A DNA stretch of 64,000 nt from Botryllus schlosseri (lineage: Eukaryota), in NCBI GenBank assembly GCA_051294905.1, contig CM119377.1:3844001-3908000 (forward strand), in the 5' to 3' direction. Below the pieces are notes generated by a model. It saw nothing but the letters and a program-made list of their open reading frames with translations. It was not told the DNA's origin and made no database searches. Every line of letters begins with the position of its first letter. Within the stretch, counting starts at the first letter, position 1. Made by a program: the position numbers and the translations under genes. Shown piece after piece: positions 1 to 64,000 of this stretch.

Positions 1-299
1 ATTTTGTATGATAGTATGTTTTAGTTGTATTGTTGTGAGGACAACCATGTGATGACTCAGCACTTTTCGTTAGCAAAGCAGATTGATTTGTGTGTAAGAT
101 GTAAGCACCGTAACTAGAAAACATATGTGCTCTGTTGTTGGAGTAGCTGATTTAGTGCTATGACATGGACATATCCTGAAGCCTTGGTTTGTTGTCTTAC
201 GAAAGATGAGGCGACCTCGGTGTCGTAAATTGTGTTAACTAAATCGGATGGATACCACGATTGTGCTGGACTTACACATGGTATTCGCATACTGTGCAC

Positions 300-3200
300 A
301 TACAAACTTTTGTGTATACAACTCTGATGTTTCTGTTCGTACTAGTTCTGTGTTGAACTATTTGATTATTAAGATACATGAACACCCATTCAGACAATAA
401 ATTTCTTGTGATATCGAAACAGTTTGAAAGCACCACCAATCATTGTACAGGTTTGTAGCATGGGAATATTTTCATGTGTCATGAATATCTTTCGTATACA
501 CTTAGTATGAAATGAGATGTGTGGAACAATAATTAGTGTCGTACAAAGTGTTGTGTTTGATTGCCTACTTTTTTATCAATGTCTTTGTGATGTTAAAAGA
601 CGGTTGAGTTTTCATTTACATTAAGCGGGGAAACTCAAGTAATAAATTTTACTCGTTTGAAAATATCGATCAATGGAGTAACAGTATCAATATGAGTGGT
701 ATATTATTTTTTTCGCGATATGTAACCAATCTTCTAAGCATAACTTGTCAAAAATTTATCATGTCATAGTCGGTTGTTACGAATTCGAAAGAAATGTACT
801 TCGATTATCACGATGATGGAAATTAAGATCAACGCAGTATTTCGGAGATGGATGTGTATCGTCTGGTATGTTCCCCAATCACTAAATGTCGGTTAGTTAA
901 ACGATACATTTACAAGTTTACCGAAATCTTGATTTACAAATAACAGCTTGATGATGTAAAGCTCAACCACACAAATGTGTTCATTGCAAAGTATTTGACA
1001 CAAACAAAATATCGAATGGAGACCATCACATTGGCTTCATTTCAAGTGAGTGAAAATTGTTTTCTGTTGGCCAGGTAGGACACATTTGACAAACATCGTA
1101 CACATTGTATCTTCGTGATGGTAACGACTTTCAGCGGGTTGGTTTCATGTCAGGAATTATTATTTGAGGGTTCAAGAACAATTTCAATCAATACTACAAA
1201 TGAACAACAATGCAAAACACGTTTAGCAAATAACAGTGTAGCAAGTACTTTTTGATATTACGATTGTTGTGCACCAGACATTTCTAACTGAATTGGATGC
1301 ATCTAACAAACATATCACAATTTACTTTTGTAATGATCAAAGTCTTAGAGTGTATAACCTCGCGATATTTTACATTTAGCACGCACAATGGGGAGTTACT
1401 GAAATGATTAAGAATTGATCGCTAGCTTCGAACGGTACTCGATACTCAAAGTGATATTTTCACACTCTGTGAAGTGCATATGTTTCAATTCTCCGTCACA
1501 AATTCCGACAATAAATCGTTGGATTCAATAGTAACGATACTGTGATATACTGATTCTACACTTAGTCGTTTCAATTACCCGTTGGGAATCGGGATAATAA
1601 AGCATTTTGTATAGGATGAATGAATACTGGAATTATTACATCTTTAGTGCTGTTTATCGCAAACGATAGATTTTAATAATTGTACTGATTGTTGAATGTA
1701 ATAATACCGATATTGTCGTTTCATCTTTAGTCTTGGTTACTGGAAATATTTTCTGATATCCGCGATACGCAGAGTGATTTTTACCAAGGTGGAGTAATGT
1801 TCCTATCAAGAACATTTCAGACACACATAGTAGGGTTAGTTCGGATATCAATAATTTTCACTATCCGGATAACGGATATATCCGGATATTTTGGAATTTA
1901 TCTAACCGGTTAACCGGATAATAACTGCTAAGTGAGACAATCGATTTCATTAGGTCTGCATGTAAAACGGATCGCAAAATCATTACACAGTGTTATTGTA
2001 GAGTACCTACCTACGTGCGCAGTATGAGCGAATACGAGAAAAACCACGCAAATTTAATGTTCACTGCTTCTGCAATGCCCTATTATAAAGCACAGATGCA
2101 TCAATTGTGGGATCCTGTAGCCGGGACCGGAATTTTGTAACAAAGAGTCCACGTTCATTGAATGCTTTTTCAGCTTCCACAGAAGTGGGCTGAATAGAAA
2201 GCAGCGCTTCGTAGAAAGACAAAAGGTTGGCAGGTCGTACACCGGAAACTTCAACGGCTTTACATCCTTTTGACCATCCTTATGTTTAGGTTTGGAGTAC
2301 TAGAAGGACGACTAGCTGATACTGGAATTGATGCCGACATCATACCTCGCTCTAATTCACGTGATCAGGCACGCAGCCAGCCGAAAATGTAGGGGGATTG
2401 AAATAAAATCAGGGGGTCTCGATTTTTTTTCGAATTAATCATCAGCGGAAATCAATTACGCTTGCACGCACGCACATTTTTGCGAACATTCGATGTCATT
2501 CAGTTTCGCGGTGTAACTCTCAGAATCACTAATTAGAATACACTTAACGGCATATCGTCAACAAGCCATCGAGAGATAGGAGCCAATGCATGCTGGGTCC
2601 GAGATGGTTAGGCCAGCGATTATATCGTTCGTAGGCCTATTGCAGATGCGATTGTGTAGGTCAACGATAATATCGTGAGCACCAAGCCAATGAAGATGCG
2701 ATTGTGCAGGCCAGCGATGGAATAGTGTGTGCACTGCACATGGCCTATTGCAGATGCAATTCTTCAATCCAGTGGAACTATCGGCTTGTTGAAGACGCGA
2801 TAAATCAGGCCAGAGACGATAGCCGAGCGCGCGGCAATCAATGACCTAATTTAACGATCTTCTCAGCTGGAGATCGCGTCACATTACATTGTGCAATGTG
2901 TACAGACGCATCTCGCTAATTGGCAACACGCTTCTCGTTAATCGGCCGCGCCAACACTGAATACGACTTATTGAAGCTTACTAAAACGTGTAAAATGCAT
3001 TAGCAACGATTCTTTTTTATCCGGTTAACCGGCAGAAAAATATCCGGATATCAGATAGTGAAAATACCTGCGGTTAACCGGTTAACCGGTTAACCGTTAT
3101 CCGGATAATCCAACCCTAACACATAGTTTTACAGCTTAATATGTTAATAACATTGGTACTGAAAAGTTTGTTGCTGTCATAACATTTACCACAACGCCGG

Positions 3201-3300
3201 GTCTAATTAACGCAAATAATTTAATAATAAAGTAATGATCAACTATTACAAAATCTCATATGTCAAATCAATGTGTCAATCCTTATGTTCACAGCATGAT
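300..3300 (-). pseudogene. Decayed, apparently intronless coding-derived sequence, copy A (split by the hAT insertion at 1831-3118)
   Basis: Reverse complement aligns by eye with 6040-6340 plus 9690-11240. Shared frames: KDETTISVLLH/KDETTISLLIH, SLLLNPT-IYCRNCDGELKH/SLLLNPTIDTMIYYRD, ECENITLSIE/QCENITLKIE, YDSNKLF/YDINKLF. Many stops and frameshifts. Family unknown; boundaries approximate. Confidence 0.45.
1831..3118. mobile_element. Non-autonomous hAT-type DNA transposon (TAGGGTT termini)
   Basis: Termini TAGGGTTAG...CAACCCTA; perfect 8-bp TSD ACACATAG (1823-1830, 3119-3126); subterminal CCGGATA/AACCGGTT motif arrays at both ends; no transposase ORF. Confidence 0.9.
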
Positions 3301-3359
3301 AACTTTGAATATAACACCATCGTTCGATTGTAAGAAATTAATTCTCAACTACGTTGGTC

Positions 3360-4270
3360 GGACTTTCAAATCTCGTATACTCAAACATATTATGTTAAGC
3401 TCAAGTCCCCTGTACCGAAGAGTAATTACTTTTGCCTTACAAAATATACCGAGTAGTAATTAGTTTGTCTTGCAGAATATACCGCGTAGTAATTCCTCTT
3501 CCTCTTACAGAATAGTAACGACTTTTAAAGTTGGATAAAAATGATGCGTCGTAGGGATATGAGTACAACCGAACTTGTTATGGATTTTAGGTTTTAATGA
3601 TTGTATGGACTCGTGTATGCTTGGCTGTTTTTCATACTGATACTGTTTGAGTTTGAGTCGGGTAACGGATTTACTTGACAATGTTTTTTGTGGTTGACTC
3701 TTTGAATATGGTAAGATGGTAAGATACCGAGACGTAATACTATTTCCGTACACTCAATTACAACAAAACATAACTAGCATTCAAATTATCCGTCCGCTGC
3801 AATTTGATTAAAAACTTGATGCCGTTTTGTGGTTAACTCAAGTCAGTGGTCGCGCTTGTGTTGATTTCAGGAATGATCATGACGAGTTGGCCGGGTAAAT
3901 TAGCGGTAGTAACTATGACCGTGCAGAGTTGCTGACATTCCAATATCTTTTACGCTGTCATATATGGATTCAATTGTGATAATTTAATTCTCAGTTATTG
4001 TTCAGACATTCAAATCTCGTATACTCAAAATATAATAGGTTTATGTCAAATCGCGTATATGCACCGATTAGTAAATACTTTGTCTTACAGAATAGTAACG
4101 ACCTTTACAGTTGATTAAAAATTATCGGTCATATGAATACAACCAGGATGAATTAATTCAAATTTATGAGTTGCAGTGATATAATCAAGTAAGTGAAAAC
4201 TTGATTTTTAACACCGGTTAATGTTATGAATAATTCTTTTGAGTATGGTAAGATGTTAAAATGTCGCTTT
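3360..4270. repeat. Two diverged direct copies of a ~270-370-bp segment (3360-3730, 4005-4270)
   Basis: Shared blocks ttcaaatctcgtatactcaaa, tcttacagaatagtaacgac and tatggtaagatg. Minus-strand frames SLLFCK...FEYTRFE are present in both. Confidence 0.7.
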
Positions 4271-4929
4271 GACAAACGGAAAGCCGGATCGTGAATAGAG
4301 TTGTAATGTTAACTTGTTTCAAATCAACATGCGTATAATATCGAAATGGTACTTGGAAAGATGGTAGTCATGTTTGTCAATCTATTTCAATTCAGACTAT
4401 GTCAAAGTCGAGATATTTCATTTTGGATTACCCCAATTTACCTTTCGTACATCCCGCGAATGGATTCCGACGCCGCACTATAACATTTTTGATAATAAGG
4501 TCTCAAGGATTCTCAATCAACAATGCCTGGATTTTTTGGTAATGCTAGAGTTGGCAAATGCTAAGTTGCGTGTTTTTGATAAGCGTTTGATTTCTCAGTA
4601 ATGAATACAATTATTGTATGTGCATACTTGTGATTCTTGATTCTTGTTTAGTTAGTTGGTATTGATTCTATAGGTGTGAAACAGCGGCGTGGAATGTGTG
4701 AATAATTCGATGCGCCTGAAGTTTGGAGTCAGCTATATTCAGGTTACGTTCGAATCAACTGATCGCGGTAAATGGATTTCTCAAAGGATTAGAGTTGTAC
4801 CGGATCAACACATTCAAATACGAATCAACTTGGTTTGTGTAGTGAGTTTCATTTCAAGTTGATAAATTGACACATTGATTGGATATTCTCATGATTCGCA
4901 TCACGCAACCAAAGTCAACGTGAAACATA

Positions 4930-5500
4930 TAGCGATCGCGAAAAGTATCAAATCTTGGATATTCAAGTCACCGTCTGCGACGGTTCTGTTATTCGGTGCT
5001 TATTACTTAATAGGTAATATTCTTATTATATCAGACTCATGAAATCCAGTTCTGCACCAAACTACCAACATATTACATTGTAGCGATTGGGATGTATGTA
5101 ACCACAAGTCACGAAAGATGGTTATGTCTTATAGGTGTTATCTTGTGAGCGATCGTAGGATTTTAGAATTATTTCACACCTTTTTGAATAAGCGTACACT
5201 TCACAAAGGATTAGGGTTAGAGTAGAAATAAGTGACAATTTATCGCTATTCAAGTTACCGACACTGGCGGTCTGTTATTCGTTACTTATTAAATCTTTAC
5301 GAGTGAAATCAAGCTCTGTGACAAACTGCTTACGAAAATTTCGCCGCGTGAGCGATCGATATGCCTGTAACACGAAGCCGCGAAAGATGGTTATGTCCGA
5401 GACATTATCTTGTCAGCGCTCGCGGGGTTTTGCAAACTATTTCACACCTATTTGAAGTGTTAGTTTGTGAACGCGGTTATTGTTGGTATTGGAATCACCG
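4930..5500. repeat. Degenerate tandem duplication, period ~265 bp
   Basis: cgaaagatggttatgtc...ttatcttgt.agcg.tcg at ~5112 and ~5380; gaaatc.ag.tctg..caaact at ~5041 and ~5304. Confidence 0.65.
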
Positions 5501-5589
5501 TCTACGCCGGTTCTCTGGTAAACTAATTACCAAAAAATTACCATGCGGCGGATTCTTAGATTTAGCAAACTATTTCACAGCCTTTTTTC

Positions 5590-6020
5590 TAAAAGTACGA
5601 CATGCCGCCTGCAGTCTATACCCGAAAGTACGACATGCCAACAACGAAGCCGCGTGCGACCGATCCCTATGCTGAAAAGGGTTACCGTGCCACCACAAGA
5701 CACAATAGCCGCTTGCCACCCCCGCCATAAGACACAACGGCAGGTCACCAGAGATCTCGTAAGAATACATGACAGACACATCGTCGTTAGCATGTCGCCG
5801 CACGTATATCAAAAAACATTAGCATGCCACCACGAGTTTTCACGTTAGCATGCCGCCGCCGCCTATACCCGAAAACGTTAGCATGCGACCGATCCCTATC
5901 TCCGTAATGCTATCATGCGACCGCGCCCATAAGAAATAAGAGCCGCATGCCACCACGAGTTTCGCGTTATCATGCGACCGCACCCATAAGAGCCCCTGCC
6001 AGGTCACGAGCGATCATACT
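5590..6020. repeat. GC-rich degenerate array of short CATGC-core units
   Basis: Recurrent gttagcatgcc/catgcgaccg/catgccaccacgagttt/ctatacccgaaa units. Confidence 0.7.
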
Positions 6021-6574
6021 AACTACTTACGAGATTTGAATGTCAGATCAATGGTAGACTTGGAGTTAATTTTTCGAAAGCGAATCTTTGTATCATAAGA
6101 CATAGGACGCGAGTAAATTCTTTACAGTTATACTCATTAACACATTGTTTCACAGCTCAGCGCAAGAATCAACTGTCTGATCAGTACTTGACTAAAAGTT
6201 ATTTTCAGGTGCACAGGTACCCTTGTGCTGTAATAGTCTTACGATATCAACAAACTTTTCTGAAACAGCATCATTAGTACATTGATTTGAAAAACTAGAT
6301 TAATATTTCCGAAATGTTCTTGATAGCAAATTAATTCATTTGTCACGACCGCATCAATGTATTACAGAATGGTATAATGCAGGGGTCTTCAGCCGGGTGC
6401 TTCGTACACCCTGGGGTGTATACCAAAATGTACCACTCAAATGGGTGTACTGGGGTGTACCAGACCCGCATTGAAATGGACCAATGACTAGCTATCAAAA
6501 TAAATAGGCAAGTTTTTGCCTCAGAATATGTTGACCGGTCGTGCAATATAGTTCATTGTTCATACCAGCTATAC

Positions 6575-8164
6575 CAGTCCTGTGCAAAGTGCGGCCCGCG
6601 AAGCTATTCTGTACGGCCCGCGAAAGGTTGCTTGGAATTCAAAACATAAAACTTGCATTTTGAATGACTAAAACTGTATCAAATGAACAGGAAATTCGTT
6701 TACTTTGAAGCCTGTTCGTTAAAATGCCACGATTATACGCTGCCAACGTACCTGGCATGCGCATAATACAGATACAAAATAAAGGCAATGTGGCAAAGAA
6801 TGAGTAGCAATTGAAGTCACGAGAAATCACTCTTTCCATGTAGTTTAATTTGATTCAAACCTTCCTTGTTGCCATTGTCACATTACGCATTATACAGTAT
6901 ATGTTTCAATTTTTTGCGTGATAAGTTTCCAAATCCCTAATTCGTAAAACAAGTCAATCAGTGCTCGCGATTACTATAGGACTCATCACATCTATCACCC
7001 ATAAAGGATTCCATTTGTGTGCCTTGGAATCAACTTTTATCAAAATACACCAACCAAAACTCTGTCAACAAAAGGAGTTCGTGTACCACCTAAAAATAGT
7101 ACATTGAACGCTCTCTCATTCGAAATTTCATGCTGGTGACGTCATATTTTGTGATACGATTGTTGATATACAATGTTTTTTCCAATTCTCTACTAGTTGC
7201 TGACGATTACCCCTGACGAGTGTCAGCCGAAAATATTCGGGTTCATTTCAATATGAATATACTATTTAATTGCATAAAGGATTAACGGACATCTCAAAAA
7301 AGAAAGCCGAATTACGACCACTAAATATTCGTATACTGGAGTCAGGAGTAAACCCGTCCTTTGAGTTTTTGCCGGGCATTTCGCCGAGATTAAGGATATT
7401 AAAAAAAGCCGGTCTTATGACAAAAACACGAAACACTCCGTAAAGGGAGGGCGAATTTCAGAAAAACTGCAAGCTTCGCTCAACATATAGGCTATTTAAG
7501 CTGCACCCTGCTCGGAAGGAAGCGACCAGGAAAATGAGCTTTGTACTATTGCATATACATTTCAGCGCAGTTGGTTTTCGAACTGGGAGACGTGAACGCA
7601 TCATATGATCGGCGCGACGCTGAAGTTTATTTTTTTGTAAGTTCGCGCTCGACGCGCGATATACCCCAGCTTGTACTAGTTGCTATGTGCTCTCATCAAC
7701 AGCCATAATCATCTTCCATGCCATCAACCTATCCGTTGGGGTTGCTAGCATTATGGTTGTACTTTAATATTTTGTGATACCATGATTTATTGTTTTGTGA
7801 TATCACGATAAGGGGGTGCGAAATTATTCACTATCATAAAGGAAGGCGGGCCTAAAAAAGTTTGAGAACCACTGTTTCAGAGTCTTAATAGAAATAGAAG
7901 AACGTGGATAGGTTTTTAAAGAGGTAAAATGTACTATGTTTAACATGTTTTCAAATCATGACGGCAAGTAGATATTTTTTTAATGAACCGTCACTTTCTC
8001 ATTACCTGATATCAACACATTGACTGAGCAGCATTTATTAACATTATCATTTAGAAATAAAATTAAAATACGCTGGAGAATATAGCTAAAATTTTTCACT
8101 CGGCCCGCCAATGTATTTATTGCTTCTCATTTGGCCCGCGGAGGAAAATAATTGCCCACCCCTG
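6575..8164. mobile_element. Nested non-autonomous hAT (Charlie/Buster-like) element
   Basis: CAGTCCTGTGCAA...TTGCCCACCCCTG termini; GGCCCGCG subterminal motifs; perfect TSD AGCTATAC (6567-6574, 8165-8172). Confidence 0.88.
7209..7242 (+). ncRNA. Putative minimal type I hammerhead ribozyme in a Penelope-like short repeat
   Basis: ACCC-CTGACGA-G(TGTCAGC)C-GAA-A-(ATAT)-TC-GGGT. It has a 4-bp stem I (ACCC/GGGT), the CUGANGA and GAAA core boxes, a 1-bp stem II, a palindromic loop III and a UC cleavage site. Confidence 0.6.
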
Positions 8165-11100
8165 AGCTATACGCAGCTTGTAAATTACATTCCTTTGGTG
8201 ATGTCATAAGCAAATGCTTATCCTCATCATTGGTTCATGATTCATTGGTAATAGTTCGAGTTTGAGAAACGCTGTGTCAAGTGGTGGTTCGGTAACCTGG
8301 AGCCCTGATGCAGCAATAGAATTTGTTTTGTTGTCCGGAAGAGAGAATAATGAATATATAACTAATTGACCAGGTGCACAAGGCCATTGTTGCCGAGCAC
8401 CAAAAATTCCACACCAACAACAACAACGTTGCAGCCTTGTTCATCCATATTTAAACAGAACAGAGGTGGAAACCTGCTGCAGGGGTACGGTCGCATGCAG
8501 CTCTCTACACATAATTAAATTAGCGTGTGTTGACTGCCGTCAATATGCAATTTGAATTAACGAATTGGCTCTTAAATCTTTGAGAGATTTCAATTAAACT
8601 TGAAAACCTTATTCACGCTTGGTGCGATTCAGCGTGATTTTTCGTTGTTAATATAATAGTTTAATCTGCGCCACATCGTACACAACCGAACCGCGGAGGA
8701 AAATGATGAGCCCCATAAAGAAATAGCAAGTAGTAATCGTGTGCGTTTCACGAAAGAAGGTTTTTCTGCTACGTTTGGGCGATTCCAATATATATTTCGA
8801 CTATGCCTACAATCCTCATGGAACGTCAAAAATAACAACATGCAACAAAGTGATTAATAAAAACCGAAAGATGCGTCATCATTATCTCTGTGCTCAAAAT
8901 TTTCGAAGACACCCCTACATCAGCTTTAGCTAATCTGTTCACGTGGGCAAAGAATGGATAAATATTTGACAGTATAAAATTATTATTTTGGGGCAGATTT
9001 ATGCTACATGAAATTTTTCTTCGCGCGGGGCGTGATTTAGTATCATATATGTTGGTTTTAATATGGGGACTGTAAAAAACTGCGATCAAAAATAAATATA
9101 AATAACATTCATTTACAAAAATAAGCGTAATTGTAATCGCAATTACAAGATAACGGTGTATTCATAGAGTCGGTTTAGGCCGTTTGGATGCTTTATTCAA
9201 ATATAGTGGTTATAAACCTGAGGGTAGTTTGACTTTATTCTGGAGTTCGCGAATATGTTGAATGTATTCAGCTTCCAAAATAGGCTATGAGTAAGTCTGG
9301 ACAAATGTGCCAACCTTTAATTAGCAATCAGCTCATCAAATTTTGAGCCGGACCACGGAACATTTTCAAATTGGAAATGCAGTCGCGACCATAAAATGTT
9401 GGAAACCACCGGATGGGCGGTGTATATATAGCTCGGTGGTACAGTGCGCTAGTGGGCACCAAAGAGCGTCCGGAATCTGTTCAACCGAAAATGGTATAAC
9501 CCTAGTCGAGATGCCATGGCAGTTGTATGCCACATATCTAATCGAAAAAGGCCGTGAATAGCGAAAAGGTTGAACATCCCTGGATTTAGGCTTACTACGG
9601 AATCAGCGTGTTATGTGGTTAGGGGTGTACGAGTTTTGCATAAAACTTAAAAGAGTGTACCACGACGAAAAAGGTTGAAGAGCACTGGTATTATGTATAC
9701 TCATCAACTGATATTTGACAAATCAAGCGTTAATAATAACCAATGCTAAAGATTTCGTTATTAATATATTCAACAACCGCTATCAATCGTTTGTAATATT
9801 CGATGCTAAAGATGAAACAACAATTTCATTATTGATACATTGAACAAGCGATACAAAATGCTTTACTGCCCGAATTCGTGACGGTTAATTGACACGGCTA
9901 CATGAAGAGTCAGTATATTGCAATGTCATGTCGTTACTCTTGAATCCAACAATTGATACAATGATTTATTATCGAGATTTGTGACAGGGAATTGAAACAT
10001 TGCAAACTGCTCAGTGTGAAAATATCACTTTGAAAATCGAGCACAATTCGAAGCATGCAATTGATACTTAATTCCGTTCACACTCTTTATTGAACGTGCT
10101 GAATGTAAAACATTGCGAGGTCTACGGAGTTTCGCAAAAGTGAATTGGAATATGCTTGGTAGACGCGTCCTATTCAACTGGACTTGAGTAATACACAAAA
10201 CTCATAATACTAAATAAATCGCAATTTGTGCTACACTGAAATCTGCAAAATGTGTTTGCATTGTTGTTCATATGTAGGCCTAATTGTGATGAAAAAACTG
10301 TTCACTTGAATCTTTCAAAATAATGGTCATCATATAACCAAACCACCGAAGTCATTTCCGTCCCAAAAAAACAATTTGTATGATGGTTGCTAAATGCATC
10401 CTAGTTCGGTATACCGGAATTATTTGTAGAACGCATCCCATCAAAGAGATCGTAAAAACACTCAAACCATACTAACACCAATTCGAGTTGTGATTGAATT
10501 CCTAGTAATTTACTCGTGAGTACACTACAGCAGCTCTGATTTTTTCTGGACACAAGACTTGAAAGAACATCCTTTAGTTATCAACATAGCACACGTATTT
10601 GAAAATGTCGCTTACTGGTCTGAAGCTAAAGTATCGACAGCAACAATCGACGTAAATTATCATTATTCATTTCGTAATCATTTCAACAATATCACACACA
10701 TACACGTATAATACATTGGTGTTTTTGTGTAACACCCTATTGATTTCAATCAATCCAAGCTCAAGGGAAATTTTTACTCGCTCGTTGCGTAATGGATATT
10801 GACCAACAACGTTTCATCGGTGTGCGTCGTTTTTTCTAGATACAAATTACGTTAGTGTAGCAGAAAACAATTTAGTGTAATAGAATACCATTTTAACTCT
10901 CTTGGATTATGAAACCAATGTGTGAGTCTTCATTCAATATTTTGTCTGTGTCAACTAGTTATTTTGTAGGATACGAATAATTATCCCCGCAACTCATTTC
11001 AGACCCAAAGTATGAAAGAAATATTTACATCACGCAAAGAAATCGACTTCACTCGATATTCTAATACTACGAAACTGTACAATGATTGGTTACGCTTTCA

Positions 11101-11588
11101 GACTATAGAATGGTTGGTTACACTCCACAAATTGTTTTGATATCGCTAGAGCTTTCAACATGTATGGTTGACATGTATCTAAATATTCAAATAAGACAAC
11201 ACGAGATAGTACTTACAGCAGCAACTACCGCCAATGTCTACAACTACACTTGAGTAGCATTATAACATGATAATTGAGAAAAATGGCTTGACTAAATTCT
11301 GTGACTTGTCGGAGGGGATTGTACCCAAATTGAAAGCAAAAATTCTGTTGAAACCAGATCACGAGAAGAAAATTTTCGAGGTTAAAAATCCGCACAATAA
11401 TATTCTCTGGTCCAGAACCGATGTTATAATGCTACTAAAGTGTAATATAGTTGTAGACATTGTCGGCATTGGCGACATCGACAAAATCGACTCAGGTCGA
11501 CATTGGCGACATAGACAAATTAGATACACCCCCATGGGGCTATGATTTAGATATGTGATTTCGTCATCGAAGTCAACATGAATAGCTC

Positions 11589-11954
11589 TAGGGTTGCATT
11601 TAAAACAAACTGTGCTTCAAACAGTGTTTTAAACAAAACCCTAATTGTAAAACTATGCCATAATTGTGTAAATACTTTCCAAAAAACATATTGTATGAGC
11701 CTACAAACAATTACCACCCGATTTAGCCGACGTATGTCGATATGGGATGGTTGGAACCCTCAAATGAGTCGGTTCAACATTAATAGTACAGATATTTCGT
11801 CAAAGCAGCTATATTTACCCTATATTTTCAATGGTCAATGTCAATCCACTATGACGTCACAATTGAATATTCGTGACGTCATGGTTTGAACAAATTAAGG
11901 CCTTGTTTTAAACATGTTTGTTTTAAATTGATTTTTGTTTTAAATGCAACCCTA
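11589..11954. mobile_element. hAT-type MITE (TAGGGTTG termini)
   Basis: 18-bp TIR TAGGGTTGCATTTAAAAC / GTTTTAAATGCAACCCTA; perfect TSD AATAGCTC. Confidence 0.92.
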
Positions 11955-13372
11955 AATAGCTCAGAATGTTCAACTGAAATGAAATTTTTGCTGAAAATTT
12001 TGGTGATAATTTTTGTAAACGTACGAGAAGGTTGTTCGCAATTACCAGGGTCTTAGGCGCCGACTTACGAGGTTACGAGGTGCCGCAGCCACCTCGTGAC
12101 CATATTTACGAGGTGGCGGCCACCTCGTACAAAATGCTCATGCTCATGCGCCTAAGTCATTTGTGACCAGTAATTAGTAATCAGACGAATTGATGCGACC
12201 TCGTTAGAGACGTCTTCGATTTTGATACGCGCGTAGTTTCGGGGGTCGAACTTCCCTATTTGAAACGCGAAACCCCGTCACATCATACTAACTCTAATAT
12301 TCAGCAGTTGCCATTCAATAATTGTGTTAACAGTACTCCGCGCGGCTGATTTGCAAGAACCGTGTTGTCAATTAATTAGAAGAGTCTGTGATGATCTCCC
12401 GCTGAGATGGTCGCGAAATTAGGTCATTCATTCCCGTGCGCGTGACAATCGTCACTAGCCTTGCTTATCGCGTCTCGAACAAGCCTGGTTCCGCAGGCTT
12501 GAACAATCGCATCTGCAATAGGCCCAGTTGACACTATATCATCGCTTGCCTACCCAATCGCATCTGCATTGGCCGCTTCGGCCTGGTGCGCACGATTTCA
12601 TCGCTGGCCTACACAATAGCATCTGCAATAGGTCTGGTGTGAAAGATATGATAGCTGGCCTAACTATCGCGTCTCGGGCCTAGCATGCTTGGGCTCCTAT
12701 CTCTCGCTGGTTTGGAGACAATGCGGTCGCGTTTACGCTAATTAGTGATTGTTTTATGTCATATTGATTAAAAAACGACATCGCTAAACTGGATAACATC
12801 GAATCGCTGCAAACAGACTTTAACGTGCGTAATTGATTCCCGCTAATACTTGAACGTATTAATCCGAAGATATGATCATGGCTCGAGTTCTGAAAGACGA
12901 CAAAGGTTTGAAATCGGTGTCATCAAGTTCGGACATTCTGATTTGCTAAAATTGTCGCCGAGACTGCGAAATACGCGCGCGTATTTAATTGTTCACCAAA
13001 GATCAGCGCTCGCTAATTGACAGCGCTCCCGGACTCTTTGGCAAGCTTATCATACGCCTAAAATCGTCAATACGAAGAGATTACATGATCGCCATTTACA
13101 CATGTACTTGACCCGAATTGAATTGACGCTATATTGGTAAATTTCTAAAAAATCTAAATCCCCGTAATTTTTCGACTGGCTACGCGCCTAGCGTGTGCTG
13201 AGAAGCACCATCCTAGATCTTCTCTCCCGACCAAGCGCCCAAATAGACGTTCTGCTTTTCTGAAATCAGAATTATGTGCGCCCACGTTCGTTTTAAAAAC
13301 CATTCATGAGCTATAGCTAGCTTCATGATAGTCTTGGTAATCGCAGCGCGAAATCGGAGGGTGTGTTGCTGT

Positions 13373-13889
13373 TAGGGCCGGGCACAATGATTCGAGTACT
13401 CGAATCTGAATCGAGTAATAATTTTAATGATTCGAGTCGAGTAGTAAAATGTGATTTTTTCGAGTACTGAAATCATACACTCCACGCAACTGAAAGTTAG
13501 TTCATCAACCAAACTTATAGTTTCGATACTATATTTCACTGTTGAAGCCTTGGAATTTTGATTGGTCGTATCGTAACATACGAGATATACAGTAAAAGCT
13601 ACGAACGCTACTGGAAATAGCACATTTTCGAAGTCATGATCATCCCACAACATTGTTACCAAGTGCAATGAAATCGGTATGGTCGAAAAATACCAAAGTA
13701 TCTTTAATGTGATGGATAGAAGGCATTACATTCTTTGTGGTCTCATAAAAGGTACATATTTGAACTTGTTGACATATCACCTGCTGTTATGACGTCATAA
13801 TGAGTGATACTCGATTACTCGACTCGAATCGAAGCATATTCAGTGATTCAGAATCGAATCACTCAGGTACTCGATATTGCCCAGCCCTA
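13373..13889. mobile_element. hAT-type MITE (TAGGGC termini, ACTCGA motif arrays)
   Basis: TAGGGCCGGGCACAAT ... ATTGCCCAGCCCTA; degenerate TSD GTTGCTGT/GTTGATAT. Confidence 0.8.
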
Positions 13890-14409
13890 GTTGATATGTG
13901 CCTGCGCAGATTCGTATCTCTAACAAGGCTTTGCCAGTTACATTAATCGGGAAATGCAGCAATACAGCTTAAACACCGATATAATGAGAAAACAATTGTC
14001 GCCACGAAAGCTACTAGTTACGGTGTCAGACTCAAAACCCATTCGTGGCGACACTGATTAGAATACACGCTTTCTCATTTGCCATCATGCATATTTCTTG
14101 TTATCTACTTGATACATTCGTACTCCGAAATTGTCGCACAAAGTCATTTTTCAGTGTTCCTTTCAGTATTGACGTGCAGTGGGCCATGCCATGCCATTGT
14201 CAAATATTGATGCATCACAAGATTCTGGGTGGCACAAATTCTGATTTTATTCGATTCGTTTATACAGGGAACCTTAATAAACTTGATTGCTGGATGTACT
14301 CGTAACGACAACAACAATATAGAATATTAAACTATTAGGCATTAGATAGACGTTCGATTTCTATTGATAAGATCGCGGCATGCGCCCGGAAGTGGAATTA
14401 ATTCTAACC

Positions 14410-14530
14410 CAGAGGTGGCCAACCCGCGGCCGTAGAAGGAAATTTGTGCGGTCGTCAACACGTAATTCAATTAGTATGTGTTGGCGGCCTTCGACCTCGA
14501 CAAGCAGATTGAATTTGCGAATTGACCGAT
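14410..14530 (+). mobile_element. 5' end of a Charlie-like hAT MITE family (second copy starts at 18223)
   Basis: CAG(A/G)GGTGG..AA...GCGGCCGTAGAAGGAAATTTGTGC...ACACGTAATTCA shared between 14410 and 18223. Confidence 0.7.
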
Positions 14531-15527
14531 ATACTCCCGAAATGCTTCGCGAACGTAAATCGGGAAATGCACCAACGCCGCCCAAATCGCTGTTTTAATC
14601 AGCTAACAATTGCCGCGATGCGAGTTGGTCAAGCAAGAAACCGCAAGACACAATCACTGATTGGCTGCGCGATTTCGCGTTTGTAATCATCATTATTGTC
14701 TGCTTGAAGTATTCGAGCGTTGTCGCGTTGTCGTTACTAGCAACACCAGTGCGTAGTGTATTTCGTTACTCACTCACCTCACACGGCGCATTACGTGTGA
14801 ATAACATTGATGCAACTGCAGATTCTCAGTGACGTAAATGCTGATTTTTGTTCGATGCATTTCGTCGTGGACGGACTGGTAGCGCAGGCCGCAGTTATAC
14901 TTTCGAATGATCGTACCGTTTTGAGATTCCATTTAATAACTCGACTGTATGGTTTGATATTAATGAGTGCAGGACCGATATAAAAACGTCACGCGAATGG
15001 TTTAACGGTGCACGCACACCAGCGGCATGTAGTAAAGTGCGTTTTCATGCGACGATGACGTCATCGATATGGAACAATTATGACGTCACAAGACTTCGCC
15101 ACCTCGTCAAAAAATAAAAGTCGGCGCCTGGTCAGGGATATATGGGAGGATACGGAATAAAAGTTGAACTATACGATATGGATACAATGTACGTACAACA
15201 CCATACACAAGAGACAATGCGATGCAATAAGCAGATAGCAGGATGTCGGAATTACCAAATCGCGGTCTTTAATTTGACATCCACGTCGGCCTACAGTGCC
15301 CGATATATCACATGGTATGCGGTCTTGGTCTTTCGGCAGTCATTTCAGATTTGATGAGGTAGCCGCTTTCGGCTCTACATATAGGAATGAAGGACATAAA
15401 TATACCGACTTGCAACGACTCTACAATACGACCGGAAGCATTTACTTGCAGCGTTAATGCATACCCTAGAAATCCCAAACCGAAAGATAACAAATCATGG
15501 GCAAATCGAAACTTTAGAATCTCTTAC

Positions 15528-18500
15528 CCATTATCTTTATCGACTTTTCCACAAGAGACTTGTATGTCGTTTCGTCTGCCATGTCAGCAACGATATATTC
15601 CGCTTGCGCAGCGCCGAGCTCAAGGCATTTAGCTGCGACCTGGACGGTAACACAAATTAATTCGGATATGTTCTGCCAGAACCAGTGTCGCTTGCTTATT
15701 TATTATTATTACTACGTATAAAATCATTAAGTGGTACCTTTCGCGTAAAATTCAATAAAGTTTGCTTATTTCAATCTTCATTGTTTGCTTGTGTACAATG
15801 CTAAGCAAGCGATAGTTTATGGGACTGCGGATGATAACTGTGAAGCGGATATTCTAACAAACCGATTCTGCATTGCGACAGTCCAGGCCAGTGGTTCCCG
15901 ACCTTTTTGGATCTCGGAGTCGCATTTCAAACTTCAGAGTACGTATGGAGCCACATGAAAACACTCAAGTAGGCTACTTATAACGAAAATTTAAAAGTAG
16001 CTAGCCTACCTCTGCGTCTCACCATCCAACTAATTCAAAGGCATTTACAGACATCTATATAGATCAGTGGTTCTCAACCTTTTTTTTTGACACGCCCCCC
16101 TTTTTGATAGTGAAAAATTTCGCGCCCCCCTCATCGTCATATTACAAAATCCAACTGGGATGCTAGCAACCCCACCAGATTGTTTGGTGGTATGGTCGGT
16201 TACGAATGTTGCTGAGAGAACAAAAAATATGAAATTCGGTCTATATAGAGAGAAACACGTCTGCATTGGAGGTAAATCGCGCGGAGCGCGAAAAATGTTT
16301 TCAGGTGACCGCTTCTTCGCGCCCCCTTCAGATGTTACACGCCCCCCCCCCCCCAAGGGGGGCGCGCCCCCCGGGTTGAGAACCCCTGATATAGATTCTA
16401 TATCGGTTATTTTTGCACTGACAGACGCAGATTGACGAGCGCTATATATTGAGATAAACTGAAGATGCATATCATTACTATCCAACATACTAGTATGCCG
16501 TTATGTAGTAGCTCTTCATACGTATTAGCACATTGGACTGCATTGCACATTGTAGAACTTTGTGGGCGATTATACGCTGAGTAATATTGGAATTATTTCA
16601 ATTTATAGTTGACTATGAGCCGTTATTTTTATGCTAGTAAAATTGAGTCGACATTTACTCTTCAGAGAAACGGTATATAAAACTGTATGGGTGTTCAACT
16701 ATTCATACATGCGTTTGACGCTAGTCTGCAAGAATTCTCTCTCCCGGTTTTCAGAAGCGGCCTTGGACGGCTTTAGATTTAACTAATATCCCACATTTTA
16801 GCGTTCATATACAGAACTTGACGTAACTATTCATAGAAACAAACAACAACAACTGTTTTCTATTATCATATTTCTGTCGCATATTTAGAGGTCAACCAGA
16901 GCCGCAAGATGGCTAGCTTGGAGCCACGGTTAGGAATCACTGGCCCAGGCTCACTTTCCATGCAAAAGATTTGGTCTAGCATGGTAAAGTCGTATCCAGC
17001 AGTGACAAATCTGTGTTTCAGGGGGGGTTGCGAGCAGGGTTTTCAAGCGTGTACATTTCCACAGCAATTTCAAGAATAGATTTACTCGTGAAGAACTAAC
17101 GACCTCATTCTTCGCATTAAATGTGTGAAATGATTTTCGTAATGTTAAATACTTAGCTTGCTGTGTTGTTTTTCCTTTTCAATTGCGTACACTTGTTGCT
17201 ACATTATATGCTCAAAGGGTACCCCATACATGCATATAAATCGAATTGGCATACGCAACTAAAGAAAACTTTGGGAACTCCTGATGTAGATCAACCCTAT
17301 CAGTTAGTGACTCTATTTTAAACATACGGCCACCCATCGCGTACCTTTTTCAAAACTTGCTCTCGACGGGCAGTGATGACAATTTTCGCTTCACGTTTAG
17401 CGTATTGGTAAGCGATTTCTTCTCCGATGTTTTGACTAGCGCCAGTTACAAGAACCTTTTTTCCTCGTATAGAACCTTTACCAGAAAATATATTTCTTAT
17501 GTTATCGTGCAATGGCAAAACAGACGCCATCTGAAGGCTAATGCAGCATGATCCTATCCATACAACCTACAGGTGCGAACTGCGGACTATGAGGCGTCTG
17601 CATTTCTACGCCGGGACACACCAATACATTTAAAGTTTCAGCCAAGATGCGATTTCGTGAAGTGAACTCCCAGAAAGATTAACGGCAATAAAATCTTTGC
17701 ACGAAATGACCGAGGCATGTTGGCCGAGACCTTCGATGTCTATATGTCCAGGCGCAGAAATTACCGGCCACGAATAATCCTGTCCTGGCAATGGGAGCCC
17801 GGCGACACAAATGCATAGCAAAATATTCCACACTGTTGAAAATGCAAATTTGGAATGCGTCTCGTCAAAGGATTTTTTCGTTTAGTCTGGTCTGGTACGT
17901 GAGAGGAATACCTTTACCTATATTTAGGTAGCGAAATCTTTACAGGATATCACGAAATAGCAGCATTCTTCGACAAAGTAACACATACCAATATGCCTGC
18001 CGGAAGCTATCCACCCAGAAACTCAACACACACCTGAAGTATTTTTACATCGTGTATATAAAGAGGATTTAGCTACCACCCATGGGAACACTCTGCAGGA
18101 CGGCAAATTATAGACAAAATATACAATTAAAAGCCGTCGAATATTTCGCGTACCACTTGAAAAGGTATCGGGTATACCACAAGTACCATGCATATCACAA
18201 TTTAAGAACCACAGGACTAGAGCAGGGGTGGACAAACTGCGGCCGTAGAAGGAAATTTGTGCAACCGTCGACACGTAATTCATAATAGTATGTGATGGCG
18301 GCCGTCGACACGGAAATTGAATTTACGAATTGACTCCCTAATGTTTGAGAGATTTTAATGAATCTTGATATTTTCTGAGCTCTTCGCGATTCAATGCGGC
18401 TTCATTTTCATCAGCTACGGAAACCCAATTAAGGGATTTCGTCTTGAAACAATTAAAGTCACAAATGTCGATTCAATGAATGAAAGTCCGTGGTCGAAAA

Positions 18501-18757
18501 GTCTGTATGCTGCATTACGACCAATGGAGGTTTTTAGGCGTCCGCTGTGGAAAATAGTATCGAGACACAGAGTAAACTGCGCGTGAAGTGTTACGAATTG
18601 ATCTTGGAGTACTGGTTGATTCGACAGATGATAATAGTTAATGCGTGATATCAGTAATATAGCTTCACTTACTCGAATCCACGTTCCCGTAAAAATAGGA
18701 ATATGCTGCGAATGATAATGCAGACACAAGCAGCACATCCAACCATCTAACCATCAT
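15528..18757 (-). CDS. HSD11B1L: 11-beta-hydroxysteroid dehydrogenase type 1-like short-chain dehydrogenase; exons 18757-18673, 17475-17345 and 15639-15528; 3' half not found (possible pseudogene)
   Basis: Spliced product MMVRWLDVLLVSALSFAAYSYFYGNVDS-SSIRGKKVLVTGASQNIGEEIAYQYAKREAKIVITARREQVLKK-VAAKCLELGAAQAEYIVADMADETTYKSLVEKSIKIMG. N-terminal membrane anchor; GT-AG sites with consistent phases; the 131- and 112-bp exon sizes match the HSD11B1 family structure as recalled. Confidence 0.8.
16065..16388. mobile_element. hAT MITE (CAGTGGTTCTCAACC family) in the SDR intron
   Basis: CAGTGGTTCTCAACC...GGTTGAGAACCCCTG; perfect TSD ATATAGAT. Confidence 0.92.
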
Positions 18758-19704
18758 GAATGGTGAGCAAAGGCTACCTGAAATTGTCGTCACCTAGTCA
18801 AATAGTCTCAGAAGAGTATTTGCCAGCGTACTGTATAATTTCACTTGCTGTTTAACGAATATAGCGTGAGCGAGAGAGAGAGAGAGAGACAGACAGAGAA
18901 AGCCGCACTACACAGCGACATCTGCCGGAGTCAATCGGCTACAAATAGTTGCGACTTGGAGTTGAAACCGCAATAACTACATCACCATATTATCACCATT
19001 AATACTATTAGTAAGTAATATATCATGACCAAATGCTGGTCTGAATGTGCAACATTCTCAAAGAAGAAGGCGCGTCTTTACATTTTTGGTGTATCACTCG
19101 TTTGGAATTGACCAAAATGTAAATCCACGCATATTTCGGCTCATTGGCGAAGGCACCGTCGACGGACGCTTTGAGTTTATATCGAGTACGCGCGACTTCC
19201 CAATTTATCACTGTTGTCACGATAAAGTAGCCACTTGCCACTATCGCCACTGCTGTATTAACGATGATTACAGTTTCGATACTTTCTTTTCGCCGTGGAA
19301 GCTTTTAAATCACCACGGTATTCAAAACATGTAGCACAAGGCGTTGGCGGAATAAACGACATAATGTAGTGATCGACCAGCAGCATTGTCATAAAGGCGC
19401 TATGAAATAGTAATGGTCGAAAATACTTAATTATCTTTATTGTAGTGTAACTGGCCCTATTTCGTATCCGGTGGCAGAATAGTTACAGATTTGTACTTTC
19501 CAAGTCACCCATACTGATATGACGTATCAAGCTAATCAATGAGGGAATGTGTTTTTTGCTCTGCACTGCATGTTGGCCGTTGCAACTACACGAATACACG
19601 ATTCGGACCGTCGGTTGTTTCACAGCGCTGCGATTGTCGGATTATTAGTCAACAATCAGCGAGGCGGATGACAATGACGTGACAGTGAAAATAGCGACAT
19701 CGCA

Positions 19705-19712
19705 ACTTCCGG
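19705..19712. promoter_or_regulatory. ETS/GABP-type motif in the divergent intergenic region between the SDR gene and the REP-repeat gene
   Basis: ACTTCCGG, ~245 bp upstream of ATG 19957. Single motif only. Confidence 0.3.
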
Positions 19713-19956
19713 TGAATTAGTACATGCATAATGCTCGGATGTCAAGGGCTGTTATGACTTACGACACGGCTCGCAGAACAGATTCGGGTTGCTAACAGAA
19801 ACATTACGTAAGTTCTTCCTGATTCAAAAGTTTACATGTAGCATATATTCTCAATATTTGTATACGGCCTTTTGTACGAATGGCTTATGTTCCACTGAAG
19901 TCGGATACATAATCCCGTTCTTGACTAATTTTACCATCGCATCTCGTTTATTAACA

Positions 19957-22116
19957 ATGGAATTCGGAAAATTCGAAGGAATGATCTCGAAACTAAAACA
20001 ACTCGTTGCAGATAGCGACAGTAGCGATTCTAGCGACATGGAACAAACCAAGGAAATATCCGATGATGAAAAAGTTCTTGCAACACTTCGCCAACTTTAC
20101 GTCCTCAGTAAAGTGAGAATATTCAATGTGGCAGATCATATTGCAGCCGGTGAAGTAACAGAATCAACGCCGATTTCGGAGCACTACTCGACGGTGGAGA
20201 CACCCATTGCGGACTCCTGGGATTTTCGCTTAGGCGACATCGTCCGGATGAAATATGCCTTCCGGGACTTTAAGAATATACAATCATCTACAGTTGGCTG
20301 GAATACAAAACTCAGCACCATTCACGGCGTCGACGCCATTGTGACAGGAAGGTGGAGCTGTTACGATCATGTAATCGTGATCTATACACCATCTACGTTT
20401 TCGACAAGTCGTGTATATGCCGGACTCCTCGATAGAACCAAGCGCGGCGCGACTAATCAAGCAGTTACCGTTGAAAGACAATGGAGCGTGGACGAATATG
20501 TCATGTTGACGAAAGACTTGGCGGTGGTGGAAATTATGCAGCAACGCCTTGATATAATTCCTCGGAGATATCTTGGTAGACGAGGTAGGATCGTCGCGAT
20601 TACCAAAACAGCTGTAATCATGACGTTCAACGAGAGGACAAGTTTTTGCGTTAATTCACACTTGCTGTTGAAAAGCAATGACCAGAGTTCCCTCAGTACA
20701 GAAACAAGGTCACACGATGACTTTGCGATAGGAGAGACCGTCGTAGTAATAAGTGATATTAAAACACTGGTAAAGAACCAAAAAGGGTTCGGCGGATGGA
20801 ACGAATGCATGACCAATCTCGCAGGTAAAACTGTAAGAGTCATCCACATATGTAAAGACAACCGGCTTCGTGTACAGCACAAACTGGGATTGAGTTGGGA
20901 GATAAACCCGAAATCTGTGTATAGTTTGCATGATCCCGTAACGAAACAACAAACTAGTAACTATTTTGATTACATTTCGGGCGATGTCGTAAAAGTGAAA
21001 ATGTCATCAAGGTGGAAAAAATTGTTTAAAAGACAGAACATCCCTTACTCCTTTTTGTCATATTTGGAGTCCACGGCAGAAATAAAGGGAATCAACAAAG
21101 ATTTGTGTTATCTAATCACCTATAACAGAGGTCAGGGCGTCCCGATACATGAATCCAACATTCAAAAAGCAACTGAAAGAGAAAAAAGCCTTCAACAATT
21201 TATAAAAAACGATATCAAAGATATGAAACCCGGATCGCCGGTTTATCTAGATGTCGGTCCGCCACGTTTTGTCCAAGCGATACTAAGAGAGTGTAATGTG
21301 CATCGCGAAATAGTCGACGCGTTAACTAGGCCGTCCACGTTTATCGGATACGCACACGACGGTAAAGCAGTTATCCAATACCGAAATGGTAAGAGATACA
21401 AGATCAAGATTAACTATCTTACAAAACCCGAAAAATACGATGATCACGATCCTCCGGAAGGAATGGATTACGAAACGGCAAAGGAAGTGCAGAAAACAGT
21501 TGAGCGTTGTGTGAAGACGTTGTCAGCTCGCAACGAATCAAATGATTCCGGAGTCAAGCCGGTACAGTTACTATCGCTCTCTATAAACCCAACTCCTACC
21601 ATACATTTACGCGTGCAATCCGCCGGGGATCTACGCCGTGAGTTATCGGCGTTACTGGTGAAACAGTTCAATTGGGAAAGTACGTCGAAAAGTCGCGACT
21701 GCAGTGTATTTCACGCAAGAAAACTGCAGACGTTTCACAATAGGATCCGAATATCACTTCACTTTGATCAACACTCCCAATCGGACTTGGACGACATAGA
21801 ATTGGACAGGCACGAACCGAAACGAAATGAATGTGACACTTCGCGCGTTGTGTCCAACGCTGAAAGTTTGGTCGGAGCGGATCCCCGATTCAAGAATTTC
21901 AAACCTCCCGCTACATTGGAAGGTTTCAATTACTTACCTTTTCCTAGTGACGGAACGGGTGCTACTGTGTATATCCCATATTACGTTTCTGGGAGACTGG
22001 AACGTTCTGCCTTCAAAAATTTCGCGGAACTGCGGGACAAAATATCGGAGAAGTCACATAACATCAATGTATTCAATATAGGAAATATAGCGAATTTGAA
22101 TAATATAAATAACTGA
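19957..22116 (+). CDS. Intronless ~719-aa protein with five Mind bomb REP (SH3-like) repeats; no ZZ, ankyrin or RING domain
   Basis: Uninterrupted frame from 19789; first ATG at 19957 (acaATGG). Repeat 3, DFAIGETVVVISDIKTLVKNQKGFGGWNECMTNLAGKTVRVIHICKDNRLRV...SWEINPKSV, matches the recalled MIB1 REP pattern. Four more degenerate copies start near 20218, 20482, 20971 and 21223. Confidence 0.8.
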   Translation: MEFGKFEGMISKLKQLVADSDSSDSSDMEQTKEISDDEKVLATLRQLYVLSKVRIFNVADHIAAGEVTESTPISEHYSTVETPIADSWDFRLGDIVRMKYAFRDFKNIQSSTVGWNTKLSTIHGVDAIVTGRWSCYDHVIVIYTPSTFSTSRVYAGLLDRTKRGATNQAVTVERQWSVDEYVMLTKDLAVVEIMQQRLDIIPRRYLGRRGRIVAITKTAVIMTFNERTSFCVNSHLLLKSNDQSSLSTETRSHDDFAIGETVVVISDIKTLVKNQKGFGGWNECMTNLAGKTVRVIHICKDNRLRVQHKLGLSWEINPKSVYSLHDPVTKQQTSNYFDYISGDVVKVKMSSRWKKLFKRQNIPYSFLSYLESTAEIKGINKDLCYLITYNRGQGVPIHESNIQKATEREKSLQQFIKNDIKDMKPGSPVYLDVGPPRFVQAILRECNVHREIVDALTRPSTFIGYAHDGKAVIQYRNGKRYKIKINYLTKPEKYDDHDPPEGMDYETAKEVQKTVERCVKTLSARNESNDSGVKPVQLLSLSINPTPTIHLRVQSAGDLRRELSALLVKQFNWESTSKSRDCSVFHARKLQTFHNRIRISLHFDQHSQSDLDDIELDRHEPKRNECDTSRVVSNAESLVGADPRFKNFKPPATLEGFNYLPFPSDGTGATVYIPYYVSGRLERSAFKNFAELRDKISEKSHNINVFNIGNIANLNNINN

Positions 22117-22379
22117 GCTAAATATATTCTTGTTTATTGTAGATTAATAGAACCACTTATCTGGAATGATATGCCTATTCATCACTTGCCCGCCATTCGT
22201 ATTTTTATCTGCATGCATCTTTTTAACGCGTACTTCTGTTTGAATTAGTATTTGTGTATGAATATAGTCAAGGTGGGAATTTAATTGATCCACTTAACCG
22301 GATCGATTTTCTATAGTGTTCTATTCGGGTGAATTCCTACGCCTATGAGCTATAGCAGCATTGCAATATCGGTGTTCAA

Positions 22380-24028
22380 TAGGGTTGTCCAAAATTTGGA
22401 AAATCTCAAAAAGTCTCCGTGATTGTGTCTCATTCTATAGATTATTGATAAAAAAAAAAACAATTAGCCTGAAAGAAGCTTACAGGAAAGCCGTGAAGAT
22501 TTCGGTCAAAGCGTTTGAAAGTAGCTGCTCAAGAATGGGCGTGCCACTGACCATAGAACGGCGAGAAGACTTGTAATCGAATAACCACGGCTCTTGATTG
22601 GCTAATCGGCTATGCTTCAATGACCACGGCAGCAGCAGCTTGCTGATCAAGTGTTCAATAAGTCTGCTACCGGCGGGGATTCTGAGTGCGCATTGTTAGT
22701 AGTTTGGCAGGTGATGATTTAAGATTAATTCAGGACATGTTGAGGTACGAAATACATGATGAACAAACAACACCTGCTTCACAGAAGCTTTTACAGCATG
22801 ACTTCTTCATTGTGAAGGAAACGGCTGAAGCCTACATATCGTGTTTTCATCGAGAGAAAGCAAAGGCGGTTATGCAAGTGTTGAGCGAATTCACCGTTTC
22901 AGTACGGATCCACCATCAGTGAATACAAATATATAAAGCTTAACAATGACACTATACGTTGTGTGATCTTATTGGGCTTAAGCTGTAGTATATAGGTGAC
23001 GTTTTGAATGCTCTAGGGATCGGCGGAATCAGCCGGTTATGCTTGGCCCTTATCATGCAGATGCTTACAACAAATTGAATGCACTTGTAGGCGTTGTGAA
23101 AGTCCTTGATGATAACGCATAAAAGAGGTGGTAATGTACGCACTCTCGCACAGGCTGTGCTGGATATGGTATGTCAAAGTCCTTATTGATCCCGCAGAAA
23201 AGAGGTGTAAAGAAAAGCACAGACTATGCTGCATATAGTATCCAGCAGAGTTTGGATATCATATCCAGCATAGCCTGTGCTTACCTTAAACCTCTTTTCT
23301 GCAGCATCATTAAGGACTTTGACAACTCTTATAAGTGAATTCAATTTGCTGTAAGTATAACTGCCAAGCATAACCGGCCGATTCAGTCGATCCCTAGAAC
23401 CTTCAATGCTTCACTATATACTACAACTTGGATCCAATAAGATCACACATAGTATAGTGTCATTGTTAAGCTTTATATATTTGTATTCACTGATGGTGGA
23501 TCCGTACTGAAACGGTGAATTCGCTCAACACTTGCATAAGCGCCTTTGCTTTCTCTCGATGAAAGCACGACATGTAGGCTTCAGCCGTTTCCTTCACAAT
23601 GAAGAAGTCATGCTGTAAAAGCTTCTGTGAAGCAGGTGTTATTTGTTCATCATGTATTTCGTACCTCAACATGTCCTGAATTATTCTTAAATCATCACCT
23701 GCCAAACTACTAACAATGCGCACTCAGAATCCCCGCCGGTAGCAGACTTATTGAACACCTGATCAGCAAGCTGCTGCTGCCGTGGTCATTGAAGCATAGC
23801 CGATTAGCCAATCAAGAGCCGTGGTTATTTGATTACTAGTCTTCTCGCCGTTCTATGGTCAGTGGCACGCCCATTATTGAGCAGCTACTTTCAAACGCTT
23901 TGACCGAAATCTTAACGGATTTCCTGTAAGCTTCTTTCAGGCTAATTGTTGTTTTTTTATCAATAATCTATAGAATGAGACACAATCACGGAGACTTTTT
24001 GAGATTTTCCTAATTTTGGACAATCCTA
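22380..24028. mobile_element. 1.65-kb fold-back (palindromic) hAT-type element
   Basis: TAGGGTTGTCCAAAATT ... AATTTTGGACAATCCTA. Arms are near-identical over ~580 bp, then less similar towards the centre (~23230). GTGTTCAA lies on both flanks, offset on the right by TATA. Confidence 0.88.
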
Positions 24029-24179
24029 TATAGTGTTCAATGTCCTTTTAAAAAGATCGTATCTAACTGGATGAAAAAGCATGAATGAAAATGATTAGCC
24101 ATGCAGACTGACATTTCGCACGCATCATGAAAGTGTACGGATTGTGTGTTGTAAAATCTTGTCTCGGGTCGTGTGATTG

Positions 24180-26690
24180 CCAGATAGCAAGCAGTCATCA
24201 GCTGTCAAATCTATTGAGTATCAAAACTGAGCAAAGCTCGAAATCTTTTCCTAATACCAAATGCTCTCTCGAATTCAGCTGGACTCTGCCTGTGCTCGGT
24301 GGAGCACGACTTGAGTTTGAGATAGAGACGTGTCTCTGAATACCGTGGGCTAACTCAAGGCGTTAACCATTCCCTTTTTTACGGTTTGGCCGTGAATATA
24401 TTGTAGAAATTGCGATGTGGGCATATTTGGTGCCTGAATTCATAATTCCAACTGTAATATATAGCACTGTTATAAGAAGGAAATCATGTTCTAGCGCCGT
24501 ATGGCTTCATCGTTGGCTGCGTAGGCTATTCCCAAATCGGTGGACATTTTTCGTCAGAAAGGTTTGCGATGGATTCGCGAAATCGGTTAACGTTATATTT
24601 TATCATTTAATATCAAACGTAGCATATGGATATGTAGAAACGAATGGAGGATGAATGTTACCGAAAAACCACACAAGCTGTAGTCTACAATAGCGATCTT
24701 CCAATCCTAACAAAAACCGAATCCTCGGCGATGCGGACAAATGCAATGATGGTAGATGACCTGGTGCTTTATGAATGTACGCAATATTAGATCATTGCAA
24801 TACAGTTGATAAAACCGTCCGTCGCTGTGTATGGCGGAAATATCAACAACGCGGTACCAATACCCATCATCAGTAATCCAATAAATAGCTTGTGCTTATG
24901 CCTGAAGTCTGATGATTCATTATTTGAAAATATTTGCTTCGGCTACTACGGTATGCCAAATAGTAATGTTATTGATCGGTGTTATTTCGTCTATACATCC
25001 TGCGTATAATTCTAATATAATGTGTTGACGTAATTGAAGGCAATACTAGGCAACCAACATCACATCTAAACCCGCGGATTGCCAGATCGCGAGCAATTAA
25101 CAAAACCGCAGACGTCTGCAAGCAGTCATCAAGCTGTGAAATCTATCGAGTAAATACTCGAAACCGAGCAACGCTCGAAATCCTAACCGAATACGAAACG
25201 CTCTCTCGAATCGAGCTGGACTCGGCCTTTGCTCCGTTGAGCGCGACTTGAGTTTGCAACAGGGACGTGTCTCTGAATTAGTGCTTAAACTCATTTTGCG
25301 TCAACATTGCGTAAGAATCTGTATTCAGAAAGCGAGCCGAGAGAACGGGGCCCGTATTCAAGAAACCTTACTCAGTGCTCAAACTCATTTTGCGTCAACA
25401 TTGCGTAAGAATCGGTATTCAGAAAGCGAAGCGAGAGAACGAATTTGAGTTCGACTGGAGTCGAACTTGGCGCTCTTTTGAGCTCTACTTTTGTGGTTAT
25501 GGTATTAAATGACGACCTGAGGTTGGAGTCGATCTCGAAATGCGGCGTTTCAGCAAGCGTTTTCCGAGTCAAGCCGTGGGCAGACTCAAGGCCTTACTCA
25601 TTCCCTTTTTTACGGTTTGGCCCTGAATATATTGCAGAAATTGCGCTGTGAAGCATGTTTGGTGCCTGAATTCACAATTTCAACTGTAATATATAGCACC
25701 GTTATAAGAAGGAAGTCATGTTCTAGCGCCGTATGGCTTCATCGTTGGCTGCGTAGGCTATTCCCAAATCGGCGGACATTTTCATCAGAAGGTTTCCGAT
25801 GGATTCGCAAAATCGGTTAATTCCTCACAACGCTCTATTTTTTCACTTAATATAAAACGTAGCATCGGGATATGTAGAAACGAATGGTGGATGAATGTTA
25901 CTGAAAAACCGCACACAAGCTGTTGTCTGCAATAGCGATCCTCCAATCCTAGCAAGAACCGAATCCTCGGCGATGCGTACAAATGCACGACACGATGGTA
26001 GATGACCTGGCGCTTTACGAATGTACGGAATGTTAGATCACAGCAATGCAGTTGATAAAACCGCCCGTCCCTGTGTATGGCGAAAATATCAACAACGCGG
26101 TATCAATAGCCATCAACAGTAATCCAATAAATAGCTTAATTGTGCTTATGCCTGAAAACTTCAGGATGAAGTCTGATGTTTCATTATTTGAAAATATTTG
26201 CTTTGGCTACTACAGTATGTCAAATAGTCATGTTATTGAGCGGTGTTATTTCGTCTATACATCCGGCGTATAATTCTAATATAATGTGTTGACGTAATTG
26301 AAGGCAATACTAGGCAACCAACATCACATCCAAACCCGCGGATTGCCAGATCGCGAGCAATTAACAAAACCGCAGATGTCTGCAAGCAGTCATCAAGCTG
26401 TCTAATCTATCGAGTAAAGACTCGAAACCGAGCAACGCTCGAAATCCTACCCGAATACCAAACGATCTCTCGAATCGAGCTTGACTCAGCCTTTGCTCCG
26501 TCGAGCACGACTTGAGTTTGAGATAGAGACGTGTCGTGTTTCTGAATACGGGCCCGGGTCTGAGTTCGACTGCAGTCGAACGAGTCGACTGCAGTCGAAC
26601 TTAGAGGTCTTTCGAGTTGTACTTTTGTGGTTATGGTATTCAATGACGGTCTGAGGTTGGACTCGATCTCAAAATGTGACTTTAGAGCGC
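24180..26690. repeat. Tandem duplication of a ~1.2-kb unit (about two copies, with a thrice-repeated ~150-bp module)
   Basis: 24345-25115 matches 25570-26380; the gcaagcagtcatcaagctgt module occurs at ~24186, ~25118 and ~26382; local 65-bp duplication at 25280/25375. Confidence 0.85.
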
Positions 26691-29600
26691 CCACATACTC
26701 GGGTACGGGGTGGTTATCAAGTTTGAAGACGAGATGGCCCTCATTCGTAATTCCTACTTAGATATTTGAATGGTCACAGTGCATATATATTGATGTATAC
26801 GAAATAAAGTGTACCGAAGTAAAATTTCATACGTGGATTCCATTTCCTTGTTACAGAAAAAAATGTAGAGAAAGTAAGGCCTATCATTATTAGTTCATCG
26901 TGGTTATAGTGTAGGTCATCGGAAAGGGCATATGGCGGGCCAATAATGAGCTGCTATCTATAATTCAACATTTACAAAAAATTGTCGTTAGCACCAACGT
27001 AAATTACTATATAAATTACGGCGGAGATATGCGAAATAACATCAAACACAACTATACCAATTTGGGTGGTTGGGAAAGTTGCTGATGTTGGCCACGCAGA
27101 TGTGATAACTATGCAGCATGTAGGTAGCCTAACCTCAAAAGAAAGCTAAAACTGCGTCAGGTGAAAGTATAGGAAAATGACTCGAAAATCATTCATTACA
27201 CAATGTAACAAAAATTTAGTTGAGCCGATTTTTTGATATTCCCTATACCATATATTCCTTAGTAAAACATGTTTCTGGCATTTATTTGCCTCAAGTGTCG
27301 TTTAAAAATGTCATTTTAAGCTTTTTAAACTGCCCACACTATGTTTTTCAAGCTCCTTTATTGAAATTCCTATAAACTGTGACGTCACATTGATCCATCA
27401 TTAGTTGGTTGTCATCTTCTCAGTCTCAGTTGGTAAATATATTGGCTACAACAAGCAATCTCAAATTCCTTTTCGTTATGTTCTGATTGTGGATCTGGTG
27501 CGTACAATCTCATCATTAATGTCAATATCACAATGTATTCTGCCTGCTGGCCGATTTTGATATATCTGCGATCTGTATATCAGTTTGAAACAAAGTTAAG
27601 CACAAAATATAGATAGAATTAAAGGGTTTTTTACTTAACTTTATTATGGCATGAAGTTGGGGACAAAGATAAAAACTGGGCATTTCATGTAATCTGCGAA
27701 ACATGCGGATGAAATATGGATGGATGGCAAAGGGGTGATCAGCATTAAATGCCATTTGTTATTAAAGAAGCTGAAGGGAAATTCGAAACCTTATAGATGA
27801 CTGTTATTTCTGTATAGGTGACATTCTAAGATTCAGAATAACTAAAAAATGACTTGACATTGCATATCCTTCTATGCTATCTCTATACCTCTCCGTACAC
27901 TCTATACCTGTTCCGTATTGCAGTAAGATTTCACTGCCCAAACTATCAGTTAAAAAAAAGCTCCAGAAGACTCAACAGGGCTGCTACATAAAATGACTCC
28001 AATGACGACTTCAACATCTCCCATATGGATATAAACCCAAAACCACACATTCCTAACCAACACGAACGTGATGATTTAGTCGGGACTCACTAATTTTAAT
28101 GCGGAAATTCTGACTCCAAGCTTGAAACTTGGAAACGATGTCCTTCGTCGAGAAAAGGGCATGAACGATTTTTACGGTATTCCATAATACCAGCAGATAG
28201 ACCCAAATCATGCAAACAAAACCACTTCGGAAAATTTATGAAGTGTTTCCATCCTTTTATAATCTATGGTATACCATAGCCTAGCATAGGCTATAGCCAC
28301 TATTTGTGCATATTCCTTCGTTTTGTTAGTGGAATTATGCGTTATTACAGGGCAATTTTGAGTAAAACGAGAAATCACAAAAAGTGAGATTTCTCAAAAG
28401 ACTAGTGACACTTCAAAAGCAATTTTTACATTTTAGTGATTGGTTTGGAACAGCAAAACACAATACATAATTTTTTTACCCAAATAAAATTTTGCAAAAT
28501 TTTGTTACATAGTGTTATTTTTGGTCCATAATAACCTTTTCATTAGCGTTTTCTTACCTCCAATAAAGAATTATTGTGATTAATAGGGAGCAATTATGAG
28601 TAAAATCAAAAATTAGAGAAATCGACATTTCTTTAAAATTTGGGACACACTTCAGGAAAATTTTTGTATTTTGGAAATTAGATTGGAATACTAAAACATA
28701 ATACATAAATTTTTTTAGCCAACTAAAAATTTTGTTACATGGTATTATCAAGTTCAAATGTAGTTTCAAAAGATTGTACATTGTACAAAACTTATGTATA
28801 TACCTCATGTTCACACCATCCCTAGTAGCTTGTAGCTTGCGAACAGCATTCTAGTTTTTAAAACTTTACGTTAGCACAACGCGGCGCTGAATAATGGGCG
28901 ATGCTCATGGTTATCTCAAAATAATTAATACTTTATTGAAGTAGTACAAATACCAGCAATATCATGATCATATTGATTAATAACGCCTTTTTATTTTGAA
29001 CTATGAGCTGCGCACGATACCTGACAACGCTTTCCAGCGACTAATGAATCGATATTGGGGCTAACCAGACATGTTACTTTGAAAGACTATAATCTTATCC
29101 TAAAGATTGATTGGGAGCCACTGGTCTAGGCGAAGGTGGGTGTTTTATTCCAAAGACTGCTCCATGTAGTTTCGATACCTTCCTATATTCTCATTGTATC
29201 GCAATTTTTTCTGGTGTATTGAACTGATCAAAATTGTTGATAAATCGAACTTGTCTTGAGCTTGTCTTGTTGTTGCCATCGCCGAAGCCGGTTTAGCTAG
29301 TGTGGAATACTGTTGTTGGGCACAGGCGCATAGCTTATTTTGAAACAACAACACTAATTTGAAACTGAAATCAATTCTATCATTTCAAAATGCTTTATTT
29401 CGCGTTCTTCCAAAATTACAAATCAGATCGCCGACCGCGATTGCGGTGACTCCTGGTATAGCACAAAACCAACCAAGCTTGCTGGAATGCTGGTGTATAC
29501 AGACGTTTACCAATTTCATGGTTATCGGAATGCACTGTGATTAGATTTTTGCTGTATTAATTTTTCATTCACACTTTCATTCAATTTCCATGTTTTTGCC

Positions 29601-31303
29601 AATTCAGTATAATTCTAATTCTAATCTAATTTGGAAAAGCTGAAAATTTTCTAGTTGTCCAAGTCTGCTGTGAGGTGTACAAGCGAAAGAAATGTATTTA
29701 GTAGAGATCTTCAGCGCCAATAAGCCAATGTAGCGCCACATATGCTGCTTGATACCTTGAATATCGGAAAGGTATCTTGCTTCATATAGATTTTCCGATC
29801 GCTGCCCAAGAAGATTGAATTTCCCGCGCCTGGAAGCTACCTTTGTTTTGCGCAACGAGATTAGTAACAGAAATCCTGTCGGCAGTATAACAGAACGAAT
29901 TGTTAGGAACGTATTGTCATCAGCACGTACGATCGCGACTCATGGACGGAAGTTGACAAAACCGACGCCTGCGGTATGCGATAACAAACCTATAGCTATC
30001 CAATATACGGCCCTTTATTTATTCATGTAATCCGATATACGAAACTGGTCGAGTTGACCATACCACTTTCTAGCGATACAGGTCTTATCAGAATACAGGC
30101 AACCTTCCATTTTTCGTATGGGCCTATTACAAATGGTTTACAATTGAATGATATATTCATATTGTATATTAAAGTTCCGTATCAGTTTATGAATAGGACT
30201 GCATTTATCATGTCTCAAAACATTACGAGACTGTGATACAATGTAAAGATAGGAAGGTGTCGAATCACGACTTGGAGTTATACAGTCTTTGGACTCGGAC
30301 ATCTAGTTCTGTACCAGAATGAGTCTCTGGAAATGATTTGCGACGGAGCTAAACAACATATATGCTGGGCGATTTCCTATTTTTGATGCCACAGTTAGGT
30401 CTACCTATTGCAAACAATTGGTGTATGTTATTTTGTTGATTACCTGCTATTTAACAATTATTCATCACGCTCATGCACCCTACATGAAGTCTTCCGATTA
30501 CGTCAAAAAGATATAATAACAAAGACGATGATCGCAGCGTGTAGCACTTCGCATATGGCGTAACTATCAGGCTGCAACTTAACAAAAGAAGTATTCCGTG
30601 AAAGCTTGTGTGTGAACGAGTGCGGGATACGATCAAGAAGTCTCAGCCACCACCTTTATCACCTATAAAACAATCTCATCGGTGAAATAGCGATAATCTC
30701 CCGCGGCTTCCGCCGTGAATAATGCGCAAGCATCGCGATGCCAATTCGCATTCACATTCCTGAACAGTTCGGCTTGACATATTGAATGCTGCATTGAGAA
30801 TAAATGACGGGGTTCGCAGCATGAGAACCAGCGGGATCATTTTAGGGGCGCGTCGTCATCAAAAATTGTGAGGCGATGTCATATTTTGTATGAGCAGTGC
30901 ATTCATGAAATGGGATATAATTCTACACAATATAGATGCCGATGATAGATACGATTGACAAAAGTCTCAACTCTCATATAGCCTAATATCAGAGTAGAGA
31001 GGATCCGATATTTTAAAATCCAAATCCTCTGTGGAGTTGCACCCCGCACTAAAGCTCAACGTCACTTCAAATCCGTATGATGTGCTTATTCTATATCCTG
31101 TCAATATAAAAGTATACTGACTTCAATCCGCTAGAAAGTGAGATGGAAATTTATTATGATTCAAAGTCCGTAAATCCTAATCCAAACTCTGGTCCATCCC
31201 AAAGTGGGTGGTTGATTGAAAGACTCCTACTCGTTTCGACTCATTCCTATCTCTTCATTTTATCGCGATCTTGTGTTAGTTTGAGTTGATGAAGTTAGTA
31301 CTA

Positions 31304-32254
31304 GGGGTAGAGTGGGGTAAAACGCCTTGGCGAGGTAAGACGCCCACCATCAATATCACAGAACAAAGCGAGCATTGAATGCGTCACAGTATCGCAAATA
31401 TCGCCCAATGGTCAGACGAAACTGTCACTTTGATTTCCACACCAGGCTGAAGATTTGTAATGTTTTAAGAGATTTTATGACTTTTACACATATTCTTACC
31501 AAAAGATAGCCTTTTACAATCAAGTGAAATGTCATATTTAACGGATGCTACAGAAACTTTTCCGGTTCTATTTATGCTTTCACTACGCGTAGTTGGATTT
31601 AAGCCACGGTCCGAAGATGAATTTAAAGAATAACCACCTGGTAACTGATCCACAAACAATGGCGACCTTGAGGCTAAAATGCCTATACCCCACCCTTGGG
31701 GTAAAACGCCCCACCCATTTAGTCCAGTAAATGTTGACTGAGTATAGTCGTTTATGGGTTCATCAAGGATGCTTTCTCGCGGAACACCATTCCTATCGAA
31801 ATTGCTATTCAGCTGTGGAATATAGACTATCCCTCCGACGAAATAAGATATATCTCAAGAACTTCCGACTTGTTTTTTGATTTTCATAATCAGTTGGCAT
31901 TTCTGGATGAAATTTGTTTTCAAAAGATCCGGTACGCCATGATGAGGCGGAGAAGCATATATAGGGATTATATATTTACCGGTTACTGAGTGGCATACTT
32001 TATTTAGTAGGCTATAACGGGGTGAAAGCCTGTGGAGGCGTTTTGCCCCACCCATTTAACAAAACGTCAAATTGGTGGACATAGATGAATGATAATTTTA
32101 CATATGATAATTGATACTTGGACTTTTCATACGATCGTGGCAGAGTGGGGACGATATCTCGCGCGCAAATTCCGAAATTCAACTCGTTTCGACCAGTTTG
32201 GTGGATATTATGACGTTTCCCGCTTAGGGTAGGCGCGCTGCCCCACTCTACCCC
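31304..32254. mobile_element. Probable Tc1/mariner-pogo-type non-autonomous element
   Basis: GGGGTAGAGTGGGG...CCCCACTCTACCCC termini; TA on the left flank; internal GGGGTAAAACGCC repeats. Confidence 0.6.
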
Positions 32255-33138
32255 CACAGCTGAACAATAAACTGAGTTTCACACAAATCCAAGGTATAAA
32301 TTCGATTAATATCCGGTCAAAACCTTCAGTCTACTTTTTAAAATCCAAATCGGTGTTGAGAGGATGCGTTCGGAATATATTTCGGCCCAATCGCTTGACG
32401 TGGATTTCAATTGAAGCAGGTGTAGTGTAGGTGCTATCCGCGTGTGATTTTCCGTCCAAAATGGCAGATAGATATAGCAGTGGAGAAATAGCCTGTTGGT
32501 GTAACGAGGCGAATTGCAATTCTTGTCATCAATGGTTGCGGGAAAATACAATTTGTAATGTTTGTATAATGTCTACAACTCAAATATTCTATATAATTTC
32601 AATTTACGACTCGAGTCTTTAAGCAAACTATCGATGAAACAGATATAATCAATGTGTAACGGCATCTGTAATTCGTTGACGTTGCAAAATGGAGTCAACA
32701 CCCAGTGCAATCTGGTGTTCACGGTTCATTAGATGAGTTGAATTTTTGAAATGGCGCCAAATCGATCAACGTATTTGGCGCTGCATTTGGCGACTGATTA
32801 ACCACGAGATACTCTCAAAATAAGCAATCCCCGCGAGTTCATGTAATCATTGAAATCGTCAAATATTGTAAACAGATCTTCTTAGCGATGGGTCATGGAA
32901 TTTAACGCCCGTTAGGCGAGCTCATGTATGTTTACTTGGTAGTCAATGTTTCAGTTTTGCCTGAACAGCGTTATGCCCATTGACCCAACAATCAGTACGA
33001 TATTCAAACAAAAAGGACGCCTATAAGTCATACAAGAAACTAAATAAAAGGTTGTACCAACAAAAGTGCCGCGAGAGAGGACGCGCTTTGCTGTCCGGGA
33101 GACGTGCGCGTTACACGAAGCTGTGAAAACAATAGTAT

Positions 33139-33208
33139 CACGTGATCATCCGCCGATTTGATTGGACGCCGGGTCTCGCGGGTTATTTAATTTAAAAAGC
33201 GTTTCAAA
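33139..33208 (+). promoter_or_regulatory. Putative cyclin A promoter: E-box, inverted CCAAT, CDE/CHR-like elements
   Basis: CACGTG 33139-33144; ATTGG 33161-33165; TCGCGGGTTATTTAAT from 33176; TTTAAA 33191-33196; TTCAAA (reverse TTTGAA) 33203-33208. Confidence 0.45.
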
Positions 33209-34583
33209 TGACTTCCATTCGAGAGCCGCGAGAATACATCTTTCTTCTATACATTTACATGAAGGCCGTTGAGTAGCTATGCCATCTGACTCACTAAGGA
33301 AACAAAATATCTTTAGCGTCAGTAACTAGGCGTTGTAAGGATTTGTAACTATTGCTGAAGCAAAGTGAAGTAGACGCTGGTTTTGTTGTAGTGACAATGT
33401 TTTCTGTCGGTATCTTGGATACACAACTGAAATTGTGTTTTTTCCAATTTCAGCTACAAAATTTATACTTTATCATTGCCTGTATGGTAGCTGTCAATGA
33501 AGGCGTGTATTCATCGTGCTGAGCCGGATCCCTTTTGCGTTTATCCCCCACTCCGGATAGGACAGTGACCCTGTTGGTGACGCGATAATCATCATTGATC
33601 AGAGAAGCGGGTAATTCAAATCAGCGTGGAAGCTTCGCAGTAGATAGTTTGTGGGTTTTTCGTCAACCATTCACTCACGAAAACGATTGGAAGGCGGAAG
33701 AAATTTTAGTGTGAAGAACTGTTGAACATCTTCTATCGAGGAGGCATCAATTTTTATTTCGTTACTCGGGGAATGTTGGAAAAAGCGATGGGTCTCTGAG
33801 CTGGACATTGAGCTTCATCTGACGATTTGCCGATATCTTCGTTGGCATTTTATGCTTGAACAACCGGTTTGGATACAAAGAATCAGGAATTTTACTATTT
33901 TAAAGGTAAGGGCGTTGGCTGTTTCTCAGGTGAAGACCTCTGTGTCTCTATAATCAGGTTCACTTATAGTGCAATTACTGCAGTAAGACCATAGCTGTTC
34001 CTTTATTGTTGGTATTTTCACATATTGGGAACTCAAAAGTGCAAGGTATATGAGCGTAACTTGTCTTCATCGCCACTAATTTGTATAGTGTGATGCTGCT
34101 GTAAAAGCTCTGCTGTGTTCAGTGAATCAAATCAATTTTGTTCTGGATCAACTTTATTTATAAATCAGTCATTATAGCAGGAGCAGCAGGCCGGCAGACT
34201 CTCTTAACTACACTCTTCATATTTGTTGTTTTAAATTGAGGCTGGAATCAAGTATACTATTAACAGGATCATGCTTGTAAAAAACAGCATAGTAAAGCCT
34301 GGCTCCTGAATCATGCCTAAATACTTGATCCGTTTTTTCAGGCCTGCAACTGAATTCAACATGAATTGCATTTGATGCTGCAAGCTGTTGTCAGGAATTA
34401 TGCGTTAAATTGCATTTGTTCATTGAGTTACACCTGATTATTTTGAAAATCCAAGCCATCACTATAGCTTTGCTGGTCAATAGGAAGTCGCTTATAATTC
34501 TTGGTCGAATAATACTCGGCTATATCTAAGCTCATTCTGATTATTAAAATGTCTCTTGCAGATTTTAATCAAGATAGAAGTAT

Positions 34584-37500
34584 ATGATGTTGTCTCAAAA
34601 TAATGCGCAACAAGAAAACCAGGCTTTACCGCCTGGTAAAGCAGGAGAAAATGCTCGTCCTCAGCGCATGGTGCTTGGTGAACTTAACCAGAACGTAATG
34701 GGGGCGAGGGTACAACCTTTTAGAGCTGCCAAGCAGGTAAGAGGTGTACGTACGTCTCTCGGAAACTGTACTTACTTTGCAATGTTGGTTTTCACAGAAC
34801 GCAACAACTGAAGGGTTTTTTAATACCAAATCACAGGCCACAGATTTTAAGGTGAGAATAGTTTTGAACTGACATTTTCCACAGTATAGTACATTTCAAG
34901 TTCGAGTTTTAAGTGATATGATTGTCTGTTTGTAAAATAATTTGTAAATTATTTTCGACAGTAGAGTAAAACAATTGAAGGTAGAATGAAGCAATATGAT
35001 CGTCTTTTTTCCACAGTACAGCACCATAGTTACCGGTACCCCTGAATATGTAGATAATATATTATCCTGCAGAATTCATACCTTCACCAAGTTTGCGGTC
35101 TTCAAATTGTTCTGTGGGGCATTTTCCAAGGTAGACTAATATAGTTACTTGTGGATATGTAGGTATTATATTAATATTGAATTTACTTCCATGCCATAAT
35201 GAACCTTGCCTTTGACCTGATCCTCTTTCGTATGTTCCACAGTGTGAACAATGCGCCATTCATGGTTTTCATACGCAGATATATGATGAAACTGCCCATG
35301 ACCGTGTCACTGAAAAGGCTCCGCAAATACCTAAATCTGAGAAGCCGAGTTTACCAGCGGCACTGACAGCCTTGCCGTCTGCCAGGTTACCACTATCCAC
35401 TCTGGAGTTATCCGGCCCTCATGGTGAGTTCTTGGATTGCCAATATCCTTGGAAGTGTGTGAAATATCGCTCGTGTTTCAGATTCGCCTATGGTGTTGGA
35501 TACCTCAGACAGCTCGGAACAATCTGCTGATATTGATGTGGAATCGTCATTGTACGGTGTTGCTGAATACGCTGATGAAATCTTCGCACACTTGCGGGTT
35601 GCCGAGGTGAGATTACATCTGGTTATCGTTAGTCAATGGCATGATAAGCTATAATTTGAATCATCCATGTTTGATTAGCTTCTTGGAGGTAGATGTCCAA
35701 GCAGTCAATTTCACAAGTCAGGGGTAATCGTCGGCAACTAGTAGAGAATTGAAAATAACATTGTGTATCAGCAATTGTATCACCAAATGTGATGTCGCCT
35801 GCATGGCAATTTGCACAATTGAGAAGATCAATTATTTGAATTGTCATGCTGTTTCAGGCTTGACGATGTGATTGTTCTTATACAAATACTATGTTATTTT
35901 TAATTGTATCAGTTGCTGACGATAACCCCTGGGAGTGACGATTGTCGGCCAAACATATCTGGGCCTATTCCGATCTGAATATATACAATTGTGTATATCA
36001 AAGTTATGTACCTCCTCTTGATGTTACAGCGTAGTTCATTGTTGCTTGATCTGTGATAATTCCAGGTCATTGTCGTGCAGGATGTCTGTTAATTTGGAGA
36101 TTTGTTCAGCCTTTCCTTTCGTATTACAGAGGCGCACTCGTCCTAAAGCCAACTACATGAGGAAGCAGCAAGACATCACAGCGAACATGAGAACGATATT
36201 GGTCGACTGGCTGATAGAGGTGTCTGAAGAATACAAACTCCACACGGAAACGACCCACCTCGCAGTGAACTATATAGACCGATTTTTATCATTAATGGCC
36301 GTCATGAAAGTCAAGCTGCAGCTTGTAGGGACAGCTGCAATGTTTTTAGCAGCGTGAGTATATTTCCTTGCGTGTGTCATTCGTTGGGATTGTAGTGGTA
36401 CTGGTACATTCACATGTTTCGGGGTCCATACATCTTTGATTCAAGTCTCAAACTTGCTCTGTATGGAATTTGAGTACAGTATCTGGTGACTGGTTGATAC
36501 AGGTGGATTATGCTTCAATCGTATATTGTGATTCGTTGGTACATTCGCATGCTTTCATGTCCATAATGTCATTGATCAATATCAAAAGTTGGTCTGTATC
36601 TGGTCACAGGTTAATATTGAGTGAAATTTGCTTTGATCATTGGATATAGTGCTTGCTAAGTAGGAGATTTGGGAATAATCTGGTGACTTGGTTGATATTA
36701 GATGTAATTTGCTTCAATCATAGTAATATAGATATCGTTTGGTAGATTCACACGTTTCAACATGTCTTTGATATCAAATGTATTATGCTCTATTCATCGG
36801 ATAGAGTGATCGGTTGATTTGTAATGGTGGATATGTACAGTTTACACTGAGCCGGTGGAGCTGTATGCCGCGCGCAGGTTTTTATTGATATGTGACTTGA
36901 GATGTGGACTGAATCGAAACACTGCTTATCCTGTGGCAAAATGGAAGGTTTCTAATCTGTATTGTATTCACAGTAAATTTGAAGAAATATACCCCCCTGA
37001 TGTCGGCGAATTTGTATACATCACCGACGACACGTACACGAAAAAACAAGTTCTCAGGATGGAACATTTGATATTGAAAGTGTTGAAGTTTGATGTGGCC
37101 GTTCCCACTTCCAATCAGTTCCTGGCGCGGTTCCTCAAGTCCGCCAACGCGGATAAGAAGACAGAAATGCTTGCTTCAGTAAGTGTAGTCTGATTGAGGA
37201 AAGACGCTAATGATTACTTTGCCTCGCACCGTTTGCAGTTTGGAAACTCCGGTATCATTATATTGCCTATCCCATCCATTTTGTTCAGCTGATAGCAGAC
37301 AGTGTAGATCAGTGGTTCCCAACCCAACCCCTGTATCAAACTCTATCCCCCTCATATTTTCGGATCCGAGAAAGGGGACATGTAAATAGGGAAATTTGTA
37401 CTACAGCTTATGTAAATTGACTGAAGAAATGTCACTTTTCGTGGCGATTCCTGAAAATTGTTGTATCTTGTGATATTTTGCAGCGGGTTGACCATATTTT

Positions 37501-39257
37501 TTAGTAAACTTTCCTGCCAGTTCCAGAGTAATCTGTTTTTCACCTGCATTTTGTGCTAGTTGCCGTTTAATTGAATATATCTCTAAGGAATGTCCTAAAA
37601 TTTTGCCCCTCTTTTTCTCGAAATCACCTATATTGGGAACCACTGATGGTGATGAATTTGGACCTTGGTAATAGGATTATTTATCAGTCAATGGACGTTA
37701 ATTGGTGGAGTATTTACAAACAAGTAATTGTTAATTTTTAATATTCGGGAATTAATGTGATATTGAAAGCGCTTTCTAGCTATACAGTGTATTTGATAGC
37801 AGTTTTTTAAAGATTCGAACCTCTTGTATGCAGAATCCTGAGTTGTGTCATGTTTTCAGTATCTATGCGAACTGGCTTTGACTGATGTCGACATGGTCGC
37901 TCTACTTCCGTCGTTTGTGGCGGCGTCGGCTGTTTGTCTGGCGAGTTACGCAGTGTCTGGAAAAATATGGGTGAGTGTACCTTGCATAATTTTCAACTTG
38001 GTATCCTGCGTCATTATAACTGCTACGTGGTGCCCGAATCTTGATACTCCCTGGGTATCAAATCACTGAGATACTTCATTTTGCCAAGCCCTGATTTTAA
38101 CGAGTTCAGTTGGTTTATAAATTCTTGTATCTTCTATAAACCTTCCCGTCATTGAATGTTAATTGCCGTAACGCTTTCTAGACCTATATAATTACAAATG
38201 GAGTGAGGTCTCACTCTTGTGCTGTCTCTATACAGGACGAGGACATTCGCGAATGTACGCAATATGAACTTGAAGATTTGGCTCCGTGCATTTCACAGCT
38301 TTACAGTTTGTTCAACGCTGCGCCGTACAGCTCGCAACAGGCGGCAAGGGAAAAGTACAAGGAAGCCAAGTAAGTTGCTCTTCATTTGCAAGCCGGCGTG
38401 CCGGGACCATATTGATGATACGGAGGCCACTTGATATTGAACTTGGTCTGAAACTTCTTGGGATCTATCATATCCGACTACTCTGGTTAGCAAAGGGATT
38501 CTGAACTCATCTGAACAAAGTCACAGTATGTTGATATTGCCGCGATTTGGGAATTTTCATGAACCATCAGTCGGGGATTTGCCATTCTACGGTCCTTGCC
38601 AATGGCTGTTTTCTGTATATTGATGCGGTTAATATTCCACCAACAATTGGTGGGTTCCCATTCACCCATTTTAGGGCCTCGAATAATTTTAAAACACATG
38701 TGAAGCTGTGACTCTAACCCTGCAGTTGGTTTCTATTACAAAGTTGCGAGTAATTAGTACTTCTCGATCTGCATCAGACACTCTTAGTCCACTACAGTGG
38801 TTCCCAACCTTTTTCGACTCGTCGCCCCCTTTTCAACTCCACACCGATTATCGCCCCCAAATTTTGGGAACCGAAAAATGGGCATACAAACTGTATTCAC
38901 CTGGGGGGCTGACTAGCAAAGAAAAGGTGAACTTTTCGTCTCGAACTTCGACACTTTTGCAGCTAAATTTTCGTGGCCCAACAAAAAAAATGGTCATTTC
39001 TTCGGCATGACTCCAATACGGCCGTTTGAATTGCCCCTTTGCTATTTTTTTCGCCCCCTGTTGCCCCCTTTGTCCGTTTTTGCCATTCATTTTCCCCTCC
39101 CCTATACCGATAAATCGCCCACGTTGGGAACCACTGGTCCACTACACGAGTTTTCATCAACGTGATACTCAATTTATTTGATACTTTCAGATTGGAATGC
39201 GTGTCGTCATTGGAAATGCCAAGCAGCCTCCCATTCGACGACGTTCAAGAACCGTGA
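34584..39257 (+). CDS. CCNA2: Cyclin A, 8 coding exons: 34584-34736, 35243-35423, 35482-35606, 36130-36353, 36974-37178, 37860-37970, 38236-38369, 39191-39257 (1200 nt, 399 aa)
   Basis: D-box [10 protein letters not shown]; DSPMVLD; [10 protein letters not shown]; cyclin box [18 protein letters not shown]...[22 protein letters not shown]; YLCELAL; REKYKEAK. All introns are GT-AG with compatible phases. Exon 2 acceptor is the least certain boundary. Confidence 0.95.
35716..35965. mobile_element. Inverted plus direct fragments of the Penelope-like/hammerhead repeat in cyclin A intron 3
   Basis: 35716-35790 is the reverse complement of 7150-7216. 35870-35965 is a diverged direct copy (gttgctgacgataacccctg). 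Neither keeps an intact ribozyme core. Confidence 0.65.
37310..37645. mobile_element. hAT MITE in a cyclin A intron
   Basis: CAGTGGTTCCCAA...TTGGGAACCACTG; TSD not preserved. Confidence 0.75.
38795..39136. mobile_element. hAT MITE in the last cyclin A intron
   Basis: CAGTGGTTCCCAAC...GTTGGGAACCACTG; perfect TSD GTCCACTA. Confidence 0.92.
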
Positions 39258-39802
39258 ACCTTCAATAATTTATTTATTACCGTCTTCTCGGAGACGGATT
39301 TATTCTCGATTTGGAAGGCTGCTTGCCGATGTGGAGTTGAATTACGCCATCACGAAAAAAAGGGGACGTCACACAAGTTATGTTTTGAGACCTGCCGTGC
39401 AGGCGTTTCAACCGTTGAAGCTTTTCAATCACTGCCACGAAAGCTCGTTTTTTACGATTTGTCTTCTTTTGCGACGACTCTTTCGCTTAATCGGAGGACA
39501 GCAAAGGGGTAGCCGGTGACGCGCTGCTGCACAAATTTTTGGTTGCTAGAAAATTCTCGTTCGAAAATCATGTACGACCGTAATTTCATTGGAAAAGACT
39601 CGTTCGTTCTGTATTACCGTATATGCCGTGGCTATTTCTTGTCATGTGGCGTTCGAAATGTTATTGAATATTGGCCTTTGGAATCACAGTGCTCTACGCT
39701 TCTTCGTTCGATGTTGCTTTTCTTGGCGTTCCGTTTGTAAGTTCTTGTTAGGGTGTTTGAGGAATGGCACGGTGCAGCAGTTTTGATCGCGATTTGTTAC
39801 TT

Positions 39803-39808
39803 AATAAA
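39803..39808 (+). terminator. Likely cyclin A polyadenylation signal
   Basis: First AATAAA noticed after the stop codon, ~545 nt downstream. Confidence 0.5.
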
Positions 39809-40742
39809 TGATTTTACATTCTTAACATTATCGGACTTGACGGATTTGTGCATGATATAGGTTGGAAAATATGTAGTGTTGACTAGCCATGGCAGTTAGA
39901 GACCTAGTTGTATCTTTGAATCCTTCCATCACCCTTCCAATTCAGCAAGATTTAGATTTTATTGATTACATGTGAGGGTAAATTATACATGCTCAATGCT
40001 GAGCTGCTCTACGTGGAAAGGAATTTGATAGTCAACTTTACAAAATGACCTGAGTTCCAAGTCAACATTGAAGTCATTAAATTACCTAATTAGTAATTAC
40101 ATCGCTTTACGTGCCGGTGTTGACTTGTGAAGCAGACATAGGCGTGTACAGCAATTGAGAAGCTTGGTTTTATTGAGCCTCCACCGTTTTGTCAAAATTG
40201 AACCAAGCATCTCAATCTGTACTCCAATCATCTTGCAAAATGCAATGAGTTGAATAACTCCAGTAGAAAAGTGGGCGACTTTTTCATTTTAATCATGTAT
40301 CAAATTCGACTTGCCTCGGGTCATCTTCAAAAATCAAATGACTTGAGTTGACTCAAGTCAAATGTGCATGAGCAATGGCGCGATGTGACTTGTGCTTCGA
40401 AGCCAGTAACTGGTTCCCAACATCGAGTCATTTCGGCGTGGATTTGATACTCCGGCGTATTGAGGCTGCAACTTCTGTTGTTCCCGAGATGCGCAAGTCT
40501 GATAGTCAAATTCATTAATATGTTTGTGAGCAACCAACCAGTCTGCCCAAGCCCAATATTAAGAACTAGCTTGACAACATTTAATGGAACATCTTCAGAC
40601 TAGCGAGTTGTAAATGTATTTGACAAAAAATTTCAGAATCCACAAATTATATCCGAAAGAAACATTCAAAACAAGAATACTCGGAGCCCAGCAGCATCCA
40701 GCGTACAAATCTCCGTCATTCGCCTTTGGTGATTGACAAGTA

Positions 40743-42098
40743 TTAGACAAACCAATCTTTCAACTGGAACTCAAAGTCTTTGCAACGCGTCGAGCGTCGC
40801 ACCCATCTCCCGATGCTTTTTGCAGTGTTAGTGGCGATATTGTGAACCTTCAAACCGTGAATGTTCATACATGAAATGCACATATCTGGAATTTCGAAAC
40901 TTAAATTCAAAAATAACATTTGGTACTTCATAAATGGAAGTACTTCGGACAGTAACAGAGTGATGGTTATGGAATGATGTGATTGCGATGGAAATATGGG
41001 TGTGCTGATAGTCAAGAACTTACGTTCAGTGTCCTCACTGAACGTCACGCTTTGCAGCGAGGATGTGGCTTGTAAAGAATGCAGTTTTGAAGGTAACGGT
41101 AGCGTGCCTGACCACTTCGTCGCACTGACACCCGCAGGTAATGCACAGAATATCTTGCAGCACAGAAGTAATTCTGTCATTGGGCCTTTTTGAGTTTTTG
41201 TGAAGTTGTGATACATGGTAAACGGCAGCACCGTATCACTCGTGTCGACTTGATAATCTAGAACATGATTTAGTCCGGGATGTGACAAATGCGTAAATGA
41301 TGGTAAATTATTTTTCATATCATCGCCGTCGGTGAGACTGTGAAAACGTTTAGCAATCACATTCACTTTTCCAGATTGTCGATCAGAGTTCGAAGCATCA
41401 ACGATATTGTCTGACATTTTTATGTGCAGTTGCACCGGGGCATTTAGATAACTCTTTGAGCTCATCTCCCCGTTCAATCGAATATTGAATAGTTGACCGT
41501 CAGGGTTGATGACCACAGTAAGATGTTCGATCATATCCAGAAATACTTCATCAACAGCTTCCTTTTGCGATGCTAATGGTGCTTTTGATGCATCACCAGA
41601 TTTTACATATCGATTTTCTTTCGCTGTTTTAACTCCAAACAGATTATCTGGTATGAAATCAAAAGTTTTATCTTCTTCTGTAGCAGCAAGTTGTTTACAC
41701 TCATTAATGGCATTCTTGGAGACAATGCCCGGCTGACATAGTCCGAACGTTTTAATTATCAACTCATAGACGACAGCGATATGATTCATTATATTCTTGC
41801 TTGTGAGATCTCCTACAAGGTCCATGCATTCCTGGGTGAACTTTTTCAAGGATTCTACCATCAAAAAGCTTGCGATATATGGCGTCTCTAATGCTGCGAC
41901 CGTATAAACTTCACCCTCACTCGCATGTACGTAATACATGTCCTCAATTTTCATACATGGAGATAATATAGCGGTTGATAAGTTTTTTACGGCGTGTCTG
42001 TAAAAGATTTCGGGGTTCCATTTTTGTGTGGACGCCAGAAAACATTTTTGAGCAAGAATATCCCCGTCAGTGTTGATGATGAATATTCCGTTTATCAT
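40743..42098 (-). CDS. AP4M1: Intronless adaptor complex mu subunit, most similar to AP-4 mu (divergent), 451 aa
   Basis: Longin N-terminus MINGIFIINTDGDIL...EIFYR; AVVYELI; NLFGVKT...DASKAPL; EVFLDMIEHLTVVINPDG...GEMSSKSYL; FHS; LPF; RWVRR. The linker and MHD pattern fit recalled mu4 better than mu1/2/3. Confidence 0.8.
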   Translation of the reverse strand: MINGIFIINTDGDILAQKCFLASTQKWNPEIFYRHAVKNLSTAILSPCMKIEDMYYVHASEGEVYTVAALETPYIASFLMVESLKKFTQECMDLVGDLTSKNIMNHIAVVYELIIKTFGLCQPGIVSKNAINECKQLAATEEDKTFDFIPDNLFGVKTAKENRYVKSGDASKAPLASQKEAVDEVFLDMIEHLTVVINPDGQLFNIRLNGEMSSKSYLNAPVQLHIKMSDNIVDASNSDRQSGKVNVIAKRFHSLTDGDDMKNNLPSFTHLSHPGLNHVLDYQVDTSDTVLPFTMYHNFTKTQKGPMTELLLCCKIFCALPAGVSATKWSGTLPLPSKLHSLQATSSLQSVTFSEDTERKFLTISTPIFPSQSHHSITITLLLSEVLPFMKYQMLFLNLSFEIPDMCISCMNIHGLKVHNIATNTAKSIGRWVRRSTRCKDFEFQLKDWFV

Positions 42099-42409
42099 TT
42101 GTTTCGTTGCATCAGTTTTACGGATATTATAGTTATTAGGCTATGAAGTAGAGATCTTGATCAAAACAAATTTACGAGTCAGTCATTATAATTATGAATT
42201 CCCAGCGAGTTCCCTAATCAGACTATAAGCAAGACAATGTATGAAGTTGAAAGGCTAACATTCATAAAGTTATACACACACTTCAAGCACATTTGAGGCT
42301 GTCGCGACACTTTTTGTAGGATAAATGTTCTCTTGAGGTGTATCTATTTTGTCAATGTCGCCAAGCCAGCTATACTTCAGTAGCATCAATGGTGGCAACT
42401 ACCTTGACA

Positions 42410-42800
42410 CTAACCAACAATTATTTCATGGAGATAGTTGACATTGATGGCTGATGCTATATCCAAGTACAGGATAATAATTCATTTCCTTGAGGAGTCA
42501 AGATGGCTGCTGATATTTGATAGTACTCAACTACAATAATGTTCCTGGAGCGGTCGACATAGTTGCAGACATTGATACTGCTTGAGCAAAATACTGAAAT
42601 ATTTCATGGTAGAGTGGAGATAGTGGCCAATATTGATACTGTACTCAAGTATAGAATAATGAAATAGGCATGGAGTGGTCAACATATTTATATATTAGCC
42701 GACATATATCGGTGCTACTCAAAGAATAATGAAATATTTCATGGTAGAGGCGAGATACTTGGTGACATTGATACTATACTCAAGTAGAATAGTTGGCAAC
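42410..42800. repeat. Degenerate ~60-65-bp minisatellite between COX6B and the mu gene
   Basis: Recurrent aataatgaaatatttcatggtagag.ggagata...gacattgatact.tactcaagta units. Confidence 0.7.
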
Positions 42801-43048
42801 ATTCTCAATTGTGGAGTTAAGCGACATTGAAAAATGGATACACTCACTTAGTCCAGAAGCTGTTTCAGTTGTTGTAAACTCAAACTTGTAGATGTGTCAT
42901 TAATTTGATCCACTATAGATTCCTTATGACATACAGCAAATAAACCCCAATTCACTAAAATTACTCATTGCTGCTCAAGGAAGGTTTTAATGCCAATTCA
43001 AGCAGATCAAATATATACTAGCATTCATCACAACGAGAAAAACACACA

Positions 43049-43324
43049 TTACAATTTAGCAGGGAAAACCCCATCTTCACGCTGAGAGTCCCATTTTTCT
43101 ACCCAGTCGTTCGGGCACAATGATTTGAAGTTCTTCTGAAATAACTTGCATACTCTTGTGTCTTCGCCCATCCTTCCTAGTTGAGTCTCACAGCGATGAA
43201 AGTCGACATAGTTTTGCCAGCAGTATTTAGCCTGGTTGCAGTTCGGGTATCGCGGATCGAACGGCGGAGTACGCTGCTTTTCGATGCGGTCAAGGATAGC
43301 TTCGGTATCTAGAGTTGCAGACAT
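43049..43324 (-). CDS. COX6B: Cytochrome c oxidase subunit 6B, intronless, 91 aa
   Basis: TPPFDPRYPNCNQAKYCWQNYVDFHRC...CKLFQKNFKSLCPNDWVEKWDSQREDGVFP, with the twin Cys motif; ATG in aaaATGt context. Confidence 0.96.
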   Translation of the reverse strand: MSATLDTEAILDRIEKQRTPPFDPRYPNCNQAKYCWQNYVDFHRCETQLGRMGEDTRVCKLFQKNFKSLCPNDWVEKWDSQREDGVFPAKL

Positions 43325-44098
43325 TTTAACTTGGCCCAATGGAACTCGGGATATTCACTCTTCAGAACCGCTAACCGTACAGCTGGCTTGACGAAGGTGA
43401 GTTGTGAAGGATAGCGTAACACGAAATAGTGCGTGTACGTGCGCTCAAAATAGGATTGAACCATTGAGCTACTTTTTATTCTCTGTAAATGGGATGCGAT
43501 GCCGTTCGATAACTATACCTGCGTACGGAAGTTTGGAATATCTGTTATATCCAATGATATAGAACACAATTTATGATTTCATTTTTCATGAATCCCGTGA
43601 TAGATGGAAATGAAGATCGTATATTTATCATGTTGCCGTTGGATCATAGCCTTTACAAACTAGCTGGTATGTTGCCTATTTATCCAACCATAGCCTTGTA
43701 AAGGCTATGGTTGGATAAATAGGACTACTTACAGCCAGACTGTTCAGAGTCAAGTGTACCTGTTTGATGCTGGTGTGATCAGACTAGATGACCTTCACGG
43801 TCTTATCGATCATTCCTATCTAATACCGAATACTGTGCACGCATATTTTCTGTACCACCATACCATCACTGCCGTTTGTTATGTATTTTGGTTCGATGAA
43901 AATAAAGACTCTCTCTCTCTCTACGCCAGGAAGTATGGAATATCCCTTATGTCCATTAATAGACGACTCGTTTATTGTTTCCACTTTTCATGAAGGCCAT
44001 GATAGATAGAAGCAGGGATATCCCTGGATAGAAGGGGAGGTCTTATATTTTTCCCATTGTGCTCTGGATCAAACGTTTCATTATCAGTTATAAAAAAA

Positions 44099-44370
44099 GG
44101 GGGGGGGGGTTAACAAGACTTTAACTCGAAATTGGGCAGTCAAAACAATGACTTGGGCTGGGACTGAGTCAAAATACCATGACTCAGACTCGACCCTCTA
44201 CTCAATGACTTGGACTCGGCCTTGACTCGGTGGTGAATTGAAAATGACTCGACTTGACTTAGTCAAACCATAGCAATTTACATCGTAGCTACGCTGTAAA
44301 TTGCTATGGTCAAACTATAAAAATGAGATTGACTTGTGACACGGAGCCTTGTGACTTGGTTACAACCCTG
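44099..44370 (+). mobile_element. 3' part of the GACTC-rich MITE family (…TTACAACCCTG terminus)
   Basis: Homologous to 47875-48333 and 56683-56894. Confidence 0.75.
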
Positions 44371-44961
44371 TTGAGTACTTTAGAAATGTTGAACTACTTC
44401 GTTACTGACCACCTCTGCGGATGACACGGAGGAGAAGAAAGAGTGGTACTGATCACTCCATCTATCCCAACTCCATCATCACAGCAGCGGCATGATGCAG
44501 ATCAAAAGAATTAAATATTTCTTTCTTGCATGTAGTAGCCAGCACATCAGCTGCAATATAGTTAGAAAAGTTAATATAGTACATTCATTTTCCATAGCTT
44601 TTACTAAGGTGGCAACGTTACGGCGACAAAAAGGTCAGGAGATAATGGTCCTGCGAATTCCGGTACGGAGATTTATGTGCGTATTCGCGCTGTGATATTT
44701 GGTATTTCATGAAAGAAGCCCTTTTGAGGATCGAATCACTTAGTAAAATGAGCTACTTCGGTACATTTCAATTCATGATTTATCACTTACCGAACTGAAC
44801 AATGAACATTGAACATATGTTCCTTATTCACACACCTCAGGGCGTTAGGGAGCTACAACTGCAGAAGACGGGACTTTCACTATTTAGAGGTACATTCTGG
44901 TTTTGTTTACGATTGTAACTGGAATGGAAGTAGGTGCCGTCTTCAGTTTAATTGTGAGAAT

Positions 44962-47900
44962 ATGCGTTTTAATTCTAGCGAACTAAAGCAAATGGCTGCT
45001 GTTTCAGGCGGTAAAAATTGCACGAAAGAAGGTGTGTTGAGCTTGAAAGAAAAGGAAGGAAAACTATGGAACAAAACGGACGGTAAGAGCAAAAAGACGA
45101 TTGCATGATCGGACAGTGGATCAGTGAAGTGATCATATAACATAGTTCTCAATTTTCATTCGGCCAATCGAAACATGTCTCTACTTCCTATTCATTTATT
45201 CGCCCCTTTTACCAATATTGTTATAATTTTGTTCCGTCATGGATTGAACCAGCATGTATAGTCTGATGTGGAAATGGTTTTTCATTTGAATTGATCGGAA
45301 TTGTACAGGGACAACTGACAAGAATATTTTCAGACTCCACACTCTTTTATATGCCCATGTTGTTGTACAGATGATTGTGGGGGCTTACTGGAGCGTTGCA
45401 CCCTAATTCCATGCGGCCCCTAACCCAAGAAAATTAATTGAATGTAACTTGAAAATTAATATAAATTCCATCTATTCAGTGTTCAGTAGAAGTAGAAGTA
45501 ACCATCTTAAATTTCTACTCTAGTAGAAGCACAAGTAGTGACTTCCATTCCAAGTCTAATTTTGAATAAGAAACTAGAAGTAGAAGTAGTAGTAGGCCAC
45601 AACCACTTGTGTAAGTATCTTGCAGGTAAGAAAATGCTATTTGAGCATGCCAAAAAAGTAGAAGTACTTCGTTACCAACTATACCTCTCTGCTACTAATC
45701 AACCAATTATAGATACTGTATAAAACGTAATGGTGGAGCATAGGCTAGGTAGAGCTTCTTGATCAGTAGGCTGTCGGTTCATAAAGCTTGTATCGGGTCA
45801 AGTGTAGAATACGGCCACCTCGAGAAAGTGACCCCCATGACCATCACCGATTAATGTTGCACATGAACATCTCAAAACTCTTAGTGTTTCACATGACATC
45901 AACAAATGCTTCCCATGAACACGTCAAAATAATTTTTTTTTTGGCAGTGTGGAGAGACGGATATTAGGGTTGGGGACAGGGGGATATTAGGGTTGGGGAC
46001 GATATTAGGGTTAGGTTAGGGGTAATATTAGGGTTGGGGGACGGGGATATTAGGGTTGGGTTAGGGGTAATATTAGGGTTGGGTTAGGGGATAGGGTTAG
46101 GTTAGGGGTAATATTAGGGTTGGGTGACGGGGATATTAGGGTTGGGTTAGGGGATAGGGTTAGGTTAGGGGTAATATTATGGCTAGGTTAGGGGTAATAT
46201 TAGCCCTAACCTAACCCTAAAACCCCAACCCTAATATTAACCTAACCCTAATAGCCCCCCTCCGCCAACCCTAATATCCCCCCTACCCCAACCCTAATAT
46301 TACCCATAACCTAACCCTAATATCCCCCCTCCGCCAACCCTAATATCCCCTCTACCCCAAACCTAATATTACCCCAACCCTAAAATCCCCTAACCCAACC
46401 CTAATATCCCCGTCCCCCAACCCTAATATCCCCCTCCCTCCAACCCTAACACCCCCCGCAAACCCTAATATCAGTCTCTCCACAGGCAAAAAAGCAGTTT
46501 ATTTTGACGTGTTCATGGGAAGCATTTGTTGTTTTAATGTGAAACACTGATCGGTAAAGGTCATGGGGATCACTTCTCGCGGTGGCCGTATTCTACACTT
46601 GACCCCTTGTATCAGCAGCGTTCCGCTCTAGATGCTTGGAGAGGAAAGATGGTAGTGACTTGACTACCATACTATATAACCTCAGGGTCCCTTCACATGT
46701 CCATAATCAAAACACCTCAATGGTACAGACGAAAATAAACTCTTTAATCCTAATATTCATTTCATATCACTGGTCTGGCGCTGTGTGCCTGGTTTGATTT
46801 TATAAAAATTTCCATACCAACGTACCTACTGATTGCACGCTGTAAAATTGACTTCATCCAAATCGATCTGATTGTGAATGAAATTTTCAGTGTTAACGGA
46901 ACGTTGGTGCCGACTGGTGGACAATCTATTCTTTTACTACAAAACAAAAGACTTGGTGAGTAATATTTATCGGTGTAGTAAGAGAGTACGGTCATTCATT
47001 ATCAACTTATGAAAATCGGAATACGGTATCTCGGTTCACAAATTTTGGATTTGAATAAAATAGTATTTACGGTGACCGATTCTTTAATTATTTATTGTAG
47101 TTGTGCTCACCGACGTCACCGTAAATACTATTTTATTCAAATCCAAATTTTTCGACGGCAATAACTCCGCTTCCACTGGTTGGAATTGAACCAAATTTGG
47201 TGGACATCGTTCCTATAGACAACGTAACACTTTCATGGGGTGAACAGAAAATTTTCAATTTTTTTATTATGTATTTTTATATAATAAATCGAAACTTTCT
47301 TCTCCTGTAGCAATGCGGCTACTGGCTGGAATTGAACCGAATTTTGGAGTGTAGGCTTAAATTAGGAAGCCTAACAATTTTATCAAGTAGCCAGTATGAT
47401 TTGAGAAAAAAAGTCATTTTTGAATACCCCTAGCCTACATATTTGAGCTTTTCACATCATTCATATTGCTGTGATACTCAAATACTCGACTCGGAATCAC
47501 GCAGGTACTCGATTTTTCCCAGCCGTCTGATCGATCCCACATGAGATCATGAAAACTGTGTCTCTTACGTCTTCCTGCTTATGCTTTTAGAAATCGGAAC
47601 CTCACGGTGTTCTCGTACTTGAAGGATCTCATGTAAGAACTGTAACCAATGAATACAAAGGATGTGCCTTCATATTGGGTAAGTACGCCTACGTTGCCGT
47701 TACTATACAGGTCATGTCTTGGAGATGGTGCTATCGGATTTGTCATCACGGTCCGCTATAAATAGCCCAGGCTTACATTCTGCATAGCTATGATGTGTTC
47801 TGCAAAGCTTACATTCTGCCGAGCTTGTTATAGATTTGGTATGGAACGGAAAATTACATTGCATTTCAAATAACCAGGGTTGTAATGACTCGAGTCGTGG

Positions 47901-50900
47901 TGACTCGATTTGACTCGAATCATTTTACCAAATGCCTAAAATGACTCGACTTGAGTCAATTTGTGTATCGACTCAACTTGCACTTGAGTCATTAGGCGTG
48001 ACTCGAACCAAGTCTTGAGACTAGGACGGCCAAGACAGGACATTTCATTGTAACTTCAAAGATTGGTATTTCATCTATCAGCGCTGATACTTGGAAAATA
48101 TAGGGCCGGAACTGTTAGGATTTAGGAAGATTACGTCATTATAAATGTGAGACATTCTGTATCACTCGAGCAGAGTTAAAAAAATTGGGTTGACCAGGAT
48201 TGAACTCAAAACTGAACAGTGTACGCAATGACTTGGACTCGGACCTGACTCGGTGGTGAATTGAAAATGACTCGACTTGACTCGAGTCAATACTATAGAA
48301 GTGAGATTGACTTGTGACTTGGTTACAACCCTGCAATTGGTAAATTATGGGGATGGTGACATGCTTTTTGTCAGTACCATTAATGAGACTCTCGGGGGCT
48401 ACAAAACTTCAATCCTACAATTGAGTAAATTCTTATTGAAATAAACCTGATTTCAGCTGACACTCGTCAGGCTCAGGTGTACTACTGTTGATATCCAAAG
48501 TTCTTTTCAAATGTCTACCAGTTGCTGACGATTACCTCTGACGAGTGTCAGCCGAAAACGTTTGGATTTAGTATATTATTAACTTGTTATTGTTGAGCCT
48601 TGACAATCCTACGCTTGATACAGTCTGATTCCGTTTTACAGAGTTTGACGGGGAAAACAAAAGCACGTATTTCCTGGCTCGCGACCAGTCAGACGCGCAG
48701 GCTTGGGTGGAAGCGTTGGAGAATGCCAGTTACGCAAAACTAAAGCAGAGATACGAACTACTCATGAAGCGGCAAAGTGAATCGCGTAAAGAGGTAGGTA
48801 CCTGACTTGGACAACTAGGTAATTCTAGTTCTTTAATTGTAATCTAATTTGTGAAATGTTTCTATGCTCTGATTTTTAATTCAAATCTAATTTCTGGCAC
48901 ATTGAAATTGTCCACCTTTTAACCCGCATTTCATGGCCATGCACATTGTTTTGGTTTCCAGAGCATTGCTCTACTTATGTCAATATCGCATTGTCTGTAT
49001 TTTAGAACTTTAGATGATGTCATCTTATTATTATGTAATGTAACATACAGTAAGCGTCGTCATTGAGTCAGCTCTCATCGCAACGTTACTAGTTGTAGTG
49101 AAAGGAATCATTGGCGGCTGCATGTTGTTGCATTTATATCTCACGAACATAGCTTGTTGCATAATCCAAAATTGTGGGAACATGAGAATATCTTTGTTAA
49201 CTCTCTTGTCTTGATAACCACAGTTAATCACAATTGTAATCGAACTTTTTGAGATTATTACAGAAATTAGCAGAAAGAACAGGAGTTTGAGATCTGAGCA
49301 AAATTATCAATCAAGTTTGGTTTAAATGATGTGCTTTCTGACAATCATGTATGCGTCTTCTATGGTCTGCTGCGGATTGTGTATTGAAACGATGAATTCC
49401 CTCTCTCTAAAATGTGCATAAACATATTGATTGTTGCTGTTAGGCTGCTGACTGTAAGCCATGTCTTGTTTAACTTCTTCCTGGTTGCAGTTGTACTACT
49501 TTGGGATGTAGGAAGTGATTCAAAGCATTGCCCAAGAAATATGGTGGCCGCTTCGTAGTATGATTACGTGAATAGGAAAAGAACCGTGTTGATTGGTGGA
49601 ACGTACCTTTCTCTTTGCTTGTCACTCCAATCACCAAGATGATCAGGAAATACATACTGATGACTGAACAGGAAGTGAACTCTAATGCTCATGTTTACTT
49701 CCAGTTTTCCAATTGCAGAGACCAATTTTCGTACCATCGGTTTGTAGTTGGGTGCTTTGTGATCTTGAAAAAAAAAGGTTTTCTTTACTACATCCTAGAA
49801 GTAATTGCACGCAGTGAGCTCTTATCTTGATATGAAGTTGGAATCTTCCATCCGTATTCGAATCTGAGGTCCGTCAAAGATACCAGCTTCAAGCTTCTCG
49901 TTTGATATTGATACCAGGTATACCTACGGAACTTTGTTGGCTCAGCAGAAAATTTTCCATTTACAAGTCAAAAGAGATGAGATGATGTAGTTAGGACAAA
50001 TTGAATAGCTTTACACTCATCATTCATCTTGGTTGAATGACTAATTGGTACAGGAGAAAATATACCGTAAACCGGGGTAACTTTGGACTTGAGGGTAACT
50101 TTGGACACTAAGCAGTAAAAGATTTAAATGGTTATTGATGGAAAAGGGTTGCCGCTGGATATCCAATTCTTTTTCATGAGGCAAGTAGCCTCCATTGAAG
50201 GTGGATTCATTTCACTACCAGATAAACTTGACCCAACATTGATAAATTAATGGCAGGCGTCAATTTCATCAAAATTGATGGTCATTAAACTTCTTAGAAC
50301 AAAACATAGATAGCATGTGATTCATAGATTCAAAACTTGGCAGCAGATACCTCTCAGTAGTCTTAATCCGTGGCAAAAATCTCAGTGGGCTCACCCTTAG
50401 ATCAATACAAGAAAATGTGATGTCCAAAGTTACCCCGTCAAATTTTATCAGAACGGGGTAACTTTGGACAGTGAAAAATGTGATATTTAGAGCTCTGGAA
50501 AGTGGCTGCTTCATCTGTGTCAAAGTGTATCGTCCACTATATTCCTTATGACCGGCCTGATGGCTTCTTAAAATGGAATGAGAAGGTTAATAAATTAAGA
50601 GCTTGCCAAAATATGAAAAAATGGGTAGGCAATTAGCTGAGAGATTGTAATCGGGTGTAAGCTACTTCAAAAACTTATCACATACTCCTAAAGATGCGCC
50701 TGCTGAATATGGGATATCGTAAATTACGACAAATATATTCGTTTGAGGACATAAGAAAGGGAAAGTGTATCTTTTAAAGAACAGTAATATATGGTATTTG
50801 AAATCGGCATTAAATCACGGTAACATGCTTAATGTTTGCTGTCGATTGCTGACACTGCCAGTGGGATACCCCTTATCACCATATGTTATTTATAAGTTCC

Positions 50901-53900
50901 AAGTGGTGAAGGCATGAGGGAAAATTGAGATAAGGGATGAATAAGGGGGCATTAGCCTTCATAAACTAGACCTACCTAACTTTTTTTTTGGGGGGGGGGA
51001 TTAGGTAAAAATCATGCAATAGGCCAGACATATACTATTTTGTTTCAGTTTTAGCCACTGCTCTCATCAACTCTACCAAATAAGCCTCATTTACGAGCTT
51101 TCATAAACAATAGAGTGTGAAGGCACACAGAAAACTACATTGTCCAAAGTTACCCCACATACAGGGGTAACTTTGGACACGGATAATACACAAAAATTAG
51201 GTACTTATTTATGACCATGAAGATTTTGGATTAGGTAATTCTAAACTTTGCTCCGTGACCCCTGAAAAACACAAAACTTGCCTCCCCTACACCCTAGCAT
51301 TTCTGAGATACAAAGCGGAATTGTTGAAGATTGTCCAAAGTTACCCCGGTTTACGGTATTTCTGTTGTGCAAAAGTAAGCAAAGGTCTTGCATCAGGTCA
51401 TGTTAATATTGATTGAATAACTGAGGACAACATGCGGGTTCTTCATAGTCAATTAACTATCTATGCGCAGAACAAAAGTGAAAAAATCTACGATTTACTT
51501 CCTACCAAGCGACATATTTATAGGGGTTGAATACAGTAATTTAAGGGGTGTGGGTATCTTCTAAACTGGAGTCAATCTGGCAAAACTAATGTTATATTCG
51601 CAAGCAGCAACCTTGAAAAGCCCAGAAGCCACTCTTAGACGTTCTGCCAATTTTTTTTCTTCATTTTGTTGACCAGGGTAATAGTAGTATGCGTTACCTT
51701 GATTCTGCAATGCCTGCCATTGCGCATAGAAATTTGGTGCTTATTTTATTGTCATTCTATTTTTTGTTGTGGAATGGTAGCAGTGTAATGCAATTTGCGA
51801 CACCCTATCCTACAAAGTGTTCTGCCATAAATAATTGAAAACTACCAATATGTAGGCTTAAGTCTGCGGGTAGCCTACATTCTTTTAATAATTGTAAAAA
51901 TATAAGTACGCTGTGTCTGCCCGTCTACTCCTGACATATGATCTTCATAGAATCTAATGAATACATACTTTATGCAGTGTTTTGTATAAAATGAGATATA
52001 AAATGTGATACCGGTATAATAGGAAAAAGAATGAAATAGAAAATCAATCCAGATTAACCTAATGCAGAAAATATATATATCAGTGGTTCTCACCGCCGGT
52101 CCATGGAAACTTTTTTATCGGTTCGCCTTATTATAATTTTCTATCTCAATTCCAAAATGTAATTAAATGTATGGTTAATTTTTGTTTTTGAAGGTTCACC
52201 GGTCCACGAGGTCACAAAGGTTGAGAACCACTAATATGTATCATAAAGAATGCAATAATACATACATAAGTCACGTCGATTATTGCGTGTATGTATACGA
52301 GGAATAAATAAAGAGGGTGCAAATGTATATGAGGAATTGGCACAGTATTTACTCAATGAATGGTAATTAGTAGGGCAATTTTTGCAACTTTTTTACAGCT
52401 TCTGGCAGCTTCCTAAATGCTCAGAAGTTATGTAGTATGGTGTTTTAAGCTGTTTGAAGGAATCTTATGTTGCAACTTTTTGCAACTTTTCTCCATTTTT
52501 TCATGCAACTTTTTACAGCTTTTTCGATTTTTCCTGGAACTTTTTGCAACTTTTTTCGATTTTTCATGAAATTTTTTCCAACTTTTTTCGATTTTTCATG
52601 CAACCAACTTTTTAGTGAAAGTATTTGGCGCTATATGTAAATAGATCACTTGATTATTTCACAGTCGTTTAAATTTTAGGTCCTTTCTGAATTGACGTAC
52701 ATTCAGGCTAGACCGTCGAAAATTATATTTTCACTGGGTCGATTTTTTCAGGCTACTGAGTTTAGTTTTGCTACGGTGTCTTGAATACAATCGAGCATCT
52801 CATACCCTAATAATCTCGAGGAACTTGTCCAAAAATGCAAATGTTTAGCGAAACTTATGTGAAAAATAAATGCAACTATTTACTGCAAATTTTGTGAAAA
52901 ATATATGCCACTTTTCACAGATTTGATTGCAACAAAAACTGGCCCTAGTAATTCGAGAAGGAAATCCCGTCCGCCTTGTTTTCCAGGGAGATACCGTGAC
53001 TGAGAACAACGCCCCGTCGCACGCCACGTTAGAGTTGCCCCTTCGTGAAACCAGATCTGCCAACGTGAGTTTTGTAACTGTTCCTCATCCCTTGTCGTGT
53101 GTGGCCTTATTCACTTCATGAACGCACGAACACATGCTCATGTTGAAGAGCTCGCCAATGCTGCCTCGTAGGAAACAGCAGCCCGCGGAACTCAACGTTG
53201 CGCTTACCGACGCGGAGGACGACAGGAGAGTGACCAAAAAGAAAACTAAAAAGAGACATAAGTCGAGATGCGTGTTGAGTTCTGTAAGCTGCGAATGAAT
53301 GTGCATGTGCGGACAATGTTGAGTTTTGATAACGATAATTTCCTGTTTGCTTTCGCGTTGTTTTGCTGATGATAAAATCCCGTGGGTTTTGTTATGTCTA
53401 GTATTCAGAGGTGGTCAGTAACGAATGAAGTTTTGAATTTATCATAAAAAAATGAAAAATAAATTTTAAAAATTGTTCTGTGACTTCTGTCAACCACATA
53501 AAATTGTTAGGCTGTCAATAGAGTTGATGCATACCAAATTTGGCTCAATTCCAACCACTAGAAGCGAAGTTATTGCAGTACTGTGATCATCGGTCTAATG
53601 TGAAATGACCATAGATATCGATATACCACAAACTTTACAAACAATGGGTATAAGCTACCCTGCGTGCAAAATTCAGCAAGATGACGATTGGTAATCAAAT
53701 TACATCATGTTATTGTTCTACCCGGTGCTGATGCTGGTGACTGTCACGCCCAAATTGCCCAGGTGATGACCTTTTGTTTAGTAACCACCTTCCCAAATGC
53801 TACTATATGTGGGTGAGTTGGTGTTCAAACGGAATTGACAGTAAAGACCCCGGTTTGATTCTTGGCATTTTGCGGTTCATCTGAGATTCTCCTCCCCGAC

Positions 53901-56900
53901 GTCGCTGTGCTTACATCGTGCTTGCGGAATAGGCCAAGATGAAGCCCCGGCCAAGGACAAATTCAAAGAAGAGAATGAAAAGAGCGAATTTGCAAATATT
54001 ATTTGTATAAGGTTATCATTCAGTGATAATTTTACTGCTTCTATATGGTTAGTAATGGTACATACAAATCTCATTTCATTTAGTATTGACAAAAAAATTT
54101 GCGACTCCGACTCATAGAAGGGTTAATTTAGCTAAACTCCGACTCCACATCCCTGGTTGCAACGCTGACTACTTTGACCACCTCTGCTCATGTTAACCGG
54201 GCCTTTTGAAGCTATCATATCAGCATTGCCGTTTTTAGTAATGTGTAGCAGATTTTCTAATGAGACTTGGTTACCTGGGGAGCAATCATTTTTTCATTTT
54301 GAATAAACTTTATGTAGCTATAAGCTAACCAATATTGCCTATTAGCGAATTATATTTTCTCGTCACAGAGCCAGTTAAATTAACCCATGGAGCATCTTAC
54401 AAAGCCTGTTATGTTCTGTTTAAAAAAGATGTGAACATAACACTACACCTTTTAGAATGTCTTGATGTAATACAGCTGCATCAGATTTCGTTGTTGAATA
54501 ATCCAATTTATTACCGGTATCTTTGGTCGAATGTAAGGTTTTGTATGCAAGGTTTCCAGCGCGAGTAAATTTGGAGGTACCTGCTGAAAGATATGACTTC
54601 CAGAACCATTACGTCACACCAGTGAAAGTCCATGTTTTGAAATTGATCTTTCTCCAGCGTTAATCATGCCACTGTATTTTTTCGTTCTTGAAATGTCTCA
54701 TTTACTGGGAAGTCGTCATATTTTTTGTACTTTCTGCGACTTATCATTTTATAATCTCGCGGTGGGCAGCACTATATTATTTTAGTAGTATTTGTAGCAA
54801 TGCAATGCTCGATCATTCTGCTTAGTCACACTTGTCTTACATCTGTATCATGCTGTATCGATGCAACAAAAATGTATTTCAACAAGTTACAAGTTTTAAC
54901 GAAGATTATTTTCAATTGCATCCCCTTTTCAATATTATTTTGCACTACAGTCAGTGTCGCTGTAGCTGTTTTCAAATTTGAGACACTTTTTGGCATGGAA
55001 TTTTGAAACCTAGTGAGTAGTTTTTGCAGAGATTTGTATTGAGTGGAATGAAATTGCCACAGGCCCACAGCCTGTATCATGGTCGTGGAAAAGTGTTTTG
55101 AAATCAGAACTTTTTTGTACTCTAATGCTACCATGGAGATGCTTTTAAAAGTGTTGGAAACTATTTCGCATTCTGCTTTTAAATTCGCTTTCAAAGACTC
55201 TAGAGCCAGTTATGCAGCATGATATATTTGACGTTTATGTGTACAAATGTGAAATATGTAACACATACAGTAGGGTTGTTTAAAAATGACTATTTTTTAA
55301 GCATTCCGGGGATTCACTGATTGAAATGTTAGATTGCCTAAAAACGCTGCACACCAAATTCGGCTCAATTCCAACCAGTAGAAGCCGAATATGAACTAAT
55401 TGAAATTTTCGAATTTATTATAAAAAAATTTAAATGTTTTTTCTAAATTTTACTGTCAGCCCCATGGAATTGTTTGAGTTGTCTACAAAAACGATGCAAA
55501 ACTAATTTGACGCAATTCCAACCAGTAGAAGCGAAGTTATCTGAGTTTTTCATTAATAATTCTGGGTTTACCCACACCCACCATCGATGCTGTTTTTGCA
55601 AATCCAAATCTTTCAACTGCAAAACTTCGCTTCTAAATTGGTATGCATCGTTCTTTTAGTGATCTTTACAATATCATGGGGTTGACTGTAAAATATGAAA
55701 TTAAAAAAAAATTTTGTTGTTGGTGAATTCAAACATTTCAATTGGCTCTGCATCGGCTTCTACTGGTATTAATTGAGTCATATTTTGTATGCAGTTTTTT
55801 TTAGACAACATAACACTTCAATCAGTGAATACCTGAAATCGTAAAAAAAGATATTTTTGAACAACCCTAACATACAGGTACAGTCACACATGATGTAGGC
55901 ATCATGATGTTATCTTGCTATGCAAACTTGCCTGTCTTCCTGAAAAGGATGTAATACAATGCTCAATTATTTCTTTGCATGATTATGTGTGTATTAACTT
56001 TCCGGCGAAATTATATATAAGCTCTATCTGTATCTTTCTACCACATTCTATTTTTTGCAGGACTCAACGTTACCTATTCTCGAAATCTCGTTCTCTTGTT
56101 CCGATCTGGACATTCCAAAGGCAATAGATAACAAAAGACTACTCCATATTGGAGGTGCGGATTCCTAACTGCTTTTTTATCAAATAGTTTAACCTGCTTC
56201 GTAAGTTTTGCGACGAATCTCTGTGAAATTCGGATGCTTTCTTAATTATTCGATCAAAACACTTTCGTTATCGCTAGGTACCTGAGTAGCCTACCTGATT
56301 TGACTCAAAATAGAGTGTAAAACGTCAAGTCAAGTATTGGAATGTCACTCATTATAACATCAGAAGAATAGGGATGCTGTGGAAAGTTTAAATACCTTCC
56401 TTTTCATACGGCCACAGAGAAACCAATGCCAGTTTTACACCGTATTAGATATTATTGATATTTTTGACCATACCTATTTCATTATGATCGATGACGATGC
56501 TATGGGTGTGTGGGTTGATCACGACTTCAGAGAAATGCAATTTGCAGTAATGTGAGTTGCTTTGTAATATTTTGTCTATTGGTACTGGTACTTGAAAATG
56601 CGACCAGAAACTGCTAAAAGTGAGGAAGATTAGTATATTATAAATGCAAACCATTCGATATCACTAAGCAGAGTTATAGAAAGGGGGTTTAACAAGACTT
56701 TAACTGAAAACTGAGCAGTCAACACAATGACTTGGACTCGGACTCGAGTCATAATACCATGACTCGGACTCGACCCACTGCTCAATGACTTAGACTCGGA
56801 TTTGACTCGGTGGTGAATCGAAAATGACTCGAGTCAATACTATAATGTGAGATTGACTTGTGACTCGGAGCCTTGTGACTGGGATACAACCCTGGATTCG

Positions 56901-59900
56901 AATACTGGAATCATTGCGCCCAGCCCTTGTCATCAGAGAATTGACTTGTCAAAATTTTTTAATGCAAATTTTTTTCAGTTTGGAAATCCGTGCCTAAATT
57001 GGCATCCCAGGATTCAACGATGTGCCATGCGTTCCAAACCGATCTGGTCAGGGCCGCCACCTCTTTACAGTTCCTTAAAACGTTAAGTTTCTATCGGACG
57101 CACCTTCTCACACCGCACACGCAGTTACAGTTTCACCTATGCCAGTACAAGGAATATCGATCGGTAAGTATTCATGCAGCTGCAATGACAGAATAGTAAA
57201 ATGTCTGATGCATTTCACTAGTTTTCTTGTGTGCCAAGTTTTTTTTTTATAGGAAATCAATCTCCAGAGATCATTTTTTGTATCCTTTGATATTAGATGG
57301 AATCTGTAAATGGTATAGATATATATATTGAAGAATTTGTGTTATTGCAAATCATGCCGGCTTTGATTGTTGCTGAGTATTTTCGTAATCGGTATTAAGT
57401 AACGTATCCTATATCTCATTTCCTACAACAAGCATTGACTGGCTGATATGTCCAGACCTGATCAAAAGTAGTCTGTTTTTATCTAAGAAGTTGAAGTAGA
57501 AGTAATTCTGTGAATGTCTACCCAGTTTTGAGTAGAAGTAGCAAGACATATCAACTTAAAGTTGAAGCACAAAATGAAAGCTCTGCTAAGTACTCTGGAA
57601 GTAGTTTAGAAAAGTACATTTGGCCGAGGAGTCGTATACTTTTAGCAGCTGATCCGTGTTGGCTGCTGTTGAAATTACACGATATGTCTTAGCGACTAAA
57701 GCATTTTGACTAATGTCAGTACAAATATGTAGAATCTTCAAAAATATATTCAGTTGCCGTATTCAGGGTAAAGAATCTATTGCAATGAATTCATTCGATA
57801 TCAACCGGGCCAAAGTTTTTCCTAAATGATTCCTGCGAGTCATGGGAAAAACTCCCAAAATTGCCGTCTGCTGCGAAATCTTCATTTCTGCATCGTTCAA
57901 ATTTCAGTATGTTTCCATCGGCGCCGCGTCATGCAACGTGAGTGACCTTTTTCACCGGACGAATCCACTTTCACTCGGCGTACAGTGAGTATCGGGCGAC
58001 ATGATTTGCTGACTAACGCGATAAGGAACTGACTAATGCAAAATATGCAACATTTGGAATATGAGTAAATGATATATGTGGGATGCTGTGCTGTGATTCA
58101 GCAATGTGGTGAATCGAATTCGCAGCTGGTGCAAAATTGAGTACCTGTGTGATTTCATTTTGAGTCGAGTTTAAACAGAGGTGCTCAAAGTAGACATCGT
58201 TGGTACTCGAGTAGGAGTAACAGCTTGAATTTCCACCTGACCACCTCTGAGCGAACATACTTTACAAGATAGCTTAATGGTGAGGCGTCCAGCTTCTTGA
58301 TCGGTAAGTCGTGGGTTCAATTCCCGGCTGGGTCAGACCGAAGACCTGATTAGTAAGACTGGTATCCATGACTTCCCCCCTTGGCGCTCAGCATTACCGG
58401 GATAGCATGGAGGGGTAGAAGACTTAGAAATTTACAAAAACGTTGTACATGTAGAATATAACAGTCACACTGAGTGTATAATTTAGGTCGCGCCGTTGTA
58501 CAACTTATCCCGACCCTAAAGGCCCCGGCCCCGATATCCAGACAAACATGAATGGTCATTTAAAAATAATAAACATAATTCCAACGTCCGCGTTTACATT
58601 TATATCTCTTGTATTCCTGATGACGAATACGCATGGCCAACGCTGCATCACGACTAAAAGGGAGCAAGAAATATGCAAGTAAAGGCCTTGCTAGCATAGT
58701 CTATGAGCCGTAATTCAATGCATAGGGCTATTATTGATACCATTGAACATAATAAAGCATTCCAATGAAAAACAAGGGTATGGATTTGAAGGTAATATTT
58801 TGGAATCATTTGACTGGTCTTGGCCGCGGACAATCGAAATGTTGGAATCCGCCCCGCGACCCAAGTTGAGTTTGACGCCCCTGCTTTACATACAATTTCT
58901 TTCATACTTTTCTACTCAATTACAAATAGTAGAAGGTAATTTCATGGTATGCGAGCTCTGCTTGAAGAGCAAAACTAATGATCACCAATCGTCGGTGACG
59001 GCCTTTGCAAGATACACTGATAAACCCGTCATAGATGCATACTCCAAATTGCATTCGGTTACCATGATATCATGATCACTGATATCACTGATACAATTCA
59101 ATAGACGGTACGACCTACTACAAAATCTATAATATGAGAGAGAGAGAGAGAGTACTACAAGCGCTCAGAAAAAAAAGTAGAAGTGATTTCTTGCTAAAAA
59201 ATTCCGATACAATCAGATTTTTGGGGGTATTCCATAAGCCACAATCACACTTTATTTACATTCAGGTCAAAGGACCGTGAAATTGGTCGAATCCATCTCA
59301 ACGTCATCAAGGAGACATTATCGCATCAACTCACCAAGGCATCGAACGAAGCTCAACTATCCGCAGTGAGATTCACAACTTTCTATCTTTGATAGCCTAT
59401 CTAAAAAACAGTGTTATCTGGAACTTGGATAATTTAATTCATATTTGTAGCACTATGGAGGCTCCGGTAAATGTAACGTTACGAACCGATTGGTTAGTTT
59501 TATATGACTTGATCAGTCACACTGGGTGGCACTGTTGAGCTATAGTGATTTGTGTGTCCAGCACTGGTATAGCCTTAGTGTGTGAGATATGTTATCTTTG
59601 AGCACGGGCTTATTGTGTACCCTTATAACCGTGTCATACTTATAAAGGATGGAGTCATTTCGGGAATAGTGAGTTGTTGAGCTTGGGGAGAATATTAAAT
59701 TTTTATGGAATGGTGTCGTCATTTTGAAACGACACTCTGGTCCCACTGCATGAATTTTTAATGCTATTTTTTTAGTTTGGTGTTACGTATCTCATGCAAC
59801 GCTGTCTGCCACGTGATAGTGAGAATTGCAGATGTAAATAGATTCAAACACAGGCATTGTGTTAGTGATCTAATTTTCGCTAGGTTTGATAAATTACGGG

Positions 59901-62900
59901 GCTGTCTGTGCGAAAATCTGCTTGCACCACTCATATTGGGTTCGAGTAGTGATGATGTAGTCATTTAATAACGGCATAACCTACGATGCTGAGTCTTATC
60001 GGTACCTGACGTACCAGCAAGCAGATGAAACACTTTACTGCTCGAAAATTCCACTTGCATTGTCGTTTCCGTGTGTCACAGAGTTACATTGAAATGTTAG
60101 TTTTACATTTCCTGATATGAGTAAAGTGTCATGGCTGTCAACTCTTGTCTGACGAAGGTAATTGTTTGTGGTGGGGTTGCGATTATTTTCTGTTCTGTTA
60201 GGTGTCAGCTGTGGGAATCTCAGTTTTTAACTTGTTTGTAATCTCATTATTAGCTCATATGTCAATGTTGTTGTATGCTACCTAATTACAGTAGGAAGGT
60301 ATTCCAAGGCTGATTGGCAATCCTATATGTTAGCTTGATCAATTTATTATTGGAATTAAGATGAGATTTATGTTACTTTTCCATTGCCTTGCTCTATGTG
60401 TGAACTTGGGTCATGGATGTTTTATACCTAAAGTGGACTTGCCTAAACACTCGTCATGATAGCAATCGATTGTCACTAATGAAAGATTGCATTCCAACTT
60501 TCCGCACAGTGTTAGTATTGCCGATATTATTAAGTTGTTCTTATATGTATAAATAGATTTATTTGAGTGTGAAACTGCATTGTGAGAATATGATATTAAC
60601 AGGGACTGAAGTATCGTATGCCTTCACAATACGAAGGCAGCGTAACTGATTTTATTGCGTACCGTAGTGAATATGATCGTAGTGTGTATATGTACAATGG
60701 TACAATGAACTTTCCTACACAAGAGATGAAGCGCTACTAGAGTTTCTTTTAAATTACTATTATTACAAATCATGTGATGTGTTCTAAATGTGGAATGTGC
60801 AGTTGCTGGATCATGACTTCGAGAAATGTAATTGTGCTATCATTGGATTAGCCTTTCCTGCTGTAACATATTTGAGGTCAATTGCTCTGGAACGGAACTT
60901 GAGTCAGACTTTGATCTGATTACAATTAATTCCGATCAGGCATGAATTAATTCTATGCGTCAAAAACCAGTTTCTTTTTGCGCTTTCAATGATATTGGGT
61001 GTCAATGTAACGACCTGATGATATTTTGAAGTGATTGTCAGATTGGTAGTACAGTTTTTTTCAACCAGTAGCCCAAATTTTTGCCAATTAACAGGACAGA
61101 AAATTTTGCTGACCACAGACTGCTTGGCAAGGTGAAGAGATCAATGCATTTAATCGTGGTCAATTTAATGGATTGTTGCCAAACATAAAGTGTTGTTTTC
61201 TTTCAACGTCTTGTCATGATTGTGAAGGCTGGACAGTCCTATGAAAGGTTATTTGTCCAAATACGGTTTATGTCTTTGTATGATATGGTATTGGTAATGT
61301 GTTTAGGGAGTACTGCCTGTCCATTTGTATCTGTAAAGTTGGATGTTCTGCCTGCGCAATGTTGACTGTAGAGATGTAATTTGTACTGATATTATAGCGA
61401 TTTGCTACATTGTTAACATTTTGTCGCAAGGCTAGTTAGTTGACCAATGGGATTTGCTACATTCTGTTGCAAGGCTAGTTAGTTACGGATGAGCAACGAG
61501 TTATCTCTGCTTATTGTAATAGTGCCTATAGTGGGTTTAGTCTTTAGCATACAGAGAGAGCTTTGATGCCTAGCTGGCTAGCAATGTAGCAGATTAAATC
61601 TTAGCATCAAAGTGTGAATGAGAGGAATCTATTATGTGTCACTTTTTCGTGGTACTAGCTCATTTCTTTTTAACTTCGCATTGATTTAATGCTACTTATC
61701 AATATTTTTAATGGTGCCAATTTGAAATTTTGATGGGCTGTCCTTTGTAACTTTATAGTTCATTGTTATACTACGATTCTTTAGATCAGTGTTTTTCAAT
61801 TGGTTTTCTGTAAAGGCTGTCAGGTGTTCTACGAGAAATTTGCTAATTTGAATATATAGTAGACCTATCTCTTGAAATGATCTAATATTTTTGTCGTAAT
61901 GAGTTATAAACCTGTGCAGGGTAACCTACCCCACTTGGTAATAAAATACTCAATGTGAGTAGTTTTTTTCCACTTGCTATCTTGTACACATCCAGACAGG
62001 CCTACATATCATATTGACCAAAACTGATAGGTGTGAATTGTTTCCCATCAGTAAATACGTATGAATGTGAAAGTGATTTTTATAGCTAGCTATCCACCCT
62101 CAATAAATAAGGTCGCTGAGGTTACTAGAACTGTTTGAATAGTGTGCGAAAAAATGAGAAATGTAGCTCATTACCTGTACGTTGTATCCAATTTCCAGAT
62201 ATTGCAGTATTGGTTATGATGGGAGATTAATCATTAGTGAATTCCACAGGCCTTTGGTCTATGAAGAGTTGAAAATCAATATTACATGTCCGGGTTTGGC
62301 TAGTGGAGGGTTCTTAAAGCACTCTACCTTTCTGTTAGGTTTCAATCAATCGCCAATCAAGTGTGTTGAATAGGCTATGAAGTAGTTGATCAGAGAGATC
62401 AGTACAGTGTGACAGACAAATATGTTATTCCTGTAGTACAACGTTTGGTCTCCATGAATGACTTGCTACTTTATTGTTGTTAAATCAAGCATCTATTCAA
62501 TTAATGTGTGGTTACAAGTTACATCTCAGCCTACTACACGGTCCATTGGGACATAATTATTCTCATAGTCCACTGTAGTATAAGGGTCACTGTACAGTAC
62601 GTACAGTACAGTATGGTGCCAGTGACTGTCAGGTTGTCTTTTCTGCCGCAATATACTGGATAGCCATGGTAGGGTACATCTTTATGTTTTGTGGTTCAGA
62701 TTGGAAGGTCAGGTCTGATGATAACTGGTGTCTCATTCTTGATCAAATAAACAGATGGACATCTGTCTGGTTTCATAACAGATGTGTAGTGGTTGTACTT
62801 GTAATTATGAGTCAATGTATTCTTATATTTGTGACTTGTCAGCTGTTTTTCTATACCACGCAATGAGTTCTTTGAATGGGACAAGCGCAATATTGTCGTG

Positions 62901-63075
62901 AATCATTTACAGGTAGCAGTTACTTAGATGCACAGTCAGTTCGTTATGGCGTAGATTTGATTTGTGAAACATAATTTTAAGCGATTTTGTCAGTATGAGA
63001 GCTAAGAGATGGCTCAACGACTTATCTGCTTCATTACGAGATTCCAATCGATCTAGAAGACAACAGCAACAGCGA
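44962..63075 (+). CDS. INPP4: Inositol polyphosphate 4-phosphatase with N-terminal PH and C2 domains (5' part; continues past the window). Confident exons: 44962-45082, 46891-46955, 47591-47678, 48642-48793, 56061-56154, 56979-57163, 57908-57984, 59266-59365. Tentative exons: 52987-53064, 59961-60070, 62994-63075
   Basis: PH domain: MRFNSSEL...KEGVLSLKE...TERWCRLVDNLFFYYKTKDLKSEPHGVLVLEG...AWVEALENASY. C2 domain: LPILEISFSCSDL...HAFQTDLVRAATSLQFLKTLSFY...TQLQFHLCQYKEYRS-YVSIGAASCNVSDL...SKDREIGRI, collinear with the recalled INPP4A C2. GT-AG sites and phases are compatible. The CX5R catalytic motif is not in the window. Confidence 0.85.
45795..46605. mobile_element. 811-bp fold-back element with head-to-head telomere-like arrays
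   Basis: TIR GGGTCAAGTGTAGAATACGGCC / GGCCGTATTCTACACTTGACCC; perfect TSD CTTGTATC (45787-45794, 46606-46613); ~165-bp complex arms; TTAGGG variants at 45960-46200 followed by CCCTAA variants at 46203-46472. Confidence 0.93.
47875..48333. mobile_element. GACTC-rich MITE with CAGGGTTGTAA termini
   Basis: CAGGGTTGTAA...TTACAACCCTG; arrays of GACTCG/GACTTG; TSD not preserved. Confidence 0.8.
48451..48567. mobile_element. Inverted plus direct copies of the Penelope-like hammerhead repeat
   Basis: Direct copy ACCT-CTGACGA-GTGTCAGCC-GAAA-ACGT-TT-GGAT (48534-48567); inverted core at 48451-48472. Confidence 0.7.
50065..51356. mobile_element. Tc1/mariner-pogo-type non-autonomous element
   Basis: 24-bp TIR CCGTAAACCGGGGTAACTTTGGAC; TA on both flanks; internal repeats of GGGGTAACTTTGGAC. 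Confidence 0.9.
52081..52233. mobile_element. Short hAT MITE
   Basis: CAGTGGTTCTCA...TGAGAACCACTA; TSD ATATATAT/ATATGTAT. Confidence 0.8.
52370..52620. repeat. Low-complexity TGCAACTTTTT repeat
   Basis: Repeated tttgcaactttttt/ttttcgatttttc units. Confidence 0.7.
55271..55869. mobile_element. hAT MITE (TAGGGTTG termini)
   Basis: TAGGGTTGTTTAAAAAT...ATTTTTGAACAACCCTA; perfect TSD ACATACAG. The internal ccaaatt.ggctcaattccaacca motif is also seen near 47170 and 53535. Confidence 0.9.
56683..56894 (+). mobile_element. 3' part of the GACTC-rich MITE family
   Basis: Homologous to 44099-44370; ends in ACAACCCTG. Confidence 0.75.
58268..58420 (+). mobile_element. tRNA-derived SINE
   Basis: Pol III A box TAGCTTAATGG (58270) and B box GGGTTCAATTCCC (58313), followed by a non-tRNA body. 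A decayed relative flanks the telomeric element (45730-45794 and 46614 onward). Confidence 0.75.
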
Positions 63076-64000
63076 GTAAGTTGGTTTGTTATGCGACAAT
63101 GCAGAAATATTTTATGACTTTATGTTACATATGTGTATGTGTATAGTGTATGTTGACCACCTTAGCTCAATTCTTACACCTTTGGTCCCAGGTTTGATTC
63201 CCACTGGCTGCCCATCCAGAGAACTTGGGCCATTTTTCATGTAGGCCACAGTTCCATGGAGGATGTAGGCTATGTAATTTTCAGGAACGGTAAATTTAAT
63301 GATCTTTCGATGTATTTTGTAGCAACTTAATGGTTGATATCAAACATGACATCTAAACTGGTCAAATCTTTTCAAATTTCATGTTGCAAACATGTTATGT
63401 CTTATGGTACAGTTATTGTTTCTTGTCCATGAATCAATGCTGTAGGTCTTATTGAGACCAGATAAGACTGGGTTTCCTAACTCCCTGTCAACAGAGTAAT
63501 CTTCCATCTTAAAATCTCCTTTTGGATTTGTCAAAATATCTCCCTAGTCATGATCTATATAGATATGTGCTGAAAACATAGTGGAACCAAAGCATAAAGT
63601 ATGGGTTTGCAGGAGTGATGTGAGTGCACTGGGTTTGGAGGAGTGCAGAGAGTCTCTGTACTCTTACATTTTGAAATTTTACAATCAAAGTTATATTTGC
63701 GATATCAATGCTTTCTCAGAAATATAAAACCCACGTTTATTTTTCATCCCATAGTCCAACCAGTTCATAAATGGTTATAGCCTACTGATTTACGGGCCCG
63801 TGTTGAGTTCATACAAGTTGAAATCTAACAGGTCAATTACAGGTAAAGGAGATAGCAGATATGCACTTCTTTGATGATGAATTTACCCATCGATCTTGGA
63901 TCTAGAAAGGATAACATCATTATATCCGGTCAAATCCTACCGTGATTATATTATTATATCCTACTCTCTGTGACTACTGCACTAGGCACATGCATATGGT

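Follow-up and report, generated by a model that had tools for sequence, protein, structure and literature searches.

A protein with five REP (SH3_15) units, encoded by a single ORF in the window (the whole 64-kb stretch of Botryllus schlosseri DNA that was analysed), is predicted to carry a nucleotidyltransferase fold in its C-terminus. The presence of this fold, and its joining to a REP array, is the new observation obtained here from structural models; a description of a REP array combined with a dead nucleotidyltransferase fold was found nowhere. The gene belongs to a small, fast-diverging family that is known so far only from tunicates, a range inferred from few named relatives. On balance, it is probably a genuine single-exon member of this family whose product is a lineage-restricted, soluble cytosolic scaffold or adaptor, combining a peptide-binding REP array with a dead nucleotidyltransferase docking module. 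The features of the gene are listed below by window coordinates and strand, followed by the residues of the predicted protein and the basis of each assignment.

19957..22116, + strand: complete coding sequence, a single ORF of 719 codons plus stop; termini align with full-length relatives
19957..20046, + strand: acidic, Ser-rich N-terminus (residues 1-30), predicted to be disordered; pLDDT below 50 and composition
20047..20148, + strand: long predicted helix ahead of the repeats (residues 31-64); model, pLDDT 60-90
20212..20436, + strand: REP/SH3_15 unit 1 (residues 86-160); Pfam 19.1 bits, below cut-off; hhalign 98.5% to canonical units
20476..20676, + strand: REP/SH3_15 unit 2 (residues 174-240); no Pfam match; hhalign 98.8% to canonical units
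20713..20931, + strand: REP/SH3_15 unit 3, the canonical one (residues 253-325); Pfam 48.7 bits; hhalign 99.5%
20962..21177, + strand: REP/SH3_15 unit 4 (residues 336-407); hhalign 96.7% to canonical units and 97.1% to unit 5
21220..21432, + strand: REP/SH3_15 unit 5 (residues 422-492); hhalign 96.7% to canonical units; joins unit 4 in the tree
21469..21771, + strand: predicted Pol-beta-type nucleotidyltransferase-fold domain, apparently without catalytic motifs (residues 505-605); model and fold searches
21922..21987, + strand: conserved hairpin motif of about 22 residues, F.Y..L....VY.PY.V (residues 656-677); family alignment, predicted beta-hairpin, pLDDT about 55-71
22057..22113, + strand: Asn-rich C-terminal tail motif (residues 701-719); kept in most full-length relatives up to the stop

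Coding sequence and REP units

The ORF extends from the ATG at 19957 to the stop codon at 22114-22116 without an internal stop. Only one other ORF in the 64-kb window reaches 150 aa, and the frame is therefore not a chance one; the coding stretch is slightly higher in G+C than its flanks and has a strong A-skew. From sequence, the frame is predicted to be a genuine, intact, single-exon gene, and retention of the tail motif up to the stop codon in relatives argues for the true end of the protein, with no further exon. No hydrophobic segment was present (maximum Kyte-Doolittle mean over 19 residues, 0.97); a soluble protein, cytosolic or nuclear, is therefore expected. A search of the 64-kb window against Rfam returned zero matches. 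A preliminary description of this DNA had reported an intact single ORF with an acidic, Ser-rich N-terminus, and both statements were borne out by the 719 codons without an internal stop and by the 11 D/E and 7 S found within residues 1-40.

Pfam recognised a single family in the protein, SH3_15 "Mind bomb SH3 repeat domain", with an E-value of 4e-17 and 62.7 bits for the whole protein. When the units were scored singly against the gathering cut-off of 24 bits for SH3_15 (PF18346), unit 3 reached 48.7 bits, unit 1 fell short at 19.1 bits, and no score was obtained for units 2, 4, and 5. The HMMER check for SH3_15 that had been proposed earlier was thus passed by unit 3, with the other four units below the cut-off or unscored, and Pfam used alone would give one or two repeats only. 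Profiles of each unit were built from the family alignment and compared using hhalign, both pairwise and against a canonical profile made from 74 SH3_15 units of unrelated proteins. Most pairs of units matched each other with a probability of 85-97%, and all five unit profiles matched the canonical profile at 96.7-99.5% over 57-72 aligned columns; two regions used as controls, one at the N-terminus and the other the C-terminal domain, both remained below 1%.

Among solved structures, sequence comparison matched only the REP regions of MIB1 (PDB 4tse and 4xi6), in which unit 3 aligned with both MIB1 REP units. An AlphaFold model of the whole chain, built from a shallow alignment of 25 sequences (mean pLDDT 74, pTM 0.59), contained five units with a common strand-helix-strand pattern at pLDDT 85-94. 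Its best fold matches in the PDB were the crystal structures of MIB1 MZM-REP and REP, followed by tandem SH3-like arrays such as the KOW domains of Spt5. By profile comparison and in the predicted structure, all five units are homologous to SH3_15; four are far from canonical REP, and unit 3 alone is close. The count of five REP-like units given at the outset was reproduced by the hhalign values of 96.7-99.5% and by the five alike units of the model.

Fold of the C-terminal region

The preliminary description had left a C-terminus of about 230 aa unassigned. This held for sequence methods, as Pfam run on 15 family members, a profile search against the PDB, and an Atlas feature search gave nothing usable, and the NTP_transf families had no sequence match to the C-terminal domain. 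It did not hold for structure, since a fold of the nucleotidyltransferase type could be assigned at residues 505-605. A separate AlphaFold model of residues 496-719 was calculated from a likewise shallow alignment of 15 family sequences, and its core at residues 505-605 (pLDDT 83-94) consisted of a helix, two strands, a helix, and three strands.

An exhaustive structural comparison was performed with this model using VIA in wide mode against 48,161 PDB representatives. Nucleotidyltransferases of the Pol-beta superfamily or their close kin made up nearly all of the 50 matches listed (Z 10.3-6.6), typically with alignments of 90-100 residues at 2.6-4 Å. Among the matches listed were CutA (Z 10.3), TdT (9.9), and GLD-2 (9.6), as well as Pol beta, Tailor, TUT7, URT1, Cid1, Trf4, and poly(A) polymerase; also listed were OAS, cGAS-like receptors, CD-NTases, GrpB, MenT, and the DZF domain of NF90/NF45. 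Foldseek against the PDB matched the C-terminal model to Pol lambda/beta with an E-value of 3e-4, and fold searches of the AlphaFold DB clusters and of the ESM Atlas independently gave the same nucleotidyltransferase answer. The Pol-beta-type nucleotidyltransferase fold of residues 505-605 is accordingly regarded as established, at the level of prediction, by four independent searches.

The sequence of the domain was inspected at the positions expected to be catalytic, using an alignment of 14 non-redundant relatives. No column of the core strands was conserved as Asp/Glu in these rows. The hairpin after strand 1 reads G-x-P-P-T in the family and N-P-T-P-T in the five-REP protein of the window; at the hG[GS] position (residue 544) G was present in 8 of the 14 relatives and N in the window protein, with PPT next and a shorter spacing to strand 2 than is usual. 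At the expected DxD site on strand 2 the window protein has T-I-H-L-R-V-Q-S, placing H550 and R552 at the two acidic positions; across the family, D was found at position 550 in 5 of 14 rows and R or K at position 552 in 11 of 14. A third carboxylate was not recovered either, no conserved acid being present on the later strands of the 14-row alignment. Only the small core lobe of about 100 residues was present in the model, which contained no C-terminal helical lobe. With no conserved acidic catalytic residues, no clear G[GS], and nothing beyond the small core lobe, the domain is most likely a pseudo-enzyme, as judged from the sequence alignment.

Two catalytically inactive modules, the NF45/NF90 DZF domain and the TUT4 Lin28-interacting module, serve protein-protein contacts and not catalysis. 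Both are alike to the window protein in having a Pol-beta-type fold, with Z 6.9 for NF90-NF45 (4at7) and Z 7.6 for TUT4 (6iw6). Both differ from it in keeping a second helical lobe, whereas the core of the window protein comprises only about 100 residues. There is no sequence similarity, and the comparison is an analogy only.

The nucleotidyltransferase fold is followed by a disordered linker, the hairpin motif at residues 656-677, and then the Asn-rich tail, which in most full-length relatives reads roughly [IV]xN[IVM][FHY]x[IL][GN]NxxN[LV]N. The tail is reminiscent of beta-arch assembly motifs, with the RHIM core absent. The core tetrad of a RHIM is [IV]-Q-[IV]-G, and a reading of the tail as a RHIM was rejected because this tetrad is not kept, the corresponding residues being FNIG in the window protein and HGLG, YNIN, and YGDG in relatives.

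Relatives and origin of the array

An exhaustive phmmer search was performed against 1.84 billion representatives. About 20 proteins matched the five-REP protein over its whole length, of which about 11 were full-length (700-770 aa), and all other matches ran through the SH3_15 units only. Most of the relatives came from Logan/ENA assemblies. The whole-length relatives were collinear from start to stop at 19-44% identity, with conserved domain cores and variable linkers across the set of about 20, and other Pfam domains at an E-value of 0.01 or less were limited to one weak Collagen match in the 25 aligned relatives. The combination of five REP units and a nucleotidyltransferase fold was not found among the large clusters of the ESM Atlas. 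In one Logan sample two paralogues were present, each as a single ORF on a contig of 3-4 kb with non-coding flanks.

The only named members were three "uncharacterized" loci of Styela clava, LOC120335007 (XP_039258451), LOC120331982 (XP_039255117), and LOC120331983 (XP_039255119), two of them with adjacent locus numbers. These are true family members, collinear with the window protein through the N-terminal helix, the five units, the nucleotidyltransferase-fold domain, and the tail, without a RING; they are 19-31% identical to it, and the model of LOC120331983 is shorter, at 441 aa.

Estimates of dN/dS were precluded by saturation of synonymous sites, the closest relatives being only about 42% identical; the sole near-identical pair, L005 and L006, had only four coding-sequence differences, too few for dN/dS. 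These differences (P0014/P0081; two runs of one project) were four clustered A-to-G changes within 320 nt, at L005 3047-3366, and all of them change a residue (K602E, E653G, D702G, and E708G), with zero synonymous changes. Allelic variation could account for them, as could A-to-I editing provided that the runs are RNA. An untrimmed Nextera mosaic-end adapter was seen at the start of two other Logan contigs (L003 1-19 and L004 1-18), with just 11 nt between adapter and start codon in L004, and these contigs may be derived from cDNA.

A tree of individual units contained cross-species clades for unit 1 (support 0.49), unit 2 (0.89), and unit 5 (1.0). Unit 3 formed a clade with support 0.91, apart from one outside sequence, and unit 4 had no clade of its own, falling into a joint clade with unit 5 (0.94). 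On this tree, the array of five units in fixed order predates the spread of the family.

SH3_15 arrays of 4-13 units were common outside Mind bomb, on kinases, Neuralized/ARM proteins, ankyrin proteins, and proteins of protists. Amphioxus proteins annotated as RIPK4/ANKK1 carry a kinase with seven SH3_15 units, and amphioxus NEURL1-like proteins carry Neuralized with 5-13; a kinase-REP protein was also present in one Logan sample. Among the further matches, five units were present on an ankyrin protein of a protist, about ten on a Paulinella protein, and four on MZM proteins. The amphioxus RIPK4/ANKK1-like and NEURL1-like proteins resemble the window protein in bearing a long SH3_15 array on a protein other than Mib, with a collinear multi-unit alignment to units 1-4; they differ in carrying a kinase or Neuralized/ARM part, and a nucleotidyltransferase-fold domain was not detected in them by Pfam.

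Mind bomb 1/2 consist of MZM, two REP units, ankyrin repeats, and RING fingers. They share with the five-REP protein the SH3_15 domain type, and MIB1 structures were the best whole-chain fold matches in the PDB; they differ in lacking a nucleotidyltransferase-fold domain. Of the parts that define Mind bomb, REP was present in the window protein, and MZM (MIB_HERC2 - ZZ - MIB_HERC2), ankyrin repeats, and the C-terminal RING were absent, with no match to MIB_HERC2, ZZ, ankyrin, or RING domains in Pfam. As three of the four defining parts were not found, the protein is not a member of the Mind bomb family. Hidden ligase exons were not found: tblastn of amphioxus and octopus MIB-type proteins against the 64-kb window matched the REP region of the five-REP ORF only, ten neighbouring ORFs contained no Pfam domains, and a RING-type Cys/His pattern was not found in any open frame across the window. 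Pfam likewise found no RING in the relatives, including the Styela RefSeq models. The absence of a ligase module stated in the preliminary description was therefore upheld by Pfam, tblastn, and the pattern scan of all frames.

The companion proposal, that the protein is a repeat-expanded Mind bomb derivative, was not supported, and neither was descent from Mind bomb by loss of the RING. Because SH3_15 arrays are widespread on other protein types, the five-REP array need not derive from Mib, and just one of its units is near canonical. In the unit tree the units of the family were scattered among other SH3_15 units and not placed with those of Mib, and an origin of the array from Mib was set aside, as the scatter gave no resolution.

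Possible function and surroundings of the gene

By analogy with the binding of the C-box of Jagged1/Delta by the MIB1 REP tandem, the REP array would bind short linear peptide motifs in one or more partners, and the dead nucleotidyltransferase domain, together with the hairpin and tail motifs, could form an oligomerisation or partner-docking module. With ligase, kinase, and membrane parts absent, the protein would act as a scaffold or adaptor and not as an enzyme, and an adaptor appears to be the most reasonable functional class for it. To our knowledge, a binding function of REP is known for MIB1 only, and REP (SH3_15) domains have hardly been studied outside Mind bomb. The family, together with the amphioxus kinase and Neuralized fusions, indicates that long REP arrays serve invertebrate chordates as a portable recognition module, and it offers a simple, enzyme-free protein for asking what REP arrays bind; it bears on no long-standing question at present, and being confined to tunicates it is of limited reach.

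Among the alternatives, it is unlikely that the protein is an adaptor of innate immunity or cell death, with a REP module as in the amphioxus RIPK-like kinases, a relic of an OAS/cGAS-like sensor, and a beta-arch Asn-rich tail for higher-order assembly. Kinase-REP proteins in amphioxus and in one Logan sample, cGLR, OAS, and CD-NTase structures among the fold matches listed, and a conserved C-terminal motif are consistent with such a role, as is the multi-copy, fast-diverging character of the family, with 42-44% identity in samples that include one with an AP-4 mu copy 88% identical to that of the window. The divergence-rate argument is soft, however, as orthology of these 42-44% identical relatives is not established, and poly(A)/uridylyl transferases and Pol beta are at least as close to the fold as cGAS/OAS. 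The domain consists of the N-lobe core alone, and the RHIM core [IV]Q[IV]G is not kept in the tail (FNIG in the window protein, variable in relatives). The same scheme in its tunicate-specific form, in which assembly would proceed through the hairpin and the Asn-rich motifs, is considered a little more doubtful still.

That the protein serves as a Notch-ligand decoy, its REP array binding the C-box of Delta/Jagged in competition with Mind bomb and so damping ligand activation, is very improbable. In MIB1, MZM is the part that binds the N-box of JAG1/Delta and REP the part that binds the C-box, and Drosophila Mib1 without MZM is dominant-negative in a REP-dependent manner (PMC11887331); unit 3, moreover, resembles both MIB1 REP units. 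Most of the ligand binding and activity of Mib1 is nevertheless carried by MZM, and flies tolerate the loss of REP alone with almost no harm (PMC11887331), which makes a REP-only protein, lacking this main ligand binder, a poor candidate for an efficient decoy. The widespread occurrence of SH3_15 arrays on unrelated proteins means that possession of REP is no pointer to Notch, and the family is restricted to tunicates, whereas Notch and Mib are pan-metazoan. The decoy model also has no role for the added nucleotidyltransferase-fold domain, a second module unrelated to Notch, and nothing ties the five-REP family to Notch ligands.

Slightly less credible again is that the ORF is a dead retro-copy or a passenger carried by a mobile element, in either case functionless in itself. 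The absence of introns, the repeats and fold-back element nearby, and the multi-copy nature of the family would fit. They are opposed by a frame of 719 codons that has been kept open and by conserved cores and termini with variable linkers in about 20 relatives. The ORF is not flanked by terminal repeats, either direct or inverted, and no element genes were found in the flanks of relatives in other species; on these grounds an origin from a mobile element was rejected. The neighbouring housekeeping gene, an AP-4 mu-like gene at 40743-42098 on the - strand (451 aa; Adap_comp_sub, E 8e-20), is also intronless. The earlier suggestion that the lack of introns points to retro-origin or intron loss is weak, because this neighbour is likewise a single ORF of 451 codons and the single-ORF form is common to the family across species.

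Least probable of all is an active nucleotidyltransferase that the REP array would direct to protein or RNA targets: the fold scores up to Z 10.3, with terminal uridylyl/adenylyl transferases as top listed matches, but a conserved DxD and third carboxylate are absent from the alignment, G[GS] is not clearly kept, H and R occupy the positions of the metal-binding acids in the window protein, no C-terminal helical lobe is available for substrate binding, and the NTP_transf families have no sequence match.

The best named match of the AP-4 mu-like ORF was from Styela clava (47%). The Logan sample SRR25569784 contained two AP-4 mu copies, 88% and 57% identical to that of the window, which indicates either two paralogues in that organism or a mixed sample. 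Repeated sequences were also noted in the window. A fold-back element at 22379-24029, which begins some 260 nt beyond the stop codon of the five-REP ORF, has arms of 545 nt that are 97% complementary and outer arms of 81 nt, and a tandem direct repeat of about 1.25 kb follows at 24221-26690 in two to three copies of 81-95% identity. Upstream of the ORF, a direct repeat of 60 nt (87% identical) occurs at 14410-14469 and 18223-18282 and is probably a dispersed short repeat.
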